A stretch of DNA of 64,000 nt from an uncultured Clostridia bacterium (GTDB lineage: Bacteria; Bacillota; Clostridia; Christensenellales; UBA1242), in contig CAKVMH010000001.1 in NCBI GenBank assembly GCA_934772045.1, positions 234,066-298,065 of the forward strand, written 5' to 3'. The notes below the pieces were generated by a model. That model searched no databases. It saw nothing but the letters and a program-made list of their open reading frames with translations, and was not told the DNA's origin. Position numbers and translations under genes: made by a program. This document shows, in pieces, positions 1-64,000 of this stretch (positions are counted from its first letter, which is position 1; each line of letters opens with the position of its first letter).

Positions 1-40
1 ATACTTCTCACGCTTAAATGCCGGTAATATTAAAAATGAA

Positions 41-71
41 AAATCACCAGTTCAACTGGTGATTTTGTTTT
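41..71. terminator. Bidirectional rho-independent terminator downstream of lysS
   Basis: 10-bp stem AAATCACCAG/CTGGTGATTT with a 5-nt loop, A-run on one side and T-run on the other. Confidence 0.6.
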
Positions 72-92
72 AACGCATGTTACTAAAATAAA

Positions 93-1631
93 TTATTCCT
101 TGCTTTGATTGTCAGCGCTATCAACAGGTTTTGTAATAGGGAACAAAATGCTGTCACGGATGTTTGGAAGGTCGTATATCATCATAATGAAACGGTCAAC
201 ACCGAAGCCAAGCCCAGACATAGGTGGCATGCCATGTTCCATTGCAAGCATGAAATCTTCATCTAAATCCATTGTTTCGTCGTCGCCTTGTGCCTTGTCT
301 TTAAGTTGGTCGACAAGTGCTTGGCGTTGTTGAAGCGGATTAACAAGTTCGCTGTACGCGTTCAAAATTTCTGCACCGTTTACAACCACTTGGAAAACAT
401 CTGTAATTCGGCTGTCGTTGTCATTACGGCGTGCCAAAGTTTTTAAGAATGCTGGATAGTTATATAAAATTGTAGGTCCAACAATGTTTGCACGGATAAG
501 TTTTTTGTAAGCATAGTCAATCAAGGCACGGCATGATTTATAACCGTCTAACTCGCCCACTGCAAACTTTTTAGTTGCATTGATTTTTTCACGCAAAAGG
601 TCAGCGTCTTCAATTTCAAGGAAATCAAAGCCCAACAACTCGCGCATTTTTTCAACATAGTTAATGCGTTCCCAGTTGTCTAAGCCAAAATCTAATTCAT
701 TGCCGGCAACAGTGATTTTTGTTGTGCCAATAACATTCAACATCAATTCCTTAATGAAGGTTTGGAAAAATTTAATGTTGTCTTCAAAATCCCAGTAAGA
801 AGCATACCATTCAACTTGTGTAAATTCTTGCAAGTGGGTTGGGTCCATGCCTTCGTTACGGAAATCTTTGCCTAATTCAAACACTTTGTCAAAGCCGGCA
901 GCGTTAACCATTTTAAGCCAAGTTTCTGTTGCTATGCGAAGGTTACAATCTAAATCTAAAGCATTGTGGTGTGTAAAGAATGGTTTTGCACTTGCACCGC
1001 TAACGTTCACTTGCAAAACTGGTGTTTCGACTTCAAAGAAACCATTCTTTTCAAGATAATTCCTAATGAAAGAAACAGCCTTGCTTCGAGTGATGAAAAC
1101 TTGACGCGATTTTTCATTTGAAATAATGTCCAAATATCTTTGACGGTAGCGCGCTTCAGTGTCCACCAACCCGTGGAATTTTTCAGGCAAACCGCGTAGT
1201 GCCTTTGAAAGCAATTCATAACTTTCAACTTGCACTGTCAATTCGCCAGTTTGAGTACGGATAAGTTCACCAGTTACACCCACAAAGTCGCCAATGTCGC
1301 AAAATTCTTTAAACTTAGCAAGCGCATCTGCCCCAACAATGTTAAAATTAAGGCTAATTTGCACACTTGTGCGCAAAGGTTTGGTTGCGTCAATGTCGTG
1401 GTTATCACCAATTGCATAAAGGCGCGCAAAAATAAGTTTACCAAAAGTACGTTTAAAAATCATGCGCCCAGCAATGTTAACCTTTGTGCCAAGTTCATAT
1501 TTTTCCAAATCGTGAATTTCATGTGTTTTTTCAAATTTTGCTTTGTAAGCCTTTTCGCCTAAACTTTCAAGTTTTTTAACCTTTTCAACTTTAATGTCAA
1601 ATTCACTCATCGGTGTAATATTATTTTCCAT
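93..1631 (-). CDS. lysS: Lysine--tRNA ligase (class II)
   Basis: 512-aa ORF with an N-terminal OB-fold-like region and class II motifs (RYRQRYLD, FFEVETPVL, FRNEG, GLGFGVDR). GGAGA Shine-Dalgarno lies just upstream of the ATG. Confidence 0.95.
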   Translation of the reverse strand: MENNITPMSEFDIKVEKVKKLESLGEKAYKAKFEKTHEIHDLEKYELGTKVNIAGRMIFKRTFGKLIFARLYAIGDNHDIDATKPLRTSVQISLNFNIVGADALAKFKEFCDIGDFVGVTGELIRTQTGELTVQVESYELLSKALRGLPEKFHGLVDTEARYRQRYLDIISNEKSRQVFITRSKAVSFIRNYLEKNGFFEVETPVLQVNVSGASAKPFFTHHNALDLDCNLRIATETWLKMVNAAGFDKVFELGKDFRNEGMDPTHLQEFTQVEWYASYWDFEDNIKFFQTFIKELMLNVIGTTKITVAGNELDFGLDNWERINYVEKMRELLGFDFLEIEDADLLREKINATKKFAVGELDGYKSCRALIDYAYKKLIRANIVGPTILYNYPAFLKTLARRNDNDSRITDVFQVVVNGAEILNAYSELVNPLQQRQALVDQLKDKAQGDDETMDLDEDFMLAMEHGMPPMSGLGFGVDRFIMMIYDLPNIRDSILFPITKPVDSADNQSKE

Positions 1632-1734
1632 GTCTTCTCCTAAAAAAGTGTTTCGCCAAACAAAAACACCCGTAATTTAATTATTGCTTAGATTATACAA
1701 AACACAAACCCAAAAGTCAATTAATCTAATTATC

Positions 1735-2439
1735 TTACAATTCAATTACTTGCTTTGGTTCTAATTTTTTCATCTTTGATTTTGTTATGATTTCAATTTC
1801 GGCACCTACAGCAAACATTTTATCTTCATCAACAACAAGGCTTGCTTCTTCTGGCAAACAAACAAGTTTGTAACCTTCGCTTAATAATCTTTTTATTCTT
1901 TGCATCGTTAAAGGAATTTGTTCTTCTTTTTTCTTGTAATGTACAAGTAAACTATATCCTTTTAACATGTCGTATCCTGCTGTGTCCTTCAATCCAACAT
2001 TATTAACATCACAAATTGACTTTATTCCAAGCCCATCATCTTTACATGTTTCTATGCTTTTGCCCCAAATGAGAGCCCCTGCACTTCCACCCATAATAAC
2101 CGTATCTTTTTTTAAAGCAAATTCTTTCAAGTTATTATATGCACAACTCTCTTTAAGAAGTTTTAAAAGTTTAAAAGTATTTCCACCACCGATGAAAACC
2201 CCTTTAACTTTGTTTAGCCTTTCTCTAGTTATTTGTTCGGGCGAAATTACCATGTCAATGTTATTAATTCCATATGGCTTAAGATCATTAGAAAGCCATT
2301 CCAAACAACCAGTGTATTTATCATCTTCCCATGCAAATGGTATGTACATGATTTTTTGCCCTTTAACACTATCTGCAAAAAGTTTATAACTATCTCTAAC
2401 TTGTTCATTTGATCCACCACCGCACAATATTATTCTCAT
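1735..2439 (-). CDS. Peptidase S51 / dipeptidase E-like (type 1 glutamine amidotransferase-like fold)
   Basis: GGGNTF and GGSAGA motifs typical of the S51 family; GGAGA SD upstream. Confidence 0.7.
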   Translation of the reverse strand: MRIILCGGGSNEQVRDSYKLFADSVKGQKIMYIPFAWEDDKYTGCLEWLSNDLKPYGINNIDMVISPEQITRERLNKVKGVFIGGGNTFKLLKLLKESCAYNNLKEFALKKDTVIMGGSAGALIWGKSIETCKDDGLGIKSICDVNNVGLKDTAGYDMLKGYSLLVHYKKKEEQIPLTMQRIKRLLSEGYKLVCLPEEASLVVDEDKMFAVGAEIEIITKSKMKKLEPKQVIEL

Positions 2440-2594
2440 AAATTTCTCCTTAAAATTATTGTAACATAATAACTTTTTAAAAACAAGATTTTTTCTTTAT
2501 GCCTTAACATCTGTTTAACCAAATCTCAAACCTTATCAAAACTATTTGTTTGACAAAATTCAAATGCTTTTGTAATATTTTTAAGGAGTTTAAA

Positions 2595-2807
2595 ATGCAA
2601 TTTTTTGAAATATTAAAAGATATAATGATAGATAAAAATCTTAATCAAACACAACTTGCAAACATAATCGGTGTAAAACAATCACAAGTAAGTGAATGGT
2701 TAAAAGGCAAAAGCGAGCCAGGGTACGACAGTTTGAAAGCAATTTGCATAAATTTAAACATTTCTGCCGATCTGCTTTTAGGTTTATACGAAAAACAAAA
2801 GTTTTAA
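2595..2807 (+). CDS. XRE-family helix-turn-helix transcriptional regulator (70 aa)
   Basis: HTH_3-like core LNQTQLANIIGVKQSQVSEWLKG. I chose the ATG at 2595, preceded by a GGAG SD, over the TTG at 2550 in the ORF track. Confidence 0.8.
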   Translation: MQFFEILKDIMIDKNLNQTQLANIIGVKQSQVSEWLKGKSEPGYDSLKAICINLNISADLLLGLYEKQKF

Positions 2808-2929
2808 ATTTTATTAAATTGCACCCAAAATATTTCGCGCCATAAGAAAACAATTTGCAAAATATGATTTTTATAAACACAAAAAAACTTAATCATGACG
2901 ATTAAGTTTTTTTCTTTATTCATTTTAAT

Positions 2930-3673
2930 TTATCTCTTAAAAATAGGTTTGATTACAACATGGCGTTTTTCGCCTTCGCCAGTTGACTCGGTTGTAACAT
3001 CTTCACGCCCTTGCAATGTTGTGTGAACAATGCGCCTATCGTACGCATTCATAGGGTCCATATGAATGTTGCGTTCAATTTTAATTGCCTGTTCAGCAAT
3101 TTTGTTTGCCAAATCAATGATAGATTGATTGCGGTTTTGTTTGTAACCATCAACATCAAGGTACATTCTAACTGCACCTTCGCCCTTTGTTTTTACGCCA
3201 GATAAAAGCATTTGAATCGCCTGCATATTTTCGCCGTGATAGCCGATAAGTTTGCCAACATTTTCACCGCGAATGCTGAAATTCAATTCATTTTCTCCAG
3301 CAGTGCATTCCACTGTTGCGTTTTCGTCAACAAGGCGTGCAAGCCCCAACAAAAATTCAGTTCCGCGCGCTTGTAAGCGAGTTGTGTCCACAAGTTTGCG
3401 TTTCTTTTCAACGGGCTCTTGTTTTTCTTCAACTTCTTCAACCGTTGCTGGTTGCTCAACTGCAACTTCAACTTGCTTTTCGGTTTCTTGCATTTCAGGT
3501 TCGGTTGGTTGTTCTGGTTCGGTTTCGCCCCAACTTAAAACAACTTTTGCCTTTTTAAACAAGCCACCTTCGTCAAGCACTTTTACATTCACATCTTCGC
3601 GTTTCATTCCGCATTCAAGCAGACCATTTTGAATTGCAATTTCCACAGATTTACCTGTTGCTTCAATTTGCAT
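2930..3673 (-). CDS. jag: Jag/KhpB RNA-binding protein (Jag_N, KH, R3H)
   Basis: Jag_N-like N-terminus, acidic linker and C-terminal R3H-like YDRRIVHTTL; lies immediately downstream of yidC as in most Firmicutes; GGAGG SD. Confidence 0.85.
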   Translation of the reverse strand: MQIEATGKSVEIAIQNGLLECGMKREDVNVKVLDEGGLFKKAKVVLSWGETEPEQPTEPEMQETEKQVEVAVEQPATVEEVEEKQEPVEKKRKLVDTTRLQARGTEFLLGLARLVDENATVECTAGENELNFSIRGENVGKLIGYHGENMQAIQMLLSGVKTKGEGAVRMYLDVDGYKQNRNQSIIDLANKIAEQAIKIERNIHMDPMNAYDRRIVHTTLQGREDVTTESTGEGEKRHVVIKPIFKR

Positions 3674-3736
3674 ATTTCCTCCTTCAACTTAAAAACATTA
3701 AGTTTTTGTAATTTCTTTTCTTACAACAAGATATAA

Positions 3737-4780
3737 TTATTTTTTGTAATTACGGCTATATTCAACCACTTCAACATTCTTTTTAGGAATTAATACATCA
3801 GTTCCATTCTTCGCCTTACGCCTGAAAATGAGTGTTAAAATAGTGGTTATAATTGAAGTGATAACCGAGTTTGTAATAATATACAGCGTGAACACAACGT
3901 TCGATGTCAACACGAATGCAATCATCGAAGCAGGTATGATAACCATCATAACCTTGTTCATGGTGTTGAGTTTTTGCCCTTTTGGTGCAAGTATTTTCGC
4001 ACTCAAAAATTGTGTCAAAAATGATACAGCAACTGCAACCACAATTAAAATGTAGTAACCATTGTTGTCCTTTTCGCCTTTTAAAACTGTCGCTGTAATA
4101 ACTTCATAACGCGTTTTTGCTTCAGCTTTGGCGGTTTCGTCAAAGTTCTGGCTTTTTGCGTAGTCGTCAAAATTTACAAATTGACTGGTGTTTGTGTCTG
4201 GGCGCCAAACATTTTTAACCCAAAGCCAACTGTTTTGCTTTTTAAAGTTTTCGTATTCCTTTTCAATTTGTGCTTTAATGTACACATTTTCGTCATTATT
4301 GTAGATTGATTTATCTAAACTTGTGTCTTCTGCCCAGCTTTTTTCAGCTTGAACATAAGCGGTGTCAAGCTGATTGTATGACGCATAAATTTTGTCGTTA
4401 CCATAACTCCTTATGCTACCATACAAACTGAAGAACACAACAAGTGTCACAATCAATGGCAAAAGCATACTTAAACACATGCCACCAACATTGATGTTGT
4501 ATTTTTTATAAAGTTTGTTGGTTTCTTGATTAATTTTGTTCCTGTCACCTGCGTATTTTTGGTTGATTGCGTCAAGTTCAGGTTGCAAGCCAGACATTGC
4601 GCGCTGTTGCTTGCCAGATGCCAAACGCTGAAAAATGTCGAGTGGCGACAAAACAATTTTTAAAACAATTGTAAACACAACAATTGCCCAGCCATAATTG
4701 ACAAGCCAGTTGGCAAAAAAGTCAATTATGTGTGTCCACATGTCAGCTTTTAAAAACATAGTGTTTGTTAACATTTCCAT
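3737..4780 (-). CDS. yidC: Membrane protein insertase YidC
   Basis: Polytopic 347-aa protein in the conserved position rnpA-yidD-yidC-jag. Confidence 0.9.
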   Translation of the reverse strand: MEMLTNTMFLKADMWTHIIDFFANWLVNYGWAIVVFTIVLKIVLSPLDIFQRLASGKQQRAMSGLQPELDAINQKYAGDRNKINQETNKLYKKYNINVGGMCLSMLLPLIVTLVVFFSLYGSIRSYGNDKIYASYNQLDTAYVQAEKSWAEDTSLDKSIYNNDENVYIKAQIEKEYENFKKQNSWLWVKNVWRPDTNTSQFVNFDDYAKSQNFDETAKAEAKTRYEVITATVLKGEKDNNGYYILIVVAVAVSFLTQFLSAKILAPKGQKLNTMNKVMMVIIPASMIAFVLTSNVVFTLYIITNSVITSIITTILTLIFRRKAKNGTDVLIPKKNVEVVEYSRNYKK

Positions 4781-5055
4781 TTATAATTTCCTAATAAATT
4801 TAATTTTGGCAAGTCAAGCCCTGCCTTGTTTTTTGGTGTGCATTTTAAAATTCGTTTAACAGTTAAAACTAAACCCCAAATTGCCCCAAAATTTAAAATT
4901 GAATTAAAACCATATTCACTGCAAGTTGGCAAAAAATGGCAACTTTTTTGCATGCCGTGCCTAATTATTAGCCTGTAAACCCAAATTAACAACAAAAATA
5001 TTGCCGTTAAAGGAAAGCACAATATATAGTACACTTTAAACCAAAACTCAGCCAT
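4768..5055 (-). CDS. yidD: Membrane protein insertion efficiency factor YidD
   Basis: CHFLPTCSEYG motif; overlaps the rnpA stop and the yidC start. Confidence 0.85.
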   Translation of the reverse strand: MAEFWFKVYYILCFPLTAIFLLLIWVYRLIIRHGMQKSCHFLPTCSEYGFNSILNFGAIWGLVLTVKRILKCTPKNKAGLDLPKLNLLGNYKWKC

Positions 5056-5434
5056 TTATAGGCTCGCTTTGATTTGTTTTTGCTTCACTAGGTGTAGTTT
5101 CCACAAGCAAATTTGCCTTTTTTAATGCACGCAAAAGTTCCACTTCAATTTCCACACTTGTTTTATTTTTTGCCATTTCTTTTGCGGTTATAACATAATT
5201 TTTATTTGCAAATTTTTCAATATTCAACCTGCACGCTTCGCTTATAATTCGCTTAACCCTGCCACGCACAACGCTGTTGCCAACTTGTTTGCTGACAGAT
5301 ATGCCAATCTGTGGGGTTGACCGCCAATTTTTTGTGTAATGAATGTAAAAACTGGTGCTGTGCACTGTTTCACCCTTTTTGTAAACATAGTTAAATTCTT
5401 TACGCTTTTTCAGCCTGTTCGATTTTTTAAGCAT
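5048..5434 (-). CDS. rnpA: Ribonuclease P protein component
   Basis: Basic 128-aa protein with NSVVRGRVKRII (RNR-like motif), directly downstream of rpmH. Confidence 0.9.
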   Translation of the reverse strand: MLKKSNRLKKRKEFNYVYKKGETVHSTSFYIHYTKNWRSTPQIGISVSKQVGNSVVRGRVKRIISEACRLNIEKFANKNYVITAKEMAKNKTSVEIEVELLRALKKANLLVETTPSEAKTNQSEPING

Positions 5435-5443
5435 AAATAATCC

Positions 5444-5578
5444 TTATTTGCTTAATTCTTTTTTGCCTTTGTTTCTGCGCCTTTTTAAAACCCTACGTCC
5501 AGATAATGATTTCATTCTAGCCCTGAAACCATGCACTTTACTGCGTTGTTTTTTCTTTGGTTGGTAAGTTTGCTTCAT
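5444..5578 (-). CDS. rpmH: 50S ribosomal protein L34 (44 aa; absent from the ORF track)
   Basis: Manual translation gives [54 protein letters not shown] at 5583-5590 (minus strand); stop lies 9 nt before the rnpA ATG. Confidence 0.95.
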
Positions 5579-5924
5579 AATTCCTCCTAAAATTTTTAAT
5601 GGTTAAAAAAATAAACCAACGCCTAAATTTCGTTAGTTCGACAACAAAATTAAAGGCGTCAATAGGCATGTCAAGGCAATAAACCTTTCAGTAAACATAA
5701 ATTAGCAAAAAGCCAATTTATTTTTAGATAAATCTAAAACGGAAAAATCCTATTATCTTCAATATAACAAAAAAAACAACCATTGTCAAGAAATAATTTC
5801 TTTCAATAGGTTTGTTTTTTCTAAATGTAAATAAATCAATTCATTTACTTTTTATCAGTCCTGCCCGAATGCGTGAATACGTGTTGCTGAAAATGTAGTT
5901 TTAATATGTACTACTGTTGTTTCT

Positions 5925-6191
5925 CTAGCCCTTCAATCCACGAGATTGTCGGTCCATATCTTCGACTACGATGTCGTAAATTTCGCCCAAAGTACGGCAA
6001 TATTTAAGCACGTCCCAAGGTTCGTTTGTGTGAAAATGAATTTTAATTGTTTCGCTGTATTTGCCTAAACCATCACCGACAGCAATAAGGCAATCGCCTT
6101 TAAAATTCTTTAAAAAATAATCCCTTACTTTATCTTCTTCCAAATTTTCACCTGAAATTAAAAGTTGTGTGTCATACCTAAATTCAATCAT
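5925..6191 (-). CDS. Stand-alone 88-aa protein resembling the central domain of YloV/FakA (DAK2-fusion family)
   Basis: GDCLIAVGD...IKIHFHTNEPWDVLKYCRTLGEIYDIVVEDMDRQ matches, from memory, the GDSLLVV..D...KVHVHT..PG.VL......G.L..IKIENM..Q pattern. It has its own GGAGA SD. Confidence 0.5.
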   Translation of the reverse strand: MIEFRYDTQLLISGENLEEDKVRDYFLKNFKGDCLIAVGDGLGKYSETIKIHFHTNEPWDVLKYCRTLGEIYDIVVEDMDRQSRGLKG

Positions 6192-6380
6192 AAATTCTCC
6201 TTAAATTTTTACCTGCCTTACCCCATGCTCGTTAGCAAAAAAGTGCAATGAACAGCCTTTATATAAAATTATGCAACAAAGCAAAAAAAAAGTAAAGCAA
6301 TGTTAAACACTCTTTACTTTAATTTTTAATTGATAAAGCACAAAGCTTGTGCATTTACTTTAAAGTTAATAAAATAACGC

Positions 6381-6914
6381 TTAATTAATATATTTGTCTG
6401 CACTTATATTGTCGAACTTTGCATTTTCATATTCGTCGATAATACTAGACGAACTATCATATTTAACATTATCACAAATTACAGGTTGTTCTAAAATAAC
6501 CTGCGGGTGAGTGTATTTTTCAAGGTATTTATATAAAACAATTGTCACATAACAAGTGTCTGAACAATTGTGTCTAAAATCTGGGCTATAAATTTCAAAT
6601 GCATCAACTTCACCAATCTCATTTTCAGGTATCGCTTGCAAAATGTCACATATTGTTGGCTTAAAGAAAAAGTCGCAATCGTCTAATTCGATTTCAATTG
6701 TATCCACAACCTTTAATTTAGACTGGTCACACAAAACCCTACTCGAAGGGTTCCACGCGAACGATTGACAAGAAATATCCGATGTGCCTATGTATGTTAA
6801 AGGCAGATTTACATTCTTTTCAAAACATAAAGAGGGTTTACCATCGTTTGATAAACGCATTAAAGGTTTAATTCTGAAAGCATAGTCAATCATCATAAAT
6901 TTGTCAAAATTCAT
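6381..6914 (-). CDS. Hypothetical protein (177 aa, Cys-rich, no recognisable domain)
   Basis: Long ORF; the ATG at 6914 is preceded by a GAGGG SD. Confidence 0.5.
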   Translation of the reverse strand: MNFDKFMMIDYAFRIKPLMRLSNDGKPSLCFEKNVNLPLTYIGTSDISCQSFAWNPSSRVLCDQSKLKVVDTIEIELDDCDFFFKPTICDILQAIPENEIGEVDAFEIYSPDFRHNCSDTCYVTIVLYKYLEKYTHPQVILEQPVICDNVKYDSSSSIIDEYENAKFDNISADKYIN

Positions 6915-7122
6915 ATTAACCCTCACTATTGTTATATTCTTAGTGTATCACAAATCAACAATTTTTGCAATATATTGATACAATTTTTGCAAATCTATTT
7001 CCAAAACAAATTGAATGTGTTAATATATGTATGTAAGTTTAAGTGTACCTTTTAAAAATGGCAATATTAACGCGATTTATTATATTAACTTTAATTTTAA
7101 AACAGCTTAATACTTTCTTTAT

Positions 7123-7147
7123 GCGGTTATGGCGGAATGGCAGACGC
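7123..7147 (+). pseudogene. 25-nt 5' fragment of tRNA-Leu(CAG) (acceptor and D arm) with duplicated leader
   Basis: 7101-7147 duplicates 7293-7339 (leader CTTAATACTTTCTTTAT plus GCGGTTATGGCGGAATGGCAGACGC), then diverges into element A. Confidence 0.8.
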
Positions 7148-7267
7148 TCGTCACAATCTGCGCTTTGGCAATTTTGCTTTTCGCAAACTTCGCTTGTTGC
7201 TTGATTGCTCCTCTATCCCTTTAAACGCACTCTGTTAGCCTTTAAAGGGAACCCTGGAAACTAGCGC
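7148..7267 (+). repeat. tRNA-linked two-hairpin element, copy A
   Basis: Starts TCGTCACAATCTG; hairpin 1 TTTTGC/GCAAA; conserved TTGCTCCT; hairpin 2 TCCCTTTAAA/TTTAAAGGGA (7216-7250). Ends with CCTGGAAACTAGCGC, which is antisense to the tRNA-Leu anticodon arm. Confidence 0.75.
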
Positions 7268-7314
7268 TAACTTTATCTTAACTTACCATTAATACAACTT
7301 AATACTTTCTTTAT

Positions 7315-7400
7315 GCGGTTATGGCGGAATGGCAGACGCGCTAGTTTCAGGTACTAGTGGGAGTTATCCCTTGCAGGTTCAAATCCTGTTAACCGCACCA
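7315..7400 (+). tRNA. tRNA-Leu(CAG), class II, CCA encoded
   Basis: Manual cloverleaf: acceptor GCGGTTA/TAACCGC, anticodon stem CTAGT/ACTAG with loop TTCAGGT, long variable arm, T-loop TTCAAAT. Confidence 0.95.
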
Positions 7401-7453
7401 AAAAAATTTTAAACAATTAAATTGTATTTCTAATTTTATAACAAATTCACTTA

Positions 7454-7478
7454 GGATTTGAACCCAAGGGTTCAATCC
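7454..7478. repeat. Palindromic pair of tRNA T-arm-like segments
   Basis: GGATTTGAACCC-AA-GGGTTCAATCC, a T-arm-like sequence facing its own inverted copy. Confidence 0.6.
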
Positions 7479-7675
7479 CTGTCGGGGCGGACCGCACGTC
7501 ATCAAGGCTCCCAAACAAGTTTTGCTTTGCAAACTTTTTGGGATAAAGGAAACACCAAGCATCAAAACGATACATTTGAAATTTATTTCAAATTGAGTAC
7601 AAAGCGCAGGTGTTGACGCGCTCCCCTCGTTACGCTAAAATCTGCTCATTGGGGCAGTTTTTTTAACGCTACTCG

Positions 7676-7691
7676 CCTGTTAACCGCACCA
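7676..7691 (+). pseudogene. 16-nt 3' fragment of tRNA-Leu (CCTGTTAACCGCACCA)
   Basis: Exact repeat of 7385-7400, followed immediately by element copy B. Confidence 0.8.
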
Positions 7692-7799
7692 ACGTCGCAA
7701 CCTGCGCTGAGTAATCGTTTTGCAGACGCAAAACTCATTTTACACTTGGTTGCTCCTTTTCCCCTACAAACCCACTTCGTTTGGCTTTGTGGGGGCTCC
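7692..7799 (+). repeat. tRNA-linked two-hairpin element, copy B
   Basis: ACGTCGCAACCTG start; hairpin 1 GTTTTGC-AGAC-GCAAAAC; TTGCTCCT; hairpin 2 CCCCTACAAA.../...TTTGTGGGGG. Confidence 0.75.
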
Positions 7800-7884
7800 A
7801 TTTTATGACAAACAATAGATAAACAATAAGATTAACTGTTACTGAAGCGAACTCAATAACTAGCGGTGGGTGCCTAAAAAGTAG

Positions 7885-7911
7885 CACAAGTTTTAGCGAC
7901 TTGTGTTTTTT
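7885..7911 (+). terminator. Rho-independent terminator (shared tRNA-locus module)
   Basis: GCACAAGTTTTAGCGACTTGTG plus T6. Nearly identical copies occur at 9672-9700 and 27025-27051. Confidence 0.75.
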
Positions 7912-8064
7912 AAGGTAAATTTGTTAAATTATTATTTCGTTCTACTCAGTTTTTAAATATCTTGTTTTGTTAATAAACTAATTTATTTCGCTTCTCTCAT
8001 AAATATGGTTTGTTGTATCCACAAAAAAAATTCACCCATAAGGTGAATTTTTAAATTTAAAGCT

Positions 8065-8628
8065 TTATTTTGTTGAAGCGACAGTTTCCAAAACACCGCC
8101 AGTAAGACCTAACAGCATAAAGTAACCACCCACGCTAACTAATGTTTTAACATCACTCAACATTCCACTATGATTTGCAAGTTTGTTTGCAACAACAAAG
8201 AAAGTGATGAAAGCAACGAGTGCAAAAACAGCCAAAGCAATGCCTAAAATAATGTTCAGTAAATTAAACCTAATGCCAAGCAAAGATATAATTTCAAATA
8301 CAATCACAACCATACTTACAAGCACTGTAAGGAAATAGCACCAAGCAAACAAATTAGTTACAAATGCTGTATCTTCAGCATTTTTTAAGAAAATTAAACT
8401 ATTTGCACCTGTTGTAAAATCTGTTGAATTTTTACCATTAAAAAGTGCTGTGATAACATCTGTACCTTTAATAGGTTCACTATTAGATACAACACCTGCA
8501 ATATTTGATTTAGTTACAAAACAAGGCATGAATAAAGTGCAAACAGTAACTAATGCAAGGACAATAATACAAATTGAAAAGATAACCCTTTTCATGTTAT
8601 TTTTCTTTTTTGATTTTTTCTTTGCCAT
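8065..8628 (-). CDS. Hypothetical membrane protein (187 aa, about 4 TM)
   Basis: Lys-rich N-terminus followed by hydrophobic segments; GGGGAGG SD; hairpin terminator at about 8025-8055. Confidence 0.6.
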   Translation of the reverse strand: MAKKKSKKKNNMKRVIFSICIIVLALVTVCTLFMPCFVTKSNIAGVVSNSEPIKGTDVITALFNGKNSTDFTTGANSLIFLKNAEDTAFVTNLFAWCYFLTVLVSMVVIVFEIISLLGIRFNLLNIILGIALAVFALVAFITFFVVANKLANHSGMLSDVKTLVSVGGYFMLLGLTGGVLETVASTK

Positions 8629-8753
8629 AATTCCTCCCCTTTTATTTCATCATAAAAAATTTAACCTTCCGCTGTCAAGCAAATTTCTAAAACTTTTTAA
8701 AGCAATTTCGTAACTTTAATTTTGCGAAAACAAAATTCCATAATGCTATCAAG

Positions 8754-9542
8754 TTATATTTTTTTGCAGATATATAACATGTGGTTAGAAATACCCTGCA
8801 TTTCCAAATTTTCACATGTGTTTAAATGATATTTTTTGAAAAGTTCAAATTCATCGTCCGACATTTGAAATTCTTTCGTTTTTTCCATAATGTCCAAAAT
8901 ACTGTCAGTTGTTGCAGAATGTAGTTTTTTAACATGTTTATTTTTAAACAAATTCTCAAACTCTTTAATCCTGAACCCAGTAAAAACTTGTTCTGGATAT
9001 TGTTTAACTTTATAATTGTTATCAAAATTTTCTTCCAAACCAGCTTTTAAATTTCCATTCATGTAACAATCAAATATAAAAGAATCAACAGGCAAGTATG
9101 CAAACATAATTATACCGTTTGTTTTTGTCACGCGGATTGCTTCATCAATAGCTTTTTCTTGGTCTTCTCTCGTATAAAGATGATACATTGGCCCAAAAGA
9201 CAAAACCATATCAAAACTTTCATCTTCTAATTTGTCCAATTTGATAGCATCTCCTTGAAAGGCTATCAAGTTCTTCAACCCTTTTGCATTACCTTTTAAA
9301 ACTTGAAGATTATGTTTCACATATTCTACTGACGTAACATCCATACCCTTTTTTGCAAGTGTAATGGAATACCTGCCCGTTCCAGCACCAATTTCTAATA
9401 TTTTCATTTTGTTTTTTATATATTTGTCAATGTACGTCATAGTGGTAAAGTATTCAAGTTGCCCATGCCTGCTTTTAACAAGCCTAGCATCTTCATCATA
9501 GTTGTTGTAAACTTTATCCACAATCTTTTTCCTGTTGTCCAC
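8754..9542 (-). CDS. Class I SAM-dependent methyltransferase
   Basis: ILEIGAGTGRYS motif I. I prefer the GTG start at 9542, preceded by an AAGGAGA SD, over the upstream ATG at 9590. Confidence 0.8.
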   Translation of the reverse strand: MDNRKKIVDKVYNNYDEDARLVKSRHGQLEYFTTMTYIDKYIKNKMKILEIGAGTGRYSITLAKKGMDVTSVEYVKHNLQVLKGNAKGLKNLIAFQGDAIKLDKLEDESFDMVLSFGPMYHLYTREDQEKAIDEAIRVTKTNGIIMFAYLPVDSFIFDCYMNGNLKAGLEENFDNNYKVKQYPEQVFTGFRIKEFENLFKNKHVKKLHSATTDSILDIMEKTKEFQMSDDEFELFKKYHLNTCENLEMQGISNHMLYICKKI

Positions 9543-9671
9543 ACTTTCTCCTTTCCAATTATTTTCTTCATAAAGAATAACATAGATCAATTATTTTTTC
9601 AAAATGTATTACATTCTAAACCTCATATTTTTCAAAATTATCATCAAATCGCAAGGTTGAATTTCATTAAC

Positions 9672-9700
9672 AAAAAAACACAAGTCGCTAAAACTTGTGC
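9672..9700 (-). terminator. Rho-independent terminator after tRNA-Ser
   Basis: The minus strand reads GCACAAGTTTTAGCGACTTGTG plus T7. Confidence 0.75.
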
Positions 9701-9710
9701 TTTCGAGAGT

Positions 9711-9798
9711 TGGCGCAGAGAGGGGGATTTGAACCCCCGAAGGCTTTCACCTTATCGCTTTTCGAGAGCGACACGTTCGACCACTCCGACATCTCTGC
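9711..9798 (-). tRNA. tRNA-Ser(CGA), class II, CCA encoded
   Basis: Acceptor GCAGAGA/TCTCTGC, anticodon stem TCGCT/AGCGA with loop CTCGAAA, long variable arm, T-loop TTCAAAT. Confidence 0.95.
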
Positions 9799-9960
9799 AT
9801 AATGAATAACTTTGTCTTACAAATATTTTGTTTAATAAATTAAATAATGTGGGTGAACGTGTTTAAAGTCTCCTAAAAATAGAAAATTTTTGGGAATCAA
9901 GGAAAAGCCAAGTTTATGCTGAAATTTGCGTTTAGCAAATAAATTTAAACTTGTGCTTTG

Positions 9961-9984
9961 ACGCTCGACCACTTTTGTATCTGC
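9961..9984 (-). pseudogene. Degenerate 5' fragment of tRNA-Ser with duplicated leader
   Basis: The minus strand reads ATTAT-GCAGATACAAAAGTGGTCGAGCGT, versus ATTAT-GCAGAGATGTCGGAGTGGTCGAACGT in the intact gene. It is followed by a truncated copy of the GCACAAGTTT terminator arm. Confidence 0.5.
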
Positions 9985-10223
9985 ATAATAGATGATTTAG
10001 TCCTGCAAACATTCTGTTTGATTACCCCAACCTAAGCATGCGTATTTATAATAGCACAAAATATTAACAATGTCTATCTAAGAAATCGGTTTTTATGAAA
10101 ATATTGTTTTCGCACAACAAAAAAGTTATCCTCATTATTTTATCTTTTGTGGATAACTTTAAAACATTTTAATTAGCTATTTCCGCTGTTTTTCTTGTGA
10201 AAGAAAACCCTAAAACTAAGTTA

Positions 10224-11321
10224 CTATCTTGATTTTACTGGCAAAATAAGGAATGTGAAATCATCACCTTCGCAAGGTGTAATGATACATGGTTGGATTG
10301 CGCTGTTAAGTTTAATTTTGACATATGGGTTATCAATAACGCGCAAGCAGTCGCTGAAATATTTTGAGTTGAAAGATATGTTTAAATCATTACCCTTCAC
10401 CCCAACAGTAATATTTTCCTTTGTGTTACCAATTTCGCTATTTGATGTGAGCATCATATTCTTTTCTTTGATGTCAAATTTAACCAAATTGTTTTTATCA
10501 ATACGGCTCAAAACACTGGCGCGGTCAATTGCGTCTTCAAGTTGCTCTTTATTGATAGTAACAATTGTGCCAAAATCTTTAGGCACGATTTGTTTATAGT
10601 TAATAAATTGCCCATCAATTAAGCGATTAATAATAATTGTGTCGCCTAAATCGACCATAATATTGTTTGAATGCACATAAACCTTAACAGTGCCTTCACC
10701 GTCAAGCATGCGGATAATTTCATACAAATTTTTGCCAGGAATGATAAGTTTAAAGTCGCTTGTAGACATAACCAACTGCTTATTTGCGATTGAAAGACGG
10801 CAACCGTCCACAGCAACCGCGCGGATACTTGTTCCAGTTGTTTCAATCAAAATACCCTTTAAAATAGGGCGACTATCGTCCTGCGCAACAGCGTAGTATA
10901 CATTGTTGATAAGTGTGCGGAAATCTTCTTTGTTAATTTCAAAGAAATTATTTTTTTCCACTTCCTTCAACCCAGGGAACTCACTAACTTCCATACATTG
11001 CAACACGCCTTCGCTGTCCGTGTAGGAAATTTTAAGTTGATTGCGTTCGTTCAATTCGCACTCAATTTGTTCATTTGTAAGTTTTTTAATATACTCACCA
11101 AACAACCTGCCAGGGACAACTGTTTCACCCGCACTTATAACTTCTGCACGAATAGTTTTTTCAATGCTAATTTCAAGGTCGGTTGCCGTAAGCACAAGTT
11201 TATCGTCAGCACAAACCATTTTAATGCCTTCAAGGATTTGGCTTGTAGTTTTACCACTGATAGCTTTTGAAACAACACCAATTGCTTCGCTAAGTTCAAG
11301 CCCATCACATCTAAATTGCAT
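10224..11321 (-). CDS. dnaN: DNA polymerase III beta sliding clamp
   Basis: 365-aa three-domain clamp-like sequence; GGAGT SD. Confidence 0.95.
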   Translation of the reverse strand: MQFRCDGLELSEAIGVVSKAISGKTTSQILEGIKMVCADDKLVLTATDLEISIEKTIRAEVISAGETVVPGRLFGEYIKKLTNEQIECELNERNQLKISYTDSEGVLQCMEVSEFPGLKEVEKNNFFEINKEDFRTLINNVYYAVAQDDSRPILKGILIETTGTSIRAVAVDGCRLSIANKQLVMSTSDFKLIIPGKNLYEIIRMLDGEGTVKVYVHSNNIMVDLGDTIIINRLIDGQFINYKQIVPKDFGTIVTINKEQLEDAIDRASVLSRIDKNNLVKFDIKEKNMMLTSNSEIGNTKENITVGVKGNDLNISFNSKYFSDCLRVIDNPYVKIKLNSAIQPCIITPCEGDDFTFLILPVKSR

Positions 11322-12489
11322 ATTTACTCCTTTTATCCATGCCTAACTTACGGAAATTCAAGTTTTTATATCTAAAAGATATAACCCCTAGCGCCTAAAT
11401 TTTTTGCAAGTTTTAGACCGCAATTTTTACAACATCATATTAGCAAACAAAACCCAATATGTCAACCAAATGCGTCATTTTTTGTCGAATTTTTTTGGCT
11501 TTATATACTTAAAAATAGTTTGTTTTAAGAGTATTGCGCAACCCACACGCCAGCGCTGTTTTTCTAAATAATTTTTGATTTTTTGGGTAGTGATTTTTTT
11601 ATTAGGCGATGTGCAAATGTGGATAACTTTACCCCACCACAACATTTAGTGGCTTTCGACAAAATTTGCTAAAATTTGCAACAATTTTTATCCACATTTT
11701 CTGTGTATAACCCTGTGAAAAGTTATGTGCATAACAAAAAAAACGATGTGGACAACCCCTTCTAAACCCCTTAAATATAGGCGATTAGGGCAAATTTTGA
11801 CTGTTTTCTTTTAAGTTTTCTTTATATTAAATTCACGCTCGCGCTTATTAAATTTTAAGTTAACATGTAATATATGTACGCACGCGTATTACGCCCGTTT
11901 TTCTTTTAATATGTAAAAAATAAAATCTGAACGCGAACTTTATATTTATTACCTTTTTATATAAAGTTTAAAAAATCAAATTAATTATCACCAATATTTA
12001 TTTTTATGCGTTAAATTTATTTAAATCCCCTTAAAAGCATCATAATACTGCGGATTATAACCTGCACAAGTTAAATAAAACCAAACATCAATTTATCGTA
12101 TGTCATGATTAGCTCACAAACCTGCCATCCTCACATAAACTTTTGCATTAACAAAATTTCCATTTCAAACATTCAACAAAACAACACCTTGTATCTTTCT
12201 TGGCATAAATTTGCCTTTACATTATATACACGCACGCGAACTTAAAGTAAAAAATTACAAATTTAATATTTTATTTCTTAATATTAGTTTAACTACATTT
12301 TAAGTAATACAAAAAAATATATTCAAATTTTAAAAGTTTTTATACATAAAACAAATTTTCTACCTTTTAAGTTTGTGCACTCGTATTATATAAGTTAACT
12401 AAAAGTATCAGAAAACAAAATTTACGTAAATTTCAAATCACATTGACAAGTTATCCACATTGTGGTACAATATCAACAAGGAGAATATT
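11322..12489. other. Putative oriC: DnaA-box cluster plus AT-rich unwinding region between divergent dnaN and dnaA
   Basis: Perfect TTATCCACA boxes at 11618-11626 (rc), 11688-11696 and 12451-12459. One-mismatch boxes at 11702-11710, 11726-11734 and 11747-11755. About 500 bp of very AT-rich DNA at 11900-12420. Confidence 0.7.
12443..12471 (+). promoter_or_regulatory. dnaA promoter with an embedded DnaA box
   Basis: TTGACA (12443-12448), 17-nt spacer containing TTATCCACA, then extended -10 TGGTACAAT. AAGGAG SD lies downstream. Confidence 0.7.
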
Positions 12490-13839
12490 ATGTTTTTGCT
12501 TGACCAATGGAAAAAAGTTTTAAACAGATTGGAAGCCGAAGTTACAGCGGTGACATTCGATTTATGGATTAACACCCTTACTCCAATCCAGTACGCAAAT
12601 GATGAACTGATTTTAATGGCACCAAGTGTTACAGCGAAAAACCAAGTTAACCAACCAGGCATTTTTGAAAAGATAACAAAATGCGTTAGGGAAGAATTTA
12701 ACTCATACACTTTTGTTCGCGTAACCGAAAAGCAAGAATACGAAGAGAGTGTCCGTAAGCAGGAGCAAGAACTTGAAAAGATAATGTCCAATGTGACTAA
12801 TCTAAAATCTAAGTTCAACCCAAAATACACTTTCGACGCGTTTGTTGTTGGTAAATCAAACCAAGTTGTATGTGCAGCAATGCAAAATGTTGCTGAACAT
12901 CCAAGTGAAAAATTTAATCCACTGTTTATCTATGGTGGTGTTGGGCTTGGTAAAACTCACCTGCTTCATGCGGTGGGTAATTACCTAAACACGCATAGGC
13001 CTGACCTTAATGTCCTTTATGTTACATGTGAAAAGTTTACTAATGATTATGTTGATTCAATCCGCAAAGGTAAAGACAATTCAAACAACGATTTTAGGGA
13101 CAAGTATCGTAACGTAGATGTGCTTATGATTGACGACATTCAATTCATAAGCAACAAAATGGGTATTCAGGAAGAATTCTTCCACACATTCAATGACCTT
13201 TATCAAAACAATAAACAAATCATCATTGCTTCCGATCGTTCACCAAAAGAAATGACAGCTTTGGAAGAAAGGTTAAGGAGCCGTTTCAGTTCTGGCCTTA
13301 TCCAAGACATTCAGGAACCAGATTATGAAACAAAAGTTGCAATTATCAAAAAGAAATGTAGCCAAGAAGGTTATTTAGTCGACGACGACGTTATTGACTT
13401 CGTCGCATTAAAAACCGGCACCAACATTCGTGAAATGGAAGGCATATTAAGTAAAGTTGTGTTTTACAGCGGTTTGCTTGGCAAAACTCATGCAAGCATG
13501 GAAGACGCTAAGGAAGCACTTAAAGATTATGTTGAAGAAGAAAAAACAAATTTAAACGCAGAAAAAATTATGAACACTTGTTGCGACTTCTTCAAAATCA
13601 GCAAGGAAGATTTAATCGGTAAAAAGAAAAATAAAGAAATTGTTGAACCAAGGCAACTTTGCATTTATCTCATAAACGACATGTTAAACATTCCGCTAAC
13701 CGCAATAGGCGACTTATTCGGCGGAAGGGATCACACAACAATCATGCATGCAAGGGATAAAATAAGTAATCAAATTAAAGTTAATCCACATGTTAAAACT
13801 TTGGTAAACGATATCCGCAGTAGATTGTTGAAATATTAA
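12490..13839 (+). CDS. dnaA: Chromosomal replication initiator DnaA
   Basis: Walker A GGVGLGKTHLL, Walker B MIDDIQF, C-terminal DNA-binding region ...GRDHTTIMHA. The ATG at 12490 follows the SD. Confidence 0.95.
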   Translation: MFLLDQWKKVLNRLEAEVTAVTFDLWINTLTPIQYANDELILMAPSVTAKNQVNQPGIFEKITKCVREEFNSYTFVRVTEKQEYEESVRKQEQELEKIMSNVTNLKSKFNPKYTFDAFVVGKSNQVVCAAMQNVAEHPSEKFNPLFIYGGVGLGKTHLLHAVGNYLNTHRPDLNVLYVTCEKFTNDYVDSIRKGKDNSNNDFRDKYRNVDVLMIDDIQFISNKMGIQEEFFHTFNDLYQNNKQIIIASDRSPKEMTALEERLRSRFSSGLIQDIQEPDYETKVAIIKKKCSQEGYLVDDDVIDFVALKTGTNIREMEGILSKVVFYSGLLGKTHASMEDAKEALKDYVEEEKTNLNAEKIMNTCCDFFKISKEDLIGKKKNKEIVEPRQLCIYLINDMLNIPLTAIGDLFGGRDHTTIMHARDKISNQIKVNPHVKTLVNDIRSRLLKY

Positions 13840-13882
13840 AATAAAAAACAATTATATATTTTAAAATTCAGTCTAAAAAAAT

Positions 13883-13910
13883 AAAAAGTGGGAATTTGAC
13901 CCACTTTTTT
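13883..13910. terminator. Bidirectional terminator between dnaA and recF
   Basis: AAAAAGTGGG-aatttga-CCCACTTTTT. Confidence 0.7.
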
Positions 13911-14079
13911 CATATTTAAAGCATTTAAAATACGAAATATTTAAAATTTTTTATTAAAAGTCAATAAAATTTAAAATTTTTCCTTTCTAAACTTTAATTC
14001 AATAAAAATAAATTTTACACACAAAATAATAAATATATCATTTAAAAAGACTTTAAATTTAAAATCACTTTACATTACT

Positions 14080-15156
14080 TTATGCTAATGCTCCATTCTT
14101 AATTTCAATTATGTTGGCTTTAAAATTTATGTGTGGCAATGCAGTGCAAGTAATTAATGTTTGATATTGTTTTGTTAAATTCAACAATCTGTTTTGCCTG
14201 TCATCGTCAAGTTCGCTTAAAACATCATCAAGCAAAAGCACAGGATATTCACCAATCTCATTTTTAATAACTTCCATAAGTGACAGTTTAACAACTAAAG
14301 CAACTGTTCGTTGTTGCCCTTGACTTGCAAACTGCCTGCAATCTAACCCATTAATTTTAAACACAACATCATCACGATGTGGGCCAACGCAAGTGTAGCC
14401 AAGTTCAAGTTCTTTATTTAAAACTTTGTCAAATTGATTTTGTAAATCTAATTTAATATCCAAATTATCTTTCTTTTCATAACTATAATTTATTTCTAAA
14501 TCTTCGTCCATTGTAATAGTTTTATGAATGTTTTTTGCAAAAATTTTTAATTTATCAATAAAATCAATGCGTTTTTCAATGATTTTTTCAGCAATTTCAA
14601 TTAATTGTGGAGTAAACAATTTTAATTGTTCAATTTTTGTATCAACTGAGTTTAAACTTTTTAGTATAGCATTTCGCTGTTTTAAAACTTTATCATACCT
14701 TAATAAATTGTATAAATATCCTTTATCAAATTGGCTTATTGACACATCTAAAAAGTTTCGCCTATCTTCTGGTACTTCTTTTATGAGCTTCATTTCATCT
14801 GGGCTAAAATAAACAACAGACAAAATACCAACCAGTTCAGTAAGTTTTAAAATGTTAAGGTTGTTTATTTTAATTGCTTTCTTGTTTGATTTATCTAAAA
14901 ACATTTTTATATTTTTGTTGCCAGCGATTGTTGTAAAATCAACTTCAATTTTTGCTTTATCCTGTTCAAATCTTATCAGTTGCTTTTCCTTACTGTTTTT
15001 GGGGCTTTTGCCAACGCTAAGCAAATATAAACTTTCTAACATGTTTGTTTTGCCTTGCGCATTTTTCCCCACAACAAAATTTACACCATCAAAAAATTCA
15101 GCGGTGGTATTTGTGTAATTTCTAAAATTGATTAGGTTTAATTTTGTTATTTTCAT
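14080..15156 (-). CDS. recF: DNA replication and repair protein RecF
   Basis: Walker A GKNAQGKTNMLES; SQGQQRT signature; LLLDDVLSELD Walker B. Confidence 0.9.
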   Translation of the reverse strand: MKITKLNLINFRNYTNTTAEFFDGVNFVVGKNAQGKTNMLESLYLLSVGKSPKNSKEKQLIRFEQDKAKIEVDFTTIAGNKNIKMFLDKSNKKAIKINNLNILKLTELVGILSVVYFSPDEMKLIKEVPEDRRNFLDVSISQFDKGYLYNLLRYDKVLKQRNAILKSLNSVDTKIEQLKLFTPQLIEIAEKIIEKRIDFIDKLKIFAKNIHKTITMDEDLEINYSYEKKDNLDIKLDLQNQFDKVLNKELELGYTCVGPHRDDVVFKINGLDCRQFASQGQQRTVALVVKLSLMEVIKNEIGEYPVLLLDDVLSELDDDRQNRLLNLTKQYQTLITCTALPHINFKANIIEIKNGALA

Positions 15157-15338
15157 TTACAAAAGTATATATTTTTTTTATTTTTTTGTCAATACGTTTA
15201 AATTTTTATTAACATTTTATAAATAATTAAAATTTTTATTTATTTTTATATTAATTTTAACTATTAATTTGTTTGTTATTTAATTTATTTTAAATATTTT
15301 ATTTTATAAACAATTAACCAATCATTAAAATTAGTTCT

Positions 15339-15384
15339 TACGCGCGCACGCGCGCGTGCGCGTATACGCGTATATATATGTATA
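15339..15384. repeat. 46-nt perfectly alternating pyrimidine/purine CG-rich island (Z-DNA/cruciform-prone)
   Basis: TACGCGCGCACGCGCGCGTGCGCGTATACGCGTATATATATGTATA. Contains a perfect 20-nt palindrome at 15343-15362 and sits inside a ~370-bp spacer that is almost pure A/T. Confidence 0.8.
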
Positions 15385-15528
15385 GGGAATAATACTTTAA
15401 ACCAATAATTTAAATATTTATTTTTAATAGTATTTTAAATTGAAAAACAAAAAATAAATAAAAAAACAGCATTAATTGCTGTTTTAATAATAAATATAAA
15501 ATTTTAAATTAATTTGTATTTAAACAAT

Positions 15529-16206
15529 TTACATTAATGGTTTTAATTTAGGTAAATTTTTATCTCTTGGAAAATTTGCAGGTGTTGGTTTAATTTTTTT
15601 AATAACAATTATATTTCGTTCACCTTGTTCGTTTGGTAAGTTGAATTGAAAAGTTTTAATATACTCGCCACCTAAAACCGATAAAGCGTTTTGCGCTTCT
15701 TCAAGTTCTTCCTCAAAATTATTTCCCTTAAAAGCCAACACCATCCCGCCAACCTTTACAAGTGGTAATAAATATTCTAACAATGTGTTAAGTTTTGCCA
15801 CTGCGCGCGCCACTGCAACATCGAATTTTTCACGGTTAAGTTTTGCAAAATCTTCGGCACGTGCGTGAATGTTGGTGCTTTCAATATTTAATTCTTTTGT
15901 CAGTTCGTTTAAGAAATTTATGCGTTTATTTAAACTGTCAACCATGGTGATTTTTACATCATCTCTAACAATTTTAATAGGTAGGCTTGGGAAGCCTGCG
16001 CCAGCGCCAACATCAACAACGTTTGCGCCTACAGGGATTGCATCAATCGGTAAAATACTGTCCAAAAAATGTTTAGTAAAAACTTGCGCCTTATCGGTTA
16101 TTGCTGTAAGGTTCACTTTTTGATTATATGAAACAAGCTTTTCGTAATATTTTTCGAAAATCTCTTTCTTATTATTTATCAATTGAATTTGTTGTTTAAT
16201 ATCCAT
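15529..16206 (-). CDS. rsmG: 16S rRNA (guanine527-N7)-methyltransferase RsmG
   Basis: VGAGAGFPSLPIKI SAM motif; lies downstream of mnmG. Confidence 0.9.
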   Translation of the reverse strand: MDIKQQIQLINNKKEIFEKYYEKLVSYNQKVNLTAITDKAQVFTKHFLDSILPIDAIPVGANVVDVGAGAGFPSLPIKIVRDDVKITMVDSLNKRINFLNELTKELNIESTNIHARAEDFAKLNREKFDVAVARAVAKLNTLLEYLLPLVKVGGMVLAFKGNNFEEELEEAQNALSVLGGEYIKTFQFNLPNEQGERNIIVIKKIKPTPANFPRDKNLPKLKPLM

Positions 16207-16278
16207 GTATTTAATTATTTATAATAAATTTTTATTATTTCTTAACTTTTTGCTTAGAATTTCTATTAAAATATGTGG

Positions 16279-18144
16279 CTAAATATAATTTTTTAATTTT
16301 AAATATACGAGCAACACATTAATATCTGCTGGGCTTACACCATCAATTCGTTTTGCTTGTCCTAATGTTACAGGATTAAATTTGTTCAATTTCTGCCTTG
16401 CCTCCAGCCTTAAACCTTTAATTTCATTATAATCAATTTTAGGCAATGCTAAATTTTCAGTCTTCTGTTGCTTTGAAATCATTTCAGTTTCTTGCTTAAT
16501 ATAACCTTCATATTTTATTTCAGTGTTCACATATTCAAGAACTGTGTTAGGTATATCGTTGAAAATGTTAAACTCTTTTTTGATATCAAAAATATTAATG
16601 TTGTTTCGCTTAATTATCTCTTTAATTGTCAAGCCAGAATGTGGCATATTTTCATTCTTTTGTTCAAACAGGTTTTTAAGTTTTTGTGGGTTACACATAG
16701 TGTTCAGTTGGGCTTTAACAGCCTCAATTTGCTGTAATTTTTCTTTAAATTTCGCATATTGTTTTTTACCCACAAGCCCCAATTGATGTCCTAATTCAGT
16801 AAGGCGAATGTCACAATTGTCTTGCCTTAAAATAAGACGATATTCCGCACGGCTTGTCATCATACGGTATGGTTCAATAATATCTTTTGTCACCAAATCA
16901 TCAATCAAAACGCCGATGTAAGCTTGGTTACGCCCTAAAACAAAAGGCGATTTTTTATCAATATATCTCTCAGCGTTTATGCCAGCCATAATGCCCTGCG
17001 CACCAGCTTCTTCATAACCGCTTGTTCCGTTAATCTGCCCAGCAAAAAACAGCCCATTTACCTTTTTACTTTCAAGGTTATTCTTAAGTTCGGTTGCATT
17101 GATACAATCATATTCAATTGCATACGCAAAGCGCATAATTTTAACATGTTCAAACCCCGGTATCAAACGATACATGTTTCGTTGAACTTCGCTAGGCATA
17201 CTGCTTGAAATACCTTGCACATAAATTTCGTCGGTTGAAGCGCTTTCTGGCTCTAAAAATAATTGATGTCTTTCTTTGTCTGCAAAGCGCATAATTTTAT
17301 CTTCAATACTTGGGCAATATCTTGGGCCAATACCATGAATTTTGCCTGAATATAGTGGTGCGCGGTCAATATTTGCACGGATATAGTCATGCATAGCAGC
17401 TGATGTGTAACCTAAATAACAAGGAATTTTATTTTTTGCGCCTTTACCCAACGCGCTGAAACTCACATTTAATTCATCACCAGGTTGAATTTCAAACTGA
17501 CTAAAATCAATACTTTTTTTGTCAACTCTTGCAGGTGTACCGGTCTTAAAACGACGGATCTCAATGCCTAAATCTATTAAAGATTTGGTTAACATTGTGC
17601 TTGGTTCAAAGCCATTGGGACCAGTAAATTTTGTGAAGTCACCAATAATAATTCTGCTGTTTAAATATACCCCTGTTGCCACCACAACGGCAGTACATTT
17701 AAATGTTTCACCCATGCTAGTTTTTACGCCGATAACATGCCCATTTTCAACTAAAATCTCTGCAACTTCACACTGTAAAACATCAAGGTCTTTTTGCTTT
17801 TCGATTGTGCGCTTCATTTCAGTGTGATAGACAACTTTGTCAACTTGTGCCCGCAATGATTGCACTGCGGGTCCTTTACCAAGGTTAAGCATGCGGAGTT
17901 GTAACATTGCTTTATCAGCATTTTTACCCATTTCACCGCCAAGCGCATCAATTTCACCTGCGAGCTGACCTTTAGCTGTTCCCCCAATGCTAGGATTACA
18001 TGCTAAAAACGCGATGCTATCCAAATTTAAAGTTGTTAACAATGTTTTTTTACCAAGGCGTGAAAGAGCAAGGCATGCTTCACTTCCAGCATGTCCGCTT
18101 CCTATAACTATCGCATCATATTCGTCAACAAAATCTTTAATCAT
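16279..18144 (-). CDS. mnmG: tRNA uridine 5-carboxymethylaminomethyl modification enzyme MnmG
   Basis: 621 aa; N-terminal FAD motif VIGSGHAGSEA; conserved GidA core. Confidence 0.95.
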   Translation of the reverse strand: MIKDFVDEYDAIVIGSGHAGSEACLALSRLGKKTLLTTLNLDSIAFLACNPSIGGTAKGQLAGEIDALGGEMGKNADKAMLQLRMLNLGKGPAVQSLRAQVDKVVYHTEMKRTIEKQKDLDVLQCEVAEILVENGHVIGVKTSMGETFKCTAVVVATGVYLNSRIIIGDFTKFTGPNGFEPSTMLTKSLIDLGIEIRRFKTGTPARVDKKSIDFSQFEIQPGDELNVSFSALGKGAKNKIPCYLGYTSAAMHDYIRANIDRAPLYSGKIHGIGPRYCPSIEDKIMRFADKERHQLFLEPESASTDEIYVQGISSSMPSEVQRNMYRLIPGFEHVKIMRFAYAIEYDCINATELKNNLESKKVNGLFFAGQINGTSGYEEAGAQGIMAGINAERYIDKKSPFVLGRNQAYIGVLIDDLVTKDIIEPYRMMTSRAEYRLILRQDNCDIRLTELGHQLGLVGKKQYAKFKEKLQQIEAVKAQLNTMCNPQKLKNLFEQKNENMPHSGLTIKEIIKRNNINIFDIKKEFNIFNDIPNTVLEYVNTEIKYEGYIKQETEMISKQQKTENLALPKIDYNEIKGLRLEARQKLNKFNPVTLGQAKRIDGVSPADINVLLVYLKLKNYI

Positions 18145-18298
18145 TTATATTTTAATAATTTGTAAAACTTATTATATCATAAAGTTTAAAAAAAACAATA
18201 AAAACTATCAAAATATACTTAAATTTACATATAAAAATGCAAAAGATAAAAAATTTTACAAAACCATTATTAAAGTAATTTAAAACGCTATAATGAAA

Positions 18299-19594
18299 TT
18301 ATTTTCCTAAACAAAACTTGCTGAAAATACGATCTATTATCGTTTCATTTGTTGTTGTTCCACTAATCTCACCTAAGGTAATCCACGCAGATTTTAACTC
18401 TGCGCTAATAACATCCATTGTCATATTATCAAATAATGCACTGGCGCTAATAATGTGTTCTAGGGCACTCTTGATGCACTCAATGTGACGAATGTTGGTT
18501 AAATAAAACCTATTTTCATTTAGCCTTTCACCAATAGTGTAATCAAATATCTTTTGTTTTAACAGGTCTATATTTTCGCCGGTTTGGGCACTGATATTGA
18601 TATAATCTTTGTCTAAATTTTCACCAAACATGTCAATTTTGTTGTAAATCTTTAAGAATGGTTTATCTGTCTTCATATTATTTGGAGTATTCTTATCACT
18701 TATTAAAAGAACTAAATCTGCATCATTTAATGTTTGTTTTGCTCTATCTATACCAATTTGTTCAACGATATCATCACTTTCATGTATTCCAGCTGTATCA
18801 AAAAGCCTAAAAATTATTCCATTATATTCATATTCAGCTTCAACAACATCTCTTGTTGTGCCGGCAACATTTGTAACTATTGCCTTGTTTGAATTTGTTA
18901 AAGCATTTAAAATACTAGATTTACCAACATTTGGTGCCCCAATAATGGCAATATTAACACCATTTTTTATTTTTAGCCCATTTTTGCTATTTGAAATCAT
19001 CATTGTAAGGTCATTAATTAAATTTTTCAATTTTTCTTGCAGGCTGTTTGATTCATCGTCAGTGAATTCATATTCTGGATAATCAATTTTCGCTTCAAGT
19101 TCTGCCAAGATATCTGTTATTGTATTTTGAAATATTGTAATTTTATCTTTTAATGAGCCGATAAGCAAATTACTTGCTTGTTTTGCCTGCATTTCACTTT
19201 CAGCATTTATAATATCCATAACGCCTTCTGCTTGGTCAATGCTCATTTTCCCATTAATAAAAGCTCGCTTACTGAATTCACCGGGCGTTGCCAATTTTGC
19301 ACCATATTCAACACATTGTTCAATTATTTTCTGCGCTAAAAAATAACCGCCATGAGATTGAATTTCAACCACGTCTTCACCGGTATAACTATTTGGCGCA
19401 GAAAAATATACCACAAGCGCAGTATCTTTTATGTCTTTACATGTTATTTCCTTTAAATACATATGCCTAGGTTTAAATTCTAATTCTTCATTAATTATAT
19501 TTTGGGCAATATCTTTTACCAAATCACCACTCATTCTTATTACTGCAACACCACTATTTCCTGCTGGGGTTGCCAAAGCCACAATTGTTTCCAT
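18299..19594 (-). CDS. mnmE: tRNA modification GTPase MnmE
   Basis: G1 GAPNVGKSS, G3 DTAG, C-terminal FCLGK. The start METIVALATP (ATG at 19594) lies 6 nt after a TGGTATAAT box. Confidence 0.9.
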   Translation of the reverse strand: METIVALATPAGNSGVAVIRMSGDLVKDIAQNIINEELEFKPRHMYLKEITCKDIKDTALVVYFSAPNSYTGEDVVEIQSHGGYFLAQKIIEQCVEYGAKLATPGEFSKRAFINGKMSIDQAEGVMDIINAESEMQAKQASNLLIGSLKDKITIFQNTITDILAELEAKIDYPEYEFTDDESNSLQEKLKNLINDLTMMISNSKNGLKIKNGVNIAIIGAPNVGKSSILNALTNSNKAIVTNVAGTTRDVVEAEYEYNGIIFRLFDTAGIHESDDIVEQIGIDRAKQTLNDADLVLLISDKNTPNNMKTDKPFLKIYNKIDMFGENLDKDYINISAQTGENIDLLKQKIFDYTIGERLNENRFYLTNIRHIECIKSALEHIISASALFDNMTMDVISAELKSAWITLGEISGTTTNETIIDRIFSKFCLGK

Positions 19595-19810
19595 ATCTTT
19601 ATTATACCACATATTTGCCAAATTTCAATATGATTATTTACGATTAGTTTTATTTATATTTTAAGTTGATGATTATTGCCTACGTATGACGATTGTAGTT
19701 TTAAATAATGTTCAATAAAAAACACCGTTGTCCGGTGTTTTTAAATAAAATCTTAATTAAACTAGATTTACTAGCAGAAACGCAACCAATTGTAATATTA
19801 TTATGAATTT

Positions 19811-20695
19811 TTATCTAAGAAATCTATCATAAATCCTATCCAAATCATCTTGTGAATAGTAGTCGATGTAAATTCTGCCTTTTTTATCATTACCTATTAA
19901 TGAAACCTTTGTACCTAATTTCCTTTGCATATCTGCAATAAATTCTTGTAAATCGTCACTTATTGGCTTATTTGTGGGTTTCTTTTTCTTTCCGCCTAAG
20001 ATAGAATTAACTTCATGTTCCAAATCTCTAACAGTTATCTTATCTTTAGCAATTTTCTTTGCTAAAAGTAATTGTGTTGCATAATCCTCAACTGCAACAA
20101 GTATCTTCGCATGACCAAACGACACCTTACCCTTTTCTACCAATTCTAAAACTTCTGGATATAATGATAATATCCTTACTGAATTTGCCACAGCAGACCT
20201 AGGTTTTCCTATGCGTTCAGCCACCTTTTCTTGTGTTAAACCATACTCGTCCATTAACTTTCTTATACCTTTAGCCACTTCAACAGGATTTAAATCTTCC
20301 CTTTGTAAGTTTTCAATAATTGATATTTCTGCAATTTGTTTGTTTGAATAGTTTTTAACAATTGCGTCAATTTCAGTTAATCCGCACAACTTGCACGCGC
20401 GAAACCTTCTTTCGCCAGCGATAATCATGTAACTATCGTCGGTTTTATTCACTATAATAGGTTGAATTAAACCATGTATTCTTATACTTTCAGCTAATTC
20501 GTTTAAACTTTCTTTATCAAAAGTTTTTCTTGGTTGATTCGGATTTGGATATACTTTATTAATATCTATCTTCTCCACATCACCGCGACGCATTTCATAA
20601 TTTGTGACAGACCTTTCCTCATGCTTTTCTTCTACAGCTTCACCGTCGTAGACTTTTAACAAACTGTCCAAACCTCTACCTAAACCCATTTTCAT
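19811..20695 (-). CDS. parB: ParB/Spo0J chromosome partitioning protein
   Basis: GLGRGLDSLL N-terminus, ParB box IIAGERRFRA, HTH; GGGAGG SD. Confidence 0.9.
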   Translation of the reverse strand: MKMGLGRGLDSLLKVYDGEAVEEKHEERSVTNYEMRRGDVEKIDINKVYPNPNQPRKTFDKESLNELAESIRIHGLIQPIIVNKTDDSYMIIAGERRFRACKLCGLTEIDAIVKNYSNKQIAEISIIENLQREDLNPVEVAKGIRKLMDEYGLTQEKVAERIGKPRSAVANSVRILSLYPEVLELVEKGKVSFGHAKILVAVEDYATQLLLAKKIAKDKITVRDLEHEVNSILGGKKKKPTNKPISDDLQEFIADMQRKLGTKVSLIGNDKKGRIYIDYYSQDDLDRIYDRFLR

Positions 20696-20828
20696 AATAT
20701 TCCTCCCATTTACCTATTACTATGATAACAAAAATCAACTTGCGTGTCAAATAAATGAAAGTTAAAAAAGAATTACATTTAATTATATTATTGATTAGTA
20801 ATTATGTTTAAAAGGATTTTAAGTACAA

Positions 20829-20844
20829 TGTTCCACATGGAACA
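20829..20844. promoter_or_regulatory. parS-like site 1
   Basis: TGTTCCACATGGAACA matches the Firmicutes parS consensus TGTTNCACGTGAAACA at 14 of 16 positions. Confidence 0.7.
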
Positions 20845-20969
20845 ATTGATGTTAATAATTAAAAACCCCTACAGCTTGTAAAACAAAAAAATTATAAAAC
20901 ATTTAAATTACACATCAAAACACATAACAATGTTACTATTTTATTGATATTTTCAAATTTATTAATAAT

Positions 20970-20985
20970 TGTTCCACATGGAACA
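20970..20985. promoter_or_regulatory. parS-like site 2
   Basis: TGTTCCACATGGAACA, identical to site 1, with extended AATTG...CAATT flanks. Confidence 0.7.
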
Positions 20986-21299
20986 ATTTAGTTGGTGAGG
21001 TAAATAATACACTAATAAAGATATTTTAATATCATTGTTGATTTGTTGATATGTCTAATAAATTGTAATTTCAATTGTACAAAAATATTTATAATTTCAT
21101 TATGGTATGATTAATAGATTTAATATTAGTTGATAAAGGAATTTTATTATACAAATATTTAATTGAAGGCTAAAGATTGACTAACAAAACAATAAGAAAT
21201 AAACAATGTTATCAATGTAGTTGATTTAAATTAATTTAACATAAAAGTTTTTAAAGTACATTTAATTTTATCTGTAAATATGTTATTGATTAAAAAAAA

Positions 21300-21315
21300 T
21301 GTTCCATGTGGAACA
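21300..21315. promoter_or_regulatory. parS-like site 3 (opposite orientation)
   Basis: TGTTCCATGTGGAACA, the exact reverse complement of sites 1 and 2. Confidence 0.7.
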
Positions 21316-21385
21316 TTTTTTAATTGTTGTTAAAGTGATGTAATATTCTATTGGTTTATGTTTAGATTTAATCGTAAAATAATGT

Positions 21386-22147
21386 TTATTGTTTTGACAA
21401 GAACTCTTGACTTAAAGCCTTGTAAGCTAAAGCTCCTTTACTTTTGTTGTCGTACATCATTATTGGCATGCTGTGGCTTGGGGCTTCAGCTAAACGAATG
21501 TTTCTTGGAATAGTTGTTTCATAAACTTTAGTTTTGAAGTACTCTTTGATTTCGTTTGCGACTTGTGAAACTAGGTTACTACGATTATCCTTCATTGTTA
21601 AAAGCACCCCTTCAATTTCAATGCCCGGGTTAAGGTGCATTTTAATAAGACGCACAGTATTCATTAGTTGCCCCAAACCTACAAGCGCAAAATACTCACA
21701 TTGTAAAGGAATAATGATACTATTTGTTGCTGTTAGAGCATTAACTGTTAATAAGCCTAAAGATGGTGGACAATCTATGAATATGTAATCATAATTCGAT
21801 TTAATTTCTTCTAGCGCCTCTTTTAAAACTTTTTCACGATTCTCAACATACACAAGGTCAACTTCTGCACCTGATAAATCAACAGTTGAAGGCAATACGT
21901 CCAAAGTCTTCACAACTGATGGATAAATTGCTTCCTTTATGTTGATTTCACCTAAAAGTACTTCGTAAACAGAATTTTTACCTTTTTCGATTTCCACACC
22001 TAAGCTTGCACAAGCGTTCCCTTGTGGATCCATGTCTATTAATAATACTTTTTTGCCTGTATCGGCAATATATGAAGCCAAATTAACGCAAGTGGTGGTT
22101 TTACCAACACCGCCTTTTTGGTTTGTGACTGCAATAATTTTTCCCAT
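21386..22147 (-). CDS. parA: ParA/Soj chromosome partitioning ATPase
   Basis: Deviant Walker A NQKGGVGKTTT; 253 aa; GGAGA SD. Confidence 0.9.
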   Translation of the reverse strand: MGKIIAVTNQKGGVGKTTTCVNLASYIADTGKKVLLIDMDPQGNACASLGVEIEKGKNSVYEVLLGEINIKEAIYPSVVKTLDVLPSTVDLSGAEVDLVYVENREKVLKEALEEIKSNYDYIFIDCPPSLGLLTVNALTATNSIIIPLQCEYFALVGLGQLMNTVRLIKMHLNPGIEIEGVLLTMKDNRSNLVSQVANEIKEYFKTKVYETTIPRNIRLAEAPSHSMPIMMYDNKSKGALAYKALSQEFLSKQ

Positions 22148-22409
22148 TAGATAGTTCTCCTATAGTAATAATAAACTAAAAAAAAATTAAATGCAATTAA
22201 AAGTTAAATAATTTTGCAAAAAATCATTAAAAAATGTGCATTTTTATTAAATTTTAAATAAAATTTATTTAATTTACCTAAGAACGAATGGTTTTGATTA
22301 TACTTTTTTATTCTACATTGCATTTTGAAACATTATTGGTTGATTTATAATTCATTTGACAATGCCTAATAAAATTGATACACTTAAAACACTAATAGAA
22401 GGTTTAATT

Positions 22410-23363
22410 ATGAAAGCAAAATATTCAATTGTGGTTCCGGTATTTAATGAACAAGAAGCAATCCCATTGTTTTATAAAGCAATTGTGCCAGTGATGGAAA
22501 AACTTAATGAAGAGTTTGAAGTTATATTTGTAAATGATGGTAGCCGTGACAACACTATAAAGGTTTTAAAAGATTTAGCTGAAAAGGACAAGAGAATTAA
22601 AGTAGTCAATTTTTCACGCAATTTTGGGCAACAAGCAGCAATCTATGCAGGGTTTGAAAACGCAGAAGGCGATGCAGTTGTTGACATTGATGTCGACTTA
22701 CAAGACCCAGTTGAAGTTATACCTTTAATGATCGAAAAATGGAAACAAGGGTATGACATTGTACACGGCAAAAGGTCAAAAAGAAAAGGGGAGTCGTTCT
22801 TCAAAAAAGTTACATCAAAAATGTACCTTAAATTTTTGAAGAAAATCAGTGGGTTAGATATTCCAGCAAATGTAGGCGAATTCAAACTTTTTGACAGGAA
22901 AGTAATTGACACATTGCTCGCTATGCCTGAACATGATAGGTATATCCGTGGTGTTACAGCGTGGGTTGGCTTTAAACAAACCGAAGTGGAATTTGTACGT
23001 AACGAGCGCAGTGCAGGTGAAACAAAATATTCGGTTAAAAAATTGTTCAAATTAGCTGGGCGCAGTGTTATTTCTATGACAACTTGGCCTCTTTCGCTTT
23101 CAATGAAGACAGGGCTGTTTGGAGGCTTTTTAAGTTTGATATGTTATTTAGTCTTCATCATTTTGGCATGCTGTAAGATTGTGTTACCTGTTTCAGCCTG
23201 GTTATTCCCAACAATTACTTTAGTTGCGTCCATGCTGTTGGTGTTTAATGGAATTTCAAACATCTATTTAAGAAGAACCTATGAAGAGGTGCAGAACCGT
23301 CCACGTTACATAATTAGAGAAAAACTTAATTTTGACGATGATAATGCCGGTATCAAAGAATAA
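22410..23363 (+). CDS. GT2 polyprenyl-phosphate glycosyltransferase (GtrB/CsbB-like) with two C-terminal TM helices
   Basis: SIVVPVFNE, NDGSRD and DVDLQD motifs; start MKAKYSIV at 22410. Confidence 0.85.
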   Translation: MKAKYSIVVPVFNEQEAIPLFYKAIVPVMEKLNEEFEVIFVNDGSRDNTIKVLKDLAEKDKRIKVVNFSRNFGQQAAIYAGFENAEGDAVVDIDVDLQDPVEVIPLMIEKWKQGYDIVHGKRSKRKGESFFKKVTSKMYLKFLKKISGLDIPANVGEFKLFDRKVIDTLLAMPEHDRYIRGVTAWVGFKQTEVEFVRNERSAGETKYSVKKLFKLAGRSVISMTTWPLSLSMKTGLFGGFLSLICYLVFIILACCKIVLPVSAWLFPTITLVASMLLVFNGISNIYLRRTYEEVQNRPRYIIREKLNFDDDNAGIKE

Positions 23364-23541
23364 GCGATAAAATTAAAATAATTGTTGAAAATGTGTTTCT
23401 TAAAAAAAATAGAGTGAACACATTTTTCATGCAAGTATTGATTAGATAATTATCCCATAATTATTATGCCTAAAACTGGATTTAGTGCAGATTGAGTGTT
23501 TATTTAAATAAAGTAAAGGATATAAGCCTAAAAGGAATAAT

Positions 23542-24228
23542 ATGACAGAATTTTTAAACAATTTGTTTTCCACAGTGTTTGGCGAAAACATAATTTTAGC
23601 AACAATATTAATTGCCATGGTGCCGATTATTGAATTAAGAGGCGCCATACCTTTTGCAACCAACCCTGGTTTTTGGGGTGACCTTGCCATGAACAACTGG
23701 ACCGCTTTTGGGTGGAGTTTGCTTGGAAGTTCTTTAATTGTGCCAGTGATAGCGCTTATATTCTTACCGCTTATAAACTGGCTTAAAAAGACAAAATTGT
23801 TCCACAAATTAGCGGTTGGAATTGAAAACCGAATTAAAGGTAAATCAAGCAATATTGAGGGCGCAGAAGAAAAAAGCACAACTTTCAGCAAAACGTGGTG
23901 GAAAAAGGTGATAGCAGTTTTCGTTTTTGTTGCCGTTCCATTGCCGTTTACCGGAGTGTGGACCGGTACATGCGTGGCTGTGTTTATCGGTTTAGATTAT
24001 TTGACAACATGTGTAAGCGTAATTTTAGGCAATGTGGTTGCCGGTGTTGCTATAACTCTGATACTGCAATTCTTCCCATGGCTTAATAATTGGTTGTTTT
24101 ATATATTCTTGATTTTAATTGCAGTAATTATTGTTGCAGAAGTTATAAGGCATTTTGTTAAAAAAGGAAAAGAAAAAAATGGAAGCAATAAAATTCAGTT
24201 AGATGACAATGATAATGCTAAGGAGTAA
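23542..24228 (+). CDS. Membrane protein, putative small multidrug export family (Sm_multidrug_ex-like)
   Basis: N-terminal ...IAMVPIIELRGAIPFA motif remembered for that family; 5-6 TM. Confidence 0.55.
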   Translation: MTEFLNNLFSTVFGENIILATILIAMVPIIELRGAIPFATNPGFWGDLAMNNWTAFGWSLLGSSLIVPVIALIFLPLINWLKKTKLFHKLAVGIENRIKGKSSNIEGAEEKSTTFSKTWWKKVIAVFVFVAVPLPFTGVWTGTCVAVFIGLDYLTTCVSVILGNVVAGVAITLILQFFPWLNNWLFYIFLILIAVIIVAEVIRHFVKKGKEKNGSNKIQLDDNDNAKE

Positions 24229-24231
24229 ATA

Positions 24232-26781
24232 ATGACAAAAAATGAGACCTTTTCAAACGATGTAAACATGAAAACAAAGAGAAAATTTGATTATTTTCTA
24301 TTAATTTTGATAGCCGTAGCAATAATAGAAATAATCCCGGCAGTAGTTACCGGTGGACATATGGCGGGTTTTGATTTGGCATATCATTATGCAACCATTC
24401 GTTCAGTGAACGATGCATTTAACAGTGGCCATTTTTTTTCAAGGATAAGGTCGATCATAGCTAGCGATTATGGCTATGGGTCAGGATTGTTTTATTCGTT
24501 AATACCATCATCAATATGTGTGTTGTTTATGAATCTTTTCCATTTACCTTTGCAATGGGCGTTGGTGTTAGAATATTTTATCGTGATTTTATGCTCTGGT
24601 TTAGTAATGTATAAGTTTTTAAATGCAATATTTAAGAACAAGATTAACTCGCTGGTCGGCACAATTGTGTACATGATATTTCCATACTTTTTGACAAATT
24701 TGTTTATTAGATATGCCTTCAGTGAAGTGTTTATAATGTTGGCTTTGCCAATGGTTTGTTATGGTTTATATAGTTTGATAGAATTAGGCAATTACAAAAC
24801 ATTTATTTTTTATTTTACTTTAGGATATGTTTTAGCTATTTGTACTCATCTCAGTGTAACAATTTACATAACATTGTTTTTGGCTATTTATTTATTGATA
24901 AATTTCAAAAAATTGTTAAAAGATTATAAATGGTTCACATTTTTAGTTTCATGCTTTCTAGTTCTAATAATAAGTGTTTGTTTCTATATACCAATGCTTA
25001 TCAATTTTGGCGTCACACAAACCAACAATATGGGTGTCAGCGGAAAATCGATGTACATGGAAGTCCTATCATCATTTAAATGCGGCTCTGTATACACTGC
25101 ACCTATTATATATGTTGTGATACTTGCTTATGCGATTTTTGCTTTTACTTATTTTAGTCGTCCAAAAAATGAAAGGACACAAAATGAAAAAGTGTTTTTT
25201 ATACTATCAACTATTACTACTGTTGTAGTTACACCTTTATTCCCTTGGATACTAGCTTTCGGCCCGTTCACAATGGTTCAGTTTGTGTTTAGATTATACA
25301 ATATAAACGCCGTAATGATTGCGATAATGGCTGGTTATGTAATTAAATATTTAAGATTTAAAAAAGCTTTAATTCCAATATTTGCTAGCTTTGTTGTTGT
25401 AGTAGTTGCATTATTTTCAACAGGATTTTACAGTGCAAATAAATACAATTGGCTTCCCGATGGGCGAGTGGTAGAAGTTAGAAGACAGTATGCGGAGTAT
25501 GTAGATGCAAACCTTGTAACATATTTTTCGGATTATAATGGCTTAGGGGCAAACAAGAATGGAGATTATTTCCCTAAAGGATTAACACAAGAGTATTTAA
25601 ACAAAAGGGTAAATGAAAATATAATCTTAGACACTAATTGTGACATAGCAGAGATTGGGAATTATCAAAAACAAAATTTATTCAGTTTTATTGCCAAAAA
25701 ATCTGAGAATGGTTATGTGGTACTTAATATCCCATATTCACAATTTGAGTGTGTAGAATTGTATCAATTAAAATGTGAACAAGAAAATCGTTATCAAAAT
25801 GTCAATGTCGGTGTACATGAAGGCAAAACAAAATTGTTATTATCTGACTATGACGATGAGATTAAAATTGTAATTAAATATGAGGAAAATAGCAAGTTGG
25901 ATCGTTATCTCAAAGCAAATCCATTCGAGTTTAAGGTGAAATCCGGTAGTGCAAATATTACCAATTTTGAAAAGGAATGGACAACCGATTATACGGTTGA
26001 CATCGACACAACAGTTGAAACAAGAATTGAATTACCTACACTATTCTATAAAGGATACAAACTTACATACACAACTGCAAATGGTAGTTATAATTTAACT
26101 GCAGAACATGGCGAAAATGGTTTTGTTGAAACAGTGGTAAATGAAAGCGGGACTTTGCATGTGGAATTTGCGCCAAAATATGTTGACGTTGCCAACGCGG
26201 TAAGCATAATCGGCATTTGCTTGTTCGCGATTGTTATGCTCCTATGCTTACTTGTTCCGCGTGAAAAGTTTACAAAATTTGGGAATAGGGTAACCGAATA
26301 TTTTAAAACACATAAAAACGCTGGCGAAATTTTAAGGTTTATCATTGTGGGTGGTATCGCGACTTTGGTGGACATGTTCACAATGGGCGTAGTGATGTAT
26401 TTAATGCAAAAAAGTATTTACTCAGGCTTTTTAAATGTATTTATACATGCGCCAACACCTTCAACATTGGCGACAATAATTGGCACGACAGTTGGTTTCT
26501 TGGTTGGCTTAATCGTTAACTATGTTTTATCAATTTTGTTTGTGTTTAATGAAAAGGGTAACAGTAAAAGCGCAAAAGGGTTTATGGTTTTCGCTCTTTT
26601 AAGCGCTGTTGGGTTGGGTATCAACATTTTAGGTACATTTATAGGTTTTGATTTGCTTCATTTGAATCAATGGCTTGTAAAGATTGTTATGGTATTTGTT
26701 GTGTTAGTATATAACTACATTTCTAAAAAATTACTTTTGTTTAAAAACAAAAACAAGTCAAAAGAAAGCGAGAATAAATAG
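24232..26781 (+). CDS. Large polytopic GT-C-like glycosyltransferase fused to a C-terminal GtrA-like domain (849 aa)
   Basis: About 13 N-terminal TM helices and a ~250-aa extracytoplasmic domain. The C-terminal ~150 aa has GtrA hallmarks (LRFIIVGGIATLVDMF ... YNYISKKLLLFK). AAGGAG SD overlaps the upstream stop. Confidence 0.65.
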   Translation: MTKNETFSNDVNMKTKRKFDYFLLILIAVAIIEIIPAVVTGGHMAGFDLAYHYATIRSVNDAFNSGHFFSRIRSIIASDYGYGSGLFYSLIPSSICVLFMNLFHLPLQWALVLEYFIVILCSGLVMYKFLNAIFKNKINSLVGTIVYMIFPYFLTNLFIRYAFSEVFIMLALPMVCYGLYSLIELGNYKTFIFYFTLGYVLAICTHLSVTIYITLFLAIYLLINFKKLLKDYKWFTFLVSCFLVLIISVCFYIPMLINFGVTQTNNMGVSGKSMYMEVLSSFKCGSVYTAPIIYVVILAYAIFAFTYFSRPKNERTQNEKVFFILSTITTVVVTPLFPWILAFGPFTMVQFVFRLYNINAVMIAIMAGYVIKYLRFKKALIPIFASFVVVVVALFSTGFYSANKYNWLPDGRVVEVRRQYAEYVDANLVTYFSDYNGLGANKNGDYFPKGLTQEYLNKRVNENIILDTNCDIAEIGNYQKQNLFSFIAKKSENGYVVLNIPYSQFECVELYQLKCEQENRYQNVNVGVHEGKTKLLLSDYDDEIKIVIKYEENSKLDRYLKANPFEFKVKSGSANITNFEKEWTTDYTVDIDTTVETRIELPTLFYKGYKLTYTTANGSYNLTAEHGENGFVETVVNESGTLHVEFAPKYVDVANAVSIIGICLFAIVMLLCLLVPREKFTKFGNRVTEYFKTHKNAGEILRFIIVGGIATLVDMFTMGVVMYLMQKSIYSGFLNVFIHAPTPSTLATIIGTTVGFLVGLIVNYVLSILFVFNEKGNSKSAKGFMVFALLSAVGLGINILGTFIGFDLLHLNQWLVKIVMVFVVLVYNYISKKLLLFKNKNKSKESENK

Positions 26782-26786
26782 GATAC

Positions 26787-26818
26787 AAAAAGTTTCAACT
26801 GTCGGTTGAAACTTTTTT
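26787..26818 (+). terminator. Rho-independent terminator
   Basis: AAAAAGTTTCAAC-tgtcg-GTTGAAACTTTTT. Confidence 0.75.
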
Positions 26819-26934
26819 GTGTCAGTAGATAAAAACTAGTTAAAACGCATAAGAGTGTTTATTAGTGAAACAATAAATAAAGATAAAACATAATTTTTGA
26901 TAAAAAAACAACGCGACCCAAAGCCGAGTTGAAT

Positions 26935-27005
26935 AAAATGAGGACCCCACAAAGCCAAACGAAGCGGGTTTGAAGGGGAAACGAGAAAGACAAGAGAGAA
27001 GGCAA
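26935..27005 (-). repeat. tRNA-linked element, partial copy E (hairpin 2 half)
   Basis: The minus strand reads TTTCCCCTTCAAACCCGCTTCGTTTGGCTTTGTGGGGTCCTCATTTTAT, about 85 percent identical to the copy B hairpin 2 and its CATTTTAT tail. Confidence 0.65.
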
Positions 27006-27024
27006 CATTTTGTGTTTTTTAACT

Positions 27025-27051
27025 AAAAAACACAAGTTGCTAAAACTTGTG
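27025..27051 (-). terminator. Rho-independent terminator (shared tRNA-locus module)
   Basis: The minus strand reads GCACAAGTTTTAGCAACTTGTG plus T6. Confidence 0.75.
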
Positions 27052-27056
27052 CAAAA

Positions 27057-27175
27057 CGCATCAGGGCTCCCACAAAGGCTATTAAGTGCCTTTGATGGGA
27101 ATGAGGAGCAAACGGCAAAAGGTCAGAGGTTGTTTTTACAAAAAACAACCCGACAAATATGCCAGGTTGCGACGA
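27057..27175 (-). repeat. tRNA-linked two-hairpin element, copy C (begins at the nucleotide after the tRNA CCA)
   Basis: The minus strand reads TCGTCGCAACCTGG...; hairpin 1 GGTTGTTTTT/AAAAACAACC; TTGCTCCT; hairpin 2 CCCATCAAAGGC/GCCTTTGTGGG. Confidence 0.75.
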
Positions 27176-27252
27176 TGGTGCGTCCAGAGGGATTCGAACC
27201 CCCGACCTTTGGTTCCGTAGACCAACGCTCTATCCAGCTGAGCTATGAACGC
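27176..27252 (-). tRNA. tRNA-Arg(ACG), CCA encoded
   Basis: GCGTTCATAGCTCAGCTGGATAGAGCG-TTGGT-CTACGGA-ACCAA-...TTCGAAT...GGACGCACCA. Confidence 0.95.
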
Positions 27253-27294
27253 AAGTATTAAGATAAGAATTGTTAACAGATAAACTAAGTTAAT

Positions 27295-27313
27295 GTTGGG
27301 CTACGGAACCAAC
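27295..27313. repeat. Inverted copy of the tRNA-Arg(ACG) anticodon stem-loop, 42 nt upstream of the tRNA 5' end
   Basis: The plus strand GTTGGGCTACGGAACCAAC matches the tRNA sense strand GTTGGTCTACGGAACCAAA at 17 of 19 positions, but the gene is on the minus strand. Confidence 0.8.
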
Positions 27314-27605
27314 ATGGGAACCCTGTTAAAGCCAAACAAACTTTTTGAAACTGCATTAACATTTTTTTAATGCTTTTATATGATAACATAATTAAACAAA
27401 ATTTGCAACATTTTTTAAAAAATTTATTAAAATTTGTGTTTTATGGCTAATTAAAAGCGTAATGAAACAAATTTACCTTATAACTGATATAAAATAAGTT
27501 TACTATAAAACCTGCGCATAAGTTTGAAAAGAAAAGCAAAATGCTATATAATAATGTATAGCATAAGTCAAATTGAAATATGTGAAAATAATAAAGGAGC
27601 CTACC

Positions 27606-29177
27606 ATGGATATAAAGAAAATTGCAAAAAAAGCGCATATTAAACCAAAAGATTTAATCTGTTATGGTGACAATATTGCAAAAGTCAACAACACAATTGG
27701 GAACAAAAAAGGCAAGCTGGTGCTTGTCACCGCCATGACATCTAACAAAACAGGTATAGGCAAAACGACAATATCAATCGGCCTTGCTGACGCGCTTAAT
27801 ATGTTACACAAAAATGCAATGTTGGCATTAAGGGAACCTAGCATGGGTCCAGTTTTTGGCATTAAAGGCGGGGCTACTGGCGGTGGGCTTTCACGCATCG
27901 AACCTAGTGATGAAATAAATTTACATTTTACTGGTGATTTCCATGCCATTGCACAAGCAAACAATTTGTTGGCAAGCATTATTGATAATCATATCTTTCA
28001 AGGCAACGAATTAGGGATTGATGTTGACAAAATATTTTTTAAGCGTTGCATTGATTTGAATGACCGCAGTTTAAGGCAGTTTACATACAATATTGGCGAA
28101 AATAAAATTACATCTAACTTTAACATAACGGCAGCCAGCGAAACAATGGCTGTGTTATGTTTAAGCGAAAATTTGCAAAGCTTAAAGGCAAATTTAGGGA
28201 ACATTTTGGTGGCGTTGAATAAATCTGGTAAACCAGTTTATGCAAAAGATTTACATGCTGAAGAAGCAATGGCAATTTTACTTAAAGATGCCATTAAACC
28301 CAACCTTGTTCAAACACGTGAAGGAACGCCAACGCTTGTACATATGGGGCCATTTGCAAACATTGCACATGGTTGCAACAGTGTTGTGGCGACAAAATTT
28401 GCACTTACACATGCCGACTATTGCATAACCGAGGCGGGCTTTGGCAGTGACCTTGGCGCAGAAAAGTTCTTGGACATTAAAACCGATATTTTACATAAAA
28501 CCCCTGACGCGTGTGTGTTGGTGATTGTGGCAAAAGTTATAAAAGAACATGGTGCTGGCGACTTGGTTGCTGGTTTTGAAAATGTTAAAAGGCATATTTC
28601 AAATTTAAAAGACAAATTCAATCTCAACACAATTGTTGCAATAAATAGGCATGCGGACGACTCTATTGAAGAGATTGAAACATTAAAAACCCTTTGTTTG
28701 AAGCAAGGCGTACCTGCCGTTGTTGCTAATGGATATGCTGAAGGGGGCAGAGGGTGTTTAGAACTTGCAAGATTAGTAATTAAACAATGTACAACCCCCA
28801 AAATGATGAACAGAATTTACAATACGAATGACGATATCAAGACAAAAATTGAAAAGATTGCAACACAAATTTATGGGGCAATTAAAGTGGAGTATTCTAG
28901 CTTAGCGGAAGAAAAACTCGTGCTTGCAAAAAAACTTAATTGCAACGATTTTTATGTAAATATTGCCAAAACGCAGTTTTCGTTCAGTGCGGATAAAAAT
29001 TTGCTAGGCGCACCAACAAATTTTGTGTTTACAATAACCGATGTTGAAATAAGGGCAGGCGCTAAAATGATTGTGCCTATTGCTGGTAACATGTTGTTGA
29101 TGCCGGCACTTGGCAGAAGTTCAAATTACAAAAACATGAAAATCGACGCTGACGGAAATATTGAAGGACTGTTTTAA
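27606..29177 (+). CDS. fhs: Formate--tetrahydrofolate ligase
   Basis: TSNKTGIGKTT P-loop; EPSMGPVFGIKGGATGGG; AAAGGAG SD before the ATG at 27606. Confidence 0.9.
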   Translation: MDIKKIAKKAHIKPKDLICYGDNIAKVNNTIGNKKGKLVLVTAMTSNKTGIGKTTISIGLADALNMLHKNAMLALREPSMGPVFGIKGGATGGGLSRIEPSDEINLHFTGDFHAIAQANNLLASIIDNHIFQGNELGIDVDKIFFKRCIDLNDRSLRQFTYNIGENKITSNFNITAASETMAVLCLSENLQSLKANLGNILVALNKSGKPVYAKDLHAEEAMAILLKDAIKPNLVQTREGTPTLVHMGPFANIAHGCNSVVATKFALTHADYCITEAGFGSDLGAEKFLDIKTDILHKTPDACVLVIVAKVIKEHGAGDLVAGFENVKRHISNLKDKFNLNTIVAINRHADDSIEEIETLKTLCLKQGVPAVVANGYAEGGRGCLELARLVIKQCTTPKMMNRIYNTNDDIKTKIEKIATQIYGAIKVEYSSLAEEKLVLAKKLNCNDFYVNIAKTQFSFSADKNLLGAPTNFVFTITDVEIRAGAKMIVPIAGNMLLMPALGRSSNYKNMKIDADGNIEGLF

Positions 29178-29275
29178 AATAAAACAAATTTAACCAAAAA
29201 TTTTAGAAAGTTTTTTTGGGTTTACTATTGTAATCCTGCTTAATCTATGCTATATTAACACTAGTAGGAGTTAAT

Positions 29276-29554
29276 ATGGGAATTGAATATGACATGCAAG
29301 AAATAAAAGATGAATTTTGGGTTTTAAAAGAACTTGAATGGAGCAAGGAAACTGTTAAAAAGTTATTAGAACTTGCAAAAAAATGCAAAGATGTGATCAA
29401 ACATATTAAAGATGCGGACGATAATCGAAGCATTATAACAAAAAGGTACTTCCATACTTGCAAACAAGAACTTAATTCTTTGAAGCAACAAATCATGGAC
29501 TACCGATCAAAAATGCAGTTAGCATTGGATATGGACGCTTCATACAAAAAGTAA
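29276..29554 (+). CDS. Hypothetical small coiled-coil protein (92 aa)
   Basis: AGGAG SD; charged helical sequence; hairpin terminator (CCACCGACAAGGTGG plus T-run) follows the stop. Confidence 0.45.
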   Translation: MGIEYDMQEIKDEFWVLKELEWSKETVKKLLELAKKCKDVIKHIKDADDNRSIITKRYFHTCKQELNSLKQQIMDYRSKMQLALDMDASYKK

Positions 29555-29636
29555 AAATTACTTCCACCGACAAGGTGGTTTTTTTATTGTCTAACATAAA
29601 GGACGATAAAAGCATTTAATGAAACGATGTTGCATG

Positions 29637-30407
29637 TTAAATTAAATTGTTTCCAAAGTACAAAAATATGCCATCAAAAACAGCTTCAACAAATTTTAGT
29701 TTATATTCTTTTGAATTTAAAAGCGCTTCTTCGTTGGGGTTTGAAATAAAGCCACATTCAATCAACACGGATGTGTAATAACTGCAATTCAAAATGTAAT
29801 AATCGCCAACTTTGCTGTTTGTGTAGTTAGCATTGCAACTGGCGTGCAAACTTTTTTGTATCAAATCACCAACTGTTTGGCTTGCTTTGTCGCCCTGTCG
29901 ATAATATGTGCTGGCACCACGTGCGGAAGGATTTTTAAAACTGTTCATATGTATGCTAACCACTAAATTTGGGTTTGCTTTTTTTATTATTTTAAAGCGT
30001 TCATTCATATCACTCAGTTTTTTGTTTTTGGCAAACGCGTTGTACAGGCCATCATCGTTTTTGCGTGTTAAAATAACCCTATAGCCCGCATTGACCAACC
30101 TGTCCTTTAAAAGGAGAGTGTATTCTAAATTGATTGTTTTTTCAATCGTACCATTTGCACCAACGCTTCCGCCGTCACGCCCGCCGTGTCCTGCGTCCAG
30201 CACAATTGTAATGCCGTTAAATTTAGAAGCCGTGTAACTTACAATTTGTGTATACATAACTGAAAGTAAAAGCATAATTAAAAGGCTGACAATTAAAAAC
30301 TTGTGTGTTTTAAAGGCGTTGAAAATGCCAAGTTGTTTCACTTTATTTTTGCTGTTTTTGTTTGCATTTTTTAAGTTTAAATTCGCTTTAAATATATTTT
30401 CGGACAT
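29637..30407 (-). CDS. N-acetylmuramoyl-L-alanine amidase (Amidase_3, CwlD-like) with an N-terminal TM anchor
   Basis: VLDAGHGGRDGG, SIHMNS and ECGFISN motifs. Confidence 0.85.
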   Translation of the reverse strand: MSENIFKANLNLKNANKNSKNKVKQLGIFNAFKTHKFLIVSLLIMLLLSVMYTQIVSYTASKFNGITIVLDAGHGGRDGGSVGANGTIEKTINLEYTLLLKDRLVNAGYRVILTRKNDDGLYNAFAKNKKLSDMNERFKIIKKANPNLVVSIHMNSFKNPSARGASTYYRQGDKASQTVGDLIQKSLHASCNANYTNSKVGDYYILNCSYYTSVLIECGFISNPNEEALLNSKEYKLKFVEAVFDGIFLYFGNNLI

Positions 30408-30644
30408 ACTAAATTATATTAATTTGTTATTTAGTATATGTTCTAAAATGTAATCTCTATTATTTTCATACCTGCCGTTGACCATTAACTACCAATATGG
30501 TTTTTGTTAATAGATTTTGCGTGAGGTAAAAAAGAAAAACTAAATGTGAAGTAAACCGCATTGAAATTATGTTGAAAAATATGAAACGCTTACAACATGC
30601 AACTTTCCTTTTACATTTTTTGTTTGAAATGATATAATTTAATT

Positions 30645-31622
30645 ATGAATTACGAACAGATAAATCAATTTAAACATTACAAAAATGTATGTTTAATTGC
30701 GCATAACGAACCAGATGCAGACGCATTGTGTAGCATGATTGTCTTTAAAAATTTTTTGTCCGCAACTTTTAAAGTGAATGTGGATGTTTTTGCAGAATAC
30801 ACAACCTTACCACACAATTACGATTGTTTAATTGAAAATCAAAATTTAAACAAAGGGAAGAATAAATACGATTGTGCGGTAATGATGGACGCACCGAAAG
30901 CTGACAGGTTAGGTAAATTTGAAACTTTATTTTTAACTGCACCAAACAAACTTGTGATTGACCATCATGCCACAAATACGTTTGATAAGGCAAAGAATTT
31001 TGTTTCAATTGTCAGCAGTACATGTGAAATTGTTTTTGACATTTTAAAACATTTTAAATATAAATTAACCAAAGCTGATTACGGCATGACATATGCAGGC
31101 ATTGTAACAGACACAAACAATTTGACAGTCGGAGCGATTGGCAAACACTCATTTGAAATTGTGGGCGAATGTGTGGAAAATGTGGAAATTTACCCAATTT
31201 ATGAAAACTTTATGCTTAACAACACAAAGTTAAACATGCAGGTTTTGGCAAAAGCAATTGAAAATGCAAAGTTTTATGAGCAAGGCAAAATAATCGTTTC
31301 GCATATTTCAAAATTACAAGCAAAGGCTATGCATGTAACACAAGATTGTTACATAGGTATAATTAACAAACTATCCACAATTTGTGGGGCAAGGCTTGTT
31401 GGGTTTATTTATCCAGAGCAAGGGCAGTATTACGTCAGCATGCGTGGACGTGGCTTTGATGTCAGCAAAATTGCAAAAGCCAACAAAGGTGGTGGGCATG
31501 TGGGGGCTGCAGCATATTTATCAAACTCAAGCCTATGCAAAACAAAAATTAATTTAATTAAACAATTTAAAACAGAATTTAACACACAAGATGTAAACTC
31601 ACAGTCGGTTTTTAGATTTTAA
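30645..31622 (+). CDS. DHH/DHHA1 phosphoesterase (NrnA-like)
   Basis: HNEPDADALCS, IDHHATN, GGGH. Confidence 0.8.
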   Translation: MNYEQINQFKHYKNVCLIAHNEPDADALCSMIVFKNFLSATFKVNVDVFAEYTTLPHNYDCLIENQNLNKGKNKYDCAVMMDAPKADRLGKFETLFLTAPNKLVIDHHATNTFDKAKNFVSIVSSTCEIVFDILKHFKYKLTKADYGMTYAGIVTDTNNLTVGAIGKHSFEIVGECVENVEIYPIYENFMLNNTKLNMQVLAKAIENAKFYEQGKIIVSHISKLQAKAMHVTQDCYIGIINKLSTICGARLVGFIYPEQGQYYVSMRGRGFDVSKIAKANKGGGHVGAAAYLSNSSLCKTKINLIKQFKTEFNTQDVNSQSVFRF

Positions 31623-31796
31623 TTACAGGAAAAGGAACATAATCAAGCTAATATATTTTGTTGTTAGGGCAAAGACATATTGTATTTACCTCTCCAGTAA
31701 ACATTTATTGTGGTTACACATGAAAAAAGGTATCAATTTGGATACCTTTTTTATTGTCATTTGACGCTTATTACATTATTTCAACTTAAAACTTTA

Positions 31797-31840
31797 AAAG
31801 CACTGCGTGCAAGACCCTTCGTCTACACTCAGGGCGACAT
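31797..31840. repeat. Solo REP-like unit (GTCRCCCTGAG family)
   Basis: The reverse complement reads ATGTCGCCCTGAGTGTAGACGAAGGGTCTTGCACGCAGTGCTTTT. Confidence 0.7.
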
Positions 31841-31884
31841 ATAGAATAAATAAAATTTAATCATCTTAGTTGTGAGATAATGAT

Positions 31885-33354
31885 TTAAAAACCGCGCGAA
31901 GCCATATTGTCGTCACGCACTTTGATGTTACCTGAATTAGATGTGATTGTAAGGCTGTTGCCGTTTTCCGCTGTTGTGTTAATCAAAAATGATGCTTCGC
32001 CAGTTTGTTCATGGTTAGGCAAACCTAAATTATCACGTGCGGTGTAATTAACATTAGAACTGCCAGAGTTAGAATTTGTTGTAAGTTTAAACTTGGCATC
32101 GTCTGCAAATTGAAGATAAACATAGCCAGAATTGGCTTCAATTTTACTTACGCCATTTACATCATGCATACGCACATCTGCTGAACCAGAGCCAGTGATT
32201 TTTAAATTGACACTGTCTGCACCAACGACCGACAATTTGCCAGAAACCGTGGTTAAATCTGCCACGCGGACATGTATATTTTCCTTGTTGCTTGGTGTTG
32301 TTTCGTCAAATGCAAGGGCGATGTTGCCATAATTTGTTTTAGCGGTAAGTGATGCTGTTGAATTAATAAGGGTGATGTTACCATTGTTTGTTGTTGTCAA
32401 CGCCAAACTTGATGTCGCTTTAACAATATTTATGTTGCCATTATAAGTTTTAATAGACGACACTGCTGAAATTGTGCCGATGTTAACTTTGCCATTATTG
32501 GTTAATTCAATAACGCCATTTGCCGTAATTTTATTTATATCTACATTTGTGTCAGTTGAAACGATTGTAACCATGCCAACAGTGTCAATTGCCACACTGC
32601 CACCAGCTTGCTCGCCTTGTTTGAGTGAAAAATTAAAACTTACGCAATTTTTTAACTTAATCCTTGCGCGGTTATTTGATTTAACCACAAAGTTGCCAAA
32701 ACTTGAATCTTCTGCCAAAAAGTCAGCAGAATAAGTGTTTAATGTGACATCATTTTGGTGAAGTTTAAAAGCCTTTTCAACCCTTAAATCACCGCGGTTT
32801 AAATCTGCAACAATTGCCCCAAATATTTCACCTTGTTTTAATTTTAGTTCACCACGGTCGGTTTTGCAAGTTAAGTTGTTTAATTTAAGGTTGGCGTCGT
32901 CAAAATTTACAAGTGCATTTTTGTTGTTGAGTTTCAAATTCAGCGATGCATTTTTTGGCATATTAATTATGACTTTTGAGTTGTTAGGTACGCAAGCACC
33001 ATATGGCTCGGTGATGTTGATAACGAGTGTTGCATCGTTAAGGCTTGCATCGATTGAACCTGTGCTATGTTTTTTTGTTACAAAACCAAAAGAATTAAAA
33101 TATACAGTGACATAAACATCGTTGCCGTCAGTTGAAACAACATCAATGTCATATGACCTTGAGTTTAATTCAACAAGATTTATGACATTATCAGTTGCAC
33201 TAAACATTTTTGATGTCTTCTTTTCATTTTGGCTGATATAACAAATGCCGAAAAGGCTTTTACCAGGGAAAAAGAATAGGAATAAAACACCAATTGCCAT
33301 AAGCCCGATAAGTGCAAGGATAACAATTAAAAAATATTTCCAAAATTTCTTCAT
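31885..33354 (-). CDS. Membrane-anchored beta-strand repeat protein (DUF4097-like putative adhesin)
   Basis: N-terminal TM followed by repetitive N/G/T-rich beta-strand repeats (NGNI, GNIAL). Confidence 0.6.
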   Translation of the reverse strand: MKKFWKYFLIVILALIGLMAIGVLFLFFFPGKSLFGICYISQNEKKTSKMFSATDNVINLVELNSRSYDIDVVSTDGNDVYVTVYFNSFGFVTKKHSTGSIDASLNDATLVINITEPYGACVPNNSKVIINMPKNASLNLKLNNKNALVNFDDANLKLNNLTCKTDRGELKLKQGEIFGAIVADLNRGDLRVEKAFKLHQNDVTLNTYSADFLAEDSSFGNFVVKSNNRARIKLKNCVSFNFSLKQGEQAGGSVAIDTVGMVTIVSTDTNVDINKITANGVIELTNNGKVNIGTISAVSSIKTYNGNINIVKATSSLALTTTNNGNITLINSTASLTAKTNYGNIALAFDETTPSNKENIHVRVADLTTVSGKLSVVGADSVNLKITGSGSADVRMHDVNGVSKIEANSGYVYLQFADDAKFKLTTNSNSGSSNVNYTARDNLGLPNHEQTGEASFLINTTAENGNSLTITSNSGNIKVRDDNMASRGF

Positions 33355-33538
33355 ATTTTTATTTTACCTTTTAATAACCAAATTGTCAATAAGAAACCAG
33401 TTAAAAGGTAGGTTTTAGATTTTGGTTTTAATTAAAACTTATGACAAAAATAATAAAAGCTTATTCATTTTAACGCTAGCTAAACTTGTCAAAATGCACG
33501 CAAAATGTTATAATAATTTCAAGATAAAAGGTGGATTT

Positions 33539-34210
33539 ATGATTATTGTCATTGAAGGTACAGATGGTTCAGGCAAAGCAACACAAACTAAATTACTGAA
33601 CGAAAGTTTACAAAAATTGGGCTTTAAAACTAAGGTTATCAGTTTTCCAAATTATGCAAGCAATTCCAGTGCGCCCGTAAAAATGTATTTGGGTGGTGAA
33701 TTGGGCAATAATGCAGATTGCTTGAATGCTTATCAAGCAAGTGCGTTGTTTGCTGTGGATAGGTTGTTGACAATGAAGTTAGTTGACGTTTCCGCTTATG
33801 ATTTCATCATTTTGGATAGGTATACGCCAAGCAACATGATACACCAAGCATGTAAAATTGCCAACACTTCCGAACGCGTTTCCTGCCTTGATTGGCTTAA
33901 TGATTTTGAATATGGCAAACTTAACCTTCCAAAACCGGATAAAATTTTGTTTTTAGATTTACCAACCGAAATAAGCCTAAATTTAGCACACAGCAGGAAA
34001 GATTTAAAAAATGGACAAAAGCAAGACATTCATGAAAACGACACCGCTTACATGCAAAAAGCATATGATTGCGCAAAATTTGTTGCCCACAAATACAACT
34101 GGGAAGTTATAAAGTGCTATGAAGGCAACCAAATCCTTCCAATTGAAACAATCCATGAAAAGATTTTGGAAGCGTTGGACATTCCATATGGCAAAACATC
34201 AAATTTGTGA
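33539..34210 (+). CDS. tmk: Thymidylate kinase family protein
   Basis: IVIEGTDGSGKATQ P-loop and DRY motif; AAAGGTGG SD before the ATG at 33539. Confidence 0.8.
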   Translation: MIIVIEGTDGSGKATQTKLLNESLQKLGFKTKVISFPNYASNSSAPVKMYLGGELGNNADCLNAYQASALFAVDRLLTMKLVDVSAYDFIILDRYTPSNMIHQACKIANTSERVSCLDWLNDFEYGKLNLPKPDKILFLDLPTEISLNLAHSRKDLKNGQKQDIHENDTAYMQKAYDCAKFVAHKYNWEVIKCYEGNQILPIETIHEKILEALDIPYGKTSNL

Positions 34211-34269
34211 TGGTTTTCTTTACTTATGTAAATTAATGTGGTAAAATGCTAAACTATAAAAGGATAATT

Positions 34270-36090
34270 ATGTTTACAAGACGAGAATTAATAGATAAAT
34301 GGCTTAAATTTTACAACTCAAAGGGGCATGTAACCATTGCAAGTGCAAGCGTTATACCAGAAAATGACCCAACAGTTTTATTTACAACTGCAGGTATGCA
34401 CCCATTGGTGCCATACTTATTGGGTCAACCACACCCAAAAGGTAAACGCCTTTGCGATGTGCAAAAATGTATTCGCACTGGCGACATTGACGAAGTTGGC
34501 GATTTTTCACACCTTACATTCTTTGAAATGTTAGGCAACTGGAGTTTGGGCGATTATTTCAAAACCGAAATGGTCAATTGGAGTTATGAATTTTTAACAA
34601 GCCCTGAATATTTGGGGTTAGATAAAAATAGGCTTGCTGTAACAGTTTTTGCAGGTAACGACATTGTTCCGCGTGACAGTTTAACAGCAGAATTATGGGA
34701 AAAAGCAGGCATAAAGAAGGAAAATATTTATTACTTGCCAGATAACTGGTGGATTTTAGGCAGTGGGGTTGGCCCATGCGGTTCGGACACTGAAATGTTC
34801 ATCGACACAGGCAAACCAAAATGCTCACCAGATTGCAACCCTAGTTGCGATTGTGGTAAATTTTTGGAAATTTGGAATGATGTGTTCATGGAATTTAAAT
34901 CTAATGCCGACAAGACAATTGAACCATTAAAACAAAAGAATGTGGACACAGGCATGGGGCTTGAAAGGGCATTGTGCGTGCTGAATGGTGTTAAATCAGT
35001 TTTCGACACTGAAATTTTCCAACCAACCATTAAACTTTTGGAAAAGTTGTCAAACAAATCATACGCTGACGACAGCCTAAAACCTTCATTTAGGATAATT
35101 GCCGACCATATCCGCACTTCAACCATCATGATAGGCGATGAAAAGGGCATTGTGCCTAGCAATGTTGGGCAAGGCTATGTTTTGCGCAGGCTTATTAGGC
35201 GTGCAATTAGGCATATGAAAAATTTAGGCATTCCAGCAGGGCATCTTGGTGAGATTGCTGAAATGTATATTGATTACTTTAAACTCGATTACCCAGAACT
35301 TGAATCAAACAAGGCTAAAATTGTTGCTGAATTAAACAAGGAAGAAGAAAAGTTCTTAAAAACACTTGAACTTGGCAACAAAGAATTTGAAAAACTTGTA
35401 AATGGCATTGAACGCAAAAACCAATTCATGGCAGGTAAGGACGGCTTTGTGCCTGAAACACAAATCAATGGCAAATCTGCATTCAGGCTTTACGACACTT
35501 TCGGTTTCCCTATTGAACTTACTGTGGAAATGGCAAAAGAACGTGGGCTTACTGTTGATGTGGAAGGTTTTAACCAAGCTTTCCATGAACACCAAGAATT
35601 GGCACGCACAACAAACGCGGGAGTGTTCAAAGGTGGTTTGGCAGATGACAGTGTTTGGACAACCCGTTTGCACACTGCTTGCCATTTGCTTTTGTCAGCA
35701 TTAAGGCACAAATTTGGCACACAAATTGAGCAAAAGGGCAGTAACATCACAAGCGAACGTTTGCGTTTCGACTTCAACTTCGACCGCAAATTAACCGACG
35801 AAGAAGTTAAAGATATTGAAAATTATGTAAACAACGCAATCAACCGCGCAATTCCAGTTGAACGTCTTGAAATACCTAAAAAGCAGGCTATAAGTGAAGG
35901 CGCTTATGGTATCCATAAAGCGGAAGACGATGAAATAATTTCAGTTTACCGCATTGGCGATGTGGACTTCCAAATTTGCGGTGGGCCACATGCTAACAAT
36001 ACCAGCGAACTTGTTAACTTTAAAATTGTAAAACAAGAAGCAGTTTCTGCTGGCGTGCGCAGGATTAAAGCCACAATCAACAATAAATAA
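34270..36090 (+). CDS. alaS: Alanine--tRNA ligase, short form (606 aa, no C-Ala domain)
   Basis: N-terminal AlaRS motifs (NDPTVLFTTAGM, HLTFFEMLGNWSLGDYFK, DTGMGLER, YVLRRLIRRA) and editing-site Zn motifs HTACHLL and CGGPH. The ORF stops about 25 aa after GVRRI. Confidence 0.8.
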   Translation: MFTRRELIDKWLKFYNSKGHVTIASASVIPENDPTVLFTTAGMHPLVPYLLGQPHPKGKRLCDVQKCIRTGDIDEVGDFSHLTFFEMLGNWSLGDYFKTEMVNWSYEFLTSPEYLGLDKNRLAVTVFAGNDIVPRDSLTAELWEKAGIKKENIYYLPDNWWILGSGVGPCGSDTEMFIDTGKPKCSPDCNPSCDCGKFLEIWNDVFMEFKSNADKTIEPLKQKNVDTGMGLERALCVLNGVKSVFDTEIFQPTIKLLEKLSNKSYADDSLKPSFRIIADHIRTSTIMIGDEKGIVPSNVGQGYVLRRLIRRAIRHMKNLGIPAGHLGEIAEMYIDYFKLDYPELESNKAKIVAELNKEEEKFLKTLELGNKEFEKLVNGIERKNQFMAGKDGFVPETQINGKSAFRLYDTFGFPIELTVEMAKERGLTVDVEGFNQAFHEHQELARTTNAGVFKGGLADDSVWTTRLHTACHLLLSALRHKFGTQIEQKGSNITSERLRFDFNFDRKLTDEEVKDIENYVNNAINRAIPVERLEIPKKQAISEGAYGIHKAEDDEIISVYRIGDVDFQICGGPHANNTSELVNFKIVKQEAVSAGVRRIKATINNK

Positions 36091-36132
36091 CACTTGTTTT
36101 GTTGTTAAATTTAGATACGCTTTAAAATTATC

Positions 36133-36167
36133 AAAAAAATACACTTCGCTTTTGAAGTGTATTTTTT
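36133..36167. terminator. Bidirectional terminator between alaS and the ABC exporter
   Basis: A-run, ATACACTTC/GAAGTGTAT stem, T-run. Confidence 0.7.
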
Positions 36168-36254
36168 GTTTGGTGGCAACAATCGTCGTTTGCGGGAATA
36201 AACAAAGAATATTTAGTTATTTAGCGCAATCAAATAATGTTTGGGTGGGTAATA

Positions 36255-38150
36255 TTATTCATCTTCTATGCTTTCTGCGTTATACATTTTTTTGAATGCT
36301 TTGTTTGTTTTGTTAAGTTCGTTAAATGTGCCAGTGTCAACAATCTTTCCGTTTTCCATAAAGAAAATTTTGTCCACATTTTTAATTGTGCTCAACCTAT
36401 GCGCCACAATAATAATTGTGCTTTTACCTTTGATTTTGTCAATGCTTTCTTTGATTGTGTTTTGGGCAAGGTTGTCCAAACTGCTGGTGCTTTCGTCCAA
36501 AATTATTATGCGTGAATTTTTTAAAAGTGCACGTGCAATTGCAAGGCGTTGTTTTTGTCCGCCAGAAAGTTTAACGCCACTTTCACCAACAGGTGTGTCA
36601 AGCCCATTTGTCAAGCCTGAAATAAATTCGTCAAGGGCAGAATCTTTTATTGCGGAATTGATTTCTGCTTCGGTTGCATTTGGTTTTGCCAGCAACAAGT
36701 TTTCTTTAATGGTCATGTCGAATATGTAAGGAAATTGATTTACAAGCGAAATTGACGAGCGCAAAGTTTGTTTGTCCAGCTTGTTGATGTCAACACCACC
36801 AATAAGCACTTGCCCTGCGTCAACTGTGTAAAGTTTGGAAATCAAATTTAAAACAGTGGATTTACCGCAACCAGATTTACCAACGAATGCAACAGTGGTG
36901 TTAGGTTCAATTTTAAACGACAAATCGTCAAAAACTTGTTTGGTACCAACAACTTCGCGTTTAGGGATAGGGCCTTTTATTTTATGCTTTTTGTTGTACT
37001 TTTTCTTTGCCATAATTTCTTCGGTTGTAAATTCTTTGTAGTCCAAATAAGCAAATTTCACATTTTTAAATTCAATGTCGTTGCCTAATTTTTTGCGGTT
37101 TACTGTGCCAAATTTTTCCAACTCGTAATTTTCATTTTCATACAATTCATTGATACGTTCATACGCAATTTTAACGTCTGCCATGTTTGTTATTATGTTG
37201 GCAATTACATTACTCAATTGGTCCAATTTGTAGCGATTATTGTGAATAATTAAGAATGTTGCTAAAGTCAAAAAGCCTTTGTCAAGCAACATAATACCAA
37301 CAACATACAAAACAACAGCGAATATTGTAAATGTAAACCAGTCAATTACACGATATTTTGCATTGTCTTTTTCCGAATTGATGACAGTTGATTTATAGTC
37401 ATCAAAATTTGCTTTTGTTATGCCTTTTAAATTTGTTTCAAGGTTAAGTGATTTTATGTCGCGTTCGCTTCTAACAATTTCACTCAACAAACTTGTCACA
37501 CCTTCGCCCGCTTTGTGCATTTTTCGGTTGTTTTTAATTCTTGCTTTCCTGCGGTAATAGGTTATAAGCATCATAAGTCCAAAATATACAACCATAACAA
37601 GTGAAACCCACACGTTCAACGTTAAAAGGTAAATGCATATTATCACAGAAGAAACTAACGAGCCCAAAAGTTCAAGTGAATTGCTCAGTTTGCTAAAGAT
37701 TGTGTCCGGGTCAGTCCTTATACGTTGCATGAAACTGCCGGTTTGGTGGTTTGAATATGCTGACGATGAAATTTTAAATGCCTGTTCCGCTACGTCCAAA
37801 CTCATTGCCATGATGATGTCAGTTGAAAGCCTAACATAAATTGCCGGAATTAAATATTTTAGGATAACGGTAACTAAGTAAAGTGCGCCTATAATTGCAA
37901 CATATTTTAATGCCAGTTCATAGTTTGCTTGCGTTACTGCCAAAATCAAGTTAGCTGGGATTATTGCAAATGGAATATCAATTGCCATGTTAATCATAAC
38001 CAGTAATATGTAAGCAAACAACCCTAATTTATGTTGCTTCAAGTAAGGCTTAATGCTAAACTTGTTTACAACCTTTGCGCCTTCCAAGGAAGATTTTTTA
38101 TTGTGTTTAACACTGTCGACAGAATTAGATGTTTTGTTTTTTGTCTTCAT
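36255..38150 (-). CDS. ABC transporter, fused permease/ATP-binding exporter (type I, MsbA-like)
   Basis: 6-TM N-terminal half; Walker A GKSGCGKST, LSGGQKQR, ILDEST; AAAGGAGG SD before the ATG at 38150. Confidence 0.85.
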   Translation of the reverse strand: MKTKNKTSNSVDSVKHNKKSSLEGAKVVNKFSIKPYLKQHKLGLFAYILLVMINMAIDIPFAIIPANLILAVTQANYELALKYVAIIGALYLVTVILKYLIPAIYVRLSTDIIMAMSLDVAEQAFKISSSAYSNHQTGSFMQRIRTDPDTIFSKLSNSLELLGSLVSSVIICIYLLTLNVWVSLVMVVYFGLMMLITYYRRKARIKNNRKMHKAGEGVTSLLSEIVRSERDIKSLNLETNLKGITKANFDDYKSTVINSEKDNAKYRVIDWFTFTIFAVVLYVVGIMLLDKGFLTLATFLIIHNNRYKLDQLSNVIANIITNMADVKIAYERINELYENENYELEKFGTVNRKKLGNDIEFKNVKFAYLDYKEFTTEEIMAKKKYNKKHKIKGPIPKREVVGTKQVFDDLSFKIEPNTTVAFVGKSGCGKSTVLNLISKLYTVDAGQVLIGGVDINKLDKQTLRSSISLVNQFPYIFDMTIKENLLLAKPNATEAEINSAIKDSALDEFISGLTNGLDTPVGESGVKLSGGQKQRLAIARALLKNSRIIILDESTSSLDNLAQNTIKESIDKIKGKSTIIIVAHRLSTIKNVDKIFFMENGKIVDTGTFNELNKTNKAFKKMYNAESIEDE

Positions 38151-38322
38151 AAAAATACCTCCTTTCAAAAAAAATTGACCGCAAGCATTTTAAACTGAAT
38201 TACAATGCTTGCAGTCTGCTGGCTAGATACTAGCACATCGGTTTTTAAAAGTAAATACTTTTACTTGAAATTTTTACAAAATTCTGCTCATTTTGGCACC
38301 ATATATTGTTCATTTTGCTTAC

Positions 38323-39465
38323 TTACGCCACAATTTCTTTAAAATAGTCCCAAATTGAAGGTTCGTCAATTGTTTCATTTGAGCGTAAGTTGATTGTTTC
38401 CGTCACAACGCCGTCAATCACAATTTCAACATTGCCAACAACATCACCTTTTTTAACGCTTTTAAGCTTGTTTGGCAAATTAAAGTTCAATGTTGCGTTC
38501 ACATCTTCCCCTTTTTTTGCCACAACAGTGTAGTCATGTTCAGGGTAAAGTGTGCAAACCTTGTCACTACCTTTAATGGCAATTGTTTTATTCGCCATGT
38601 CTTTTGCACTTAAAATGGTTTTACTTTCAAAATTGTCAAAACCATAATTTAACAAATCGCTTGCAATTTTAAAGCGGTTAGGGCTGGTGTCTGCACCCAA
38701 AACACACGAAACTAATTCCATGTCAGCCCTGCGCGCGCCAACTGCCAAACAATATTTTGCTTCGTTGGTCGAGCCTGTTTTTCCGCCCATGCAACCATCG
38801 TAAAAGCGTGAAAGTTTGTTTGTGTTTGTCATTTGAGTTGTGCGTCCGCTTGGGTGCACAAATTCTTCATTCCAAATTGATGAATATTGATGATAAACAT
38901 CATAGTCAAGCACGCGGTTCATAAGCACTGCTTGGTCGTAAGCGCTTGAATAACCTTCTGGTGCAGGCAAACCTGTGCAGTTTACATAATTTGTGTCCTG
39001 CATGTTAAGTTCTTTTGCTTTTGTGTTCATCATGCGGACAAAATTGTTTTCACTGCCGGCAATGTGTTCAGCAAGTGCAACACTGCTGTCGTTCGCACTG
39101 CAAACAATAACCGACTTTAATAAATCGCCCAATTTGTATTCGGTGTCCGCGTCCAAAAATATTTGGCTTCCACCCATGCCACTTGCAGTTTTGCTTACCA
39201 TAACATCGTCGGTTAAGGTAAACTCATTGTTGTCAATGCCTTCTAGTGTAATAAGAACAGTCATAAGTTTTGTGACACTTGCAATAGGGTATTTTTGGTG
39301 GCTGTTGTGTTCTGCCAAAACTTTGTTGGACTTACGCTCAATAAGCACACTTGCTCGGCATGGTTCGGCTGGTGTTGCCCACACTGGTTTAATTGGCTTT
39401 ATGCTGGCAATACAGCCAATGCTTGCCAACGCCAAAATGGAACTTAAAATTGTTTTTCTTTGCAT
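38323..39465 (-). CDS. D-alanyl-D-alanine carboxypeptidase (S11, PBP5-like)
   Basis: Signal peptide; SVTKLMT (SxxK), SAND (SxN), KTGST (KTG). Confidence 0.85.
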   Translation of the reverse strand: MQRKTILSSILALASIGCIASIKPIKPVWATPAEPCRASVLIERKSNKVLAEHNSHQKYPIASVTKLMTVLITLEGIDNNEFTLTDDVMVSKTASGMGGSQIFLDADTEYKLGDLLKSVIVCSANDSSVALAEHIAGSENNFVRMMNTKAKELNMQDTNYVNCTGLPAPEGYSSAYDQAVLMNRVLDYDVYHQYSSIWNEEFVHPSGRTTQMTNTNKLSRFYDGCMGGKTGSTNEAKYCLAVGARRADMELVSCVLGADTSPNRFKIASDLLNYGFDNFESKTILSAKDMANKTIAIKGSDKVCTLYPEHDYTVVAKKGEDVNATLNFNLPNKLKSVKKGDVVGNVEIVIDGVVTETINLRSNETIDEPSIWDYFKEIVA

Positions 39466-39630
39466 AATAACTCCTTCGTTGCCTTAGTTTTTGTAAACAT
39501 GCAAAAATTATACAAACAAAAAATTTCTAGTTATTCACTAGAAAATTTAAAGGTTTTAAAAATAAACCAACTTACTTCGCTTTAGTTCGTAAATATGTTT
39601 TATTGTGAATTACAATAAAAAAGTTGAGGG

Positions 39631-40557
39631 TTACTCAACTTTCGCGCCACAACTTGGGCATTTATTTTCATCTTTATTTACAATTGTACCGCAGTAAGTA
39701 CAATGCCTTGCATTTGGGTTCAAGTTTTGTGCTGGTGTGGCAGTTTGTGTTTCAACTGTTGCACTGGCTGTTTCTTTTGATTTTAAAACAATCACCACAT
39801 CAACGGCAATGCCAATCACAATAATTATGATTGAAATGCTTATAATCACTGGACCAGTTTTGCAATTCTTGACAGCGTTGACATATTCGCCATCACGGTT
39901 GATGTCCATACCTAAATAATCGAATGGGATAGAGTCTGTGTCACGATTAATTTGGTTTTTTGAATTGCTTATGGCAAGCAAAATGTCGTTGCCGGCAATA
40001 TATGAATTTTCAATAAGTTCTTCGTTTGTGTAAACTGAAAAACTGTAGCCCAGCACCCAATTTCCTTCCAAATCGTCATCGCGTTTGTCGTCTAAATAAT
40101 CTTGATACATGGTTGAACTGTAAGAATAATCAATTGGGAAAGCATAAGTTATGTAGTACTTATCGCAGTTGTCACTTTGGAAACTGTCGGTTATCACACC
40201 ATGGATTTTGTAATCGCTGTTGCTTACAGCATATTCAATCATGGCTTGATAGCGGTTGTAATCTGAAATGATTTTTTTCTTACTCTTATTCCCACCACTT
40301 GTCATAAGCACACCAGCAAAAAGGGTAAAGGCACAGATAAGCACCAGCACAATAACAGCAAAGAAACCCATTTTGCGTTTGCCTTCAACCACATATCGCT
40401 TGTTGCCAAACACAAAAATTTGTGGGCCATAAAAAACCCTTGTTGAATTTGTTGAACTTGATTTGTTGCCAGACGAACCAAAATGGCTCCCACCAAAACT
40501 GCTTCCACCGCCGAAATGGCTACCACCACCGCCTGAACTATGTGAACCTGATGGCAT
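39631..40557 (-). CDS. Hypothetical two-TM protein with a Gly/Ser/His-rich N-terminus and a C-terminal zinc ribbon
   Basis: MPSGSHSSGGGGSHFGGGSSFGGSHFGSSG..., two TM segments flanking a ~170-aa domain, C-terminal CTYCG...CPSCG. AAAGGAG SD before the ATG at 40557. Confidence 0.5.
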   Translation of the reverse strand: MPSGSHSSGGGGSHFGGGSSFGGSHFGSSGNKSSSTNSTRVFYGPQIFVFGNKRYVVEGKRKMGFFAVIVLVLICAFTLFAGVLMTSGGNKSKKKIISDYNRYQAMIEYAVSNSDYKIHGVITDSFQSDNCDKYYITYAFPIDYSYSSTMYQDYLDDKRDDDLEGNWVLGYSFSVYTNEELIENSYIAGNDILLAISNSKNQINRDTDSIPFDYLGMDINRDGEYVNAVKNCKTGPVIISISIIIIVIGIAVDVVIVLKSKETASATVETQTATPAQNLNPNARHCTYCGTIVNKDENKCPSCGAKVE

Positions 40558-40663
40558 AATACGCTCCTTTATAAAATTAAGCATAAACAACTTTAAAAAA
40601 ATTGTCAAATGATGTTAAATGAAATTTGTTTGTATTTTGTGTGTTTCATGTTATAATAACTAT

Positions 40664-41389
40664 ATGCAACCAGCAGGGCAAAAAGGCAAAAATTTTATTT
40701 CAAAGTTAGTAAGCAGTTTGCTAACTATTTTTTGTGTCCTTTTAAGCTTGCTTTCAATTTGCTTTGCTGTGTTCAATTTATATTATAAAAAGACGCGCGT
40801 GCGCGGGTACAGTATGCGCCCAACAATCAACTCGAATGTTTCAAATATGGAGCAGGACGGTGACTATGTTTTCATAAACACACATGCAAGTTTAAAACGT
40901 GACACTGTTGTTGTGGCATATGTCAGTTGGTGGAAAAAGGGTTCAATAATCAAACGTTTGGTTGGCATGCCTGGCGATTGTGTGCAAATTGTGGATAACT
41001 CAGCAACTTATGATTTATGCGTTAATGGTGAACTTATTTATAGCAAAGCAAAACAAGACCAAAACGGCAACATAAATTTAAACGTCAAAAATTATTATGA
41101 AAGGAAATACCTTAAATTTATTTCCAACAGCACAATCAGCAATTCAGGGGAAAACATTGACCACACTTTAAACATCGGCAGTTTCAATGGCAAACCTTGC
41201 ATTAAATTAAATGAGGGCGAATACTTTTTGGTTGGCGACAATTGGACGGACACAATGGTGGACAGCATGACACATGGTCCGGTCGACAAGCAATCAATTG
41301 TTGGCGTTGTGGAATACATCATTGATGTTAACGACAACTATGTTTGGGAATGTTTGAAACAAATTTTTAAAATTTTGTTTACAGTTTAA
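40664..41389 (+). CDS. lepB: Signal peptidase I
   Basis: GYSMRPT (catalytic Ser), KRLVGMPGD (Lys box), GDNW...DS. The ATG at 40664 lies 6 nt after TGTTATAAT. Confidence 0.85.
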   Translation: MQPAGQKGKNFISKLVSSLLTIFCVLLSLLSICFAVFNLYYKKTRVRGYSMRPTINSNVSNMEQDGDYVFINTHASLKRDTVVVAYVSWWKKGSIIKRLVGMPGDCVQIVDNSATYDLCVNGELIYSKAKQDQNGNINLNVKNYYERKYLKFISNSTISNSGENIDHTLNIGSFNGKPCIKLNEGEYFLVGDNWTDTMVDSMTHGPVDKQSIVGVVEYIIDVNDNYVWECLKQIFKILFTV

Positions 41390-41421
41390 ATTAAATTTAA
41401 ATTTATTTTGGTTAAAGGCAC

Positions 41422-41450
41422 TTGATTTTTATTTTATATTGTGCTACAAT
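41422..41450 (+). promoter_or_regulatory. rpsF operon promoter, followed by a ~160-nt leader
   Basis: TTGATT, 17-nt spacer, extended -10 TGCTACAAT. The leader (41457-41619) contains hairpins such as CCCGCT-ataaa-AGTGGG just before the SD. Confidence 0.6.
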
Positions 41451-41619
41451 GGCGTTGTTAAAGTTTAACAGCGTTTTTTGTTGCAAATTTAATTTCATTT
41501 TAAGTTTACAACTTTAAAACGAAACATGTTAACTTACACATGGTTTTAATGGTCGAAAAAGGTTAAAACCGTGTCCTTGCCCGCTATAAAAGTGGGTCTT
41601 AAGTCCAAAAGGAGGTTTT

Positions 41620-41901
41620 ATGAAGAACTACGAATTGATGTACATCATTCCAAGCCAATCAACTGATGAAGACAAGGAAGCCCTTATCGCTTCAGTTAAT
41701 GGTATGATTGAAAAAGATGGTGGCAAAATTGAATCAGTTGAACGCATCGGTAACAAAAAACTTGCGTACGCAATTGAAAAGAAACGCGAAGGTTTCTATG
41801 TGCTTGTGAATTTCACAGCAGATGCTAACATTCCTAACAAACTTGGTGCATTGCTTTCAATCACAACTGGGATTATGAGATATATTATCGTTGCAAAATA
41901 A
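41620..41901 (+). CDS. rpsF: 30S ribosomal protein S6
   Basis: MKNYELMYII... typical S6 N-terminus; AGGAGG SD. Confidence 0.95.
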   Translation: MKNYELMYIIPSQSTDEDKEALIASVNGMIEKDGGKIESVERIGNKKLAYAIEKKREGFYVLVNFTADANIPNKLGALLSITTGIMRYIIVAK

Positions 41902-41982
41902 TTGTTATTGCAACAAACGTGCTTTTAAGCACAAAAAGTTTTACAAACAAAGTTGCACAAGGCAACTTTTGCAAGGAGAATT

Positions 41983-42402
41983 ATGAACAAAGTATTTTTA
42001 ATTGGTAATTTAACACGTGACCCTGAACTTAGCCAAACACCAACTGGCGTTTCGGTTTGCAGGATGTCAATTGCAGTTAGCCGTAGGTTCAGCAACGCAG
42101 AAGGCGGTAGGGAAACTGATTTTTTCAATGTTACCGCTTGGCGTGGCAATGCTGAAAATTGTGCAAAATTTTTAAAGAAAGGCAATAAAGTTGCCGTTGC
42201 TGGTTCAATCCAGGTTAGGAATTTTGAACGTCAAGATGGCTCAAAAGGCACATCTGTGGATATCGTGGCTGACGAAGTTGAATTTTTGTCTTCCCGCAAT
42301 GACGGTAGTGAATCAAGTTCAACAGAAGGTGGCATGGGTGTTGGTAGCACAGGCCCTGTTAGTGACCTTCAACCAATCAGCGATGACGATTTACCATTTT
42401 AA
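41983..42402 (+). CDS. ssb: Single-stranded DNA-binding protein
   Basis: MNKVFLIGNLTRDPEL OB fold; C-terminal acidic tip DDDLPF; AAGGAG SD. Confidence 0.95.
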   Translation: MNKVFLIGNLTRDPELSQTPTGVSVCRMSIAVSRRFSNAEGGRETDFFNVTAWRGNAENCAKFLKKGNKVAVAGSIQVRNFERQDGSKGTSVDIVADEVEFLSSRNDGSESSSTEGGMGVGSTGPVSDLQPISDDDLPF

Positions 42403-42428
42403 TTAAAATTTTATAAAAGGAGCATATT

Positions 42429-42728
42429 ATGGCAGAAGAATTAGAAGTTAAAGAAGCACAAACTGAACAAGTTAAGCCACAAGTTGAAAAGAAAAAAGTT
42501 TTCAAACCACACAACAGGCCTAAAAAACGCGTTTGTGCTTTCTGTGATGATAAAAATTTAAAGTTTATCGACTACAAGGATGTTAATCGTCTTCGTAAGT
42601 TCGTTACAGAAAAGGGTAAAATTATCCCTAGCCGTCAAACAGGCACATGTGCACGTCATCAACGTGAATTGACCGTTGCAATTAAACGCGCGCGCAACAT
42701 TGCTTTGTTACCATTCAGCGGTGACTAA
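42429..42728 (+). CDS. rpsR: 30S ribosomal protein S18
   Basis: CAFCDDK...IDYKD...[18 protein letters not shown]...ARHQRELT. Confidence 0.95.
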
Positions 42729-42737
42729 TAAAAAGAT

Positions 42738-42761
42738 AAGATGCAGTTATGCATCTTTTTT
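42738..42761 (+). terminator. Rho-independent terminator of rpsF-ssb-rpsR
   Basis: AAGATGCA-gtta-TGCATCTT plus T-run. Confidence 0.75.
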
Positions 42762-42919
42762 CTTTGCAATTAATCAAACAAAAAGCAGATAAAAATTTAA
42801 CATCAAATTACAACATCAAGTTTAAAAGTGCTTCAGAACTAAAAAAATTTTAATTAAATTTATTTGGTTTATTGACAAAAATTTTAAAAGTGTTAATATG
42901 TAATCGTTAAGGAGAAATT

Positions 42920-43243
42920 ATGGAAAATAACAACAATGAACTAGATTACAAACAGGTTAAATTTATTAAAAATTTTTTAACTGATGAACGCATCGCAAGG
43001 TTAAATGAATTGATGCGTGACAGTCGCAATAAAAGTTTGGTGGCACAATACAACAACTATGATGAAGTTAGTTTGTATAAAAAAGCAAGGCATTTTTTAG
43101 ACGAAATCAAGTATGAAAACCTTGAAGGTAGCGAAAAACAAGAAGTTGAAGATAGGGCACTTATTATCTTTGCAAGCATGCATCCATACGTACATATGAA
43201 ACAGAAAGTGTTGCAGGTTGAAGAATTATCCCCAACACTTTAA
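42920..43243 (+). CDS. Hypothetical protein (107 aa)
   Basis: AAGGAGA SD; helical, charged; no recognisable domain. Confidence 0.5.
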   Translation: MENNNNELDYKQVKFIKNFLTDERIARLNELMRDSRNKSLVAQYNNYDEVSLYKKARHFLDEIKYENLEGSEKQEVEDRALIIFASMHPYVHMKQKVLQVEELSPTL

Positions 43244-43393
43244 TCAATTGTCAACATCGACATTTGATAATTTGAATTGCAAAACAAAAATACACTCTAG
43301 TTTAATGAGTGTATTTTTTTGTACACAAATTGTTACTTTGAATTAGTCTTGTAAGCTATTCTGAGCTTTAATAAATGCCTCATTTCAATACAT

Positions 43394-43509
43394 GTCATTC
43401 TGAGCAAGCGTTGCGAAGCGAAGAATCTTGCAAGGCTTGCCTTGCTTTTAAACAAAAGGCATCAAAAGCACTTCGTGCAAGACCCTTCACATTCGTTCAG
43501 GGTGACATA
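43394..43509. repeat. Inverted pair of REP-like units (GTCAYYCTGAG family)
   Basis: Left arm GTCATTCTGAGCAAGCGTTGCGAAGCGAAGAATCTTGCAAGG. The right arm is the reverse complement of ATGTCACCCTGAACGAATGTGAAGGGTCTTGCACGAAGTGCTTTT. Degenerate units at 43351-43366, 43520-43532 and 43543-43554. Confidence 0.75.
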
Positions 43510-43632
43510 TGGTGTTGCACGCTTAAGCTGACGATTGAATATGTTCAGAGTAACTTATAAATCATGTCTACACATCAAAGGATTGTCTTAAACAATCCTT
43601 TTTTCAGAACAAATTAAGAACTGCAAAAGCAA

Positions 43633-44745
43633 TTATTCGACTTGTTTTGCATGCGATTTGCGCAAATATTCATTTATAAAAGGTGTCAATTCTCCGTCCA
43701 TAACGCCCGCCACATCGCTTGTTTCGTAGTCGGTGCGGTGGTCCTTAACCATGGTGTAAGGTTGGAAAACATAACTCCTAATTTGGCTTCCCCACTCAAT
43801 GCGCTTTAAATCGCCCTTAATTTCATTTAAATTTTGGCGGTGTTTTTCTTCTTCCATGGCAACAAGTTTACTTGTTAAAATTTTCATTGCATTTTCGCGG
43901 TTTTGCAGTTGGCTACGCTCGTTTTGGCAAGTTACCACAAGCCCAGTTGGAATATGTGTTATTCGCACAGCTGTTTCCACTTTATTCACATTTTGTCCGC
44001 CAGCGCCACCGCTTCGGTATGTGTCTATTTTAAGGTCTTCATTCCTTAGTTTTACTTCGGTGTCCTTAGTTATGCTTGGCACAACTTCAACCGACGCAAA
44101 ACTTGTGTGCCTTCTTTTATTGCTGTCGAATGGGCTGATGCGCACCAAACGATGTACACCCATTTCGCCTTTCAATTTGCCGTAAGCATATTCGCCTTTT
44201 ATCCACAACACAATGCTTTTTAAACCTGCGTCGTTGCCTTCAAGTTTGTCCACAATTGAAAACTCAAATCCATTCTTTTGTGCATACATTTTATACATTC
44301 TTGCAAGCATAACAACCCAGTCTTGTGCTTCTGTGCCACCAGCGCCTGAGTGTATTGTTAAAATTGCATCGCTGTTGTCGTACTTTTCGTCCAACAAAGT
44401 GCGGACATTTAATTCGTCCACTTTGTTTTTAATCTCTAACATTTCACCAAACGCCAAGTTTAGCATTTCAATGTCAGTTTCATTTTCAAGCCCTTTCACT
44501 GTGGCAATAAGGTTGGTTATTTGCTCTTGCAAAAATTGAACCTGGTTAAACAAGTCCTGCAACGATTTTATTTCCTTATTTGTTTGCATGGCGTAATCTA
44601 AATTATTCCAAAAGTTAAGTGATTCACGCTCTTTCATCAAACTGGTAAGGCGCGCACTTAAACTATCTAGGTGCAAACAGCTTTTTGTCAGTTCAAACTT
44701 ATCCACTAAATTTGAAAGTTCTTCCCCAATGTTTTCGATATTCAT
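43633..44745 (-). CDS. prfB: Peptide chain release factor 2, uninterrupted (no programmed frameshift)
   Basis: SPF and GGQ motifs. The start MNIENIG (ATG at 44745) lies 6 nt after TGGTATAAT, with TTGATT 17 nt upstream of the -10 hexamer. Confidence 0.9.
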
Positions 44746-44900
44746 ATTTTTATTATACCAAAACAAAATGCAATAATCAAATAAATTTTGTTGTCAAGGT
44801 TTTCTTTAGAATAGTTAAAACCGCTTTACTCCAACAAAATTTAGCCTAAATGTTGGTAAAATGTTGTGTATTTAGTTTCCGTTTGTTGTATAATAAGAGC

Positions 44901-45941
44901 ATGAAAAAAGAATTAAAAGTTTTAGCGATAGAATCTAGTTGCGACGAAACAAGTTGTGCAGTTGTTGTGGACGGAAGGAAATGTTTGTCTAACATCATTT
45001 CAAGCCAAATTGACATACACACCTTGTTTGGCGGGGTTGTGCCAGAAGTTGCCAGCCGTAACCACATCATGGCAATCGACAATGTTGTTAAGTTGGCGTT
45101 AGATAAGGCAAATGTCACCATCGCAGACATTGACGTCATTGCTGTCACATATGGCGCAGGGCTGATTGGCTCGCTTTTGGTTGGTGTAAGTTATGCAAAA
45201 GCACTTGCCTATGCTTCACATAAACCGCTTGTCGCAGTCAACCACATTTATGGGCACATAGCAGGCAATTACCTTTCAAACCCCGATTTAGAGCCACCTT
45301 TTGTTTGCTTAATTGTGAGCGGTGGGCATACAGCAATTGTTAAAGTAGAAGATTACAATCACCACACCCTTATAGGTTCAACTTTGGACGACGCAGTGGG
45401 CGAATGCTTTGACAAGGTGGCAAGAGTGCTTGGGCTAGGCTACCCAGGCGGGCCAAAGGTTAGCACTTTGGCACTTGAAGGCAAACCAAACATTCAATTT
45501 GCAAAACCTAACGACAGTTTGGGTTACAATTTCAGTTTCAGTGGCAAAAAAACTGCGGTTATTAACTATATACATAAACTGGAACAAGCCGGCAAACCCG
45601 TTCCCAAAGCAGATATTTGCGCAAGTTTTGAACATTGGGCAGTTGATGAGTTGGTGGAAAAAACAATCCGCGCATGCAAGGAATTTGGCATTAAAAAATT
45701 GGCAGTTGCTGGCGGTGTAAGTGCTAACCGCTATTTGCGCGAACAACTTAAAACCCAGGCACAAGCAAACGAAATTGAATGTTTTATGCCAGAAATGCAA
45801 TATTGTACAGACAACGCTGGCATGATTGGTTCAGCAGGTTACTATGCGTATAAAGAAAACATCGGCATTGCAGATTTAAGTTTGGCACCAAACCCAAGCT
45901 TAAGTTTGGATGACTATTTATTGAAGAAAGATACAAAATAA
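44901..45941 (+). CDS. tsaD: tRNA N6-adenosine threonylcarbamoyltransferase TsaD
   Basis: VLAIESSCDETS, GGHT and VAGGVSAN. The ATG at 44901 lies 6 nt after TATAAT. Confidence 0.9.
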   Translation: MKKELKVLAIESSCDETSCAVVVDGRKCLSNIISSQIDIHTLFGGVVPEVASRNHIMAIDNVVKLALDKANVTIADIDVIAVTYGAGLIGSLLVGVSYAKALAYASHKPLVAVNHIYGHIAGNYLSNPDLEPPFVCLIVSGGHTAIVKVEDYNHHTLIGSTLDDAVGECFDKVARVLGLGYPGGPKVSTLALEGKPNIQFAKPNDSLGYNFSFSGKKTAVINYIHKLEQAGKPVPKADICASFEHWAVDELVEKTIRACKEFGIKKLAVAGGVSANRYLREQLKTQAQANEIECFMPEMQYCTDNAGMIGSAGYYAYKENIGIADLSLAPNPSLSLDDYLLKKDTK

Positions 45942-46182
45942 ATTAACCTTAAGTGCGGTGTTTTAATTTTGTATTCAAGCAAACTTTTGCAAAACTAAAG
46001 TAAACACCTTAAACGACACCCCAAAAAATTTGTTGAAATTTGTAAAAAAATGAATTGTAAATTTTGACATTTTAATTTATAATTAATAAAAATATATTCG
46101 TGTTAAAAATTTAGCACTTTGAAAAGTTAATTTTCATTAACACAAAGGAAAAAGAAAAAATACAAATTACAAAGGAGGCATT

Positions 46183-46977
46183 ATGTTCTACGACAATTTC
46201 ACAAGCGACCAGATTTGTGGCATTTTCACCAAATGGCATTTTGTGGCGATAGGCGTTTTTGTTGTCACAATGATTATTGCTTTGTATTTGTCACGCAACT
46301 TCACGCAAGAAAAGGTTAGAAAAATGCTTGTTTTCAATGCCATTCTTGTGACTATTATGGAGTTAATTAAAATTGTAATCCGCCTAATCCGCGGTACAAA
46401 CATTAATGGTTGGGTTCCACTTTACTTTTGCAGTTTGTTTATATTTGCTTCATTGTTTGGCATTTGTAAAAATAAGTTTATTAGGAACATGGGCTATTGC
46501 TTCATGGTTTGCGGTGGCATCATTGCTTCCGCTTGCTACACAATCTACCCAACAACATCACTTTTGCTTTACCCAATTTGGCACCCAGCGTCATTGCATA
46601 GTTTGTTCTATCACTGGATTATGTTCTACACTGGCGTCATGCTTTTAGTGAAAGGCATCTACACACCAAAAGCGCGTGACTTCGGCTATTATTTTGCGTT
46701 TACAACAATCTTCACTGCTTTAGCGGTTATAATTAACCTTGCAACCGGCTCTAACCTTATGCTTATCAGCCAACCTTTCGGTATTGAAATTTTGCAAGCA
46801 ATGTATGACATCTCACCAATTTTCTATGGGCTTTCTGTGTATATTGCGCAATCGGTTTTGTTGTTTTGGGCAATCTATGGTATATACAAACTTGCATTGT
46901 TAATCATCGGCAAAAGACACAACACTAACAAACCAAACCTTGATGAAGACGAAGAACCACATTTGACTGAAACCTAA
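46183..46977 (+). CDS. Polytopic membrane protein (possibly TIGR02206/YwaF-like)
   Basis: AAAGGAGG SD; about 7 TM segments. The family assignment is from memory only. Confidence 0.5.
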   Translation: MFYDNFTSDQICGIFTKWHFVAIGVFVVTMIIALYLSRNFTQEKVRKMLVFNAILVTIMELIKIVIRLIRGTNINGWVPLYFCSLFIFASLFGICKNKFIRNMGYCFMVCGGIIASACYTIYPTTSLLLYPIWHPASLHSLFYHWIMFYTGVMLLVKGIYTPKARDFGYYFAFTTIFTALAVIINLATGSNLMLISQPFGIEILQAMYDISPIFYGLSVYIAQSVLLFWAIYGIYKLALLIIGKRHNTNKPNLDEDEEPHLTET

Positions 46978-47146
46978 TAAGTTATTTTGAAAATGTAAAA
47001 ACACTTGTTTAATGTAGCAAAAATTGCTAAAATGTAAACAGGTGTTTTTTAAATAATTTTAACTTGCGTATGTAAAGCGGTTAATTGTGGATATAATAAA
47101 ACACAAATTTGCAAAAGTTTTCATACTCGACCATTTATCTTAATAT

Positions 47147-47181
47147 GCGCCAGACGAAAATGGATAGCACAATGGTCTTCG
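47147..47181 (+). pseudogene. 5' fragment of tRNA-Arg(TCG) with duplicated leader
   Basis: ATCTTAATAT-GCGC...ATGGATAGCACAATGGTCTTCG is shared with the intact gene at 47310-47355. Nucleotides 5-13 are replaced by CAGACGAAA. Confidence 0.75.
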
Positions 47182-47183
47182 TT

Positions 47184-47290
47184 TCGTCACAACTCGCTAT
47201 TGAACTAGTTTGCGCGTTACACTTGCAAACTTCGCTTATTAGCGGTTGCTCCTTAACCCCTTCAAAACATTCGTTTTGAGGGGACCCCAG
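47184..47290 (+). repeat. tRNA-linked two-hairpin element, copy D
   Basis: TCGTCACAACTCG...; hairpin 1 GTTTGC/GCAAAC; TTGCTCCT; hairpin 2 CCCTTCAAAAC-attc-GTTTTGAGGGG. Confidence 0.75.
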
Positions 47291-47319
47291 AATGGTTCCT
47301 CGACTATTAATCTTAATAT

Positions 47320-47394
47320 GCGCTCATGGTGTAATGGATAGCACAATGGTCTTCGGAACCATTAGTGAGGGTTCGAATCCTTCTGGGCGCGCCA
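47320..47394 (+). tRNA. tRNA-Arg(TCG), CCA encoded
   Basis: Acceptor GCGCTCA/TGGGCGC, anticodon stem ATGGT/ACCAT with loop CTTCGGA, T-loop TTCGAAT. Confidence 0.9.
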
Positions 47395-47454
47395 AGTTAT
47401 AAATTTATGTAAGAGTATGTTAAATTTGTTGTGAAAAATTATAAAGGAGGAAAT

Positions 47455-48237
47455 ATGAAACATATAGCAGTAATAACTGGTGCTTCATCTGGCATGGGGC
47501 GTGAATTTGTGCGTCAACTTGACGGCAAGTTTGATGAAATTTGGGGTATTGCCCTAGAGAAAGACGGGCTTGAAAAAGTAAAGGAAGAAATTAAAACACC
47601 TTTTAAACCTTTGGCGTTAGATTTAACAGTTGATGAAAGTTTTACAACTTACTTGAACCTTTTGCAAAGTGAAGAAATTGTTGTAGATTGGCTTGTTAAT
47701 GCTTCAGGCTTTGGTAAATTTGGCAGATACGACGAAATTGATGTTAACACATCTGCAAATATGGTGGACCTAAACTGCAAAGCAACCCTTAAAATGACCG
47801 AACTCACTTTGCCATACATGCAAAAAGGTGGCAGAATTGTGAATATTGCGTCAGTTGCAGGCTTTCAACCTATCCCATACATTGCAACATACGGTGCAAC
47901 AAAGGCATTTGTTATAAGTTACTCTCGCGCACTTAACCAAGAACTTAAACCAAGGGGAATTAAAATCACAACAGTATGCCCGTTCTGGACAAAAACCGCA
48001 TTCTTCGACCGCGCATTAAGGACAAAAGCAAAAAACGAAGTTGTGTCTAAATATGTTGTAATGTACGACCCTAAAAAAGTTGTGGCAACCGCAATTAAAC
48101 ACACCATAAAAGGCAAAGAGATGTCTATTTATGGCTTCATTGCACGTAGTCAGGTGCGTTTGGTGCATTTATTGCCTAAAAAGACAGTTATGAACATTTG
48201 GATAAAGCAACAAAAATTAAACAAAAAATATAAGTAA
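47455..48237 (+). CDS. SDR-family oxidoreductase
   Basis: TGASSGMG and YGATKAF (YxxxK); AAAGGAGG SD. Confidence 0.85.
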   Translation: MKHIAVITGASSGMGREFVRQLDGKFDEIWGIALEKDGLEKVKEEIKTPFKPLALDLTVDESFTTYLNLLQSEEIVVDWLVNASGFGKFGRYDEIDVNTSANMVDLNCKATLKMTELTLPYMQKGGRIVNIASVAGFQPIPYIATYGATKAFVISYSRALNQELKPRGIKITTVCPFWTKTAFFDRALRTKAKNEVVSKYVVMYDPKKVVATAIKHTIKGKEMSIYGFIARSQVRLVHLLPKKTVMNIWIKQQKLNKKYK

Positions 48238-48611
48238 TCATTAAATTAAAAACTTACGTAATTTTAATTAACGAACCAAAAGTTTGTGTAAGTTATTTAA
48301 AAACTTACTTTTAAAATTTGTTTGGATAACTAATTTCTTTCCCTTATGTTAGTAAATCTAGTTTATCGTTAGCGCAAAAAATTGGCAAATTAACCTTGCC
48401 AATTTTTTTATATCAAAACAAACTTTAACAAATTTTATAAATTTAAAATATCATGTGGAAATGGGTAAATTCCATTTTTGAAGCCAATAAAAACTTTAAT
48501 AAACTTTAAAAATGGCAAAATTTTGCCTTGTATAAAATTGCGTTTAAATGTGTGCTTTGTTTTAATGTTAAAACAACACATAATTGAACAAAAAATATAT
48601 GTGGAGATGTT

Positions 48612-49808
48612 ATGTGTATAAAAAATTGCAAATATTTTAACAAGATGTATATTTACAAATATCCATGCCCACCAATTATTGTAAGGGGTGGACCAGTGGG
48701 TCCAACTGGACCAACAGGACCTGCTGGGCAAAACATTGAAGTGCGTTCTACCACAACCTTGCCAGAAACTGAATATGCTGATGTTATATCGACAAAAGAA
48801 GGGTCAACAACTTATTTAGATTTTTTAATTCCGCGTGGTCAAACCGGGACTGCGGAAACCATTTTGGTTGGTAACGTAACAAAAGGTCAACCAAACGAGT
48901 TGCCTGAAGTTGCGGATAGATTCATTGATGATGTCCATTTCCTAGATTTTAAAATTCCGCAAGGTGAACGTGGCTTACAAGGTAAAACAGGGGAAAAGGG
49001 TGAACAAGGTCAAAAAGGTGAAATCGGAAATACTGGTGCAACAGGTCCACAAGGTAAGCAAGGTCCTGCAGGACCACAAGGTGTAAAAGGTGACACTGGT
49101 GAAACTGGGCCTACTGGCCCAACTGGTCCTATTGGCCCACGCGGATTACCGGGTGAAATTGGTATAAGTCAAGTTATAACAATCGACGGAACTGAAACAC
49201 TTGACCCTGGGGAAGACGCTCAAGTTCAAGACGATTTTGACCGAAACATCCACCATTTAACCTTTTATATTCCTAGGGGAGAAACTGGTCCGCGTGGTCC
49301 AACAGGTGAACAGGGATTAATGGGGCCACAAGGTCCTATGGGCCCAGCTGGCGAAACTGGTCCCAAAGGTGATACAGGGCAGGCTGGCGTGGCCGGTCCG
49401 CCAGGACTTACGCCCAACATTAATGCAACAATTTATAATATGAATCAACAGACAATAAATAATAACGCCGCGATTATTTTAAGTAATGTTGAAGTAAATA
49501 ACGGTATGCGTTTGCAAGGAACATCTAGCATTGTTGTGCCATCAACAGGTACTTATTTAATTTCTTTTTCAATCAATAATTCATTAAGTGCATCGGCTGG
49601 AGATTCTGTAGGTGTAGCGGTTAATAATAATTTAATTTCATGTTCAAAACGCCCAATAACTGCTAGCACAAACACAAGTGGCACAATTGTTAAAGTATTA
49701 AACAAAAATGATATTGTTAGTTTATTGCCCACTTTAAGCCAATCTCGCACCATAACCGCATCAGGCGCACCAAGTGCTATGCTTACAATAGTTTTGATTG
49801 CTAATTAA
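48612..49808 (+). CDS. Collagen-like triple-helix repeat protein with a C-terminal globular (BclA/C1q-like) domain
   Basis: Several G-X-Y tracts (GPVGPTGPTGPAG; GERGLQGKTGEKGEQG...; GETGPRGPTGEQG...) are interrupted by three ~50-aa modules ending in a (Y/H)L.F.IP.G..G motif. The ~130-aa non-collagen tail is beta-rich. Confidence 0.75.
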   Translation: MCIKNCKYFNKMYIYKYPCPPIIVRGGPVGPTGPTGPAGQNIEVRSTTTLPETEYADVISTKEGSTTYLDFLIPRGQTGTAETILVGNVTKGQPNELPEVADRFIDDVHFLDFKIPQGERGLQGKTGEKGEQGQKGEIGNTGATGPQGKQGPAGPQGVKGDTGETGPTGPTGPIGPRGLPGEIGISQVITIDGTETLDPGEDAQVQDDFDRNIHHLTFYIPRGETGPRGPTGEQGLMGPQGPMGPAGETGPKGDTGQAGVAGPPGLTPNINATIYNMNQQTINNNAAIILSNVEVNNGMRLQGTSSIVVPSTGTYLISFSINNSLSASAGDSVGVAVNNNLISCSKRPITASTNTSGTIVKVLNKNDIVSLLPTLSQSRTITASGAPSAMLTIVLIAN

Positions 49809-49962
49809 ATACGGACTTACCTGTTTCGCTATATGATAGTTTTTGAAGATTAAAAAAATATATATTTTAATCCGTTTAAAACAGTTTATTGTAACACAAA
49901 AAAATCCACATTGAAAAATGTGGATTCTTGCTTTTTCTTAATTAAAAGCATCAGTTTTTAAT

Positions 49963-51330
49963 TTATACTTCACTGTTTTCAACAGTGCTTTGTTTTGTTT
50001 CGGTTGAAGCTTCACTCGTTTCGTGAGCAACTTCTTCTTCCATATTATTAAGTTTTTCAAAGTTTGTTGTATCAGTGTGTGGGATAACTTTCCAACCGCA
50101 ATTCTTTTGGAATAATGCGACAATATCAATAGGGAATTGAATTAAGATGAAAAGTGGCCAAATAAAGCACATTAAAATCTTTTTCCACCATGGGACATCT
50201 TTAATACGTTTCCTTTCAGCAATGAAGATGATAACAGCATTAACAAAACAACTTATGTAGAACATTAGCATTGACCAACCCATAATTCGTAGCCAATGTA
50301 ACAGTGCAGAATTAAATGCAACGCCGGCCAACGGTGCGAACATGTAGCAAATGAATTGAGCAAGACCGATACCAAAAGTAACCAAACAAATAGGTGTACA
50401 ATTTATGAAGATGTCATATAGTGAAACTTTATTGCGGTGACTGTATTTTGGTGAAAAGAAACTTTTAATTAAGTCTTTAAATCTTGTTGCCAAAACAAGC
50501 AAATGTCCGCGTGACCACCTAACCCTTTGGCGCCACATAATTTTAAATGTGGTTGGTTGTTCATCGTAAAACACTGCATCGTCACAGAATTGAATTTTTG
50601 TGTTATTGATAACTTGGTCTGCGGTAAATTCCCAGTCTTCAGTCAAAGTGACATAAGGCCAACCATTTTCAACAATTTTTGAGTTAACAACATAACCACA
50701 ACCTTGTACACGTGTTGAACAACCTAATGCTGTACGTCCACGGCTTTCCAAACGGCAACCAGACATAAAGTACAAGCCGTACATACCAGAAATCATATTC
50801 GTGCCAAAGTTTTTAGAATTCCTGAAAGATGTTATAACACTTTGCCCACCAGTTGCGTCAAAGGCGTCATTCATTTTTTCAAAATAATCTGCACTTAAAA
50901 TGTTGTCTGCATTGAAAAGAAAGAACCCATCGTAGTTTTGAACGCCATAATCTTTGCGGATTTGGTCAAATAAATATCTAAATGCGTAACCCATTGTACG
51001 TTCGTCAGGGTTGTTATATTCATATACAGTTGCACCGAGCTCCCTTGCAATTTGTGCGGTTTTATCAGTACAATTGTGTGCGATTACAAAGACGTGCAAC
51101 TTATCTTGTGGATATTTATTTTTATAAACACTTTTAATTAAATTACCAACAACGGCCTCTTCATTTCTTGCTGGAATGATAATGCCATATTTGTGTTGAA
51201 CCTTTGCTTTAGGAAATTTCTTCTTAGCAAATAAGCCTACAATTGCAAAAAATGCAAAATGAATTGTAAATAGTGCGACTAATGAATAGATGACACCGAA
51301 AATAATGTCGATAATGCTAACATAATTCAT
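49963..51330 (-). CDS. Membrane-embedded processive GT2 glycosyltransferase
   Basis: N- and C-terminal TM helices; IIPARNEE; QRVRWSRG (QxxRW); GAGAGG SD before the ATG at 51330. Confidence 0.8.
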   Translation of the reverse strand: MNYVSIIDIIFGVIYSLVALFTIHFAFFAIVGLFAKKKFPKAKVQHKYGIIIPARNEEAVVGNLIKSVYKNKYPQDKLHVFVIAHNCTDKTAQIARELGATVYEYNNPDERTMGYAFRYLFDQIRKDYGVQNYDGFFLFNADNILSADYFEKMNDAFDATGGQSVITSFRNSKNFGTNMISGMYGLYFMSGCRLESRGRTALGCSTRVQGCGYVVNSKIVENGWPYVTLTEDWEFTADQVINNTKIQFCDDAVFYDEQPTTFKIMWRQRVRWSRGHLLVLATRFKDLIKSFFSPKYSHRNKVSLYDIFINCTPICLVTFGIGLAQFICYMFAPLAGVAFNSALLHWLRIMGWSMLMFYISCFVNAVIIFIAERKRIKDVPWWKKILMCFIWPLFILIQFPIDIVALFQKNCGWKVIPHTDTTNFEKLNNMEEEVAHETSEASTETKQSTVENSEV

Positions 51331-51391
51331 ATATAACCTCTCTAGCGGAAACAATAATACCACACTTTCAATAAAAAGAAAAGGGGTTTTT

Positions 51392-52477
51392 TCAATTTTG
51401 TAAAAAATTGTGTATAACTTTGGCGATAACTTCGCTTCCATTGTTATATTTTGTTGTCACAGCGTTGTTTAAATAGTTCTGTAAATTGTCGCTTTCAATC
51501 ATATTCTTTAACTCTGCATACAACTTTTTTGGGTTTTCGCATTTTATGCCATAACCATTTTCGGTTATGTACCTATAATTCTGCGCTTCTTGCCCTGGAA
51601 TGTGCCCAGTAACCACAACCGCGGTGCCACTTCTTGTGCCTTCAAGCAACATGTTTGGGCCAGCTTTTGTTAAAAGTATGTGCGCTGAGCTTAAAAGTTC
51701 ATTCATATTGGTGACAAAACCCAAAACCTCAACATTTTTTAAATTGCCTTTTTCTTGTTCAGTTTTGAGGGTGTTAAATAATTTTTCATCTCTACCACAA
51801 ACGAACTTGATATTTACATTGCTTAACTTTGAAGCTTCGCTAGCAAACCTTAAATTCTTTTTTAAATTGATTGATGGGTTTACCATTAAAATGTTAATCG
51901 TGCCATTGACATGTTTTGGTGTGGTTAAAATGTGGATATCCTCCCTAATTGGGAAACCTGATATTACCAATTGCTCCTTTTTAAAACCGAGTTTTAGATA
52001 TTGGTCGTAAACTTGCTCGGTAGGCACAAAACTTACAACAGCACGTTTATCGCGCCAAACCTTAGGTGGATTGATCAAATCAATGACGGCAATCATAAAT
52101 GGAATATTTAACTTGTTCTTTTTAAGCAATTTAGAAACCGCTTTTGTAAACATGCAATGGTCAGATATAATTAAATCTGGTGCATATTCTAAAATTTGTT
52201 TTAACATTTCATTTTTGCAATGATTGTAAATAAATTGGTGCATAATGTTTGGAAAATGTTGTGTAAAAGAATGGCTAATTTTCCAAATGACTGGGTGGTT
52301 AGTGGTTAAAGGAACATAACAGTTTTCCATTTTTTCACCCATTTTACCCATTGTTTTGAAACAATCTAATTGTTTGGTTTCATAGCCCATTTCGCGTAAT
52401 TTATTTTCAATCGCATTAGCGCCTGATTTATGTCCGGTGCCAGTGCGTTCGGACATTAAAATTAAAACTTTTTTCAT
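51392..52477 (-). CDS. MGDG-synthase-family (GT28, UgtP-like) diacylglycerol glycosyltransferase
   Basis: N-terminal ILMSERTGTGHKSGANAI motif; 361 aa. Confidence 0.75.
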   Translation of the reverse strand: MKKVLILMSERTGTGHKSGANAIENKLREMGYETKQLDCFKTMGKMGEKMENCYVPLTTNHPVIWKISHSFTQHFPNIMHQFIYNHCKNEMLKQILEYAPDLIISDHCMFTKAVSKLLKKNKLNIPFMIAVIDLINPPKVWRDKRAVVSFVPTEQVYDQYLKLGFKKEQLVISGFPIREDIHILTTPKHVNGTINILMVNPSINLKKNLRFASEASKLSNVNIKFVCGRDEKLFNTLKTEQEKGNLKNVEVLGFVTNMNELLSSAHILLTKAGPNMLLEGTRSGTAVVVTGHIPGQEAQNYRYITENGYGIKCENPKKLYAELKNMIESDNLQNYLNNAVTTKYNNGSEVIAKVIHNFLQN

Positions 52478-52681
52478 TCGTCCACCCTAAAGCACATTTT
52501 ATTTGCCAATTCTGTGTGCATACATTTTAGCACTTAATAAAAAAAAATTCAACCAAAATACACAATTGGCAAAAATTGTAAATTTAAATTGAACTTTTAA
52601 TGTATTGTTTACAAAAGTTTTGAATTGTAAGGTGGGTTAATTTAGGGTATCACCACAAACAAAATCTAGCTAATATCTTTT

Positions 52682-53362
52682 TTAATTTTTATAATGTATT
52701 TTAACTTGGTCACCTTCAATGTGCTCTGCTAAGATGACGTTTTTAAGGTCGTGCTTGCTTTTAATTTCACAGCAATTAAAAAGCCAGGCAGTGTCCTTAT
52801 TTAAAACAGCCAGCGCACTTTTGTTGACATTTCCGTCAATGATAAGGTAAATGGCAGGCTCGGTTTTAGGTTCGAACTCAGTTTTAATGTCTTCCAAAAT
52901 TGTTTGGCGGTAACGATCTTTTGGTAACACACTTATATCGCCGTTGTTTTCTAAATAAACATACGAAATTTCTTCCAAATCAAAATAACTTTTTGCACGG
53001 CACAAACCTAAAAGGTCGTTTACATCTAATTTGGACTTTTTTAAATTAGCATAATTAATTTTGCCGTTTGTAACCAATTCAATTTGTTTACCTTTAAGCA
53101 ATCTTTTAAAAGGAATTTTTCGCTCTAAAAAATTGATAAGCAAGGTTAAAAACAAAAAAACAACCATGCCAATAATGTAGTGATACCACGGATTTTCATA
53201 GTCAGTGCACCATTGTCCTGCGATGTTGCCAATGGTTATGCCCACAACATAATCCACAACCGTTAACTGCGCAACTTGTTTTTTGCCAAGCATTTTTGCG
53301 ATGATAAATATTGAAATGTATGAAAATACAGAATAAACCACAATGGTTAACCAATTAGGCAT
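52682..53362 (-). CDS. DUF421 (YetF/YdfS-like) membrane protein
   Basis: GKKQVAQLTVVDYVVGITIGNIAG motif region; AGGAGG SD. Confidence 0.7.
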   Translation of the reverse strand: MPNWLTIVVYSVFSYISIFIIAKMLGKKQVAQLTVVDYVVGITIGNIAGQWCTDYENPWYHYIIGMVVFLFLTLLINFLERKIPFKRLLKGKQIELVTNGKINYANLKKSKLDVNDLLGLCRAKSYFDLEEISYVYLENNGDISVLPKDRYRQTILEDIKTEFEPKTEPAIYLIIDGNVNKSALAVLNKDTAWLFNCCEIKSKHDLKNVILAEHIEGDQVKIHYKN

Positions 53363-53623
53363 GCTTACCTCCTAAGCATAGTGTGGTTAAAACGTGGAAA
53401 ATAATTTATTGTTAGCCGAACATTTTTTAATTTAAAAGGAGTTTACACGATGCATTAATTTAAATATGTAATGTAAGTTTAAAAATTGTGGATTAGCAAG
53501 AGATACCAACATGTCTGTTAAAAAGGTTTTTAATTTGCAATTTTTATATTAAAAAAGCAACTTAATAAGTTGCTTAAAATTAATTTCAGTTATTTTAAAG
53601 AAAGAGATTTAATGTTATACTTC

Positions 53624-54175
53624 TTAGTTTTTTGGTTTTGTCTTTTTGTGTTTAGCATTTTGTTTAACGCTATAAAGTTGACCATTATAATATGTTTCAA
53701 TAACATCAAAACCTTCATGCAGGGTAGGCAGGTTATTTTTAATGCGTTTAAAATATAGGTCGATTGTTGTTTCTTTATCTTTGATTTTATGTGAAGCTGA
53801 ATTGTTTGTTTCACGTTTAAGCATTTGGTTTAAGCAGGTTAATTTGTCCACCAACAAAAGTTTACAAACAATTTCTGCACTATGGCGTTTTGCTATCATC
53901 AAAAATTTGTGTCTGCGTCTAGTTGGCATATTGGTATAATCAATCACGCAGTTAATGTTGGCGGATAAATTCCTTTCAAGTTCAGCATACATTTTATTTA
54001 AAATTTTATTTCTAATTTTGTGGTCGTATGGCTTTGTGGAAATTTTTTTAAGTGGCAAGGTTTTGTAAATTTCATCGGCAGAAATAACAATAGTGTTTTT
54101 TTCAAGTTTAAGTTTGTTTGCGCATGTTGTTTTGCCGGCACCAACACAACCTATAAGGATAAATACTTTACTCAT
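53624..54175 (-). CDS. P-loop kinase of the polynucleotide-kinase (AAA_33/PNK-like) type
   Basis: Walker A GCVGAGKTT; ISADEIY (catalytic Asp context); VIDYTNMPTRRRHKF resembles the PNK D-x-T-N plus Arg lid. The ATG at 54175 lies 7 nt after TATAAT, which has TTGACA 16 nt upstream. Confidence 0.6.
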   Translation of the reverse strand: MSKVFILIGCVGAGKTTCANKLKLEKNTIVISADEIYKTLPLKKISTKPYDHKIRNKILNKMYAELERNLSANINCVIDYTNMPTRRRHKFLMIAKRHSAEIVCKLLLVDKLTCLNQMLKRETNNSASHKIKDKETTIDLYFKRIKNNLPTLHEGFDVIETYYNGQLYSVKQNAKHKKTKPKN

Positions 54176-54311
54176 ACTTAATATTATATGAAAAAAGCAC
54201 AAAATGTCAACCATGACAGATTGTGCTTTTATATAATTGTCGTAACCAAGCCCCTAAATTGCCAACTAAGGGTGTAAAAAGTGAAAATTATTAAAACTTC
54301 TAAACTAAAAA

Positions 54312-54656
54312 TTAAATAACATCGGTTTGATTTTCAATAATATTTTTTTTGTCCGTTTCAACAAGCATTTGCAAAAGTTCAGGTGTAAATTTTGTCAAAA
54401 CTTCCGCCCATGAGATGTTGTGCAATTGACCTTTTTCATCACAAACAACAAAAACAATGTTTTGGTCGCTATAATAAATGGTTGAAAATTCTGGCAATGC
54501 TTCATAAATTGCATTTTCGTTAAATTTTTCGTTGCGTAATTTGCGAATGATATTCCTTCCGTAAGGGGTCAAACGCATAAGTGCCAATTTACTTCTGTTG
54601 GATAATTTAAAATAATCTTGCTTAGGCAGAATGATATTTGAACCTTCAATAGTCAT
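54312..54656 (-). CDS. Hypothetical protein (114 aa)
   Basis: Own promoter (TTGACA, 17-nt spacer, TGGTATATT) and GAGG SD. Confidence 0.45.
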   Translation of the reverse strand: MTIEGSNIILPKQDYFKLSNRSKLALMRLTPYGRNIIRKLRNEKFNENAIYEALPEFSTIYYSDQNIVFVVCDEKGQLHNISWAEVLTKFTPELLQMLVETDKKNIIENQTDVI

Positions 54657-54854
54657 TTTTAACCTCGTTTTCGTGAATATACCACGAAAGCGCAAAATTG
54701 TCAATACCCCTATTAAAACGCAACGCTTTAAAAAACGACAGCAAATTGCACAACAGCAAGGTGCAAAACAAAAAATACCACCTTTTATCTGTCAATGAAA
54801 TGGCAAATTAGTTTTTAAATGTGGTATTATAATAAAATTATCAGATTTAAAAGA

Positions 54855-54928
54855 TGGAGCGGGTGATGGGAGTCGAACCCACCTTACAGGCTTGGGAAGC
54901 CCGCGTACTACCGATGTACTACACCCGC
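54855..54928 (-). tRNA. tRNA-Gly(CCC), CCA encoded
   Basis: Acceptor GCGGGTG/CACCCGC, anticodon stem CGGGC/GCCTG with loop TTCCCAA, T-loop TTCGACT. Confidence 0.9.
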
Positions 54929-55004
54929 ACAAAGGTTTACCGACTGCGGATGCACTAACATGCCCGCACAAAAGTTTACTGACTGCGGATGCACGCCCAC
55001 CCGC
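54929..55004 (-). repeat. Two tandem ~38-nt units in the tRNA-Gly leader, each starting with the first nucleotides of the tRNA
   Basis: The minus strand reads GCGGGTGGGCGTGCATCCGCAGTCAGTAAACTTTTGT / GCGGGCATGTTAGTGCATCCGCAGTCGGTAAACCTTTGT / GCGGGTGTAG... (the tRNA). Confidence 0.75.
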
Positions 55005-55134
55005 ATAATATCTTACCGACAAAATTGACTTATTTTGCAGTGTTTACATATTAACACACAAAATCGAAATTAGCAAGCATAAATGTGCAAGTTAAATGAA
55101 AAGCAAAAATTTTTACAAAATATTTAAAAAAACC

Positions 55135-55163
55135 TTGACAATAGAATGTTTTTTAAGTATACT
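55135..55163 (+). promoter_or_regulatory. Promoter of the tRNA-Met/tRNA-Glu unit
   Basis: TTGACA, 17-nt spacer, TATACT, ending 11 nt before the tRNA 5' end. Confidence 0.7.
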
Positions 55164-55174
55164 CTCAAGTATCT

Positions 55175-55250
55175 GGCGGTGTGGCTCAGCGGTTAAAGCA
55201 ATCGGTTCATACCCGATAGATCGGTAGTTCGATTCTACCCACCGCCACCA
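55175..55250 (+). tRNA. tRNA-Met(CAT), elongator-like, CCA encoded
   Basis: GGCGGTG acceptor with a paired 1:72 and no GGG/CCC in the anticodon stem (ATCGG/CCGAT), loop TTCATAC. A lysidine-modified tRNA-Ile2 is not formally excluded. Confidence 0.85.
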
Positions 55251-55536
55251 CACAAAGCAACAGGTTTGTGTCATAGAAGTGGGTAATTTCCCATAAATGA
55301 GGTTTTGAAAAATAAACATAAATCGCGAAGCAACTTGTTTGCAAAACCTTTACATTTAATATTAATTAAATTAGTTTTAAATGTACCGATTAATAGGAAA
55401 CAAAGTAATGAAAAGAAACCACAAGGAAGCGGGTATCCGTTCCGTGGTGTCTTGTCATAAATGTGGGCAATTGCCCATAGATGAAGTTTGCGTAAATTTA
55501 TTTAGCAAACGATAGAGTAGGGCAAATTGCCCACAT

Positions 55537-55611
55537 GGTCCCATGGTCAAGTGGTTAAGACACCGCCCTTTCACGGCGGTATCAGGGGTTCGAGTCCCCT
55601 TGGGACTACCA
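55537..55611 (+). tRNA. tRNA-Glu(TTC), CCA encoded
   Basis: GGTCCCATGGTCAAGTGGTTAAGACA-CCGCC-CTTTCAC-GGCGG... Confidence 0.95.
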
Positions 55612-55619
55612 AAAAAAGA

Positions 55620-55640
55620 GGAGCGTTAGCGCTCCTTTTT
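55620..55640 (+). terminator. Rho-independent terminator after tRNA-Glu
   Basis: GGAGCG-ttag-CGCTCC plus T5. Confidence 0.8.
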
Positions 55641-55821
55641 GTATAGAAAAATCCACCAGATTATATGGTGGATTTTTTACTGCTGTTTTATCTATAAACT
55701 TTATTTGTTCAATTTTTTTACAAACAAAAGCGAACTAAATGTTTATTGCAATTAACAACAAATCAAATTTAAGTAAAAATTATTTTTGTTACATTATTAT
55801 TTTGCATCATTATGTTGCATG

Positions 55822-56364
55822 TTAAAAAGATGTCTTCTTTAGTTCCGATTTTAAAGTGTTTGTTATTTCTTTTATCTTTTTAAAAGTGTCTGGTGTTCGT
55901 AAATTCGCTTTTGCGTAATCAAAAACATTCCTAATTTGTTTTGTTGGGTTACCAAAAAGTTCCTTCATCCAGTCGTGCCTAGGCATAATCCAAACATGTA
56001 AATGACTGGTGGGCTTTTCTTCAAAAATAATGTTATAAAATTTGCAAACACCACAAGTTTTTAATATTTTAACTGTTTCATTTACAAGTTTAAACATTGC
56101 ATTTCTTTCATCATCGGTCAGTTCGCAAAGGTTTTCCACATGTCGTTTTGGTGTTACAACATAAAACCCCGTAATAGGCAATTCCCAATCTTGCGAAAGT
56201 GTAAACATATCATTTTCAAAAGCCATTCCAGCCGGCAAAGAAAATTTGTGGTTCACATAAGCACAACTTAAGCAACCCTCAAATTCCTTTATTTCATTTC
56301 CTGCATAATCAATCACATTCCACCACCCATAACAATGTTTACGACGTGTTAAAACTTCATTCAT
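55822..56364 (-). CDS. HIT-family protein
   Basis: Histidine triad SHLHVWIMPRH. Confidence 0.75.
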   Translation of the reverse strand: MNEVLTRRKHCYGWWNVIDYAGNEIKEFEGCLSCAYVNHKFSLPAGMAFENDMFTLSQDWELPITGFYVVTPKRHVENLCELTDDERNAMFKLVNETVKILKTCGVCKFYNIIFEEKPTSHLHVWIMPRHDWMKELFGNPTKQIRNVFDYAKANLRTPDTFKKIKEITNTLKSELKKTSF

Positions 56365-56475
56365 TTCCTGCCTGGTTATTTAAATAAGCAAGTGCCATGC
56401 CTAATCATAAAACGCGTTCAACGACATTGAATTAAACCGACATTGAATTAACACCCAAACTAAAAGTAAAACTAA

Positions 56476-57570
56476 TTAAACATTAAATTTAAACACGATT
56501 ATGTCGCCGTCTTGCACAACATAATCTTTGCCAGCACTTATAATCTTACCTTTTTCACGGCAGAGGTTATAATCGCCCAACGTTATCAAGTCGTCGTATT
56601 TAACAACGTCTGCACGGATAAACCCACGCTCAAAATCGGTGTGGATTTTTCCTGCTGCTTGTGGGGCAAGTGTGCCACGGTGGATTGTCCAAGCGCGCAC
56701 TTCTTTTTCGCCTGCGGTGATGAAACTTATAAGCCCAAGCAAATGATAACTTGCAACAATCAATTTTTCAAGCCCAGAACTTTCAATGCCCAGTTCTTGC
56801 TTAAACATTTCGCGGTCTTTTTGTGGCATGTTTATCAGTTCTTCTTCTGTCCTTGCGCAAAGCGAAATAACTTCTGCCTGTTCAGCCAAAGCAATTTGTT
56901 TTATTTTTTCAATATTTTCGCGTTGGAAATCGTCCAATTCGTCGCTTGTGTTTGCCACATAAATGATAGGCTTGCTTGTGATAAGGAAAAATCCGTCCAC
57001 AATTTTTTGCTCTTCCGCGTTAAGTTTAAGCATGCGCGCTGGTTTTTGATATTTAAGCAACTCCAAAATCTCATTAAGCAATTCAAATTCCTTAATTGTT
57101 TGCTGGTCGGCTTGCCCACCGTGAACAATTTTTTTAATGCGGTCAATGCGTTTTGTAACCGCGTCAATATCGCTTAAAATAAGTTCCAAATTAATGGTGT
57201 CAATATCGCGCACAGGGTCAATGCTTCCGTCCACATGTATAATTTTATCGTTTTTAAACACGCGCACCACATGCACAATTGCGTCAACTTCGCGGATATG
57301 GCTCAAAAACTTATTGCCAAGCCCAGCACCTTCGCTTGCGCCTTTAACCAAACCTGCAATGTCCACAAATTCAATTTGCGCTGGAATAATTTTATTTGTG
57401 TGGTACATTTCAGCCAATTTATTCAACCTTTCGTCCGCCACATCGACAACGCCCACATTTGGCTCGATCGTACAAAAAGGGTAATTTGCACTTTCTGCAC
57501 CGGCCTTAGTAATTGCATTAAATAATGTGCTTTTGCCAACATTTGGCAGACCAACAACGCCTAATTTCAT
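56476..57570 (-). CDS. ychF: Ribosome-binding ATPase YchF
   Basis: MKLGVVGLPNVGKSTLFNA; 364 aa; GGAGA SD before the ATG at 57570. Confidence 0.9.
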   Translation of the reverse strand: MKLGVVGLPNVGKSTLFNAITKAGAESANYPFCTIEPNVGVVDVADERLNKLAEMYHTNKIIPAQIEFVDIAGLVKGASEGAGLGNKFLSHIREVDAIVHVVRVFKNDKIIHVDGSIDPVRDIDTINLELILSDIDAVTKRIDRIKKIVHGGQADQQTIKEFELLNEILELLKYQKPARMLKLNAEEQKIVDGFFLITSKPIIYVANTSDELDDFQRENIEKIKQIALAEQAEVISLCARTEEELINMPQKDREMFKQELGIESSGLEKLIVASYHLLGLISFITAGEKEVRAWTIHRGTLAPQAAGKIHTDFERGFIRADVVKYDDLITLGDYNLCREKGKIISAGKDYVVQDGDIIVFKFNV

Positions 57571-57642
57571 TTTATTTTCTCTCCAACTCTTAAGTAATAT
57601 TTGATATTTCCTAATAATACAATAATCTAAGGAAAATTTCAA

Positions 57643-58392
57643 GTGAAAAATATCTTAAAATACACATTAATTGGCTTTATCCAAGGCATAACCGAATTTT
57701 TGCCGGTTTCAAGCAGTGGGCACATTGTCTTGTTTGGCTCGCTTTTTGAATTGGACAACCTTTTGTTACTAAGTGTGGTTGCGCACATCGGCACACTGTT
57801 TGCGGTTATCTTTTGTTATCGAAAGCAAATTGTGGAACTAATAAAAAATCCATTTAACTCAACAAATTTATGCCTAATAATTGCAACTGTTCCAACTGTA
57901 GTAATGGTGCTAATTTTCAACAATTTTTTGGAAGCAAATTTTTCAATCCATGTTCTGGTTTGGGGGTTTTTATTGTCGGCATTGTTGCTTGCTGTGGCAG
58001 ACTTCAAAAAGACCAACAACAAACCAATAAACAAACGCAACGCACTTTACATGGGCATTGCACAGGGGCTTGCCTTGTTACCGGGAATTTCGCGCAGTGG
58101 GGCAACGCTAACATGCGGTTTGTTGGTTGGCGTTGAAAAGCAAAAGGCGTTAGACTTTTCCTTTTTGATGAGTATACCAGTCATCATTGCAAGTGCGGTT
58201 TATGAAAGTTTTAAACTTTTCAGTTGCCAACTTACAATCAATTGGCTGGGCATTATAATTGTCATGATAACTTCATTTGTTTTCGGCATTTTATCAATAA
58301 AAATCATGTTGAAATTAGTCAATAAAAATAAGTTAATTTACTTCAGTTTCTATTTAATACTGCTAAGTTTATTAATTTTGTTTTTGGTTTAA
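57643..58392 (+). CDS. uppP: Undecaprenyl-diphosphate phosphatase
   Basis: EFLPVSSSGH and PGISRSG motifs; GTG start. Confidence 0.9.
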   Translation: MKNILKYTLIGFIQGITEFLPVSSSGHIVLFGSLFELDNLLLLSVVAHIGTLFAVIFCYRKQIVELIKNPFNSTNLCLIIATVPTVVMVLIFNNFLEANFSIHVLVWGFLLSALLLAVADFKKTNNKPINKRNALYMGIAQGLALLPGISRSGATLTCGLLVGVEKQKALDFSFLMSIPVIIASAVYESFKLFSCQLTINWLGIIIVMITSFVFGILSIKIMLKLVNKNKLIYFSFYLILLSLLILFLV

Positions 58393-58513
58393 AACTGCCG
58401 TTTAATGGGTTAAAATAAAGTAAAAAAGCATAAAACTATCGACAAAATTCGACAAAATACGATATTTCTTCGTAAATCATTGCAGTTGTGGGGCTTTGCC
58501 TTAAAATGATTTT

Positions 58514-58720
58514 ATGAATATAGGTAAAGTTATTAGGGATTTAAGGAAGGAACATAAGATAACGCAATCGCAACTTGCAATGGCAATCAATTCAACACAA
58601 GACACCATTTCCCTTTGGGAACTTAATAAAAGTTGCCCAGATGCGTTTTATATTGTCAAACTTGCCAAATATTTTAGTGTCAGTGCGGATTATTTACTTG
58701 GCTTGCAAGATGTCATGTAA
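58514..58720 (+). CDS. XRE-family HTH regulator (68 aa)
   Basis: ITQSQLAMAINSTQDTISLWE HTH core. Confidence 0.7.
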   Translation: MNIGKVIRDLRKEHKITQSQLAMAINSTQDTISLWELNKSCPDAFYIVKLAKYFSVSADYLLGLQDVM

Positions 58721-58844
58721 ATTGGAGCAGTTAATTTAAACTTAAAATTACTTATTCATTTGCTATGCCATGTTAAATGGCGTTTTCAGTGTGTTTTTTG
58801 CTTGCGCACACTTTTTGTTGATTTTTCTGTCTAACCACAAAATA

Positions 58845-58873
58845 TTGACATTATGTAATGTTTGTGATAATAT
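58845..58873 (+). promoter_or_regulatory. Promoter of the large non-coding locus
   Basis: TTGACA (58845-58850), 17-nt spacer, extended -10 TGATAATAT. Confidence 0.6.
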
Positions 58874-58879
58874 AATAAC

Positions 58880-59527
58880 ATAACGAAGGCGCAGTATTCT
58901 AGTCGTCTAGGTTAAGTGAGGATGCTGAAACAAGCATAATTGGCACAACTATGAAGTTTCTGGTGCTGGCTTTGATTGCCCAAATTGGGGCTGGTGCTGG
59001 GAGTTAAGGTTTTTGGGTGGTGTGTAACGGCATACACATTTAAGCCCAACTATCGCGGAGACCCAAGTGGGTAGGTTGAGTGTTATTAGCTGCTTATCTA
59101 TCGCTTGGATTGGGAACCTGCATACGGCGAAAGTTGTGTGCAGTGTAGCCTGCTTTGAGTGGTTAAACTGGGATTGAGCGACAACTTAAATTTATTGCAA
59201 AGTACACGCATACTTTTAGGTTGCTTTTGAAATTTTAACCGCAAAATAAAGCTAAATTTAACTGATGACGTTAAGGAAAACTTCTAGGCTGTTCGTATGA
59301 GGTGCTTTGGGGATTATAGTGTGGTCTCAGTGGCGATTCGGTGCAAGTTTTGCATAAAGGGAAACCGCTTTGTTGGTAACGGCAAAGTGCAAGATTGGGA
59401 AATCCAACCGAACCTTATGCCGCAAGGTTTACTCAAGGTATTGCCTTCGTAATTTGGAAACAACACTTTTAAGTGTGTAAATAAACATAAAAAGAAAAAA
59501 GCAGGTAAGTTTTCACCTGTTTTTTTC
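58880..59527 (+). ncRNA. Candidate large structured RNA (~650 nt), class unassigned (size range of ROOL/OLE-type RNAs)
   Basis: About 1 kb with no credible ORF, visibly G+C-richer than its flanks, bounded by a consensus promoter and the terminator CAGGT-aagttttc-ACCTG plus T8. Many local hairpins, e.g. an 11-bp GAAA-capped stem at 59118-59143 and AACCTT-atgccgc-AAGGTT at 59411-59429. Possible closing helix ACGAAGGC (58883-58890) with GCCTTCGT (59443-59450). Confidence 0.6.
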
Positions 59528-59744
59528 GTTGTGAACACAACAAACCATATTTTTAAATGGGAACAAAATAAATTGGTTTATTATGAGTTTTCTTTTGGCA
59601 AAAATAAACCAATTTGCTTCGCTTTTGCTCGCAAATATGGTTTGTTGTTAATCACAAAAAAAAGTGGCTTAAATGCCACTTTTAAATTCTTAAACTGGAA
59701 TAATGTAACCTATTTTATTATGAAAATTGAATTAACTTAACAAA

Positions 59745-60170
59745 TTAGTCCCTTCTTCTGTTAGGAATTGAAAGCACCAACAACAATGAAACTACGCCGA
59801 CGCCAATAGCAACGTATTCACCAACTTTGTTTGAGAATTGAACAGAAACGTCTGCAGACCCGCCCAAGGCCATAGAAAATTTAACATTGTACATGTTTGA
59901 AATAATCATGTAGTTTTTATCTTCTAAATTGCCAAAATCTTTGGTGTCGTTTAAATAAATTTTATTGCCTTTCAATTTATAAAAACCGGTGTTTTCGCCT
60001 AATTTGTAACTGCCGTCCCATTTAAATTGCAATTCAACAGTTTCAGTTTTGTCGCCAACTTTGTAATTATATTTATAAGTACCAAATGGCAAGATAAACA
60101 TAGGGTAGCCATAACATAAAACAACAAATGCAATTGCAAGTGTTAAAAATATTTTCCTAAAAAAGTGCAT
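59745..60170 (-). CDS. Hypothetical protein with N- and C-terminal TM segments (141 aa)
   Basis: AAAGGAGAAGGG SD; hydrophobic termini. Confidence 0.55.
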   Translation of the reverse strand: MHFFRKIFLTLAIAFVVLCYGYPMFILPFGTYKYNYKVGDKTETVELQFKWDGSYKLGENTGFYKLKGNKIYLNDTKDFGNLEDKNYMIISNMYNVKFSMALGGSADVSVQFSNKVGEYVAIGVGVVSLLLVLSIPNRRRD

Positions 60171-60364
60171 AAACCCTTCTCCTTTATTTTTAGTATAGTG
60201 AAAAATTTAACGAAAGTCAACAAACTGTGTCAGTTTTTGTATTTTAATTTCGCATTGTAATTTTGCTTATCGTGCACATTAAAAAATGCTTGACCAACGG
60301 CTAAACTTTATTTAAACTTAAAATATACATATTCATGTAAAATGAAAATTATTCAGGGGGAAGA

Positions 60365-62131
60365 ATGAAAAAACGCGCAGACATTGATGAAAAATATAAA
60401 TGGGATATAGGGTTATTTAAAACACAAAAAGAAATTGAAAATGTGTTCACCACAATGCAATTTTTAACCGATGAAATGCCAAAATTTTATGGCAAATTTA
60501 ACGATAAGGATAAGTTTTTTGAATACCTTACCACATATGAAAAACAGGAGCAATTAATACAACAATTTTGTTTTTATTTGTCCAACACTTATGCGACAGA
60601 CAACTCAAATGTGGAAATCCTTAAACTTATGCAACGCTATGAAATCATGGCGCAAAAGTTGGGCAAAGCAACCGCCTTTGTTTCACCACAAATGGCGCGT
60701 TTAAGTGAAAAATATTTGCGCGAATTGCTTAGCGATAAGCGTGCAAAAGGTCATGAAAATTTTATTCTTGACATCATTCGCAACAAGCCACACACATTAG
60801 ATGAAAAATCGGCAGATTTAATTGCAAAAATTTCAAACAGTTTCAACAACAGTTCATCAGTTTTTGACATTATAACCGACAGTGAAATGGAATTTAATTT
60901 AGCATTGGACAGCAAAAATAAACCACATAAACTTGACAATGCAACCTATCACACTTTGCTCACAAGCAAGGACAGGGTTTTAAGAAAAAATGCTTTTAAA
61001 AATTTCTTATCACAATATGGAAAGTTGAATAAAACCTTTGCTGAACTTTATGTAAGCGACATGAAATCAGATAACGACAATACAAAATTGCATAATTTCA
61101 GTTCACTTTTAACCGCGCAACTTTTCGACGAACAAGTGCCAGAAATTGTGTTTGAAAACAACATAAAATATGTTAACAAACACATTGATTTAAACAAAAA
61201 ATACATTCGCGCACTTGCCAAAAATCAATGGCTGAAAGACATTGCTTACTACGACCTTTTTATGGACGAAAAAGTAAATGGAAAAGTAACAATTGAACAA
61301 GCAAAGCAGACAATTTTAAATGCGCTTGCACCACTTGGGCAAGACTATTTGTCACGCGTGAACAAAAAATTGACAGATAAATCTATCGATTACATGCCAA
61401 ACCAAAACAAAACAACAGGGGGATACTGTTCAAATTGCTACGGTGCAAAAACTTTAATTTTGATGAACTGGCAAGACGATTTCAACAGTATGTCCACATT
61501 AATACACGAAATGGGGCATTGCATTAATGCTGAATATTTCAACGAGTTTCAACCAATGGACGACGCATCAATCAGCATTTTCAGTGCGGAAATTGCAAGC
61601 ACAGTAAATGAAATTTTATTAAATCAATACATGCAAAAAACGGCAGACAAAAGGCATAAAAAATATTATTTAAACGAATTTTTAAATTCGGTTAGAAGCA
61701 CAATTTTTAGGCAAACTTTGTTTAGCGAGTTTGAATTGTATGCCCACACAAGCATAGAAAATGAAACACCAATCACATACAAAGAATTGAATGAAAAATA
61801 CTTTGAATTGAACAAAAAATATTATGGTGGGGCATGTGCTCTTCCAAAGGAATTGCAATTTGAATGGTCACGCATTCCACACTTTTACCGCCCATATTAT
61901 GTCTATTCATACTCAACCGGCATGTTAACAGGCATTACCATTGCAGTCAAACTTTTAAACGAGCCTAACTTTGCAAACCATTACATTGAATTTTTAAAGA
62001 ATGGTACACACCGCCCAGCAATTGAAGTGCTAAAAGAAATCGGCATTGATTTAACAACAGCAGAGCCATTTGAATACGCCTTTAAGTTTATCAAAAATCA
62101 ATTAGATGAATACATTTCACTTAAAAAGTAA
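60365..62131 (+). CDS. pepF: Oligoendopeptidase F (M3B)
   Basis: HEMGH zinc motif; 588 aa; GGGGGAAG SD. Confidence 0.85.
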   Translation: MKKRADIDEKYKWDIGLFKTQKEIENVFTTMQFLTDEMPKFYGKFNDKDKFFEYLTTYEKQEQLIQQFCFYLSNTYATDNSNVEILKLMQRYEIMAQKLGKATAFVSPQMARLSEKYLRELLSDKRAKGHENFILDIIRNKPHTLDEKSADLIAKISNSFNNSSSVFDIITDSEMEFNLALDSKNKPHKLDNATYHTLLTSKDRVLRKNAFKNFLSQYGKLNKTFAELYVSDMKSDNDNTKLHNFSSLLTAQLFDEQVPEIVFENNIKYVNKHIDLNKKYIRALAKNQWLKDIAYYDLFMDEKVNGKVTIEQAKQTILNALAPLGQDYLSRVNKKLTDKSIDYMPNQNKTTGGYCSNCYGAKTLILMNWQDDFNSMSTLIHEMGHCINAEYFNEFQPMDDASISIFSAEIASTVNEILLNQYMQKTADKRHKKYYLNEFLNSVRSTIFRQTLFSEFELYAHTSIENETPITYKELNEKYFELNKKYYGGACALPKELQFEWSRIPHFYRPYYVYSYSTGMLTGITIAVKLLNEPNFANHYIEFLKNGTHRPAIEVLKEIGIDLTTAEPFEYAFKFIKNQLDEYISLKK

Positions 62132-62188
62132 AATATTTAAAAAAGAATTGCAAAAACTAAGTTGATTTGTTATAATTTAGGAGTGAAC

Positions 62189-62554
62189 ATGCTGGATAAA
62201 AAATCATTTTCAGTTTTAAAAGCATTGAATAAGTTGACTGATGGTACCGCATATAAAGTGGCAACCAGTGAAGAAATTATTGCATTGCTTAGCCAAAAAA
62301 GCCAGTACGATAACGACAGCATAAGGCAAATTATGGATTTTTTGGAAAAACAAGAGTATTTGATTATCAAATTTAGTGAAGAAAACACATATTGTTATTC
62401 ACTTCTTCCCAAAGCACGCATTGTGTTGGAACAGGACACGGGCAAACCAAAAGCAAAAAAGAATATAAATTCGTTTTTACATTATGCTTATGTCGCACTG
62501 GCTTCATTCGTTGGGTGCTTGCTTGCGTTGGTTGTTTTCTTTTATGTTTTTTAG
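62189..62554 (+). CDS. Membrane-anchored winged-helix-like protein (121 aa), paralog 1
   Basis: GGAG SD before the ATG at 62189; N-terminal wHTH-like ~80 aa, basic linker, single C-terminal TM. Confidence 0.55.
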   Translation: MLDKKSFSVLKALNKLTDGTAYKVATSEEIIALLSQKSQYDNDSIRQIMDFLEKQEYLIIKFSEENTYCYSLLPKARIVLEQDTGKPKAKKNINSFLHYAYVALASFVGCLLALVVFFYVF

Positions 62555-62637
62555 TCGTTTTGCAAACATCAAACTCTAATTATAAAAATCACAATTTTCA
62601 AATAAAATTTAAAAACACAAATTATTAGTCAAAAATT

Positions 62638-63003
62638 ATGTTAACTTTTAAAGAAAAATACGTAATGGAATATGTCTATCAGAAATGTCAAGGCAAAAAG
62701 TCTTGTCTTATTTCTCCGCGCGAAATTATTTCATTTGTTGCGGACAAATATGTCATTTCTACTGACGAACTTGAAAAGATTATGACAAATTTAAGTTACG
62801 ATAACTACATCGAACTTTTTAAAAGTGACAAAAAAGGTAGCCCAGTTTTTTGTGTTTCGCTTAAAATTAAAGGTGAAGGTTTTCATCGTGAACTTACCAA
62901 CAACAAGCGCAACTTGTGGTATCAAATTGCCACAAAGGTTGGTTTGGCATTGCTTGTAGGCATAATTGGTTTAATTTTCGCCATTATAAAAATCCGCTTT
63001 TAA
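62638..63003 (+). CDS. Membrane-anchored winged-helix-like protein (121 aa), paralog 2
   Basis: Same length and architecture as 62189-62554. Confidence 0.55.
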   Translation: MLTFKEKYVMEYVYQKCQGKKSCLISPREIISFVADKYVISTDELEKIMTNLSYDNYIELFKSDKKGSPVFCVSLKIKGEGFHRELTNNKRNLWYQIATKVGLALLVGIIGLIFAIIKIRF

Positions 63004-63059
63004 TAAAAGTGCGCGGTCGTATTTAATATTTCAATCCATGAGTGTAAGTACAAGTTTGT

Positions 63060-63545
63060 ATTAATTGGTCACTCTGAGTGTTGGCAATTACACTCTATAT
63101 GATATGTACACCATGAACGTTAGTGAATATGTCGTACTAAGTGTGTCGCCCTGTTAAGTTTGTCACCCTTTTATGTATGTCACCCTGAGCGCACGCGAAG
63201 GGTCTTGCACGAAGCGCTTTTTACGATCAATATATCAAAAGCAAAACAAGTTTTGCAAGATTCTTCGCTTCGCTAGAATCTGAAGATTTTTTCGAAATCA
63301 TTCAGGTTCTTCGCTATGCTAGAATGACAGATAACTGAAAATATACATAAACATAAATAACATTATTTTTTTAAAATCATTCAGGTTCTTCGCTACGCTC
63401 AGAATGACACGTGTATTCAATCTTATGTCATTCTGTTAAGTATGTACTATGTAAGTATGTCACCCTGAGTGGAACGAAGGGTCTTGCGCGAAGCGTTTTT
63501 TACCATTAATGTTTTAATCAACGCTACGCTCAGAATGACAGATGT
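63060..63545. repeat. Cluster of at least 8 REP-like units (GTCAYYCTGAG / GAAGGGTCTTGCRCGAAGCG / CATTCAGGTTCTTCGCTAYGCT(C)AGAATGACA)
   Basis: Units at about 63069, 63131, 63146, 63162, 63179-63218, 63255-63285, 63297-63330, 63376-63409, 63427, 63459-63497 and 63520-63541, in both orientations. Confidence 0.75.
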
Positions 63546-63599
63546 ATTATCACCAGTTTATCTGGTGTTTTTTATTTTAAAAAGCAAAGAGTGGTTTGC

Positions 63600-63700
63600 A
63601 TGTTTTTATTGTTATAAGGAAAATTCTGCATACTTATGTTTTTATTATTATAAGAAAAATGCTACATATGCATGTTTTTATTTTGACAAGAAAAAAGTTG
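63600..63700. repeat. Three tandem ~36-bp AT-rich repeats
   Basis: ATGTTTTTATTGTTATAAGGAAAATTCTGCATA / ATGTTTTTATTATTATAAGAAAAATGCTACATA / ATGTTTTTATTTTGACAAGAAAAAAGTTGC. Confidence 0.6.
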
Positions 63701-63807
63701 CTTTTACAAGTTTATTATGTAATAATAAAAATACTAATTAAATTTTTAGTTATACTAAATGTAATAAGCATTTGTTGGCTTGCAACAAGTGCAATAGGGG
63801 TAAACAT

Positions 63808-64000
63808 ATGAAAAAGAAAAAGTATTTACTTTTTGTTTTGAGCTTGATTTTTTTGTGCTCAGCAATTTTTGTTTTTAATCCATTTTCTTTCAAAAGCACA
63901 TCAGCTTCAACTGAAGATGGAAGTCTAAATGATTTTTTGCAGTTTGAACAGCAAATTAAGGATTTAAACAGTGAAGACGAACTCATGTTAAACAATAACG
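63808..64000 (+). CDS. Secreted or lipid-anchored protein, 5' partial (runs off the window)
   Basis: AGGGG SD; ATG at 63808; MKKKKYLLFVLSLIFLCSAIFVF signal-like N-terminus. The frame stays open to position 64000; this ORF is not in the ORF track. Confidence 0.6.
   Translation, partial: MKKKKYLLFVLSLIFLCSAIFVFNPFSFKSTSASTEDGSLNDFLQFEQQIKDLNSEDELMLNNN

Follow-up and report, generated by a model that had tools for sequence, protein, structure and literature searches.

The ole locus and its surroundings

The window, by which we mean the whole 64-kb stretch of DNA analyzed here, carries at 58880-59527 (+ strand) a noncoding locus of about 650 nt, the ole gene discussed below, which lies between two small protein-coding genes. 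Upstream is the gene for a 68-aa XRE/HTH_3 regulator (58514..58720, +; PF01381, E 8.8e-14), which an earlier note on this DNA had already recognized as a small XRE regulator adjoining the locus. Downstream, a 141-aa membrane-anchored protein with no Pfam match is encoded on the opposite strand (59745..60170, -). For comparison we had two metagenomic contigs of the same species, L082 (99.98% identity with the window) and L083 (97-99% identity); the samples of this species are human gut metagenomes. The XRE gene is 99.5% identical between two strains and sits at the same position upstream of ole in L079, L083, L086, L087, L089, and L091, a position conserved in all clade members examined whose locus reaches that far. 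Strain L083 has ~110 extra nt between the XRE gene and the ole promoter (L083 5975-6116 vs. window 58733-58766), an intergenic indel upstream of that promoter.

From its sequence, the locus had been read as the gene for a large structured noncoding RNA, a self-contained unit of ~650 nt running from promoter to terminator, and this was correctly seen. The near-consensus promoter that had been pointed out, TTGACA with a 17-nt spacer, is a sigma-70-type promoter at 58845..58873 (+), with TTGACA at 58845-58850, TAATAT at 58868-58873, and, in addition, a TG extension; transcription would start at about 58880. TATAAT-like -10 boxes are found at a fixed distance from the closing helix of the RNA in all of the clade members that we aligned (20/20), and the relative L085 has the same promoter ahead of its OLE RNA. 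At the other end, where a terminator had also been proposed, an intrinsic terminator spans 59502..59526 (+) and consists of a hairpin at 59502-59519 (CAGGT-loop-ACCTG) followed by TTTTTTT. Its stem is modest, with five pairs, three of them G-C, lengthened by A/U pairing, and because an A-run lies upstream of the hairpin, the terminator could also act on transcription from the opposite side. In L085, the OLE RNA is followed in the same place by a terminator that is stronger, at 11 bp. Both ends of the ole transcript are predicted from such sequence signals, and given the promoter and the terminator hairpin, the boundaries first proposed for the locus, 58880-59527, are reasonable. The base composition of the locus differs from that of its neighbors, as had been noticed: G+C content is 0.41-0.44 over 58850-59450, compared with 0.26-0.36 in the flanks and 0.343 in the whole window, and GC skew across the RNA is strongly positive. 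We also agree that 58721-59744 lacks a credible ORF; within the RNA, ORF length does not exceed 51 aa on the plus strand (59297-59452) or 74 aa on the minus strand (59314-59538).

Directly after the ole terminator lies a near-perfect palindromic hairpin of ~127 nt (window 59529-59655), with arms ACAACAAACCATATTT / AAATATGGTTTGTTGT and an inner pair AAATAAATTGGTTTATT / AAATAAACCAATTT. A 69-aa ORF that overlaps this element (59531-59740) is probably spurious. A partial copy of the element occurs at window 39558-39615 (84% over 58 nt), and L091 has a partial match to it just after its own OLE RNA. One possibility is that the element is a small repeat resembling REPs or MITEs, perhaps tied to the breakpoint of the rearrangement described below. 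Next to it, at window 59660-59683, a 9-bp hairpin (AAAAGTGGC...GCCACTTTT) sits between A- and T-runs; it probably terminates the 141-aa gene, which is on the minus strand, and could act in both directions. The 231-nt region that includes the two terminators (59470-59700) folds at z = -8.7 relative to shuffles.

Elsewhere, the window contains seven tRNA genes (7315-7397, 9714-9798, 27179-27252, 47320-47391, 54858-54928, 55175-55247, and 55537-55608; Rfam), three of which cluster 3-4 kb upstream of ole, an arrangement conserved in L085, L089, and L091. Near the left end of the window, at ~2900-5500 (-), is a cluster of rnpA, yidC (60KD_IMP), and jag (KH/R3H), beside which the strain contig L105 also has rpmH and yidD. 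In Bacillota, the rnpA-yidC-jag cluster sits near the replication origin; if this holds here, ole would lie roughly 55 kb from oriC.

The locus encodes an OLE RNA

We compared the whole window with Rfam 15 at gathering thresholds. Its sole match other than tRNAs was OLE (ornate, large, extremophilic) RNA (RF01071), at 58870-59463 (+), which scored 341 bits, far above the gathering score of 50, with an E-value of 1.7e-96. This covariance-model match is full length, spanning model positions 1-616 of 616. ROOL, GOLLD, HEARO, and raiA, which like OLE are large structured noncoding RNAs of Bacillota, had no match in the window at these thresholds, nor did the intron models. The earlier note had presented the locus as a candidate RNA of unknown class, while naming OLE among the large RNAs that it might be and remarking that a clean Rfam match would make it known rather than novel. 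The scan that it had called for gave just such a match. The label of unknown class therefore has to be dropped, the mention of OLE was apt, and the locus holds an intact member of the OLE family, which is already known, and not a new class. The family was reportedly described in 2006 by Puerta-Fernandez et al. from the Breaker laboratory. This assignment takes one false 'new RNA class' candidate off the list.

At the level of primary sequence, the window copy matches the upper-case consensus blocks of the Rfam model and carries the long invariant OLE blocks GCAGUAUUCUAGUC, GGCACA..AUGAAGUU, GUAGCCUGC, GGAUUAUAGUGUGG, UAAAGGGAAACCGC, and GGGAAAUCC. About 250 columns are invariant within an alignment of 20 OLE sequences from the window's clade. 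In OLE RNAs, about 25% of positions are more than 97% conserved (PMC12265935).

Using a conserved OLE motif to scan GTDB species-representative genomes, we collected 81 OLE loci. The closest of these, L071 and L079, are 87-88% identical to the window, and the next, L046, L021, L052, and L039, are ~80% identical; all six come from gut MAGs. The nearest loci are labeled either Clostridia or 'Candidatus Onthoplasma', the latter placed in Bacillota/Clostridia by NCBI and, as we take it, in TANB77 by GTDB. Going by these labels, the host belongs to Bacillota, as is expected of an OLE host, OLE hosts being typically anaerobic or extremophilic members of that phylum; a survey of OLE across GTDB returned 2,822 hits in Bacillota (PMC11332333).

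Covariation supports the OLE fold

To the 20-sequence clade alignment we fitted a consensus fold with RNAalifold. The fold comprises 149 consensus pairs, 58 of which show compensatory changes, and the window copy forms all but one of them (148/149). The same alignment, together with shuffle and slide controls, was used to test seven helices that the earlier note had read from the window sequence.

Three of the seven helices are supported by covariation. The closing helix, earlier called possible, joins ACGAAGGC at 58883..58890 (+) to GCCTTCGT at 59443..59450 (+) and has three compensatory pairs, one of which, for example, is G-C in 11 sequences and A-U in nine. The 11-bp stem capped by a GAAA tetraloop (59118..59143, +) is paired in 99% of cells, has two compensatory pairs, and agrees with the Rfam consensus. 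The third is a stem with a variable interior (59161..59240, +), closed by GGTTAAA at 59161-59167 and TTTAACC at 59234-59240, in which 5/7 pairs are compensatory. Another three compete with pairings that are better supported. In place of the CTAG...CTAG hairpin proposed at 58899-58910, the first CTAG pairs at long range with a CUAG at ~59285, and the pair adjoining this long-range pairing covaries (UA in 11 sequences, CG in seven). The bases assigned to an ACCCA/TGGGT hairpin belong to a longer covarying stem, and the coordinates given for it, 59062-59073, are off by one base, the true ones being 59061-59072. For TGCAA/TTGCA at 59342-59354, pairing reaches 76%, and an alternative, GTTTTGC/GCAAGAT, covaries. 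The last of the seven, AACCTT/AAGGTT at 59411-59429, is invariant in the alignment, and covariation is uninformative for this pairing.

Beyond these helices, the Rfam match and the clade alignment (columns 99-145) both contain a long, near-invariant hairpin with a GCCCA loop (58957..59003, +). This hairpin would correspond to the elongated P3 stem of the literature, a putative membrane-spanning stem of OLE (PMC12265935).

oapA is missing from a rearranged ole locus

The gene oapA is the 'most common' downstream neighbor of ole but not a universal one (PMC12265935). Among the 81 loci that we collected, tblastn identified OapA homologs directly downstream of OLE in 66, with several of the other loci being cut off at an end, and oapA follows OLE in all close relatives examined whose locus is not cut off. 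In L071, the gene directly after OLE encodes a membrane protein of 209 aa whose sequence includes a DVIGD (DxxxD) motif. In the window, oapA is not immediately downstream of ole, and a tblastn search of the 64 kb with the L071 OapA found no homolog (best match E = 2.7), bearing out the earlier remark that no oapA-like gene lies downstream. Screening the membrane ORFs of the window for TM segments, the DxxxD motif, and Pfam matches likewise revealed no OapA, and there is no oapA in the 9 kb past the window end on contigs L082 and L083. Two candidates were considered and rejected. One is a 187-aa ORF with five TM segments (8065-8628), which has neither a family match nor a DxxxD motif. The other is an oapA after uvrB beyond the window, as a simple inversion would predict; in L082, uvrB is followed by a giant 7,307-aa gene, and the 640-nt gap there holds no OapA signal. 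The absence of oapA had earlier been taken as an argument against OLE. This argument does not hold, as ole often has oapA next to it but adjacency does not define the family (PMC11332333, PMC12265935); an intact oapA is, moreover, apparently present elsewhere in the species. The case is a caution not to rely on 'oapA downstream' for recognizing OLE.

Gene order was read in four related species (L071, L085-L087, L089, and L091), in which it runs ychF(-), uppP, XRE, OLE, oapA(+), uvrB(-), and, farther on, s2(-), s1(-), pepF(-), and the gene for a 142-aa protein (+). In the window species, OLE(+) is followed by the 141-aa gene (-), pepF(+), s1, s2, an inserted gene for a 1,806-aa S8 peptidase, and uvrB(+). 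The 141-aa protein, encoded where oapA would be, is 57% identical to the 142-aa protein of L091 and is the ortholog of the gene that lies beyond pepF in the relatives. The block from uvrB to the 142-aa gene has therefore been inverted, and oapA is gone from the locus. Judging by gene order, rearrangements that include an inversion of the uvrB-to-pepF block are the explanation for the absence of oapA after ole, and it takes two or more events to arrive at the present order.

Two large genes adjoin the rearranged block as species-specific additions. One encodes the 1,806-aa S8-peptidase/LRR protein between s2 and uvrB (L082 11138-16558), an insertion with respect to the relatives; the other encodes the 7,307-aa protein, a DUF285/LRR/Flg_new surface protein that follows uvrB just past the right end of the window (L082 19404 onward).

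An intact oapA is apparently encoded elsewhere on the chromosome

Searching with the L071 OapA gave 4,705 homologs, several of which have weak PF01595 (CNNM) matches. The representative of one cluster, P0009, is 76% identical to the L071 OapA, and a member of this cluster, P0197, occurs on 29 contigs. P0197 is a 182-aa protein with an NDVIGD (DxxxD) motif, and it matches CNNM at 26 bits, below the cutoff of 28.4; a sub-threshold CNNM match is also what has been published for OapA (PMC11332333). The longest contig carrying P0197 is 771,805 bp, a figure that is identical for the window's pepF, s2, 141-aa, and uppP proteins, and P0197 is present in sample ERZ28614486, from which L082 was obtained. 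From the identical longest-contig figure and the shared sample, we infer that P0197 and the window belong to one genome, with an intact oapA apparently encoded on the same 771,805-bp contig as ole. By this linkage, P0197 would be the OapA partner of the window's OLE RNA.

P0197 has the same context in all strains, ftsH(-), cvpA, tyrS, oapA(+), and the 20 kb read around it contains no OLE RNA. When the region after ole in the window was compared with the flanks of oapA in the strain contig L095, no breakpoint repeat was found; in L095, homology to the oapA locus of the relatives is confined to the oapA coding region. Small genes, including one for an Ntox35 toxin-domain protein, adjoin the relocated oapA (L095 12017-13544). 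The number of genes there varies between L095 and the contigs L097 and L100, which points to a variable islet of polymorphic toxins beside oapA in its new position.

Proposed function and alternative explanations

We are confident that an ole gene occupies window 58880-59527 (+), that its host is an uncultured gut bacterium of the Clostridia, low in G+C and related to 'Candidatus Onthoplasma', and that OapA is supplied in trans. According to this model, ole would be a transcription unit with an extended -10 promoter and a terminator to itself, and the RNA is predicted to fold into the conserved OLE architecture of a closing helix, the long GCCCA-loop hairpin, and many covarying stems. The later steps are modeled on work in Halalkalibacterium halodurans, Clostridium acetobutylicum, and C. 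botulinum (PMC12265935, PMC11332333, PMC12286853). OLE RNAs are typically abundant transcripts whose deletion brings on stress phenotypes. By analogy, the RNA may dimerize and bind the membrane protein OapA near P2 and P4a, and the resulting RNP may be held at the cell membrane, possibly with a long P3 stem that crosses the bilayer, where it could help against stress from alcohols, cold, excess Mg2+, or poor carbon sources. OapA would come from the oapA gene downstream of tyrS elsewhere on the chromosome. In L085, oapA has a separate near-consensus promoter and OLE has a promoter and terminator of its own; ole and oapA would therefore have been independent transcription units before the split, making their separation easy to tolerate.

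The sole unusual feature here is the relocation of oapA within one species-level clade. The finding is of modest interest, for OLE specialists. In this gut lineage, ole stands alone as a transcription unit, and within one species-level clade oapA has been relocated with no visible decay of either gene, which would show that the OLE-OapA partnership does not depend on adjacency. The split of ole and oapA, with both genes intact and constrained, might be taken further, as a natural demonstration that the partnership works without cis-linkage or co-transcription. We regard this stronger claim as improbable. A bolder form would have the partnership itself changed, with OLE working together with the adjoining 141-aa membrane protein or independently of OapA.

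An alternative is that oapA was lost in the rearrangement and that ole is now an orphan or decaying gene, a relic turning into a pseudogene. The lack of oapA in the 64-kb window and in the 9 kb beyond it is what such a loss would leave behind, as is a downstream block that is rearranged with respect to all relatives. We nevertheless hold this to be very improbable. The RNA's score of 341 bits equals that of strain L083 (341.3 bits) and lies among those of oapA-linked relatives (337-364 bits), and all but one of its consensus pairs are intact. Between the window and L083, the OLE RNA differs at 2/594 positions, compared with differences of 2.6-2.7% in ychF and uppP and 1.1% in pepF, and it is more conserved between the two strains than the flanking ychF, uppP, pepF, s1, and s2. 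P0197, an OapA homolog that is intact and has the DxxxD motif, also shares its 771,805-bp longest contig and its sample with the window proteins.

An intact ole gene served in trans remains our preferred reading, and none of the tests speaks against membership in OLE. The OLE copies of Clostridium and Hathewaya score 490-502 bits, ~150 bits above the window RNA, and some inner stems of the latter align poorly and with low posterior probability to the Rfam model (59069-59110 and 59168-59233). On these observations, one might take the window RNA for a large structured RNA of a new class, with no more than a resemblance to OLE. Such a reading is close to inconceivable: all 616 model positions are matched (E 1.7e-96), the long invariant OLE blocks are present, and in close relatives oapA lies directly downstream, so that the Rfam match and the OLE-oapA synteny have already refuted it. 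A score this far below that of Clostridium OLE instead marks the clade as a divergent subtype. Overall, the window RNA is not shortened: the two strands of its closing helix are 568 nt apart, much as in the Clostridium copies. Finally, the small ORFs within the RNA and an 82-aa ORF that a gene caller set just after OLE in strain L083 could hint at a missed protein-coding gene, or the locus could be a cis-regulatory leader of a neighbor, but we give these options a negligible chance, as variation tracks base pairs rather than codons (58 compensatory pairs), the ORF at 59531-59740 has no family match, and the unit closes at a terminator with the next gene on the opposite strand.

Comparison with known OLE RNAs

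The window RNA is like OLE RNA (RF01071) in its full-length match, its conserved blocks, and its covarying multi-stem architecture, a complex fold backed here by 58 compensatory pairs out of 149. As in OLE, the host is an anaerobic member of the Bacillota with an OapA partner in its genome. The neighboring genes are also typical of OLE, namely uppP (isoprenoid, cell wall) in the window and uvrB (DNA repair) in the relatives. The window differs in that its oapA is not adjacent to ole but lies downstream of tyrS elsewhere in the genome. In addition, the window ole is monocistronic, with its own promoter and terminator, whereas the ole of H. halodurans is part of a polycistronic transcript (PMC12265935).

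Variant OLE RNAs have been described in gut clades with reduced genomes, variant 1 in TANB77 and variant 2 in RF39 (Fernando and Breaker 2024, PMC11332333). In variant 1, P7, P8, and P9 are shortened and the OapB site at the tip of P13 is often missing; OapB and OapC, which occur in about 60% and 45% of OLE hosts, respectively, are largely absent from TANB77 and RF39 (PMC11332333). Similar to these variants, the window RNA comes from an uncultured, low-GC (34%) gut host known from metagenomes, and its sequence is likewise divergent, scoring below classical OLE. The window RNA shows no overall shortening and matches every position of the OLE model.
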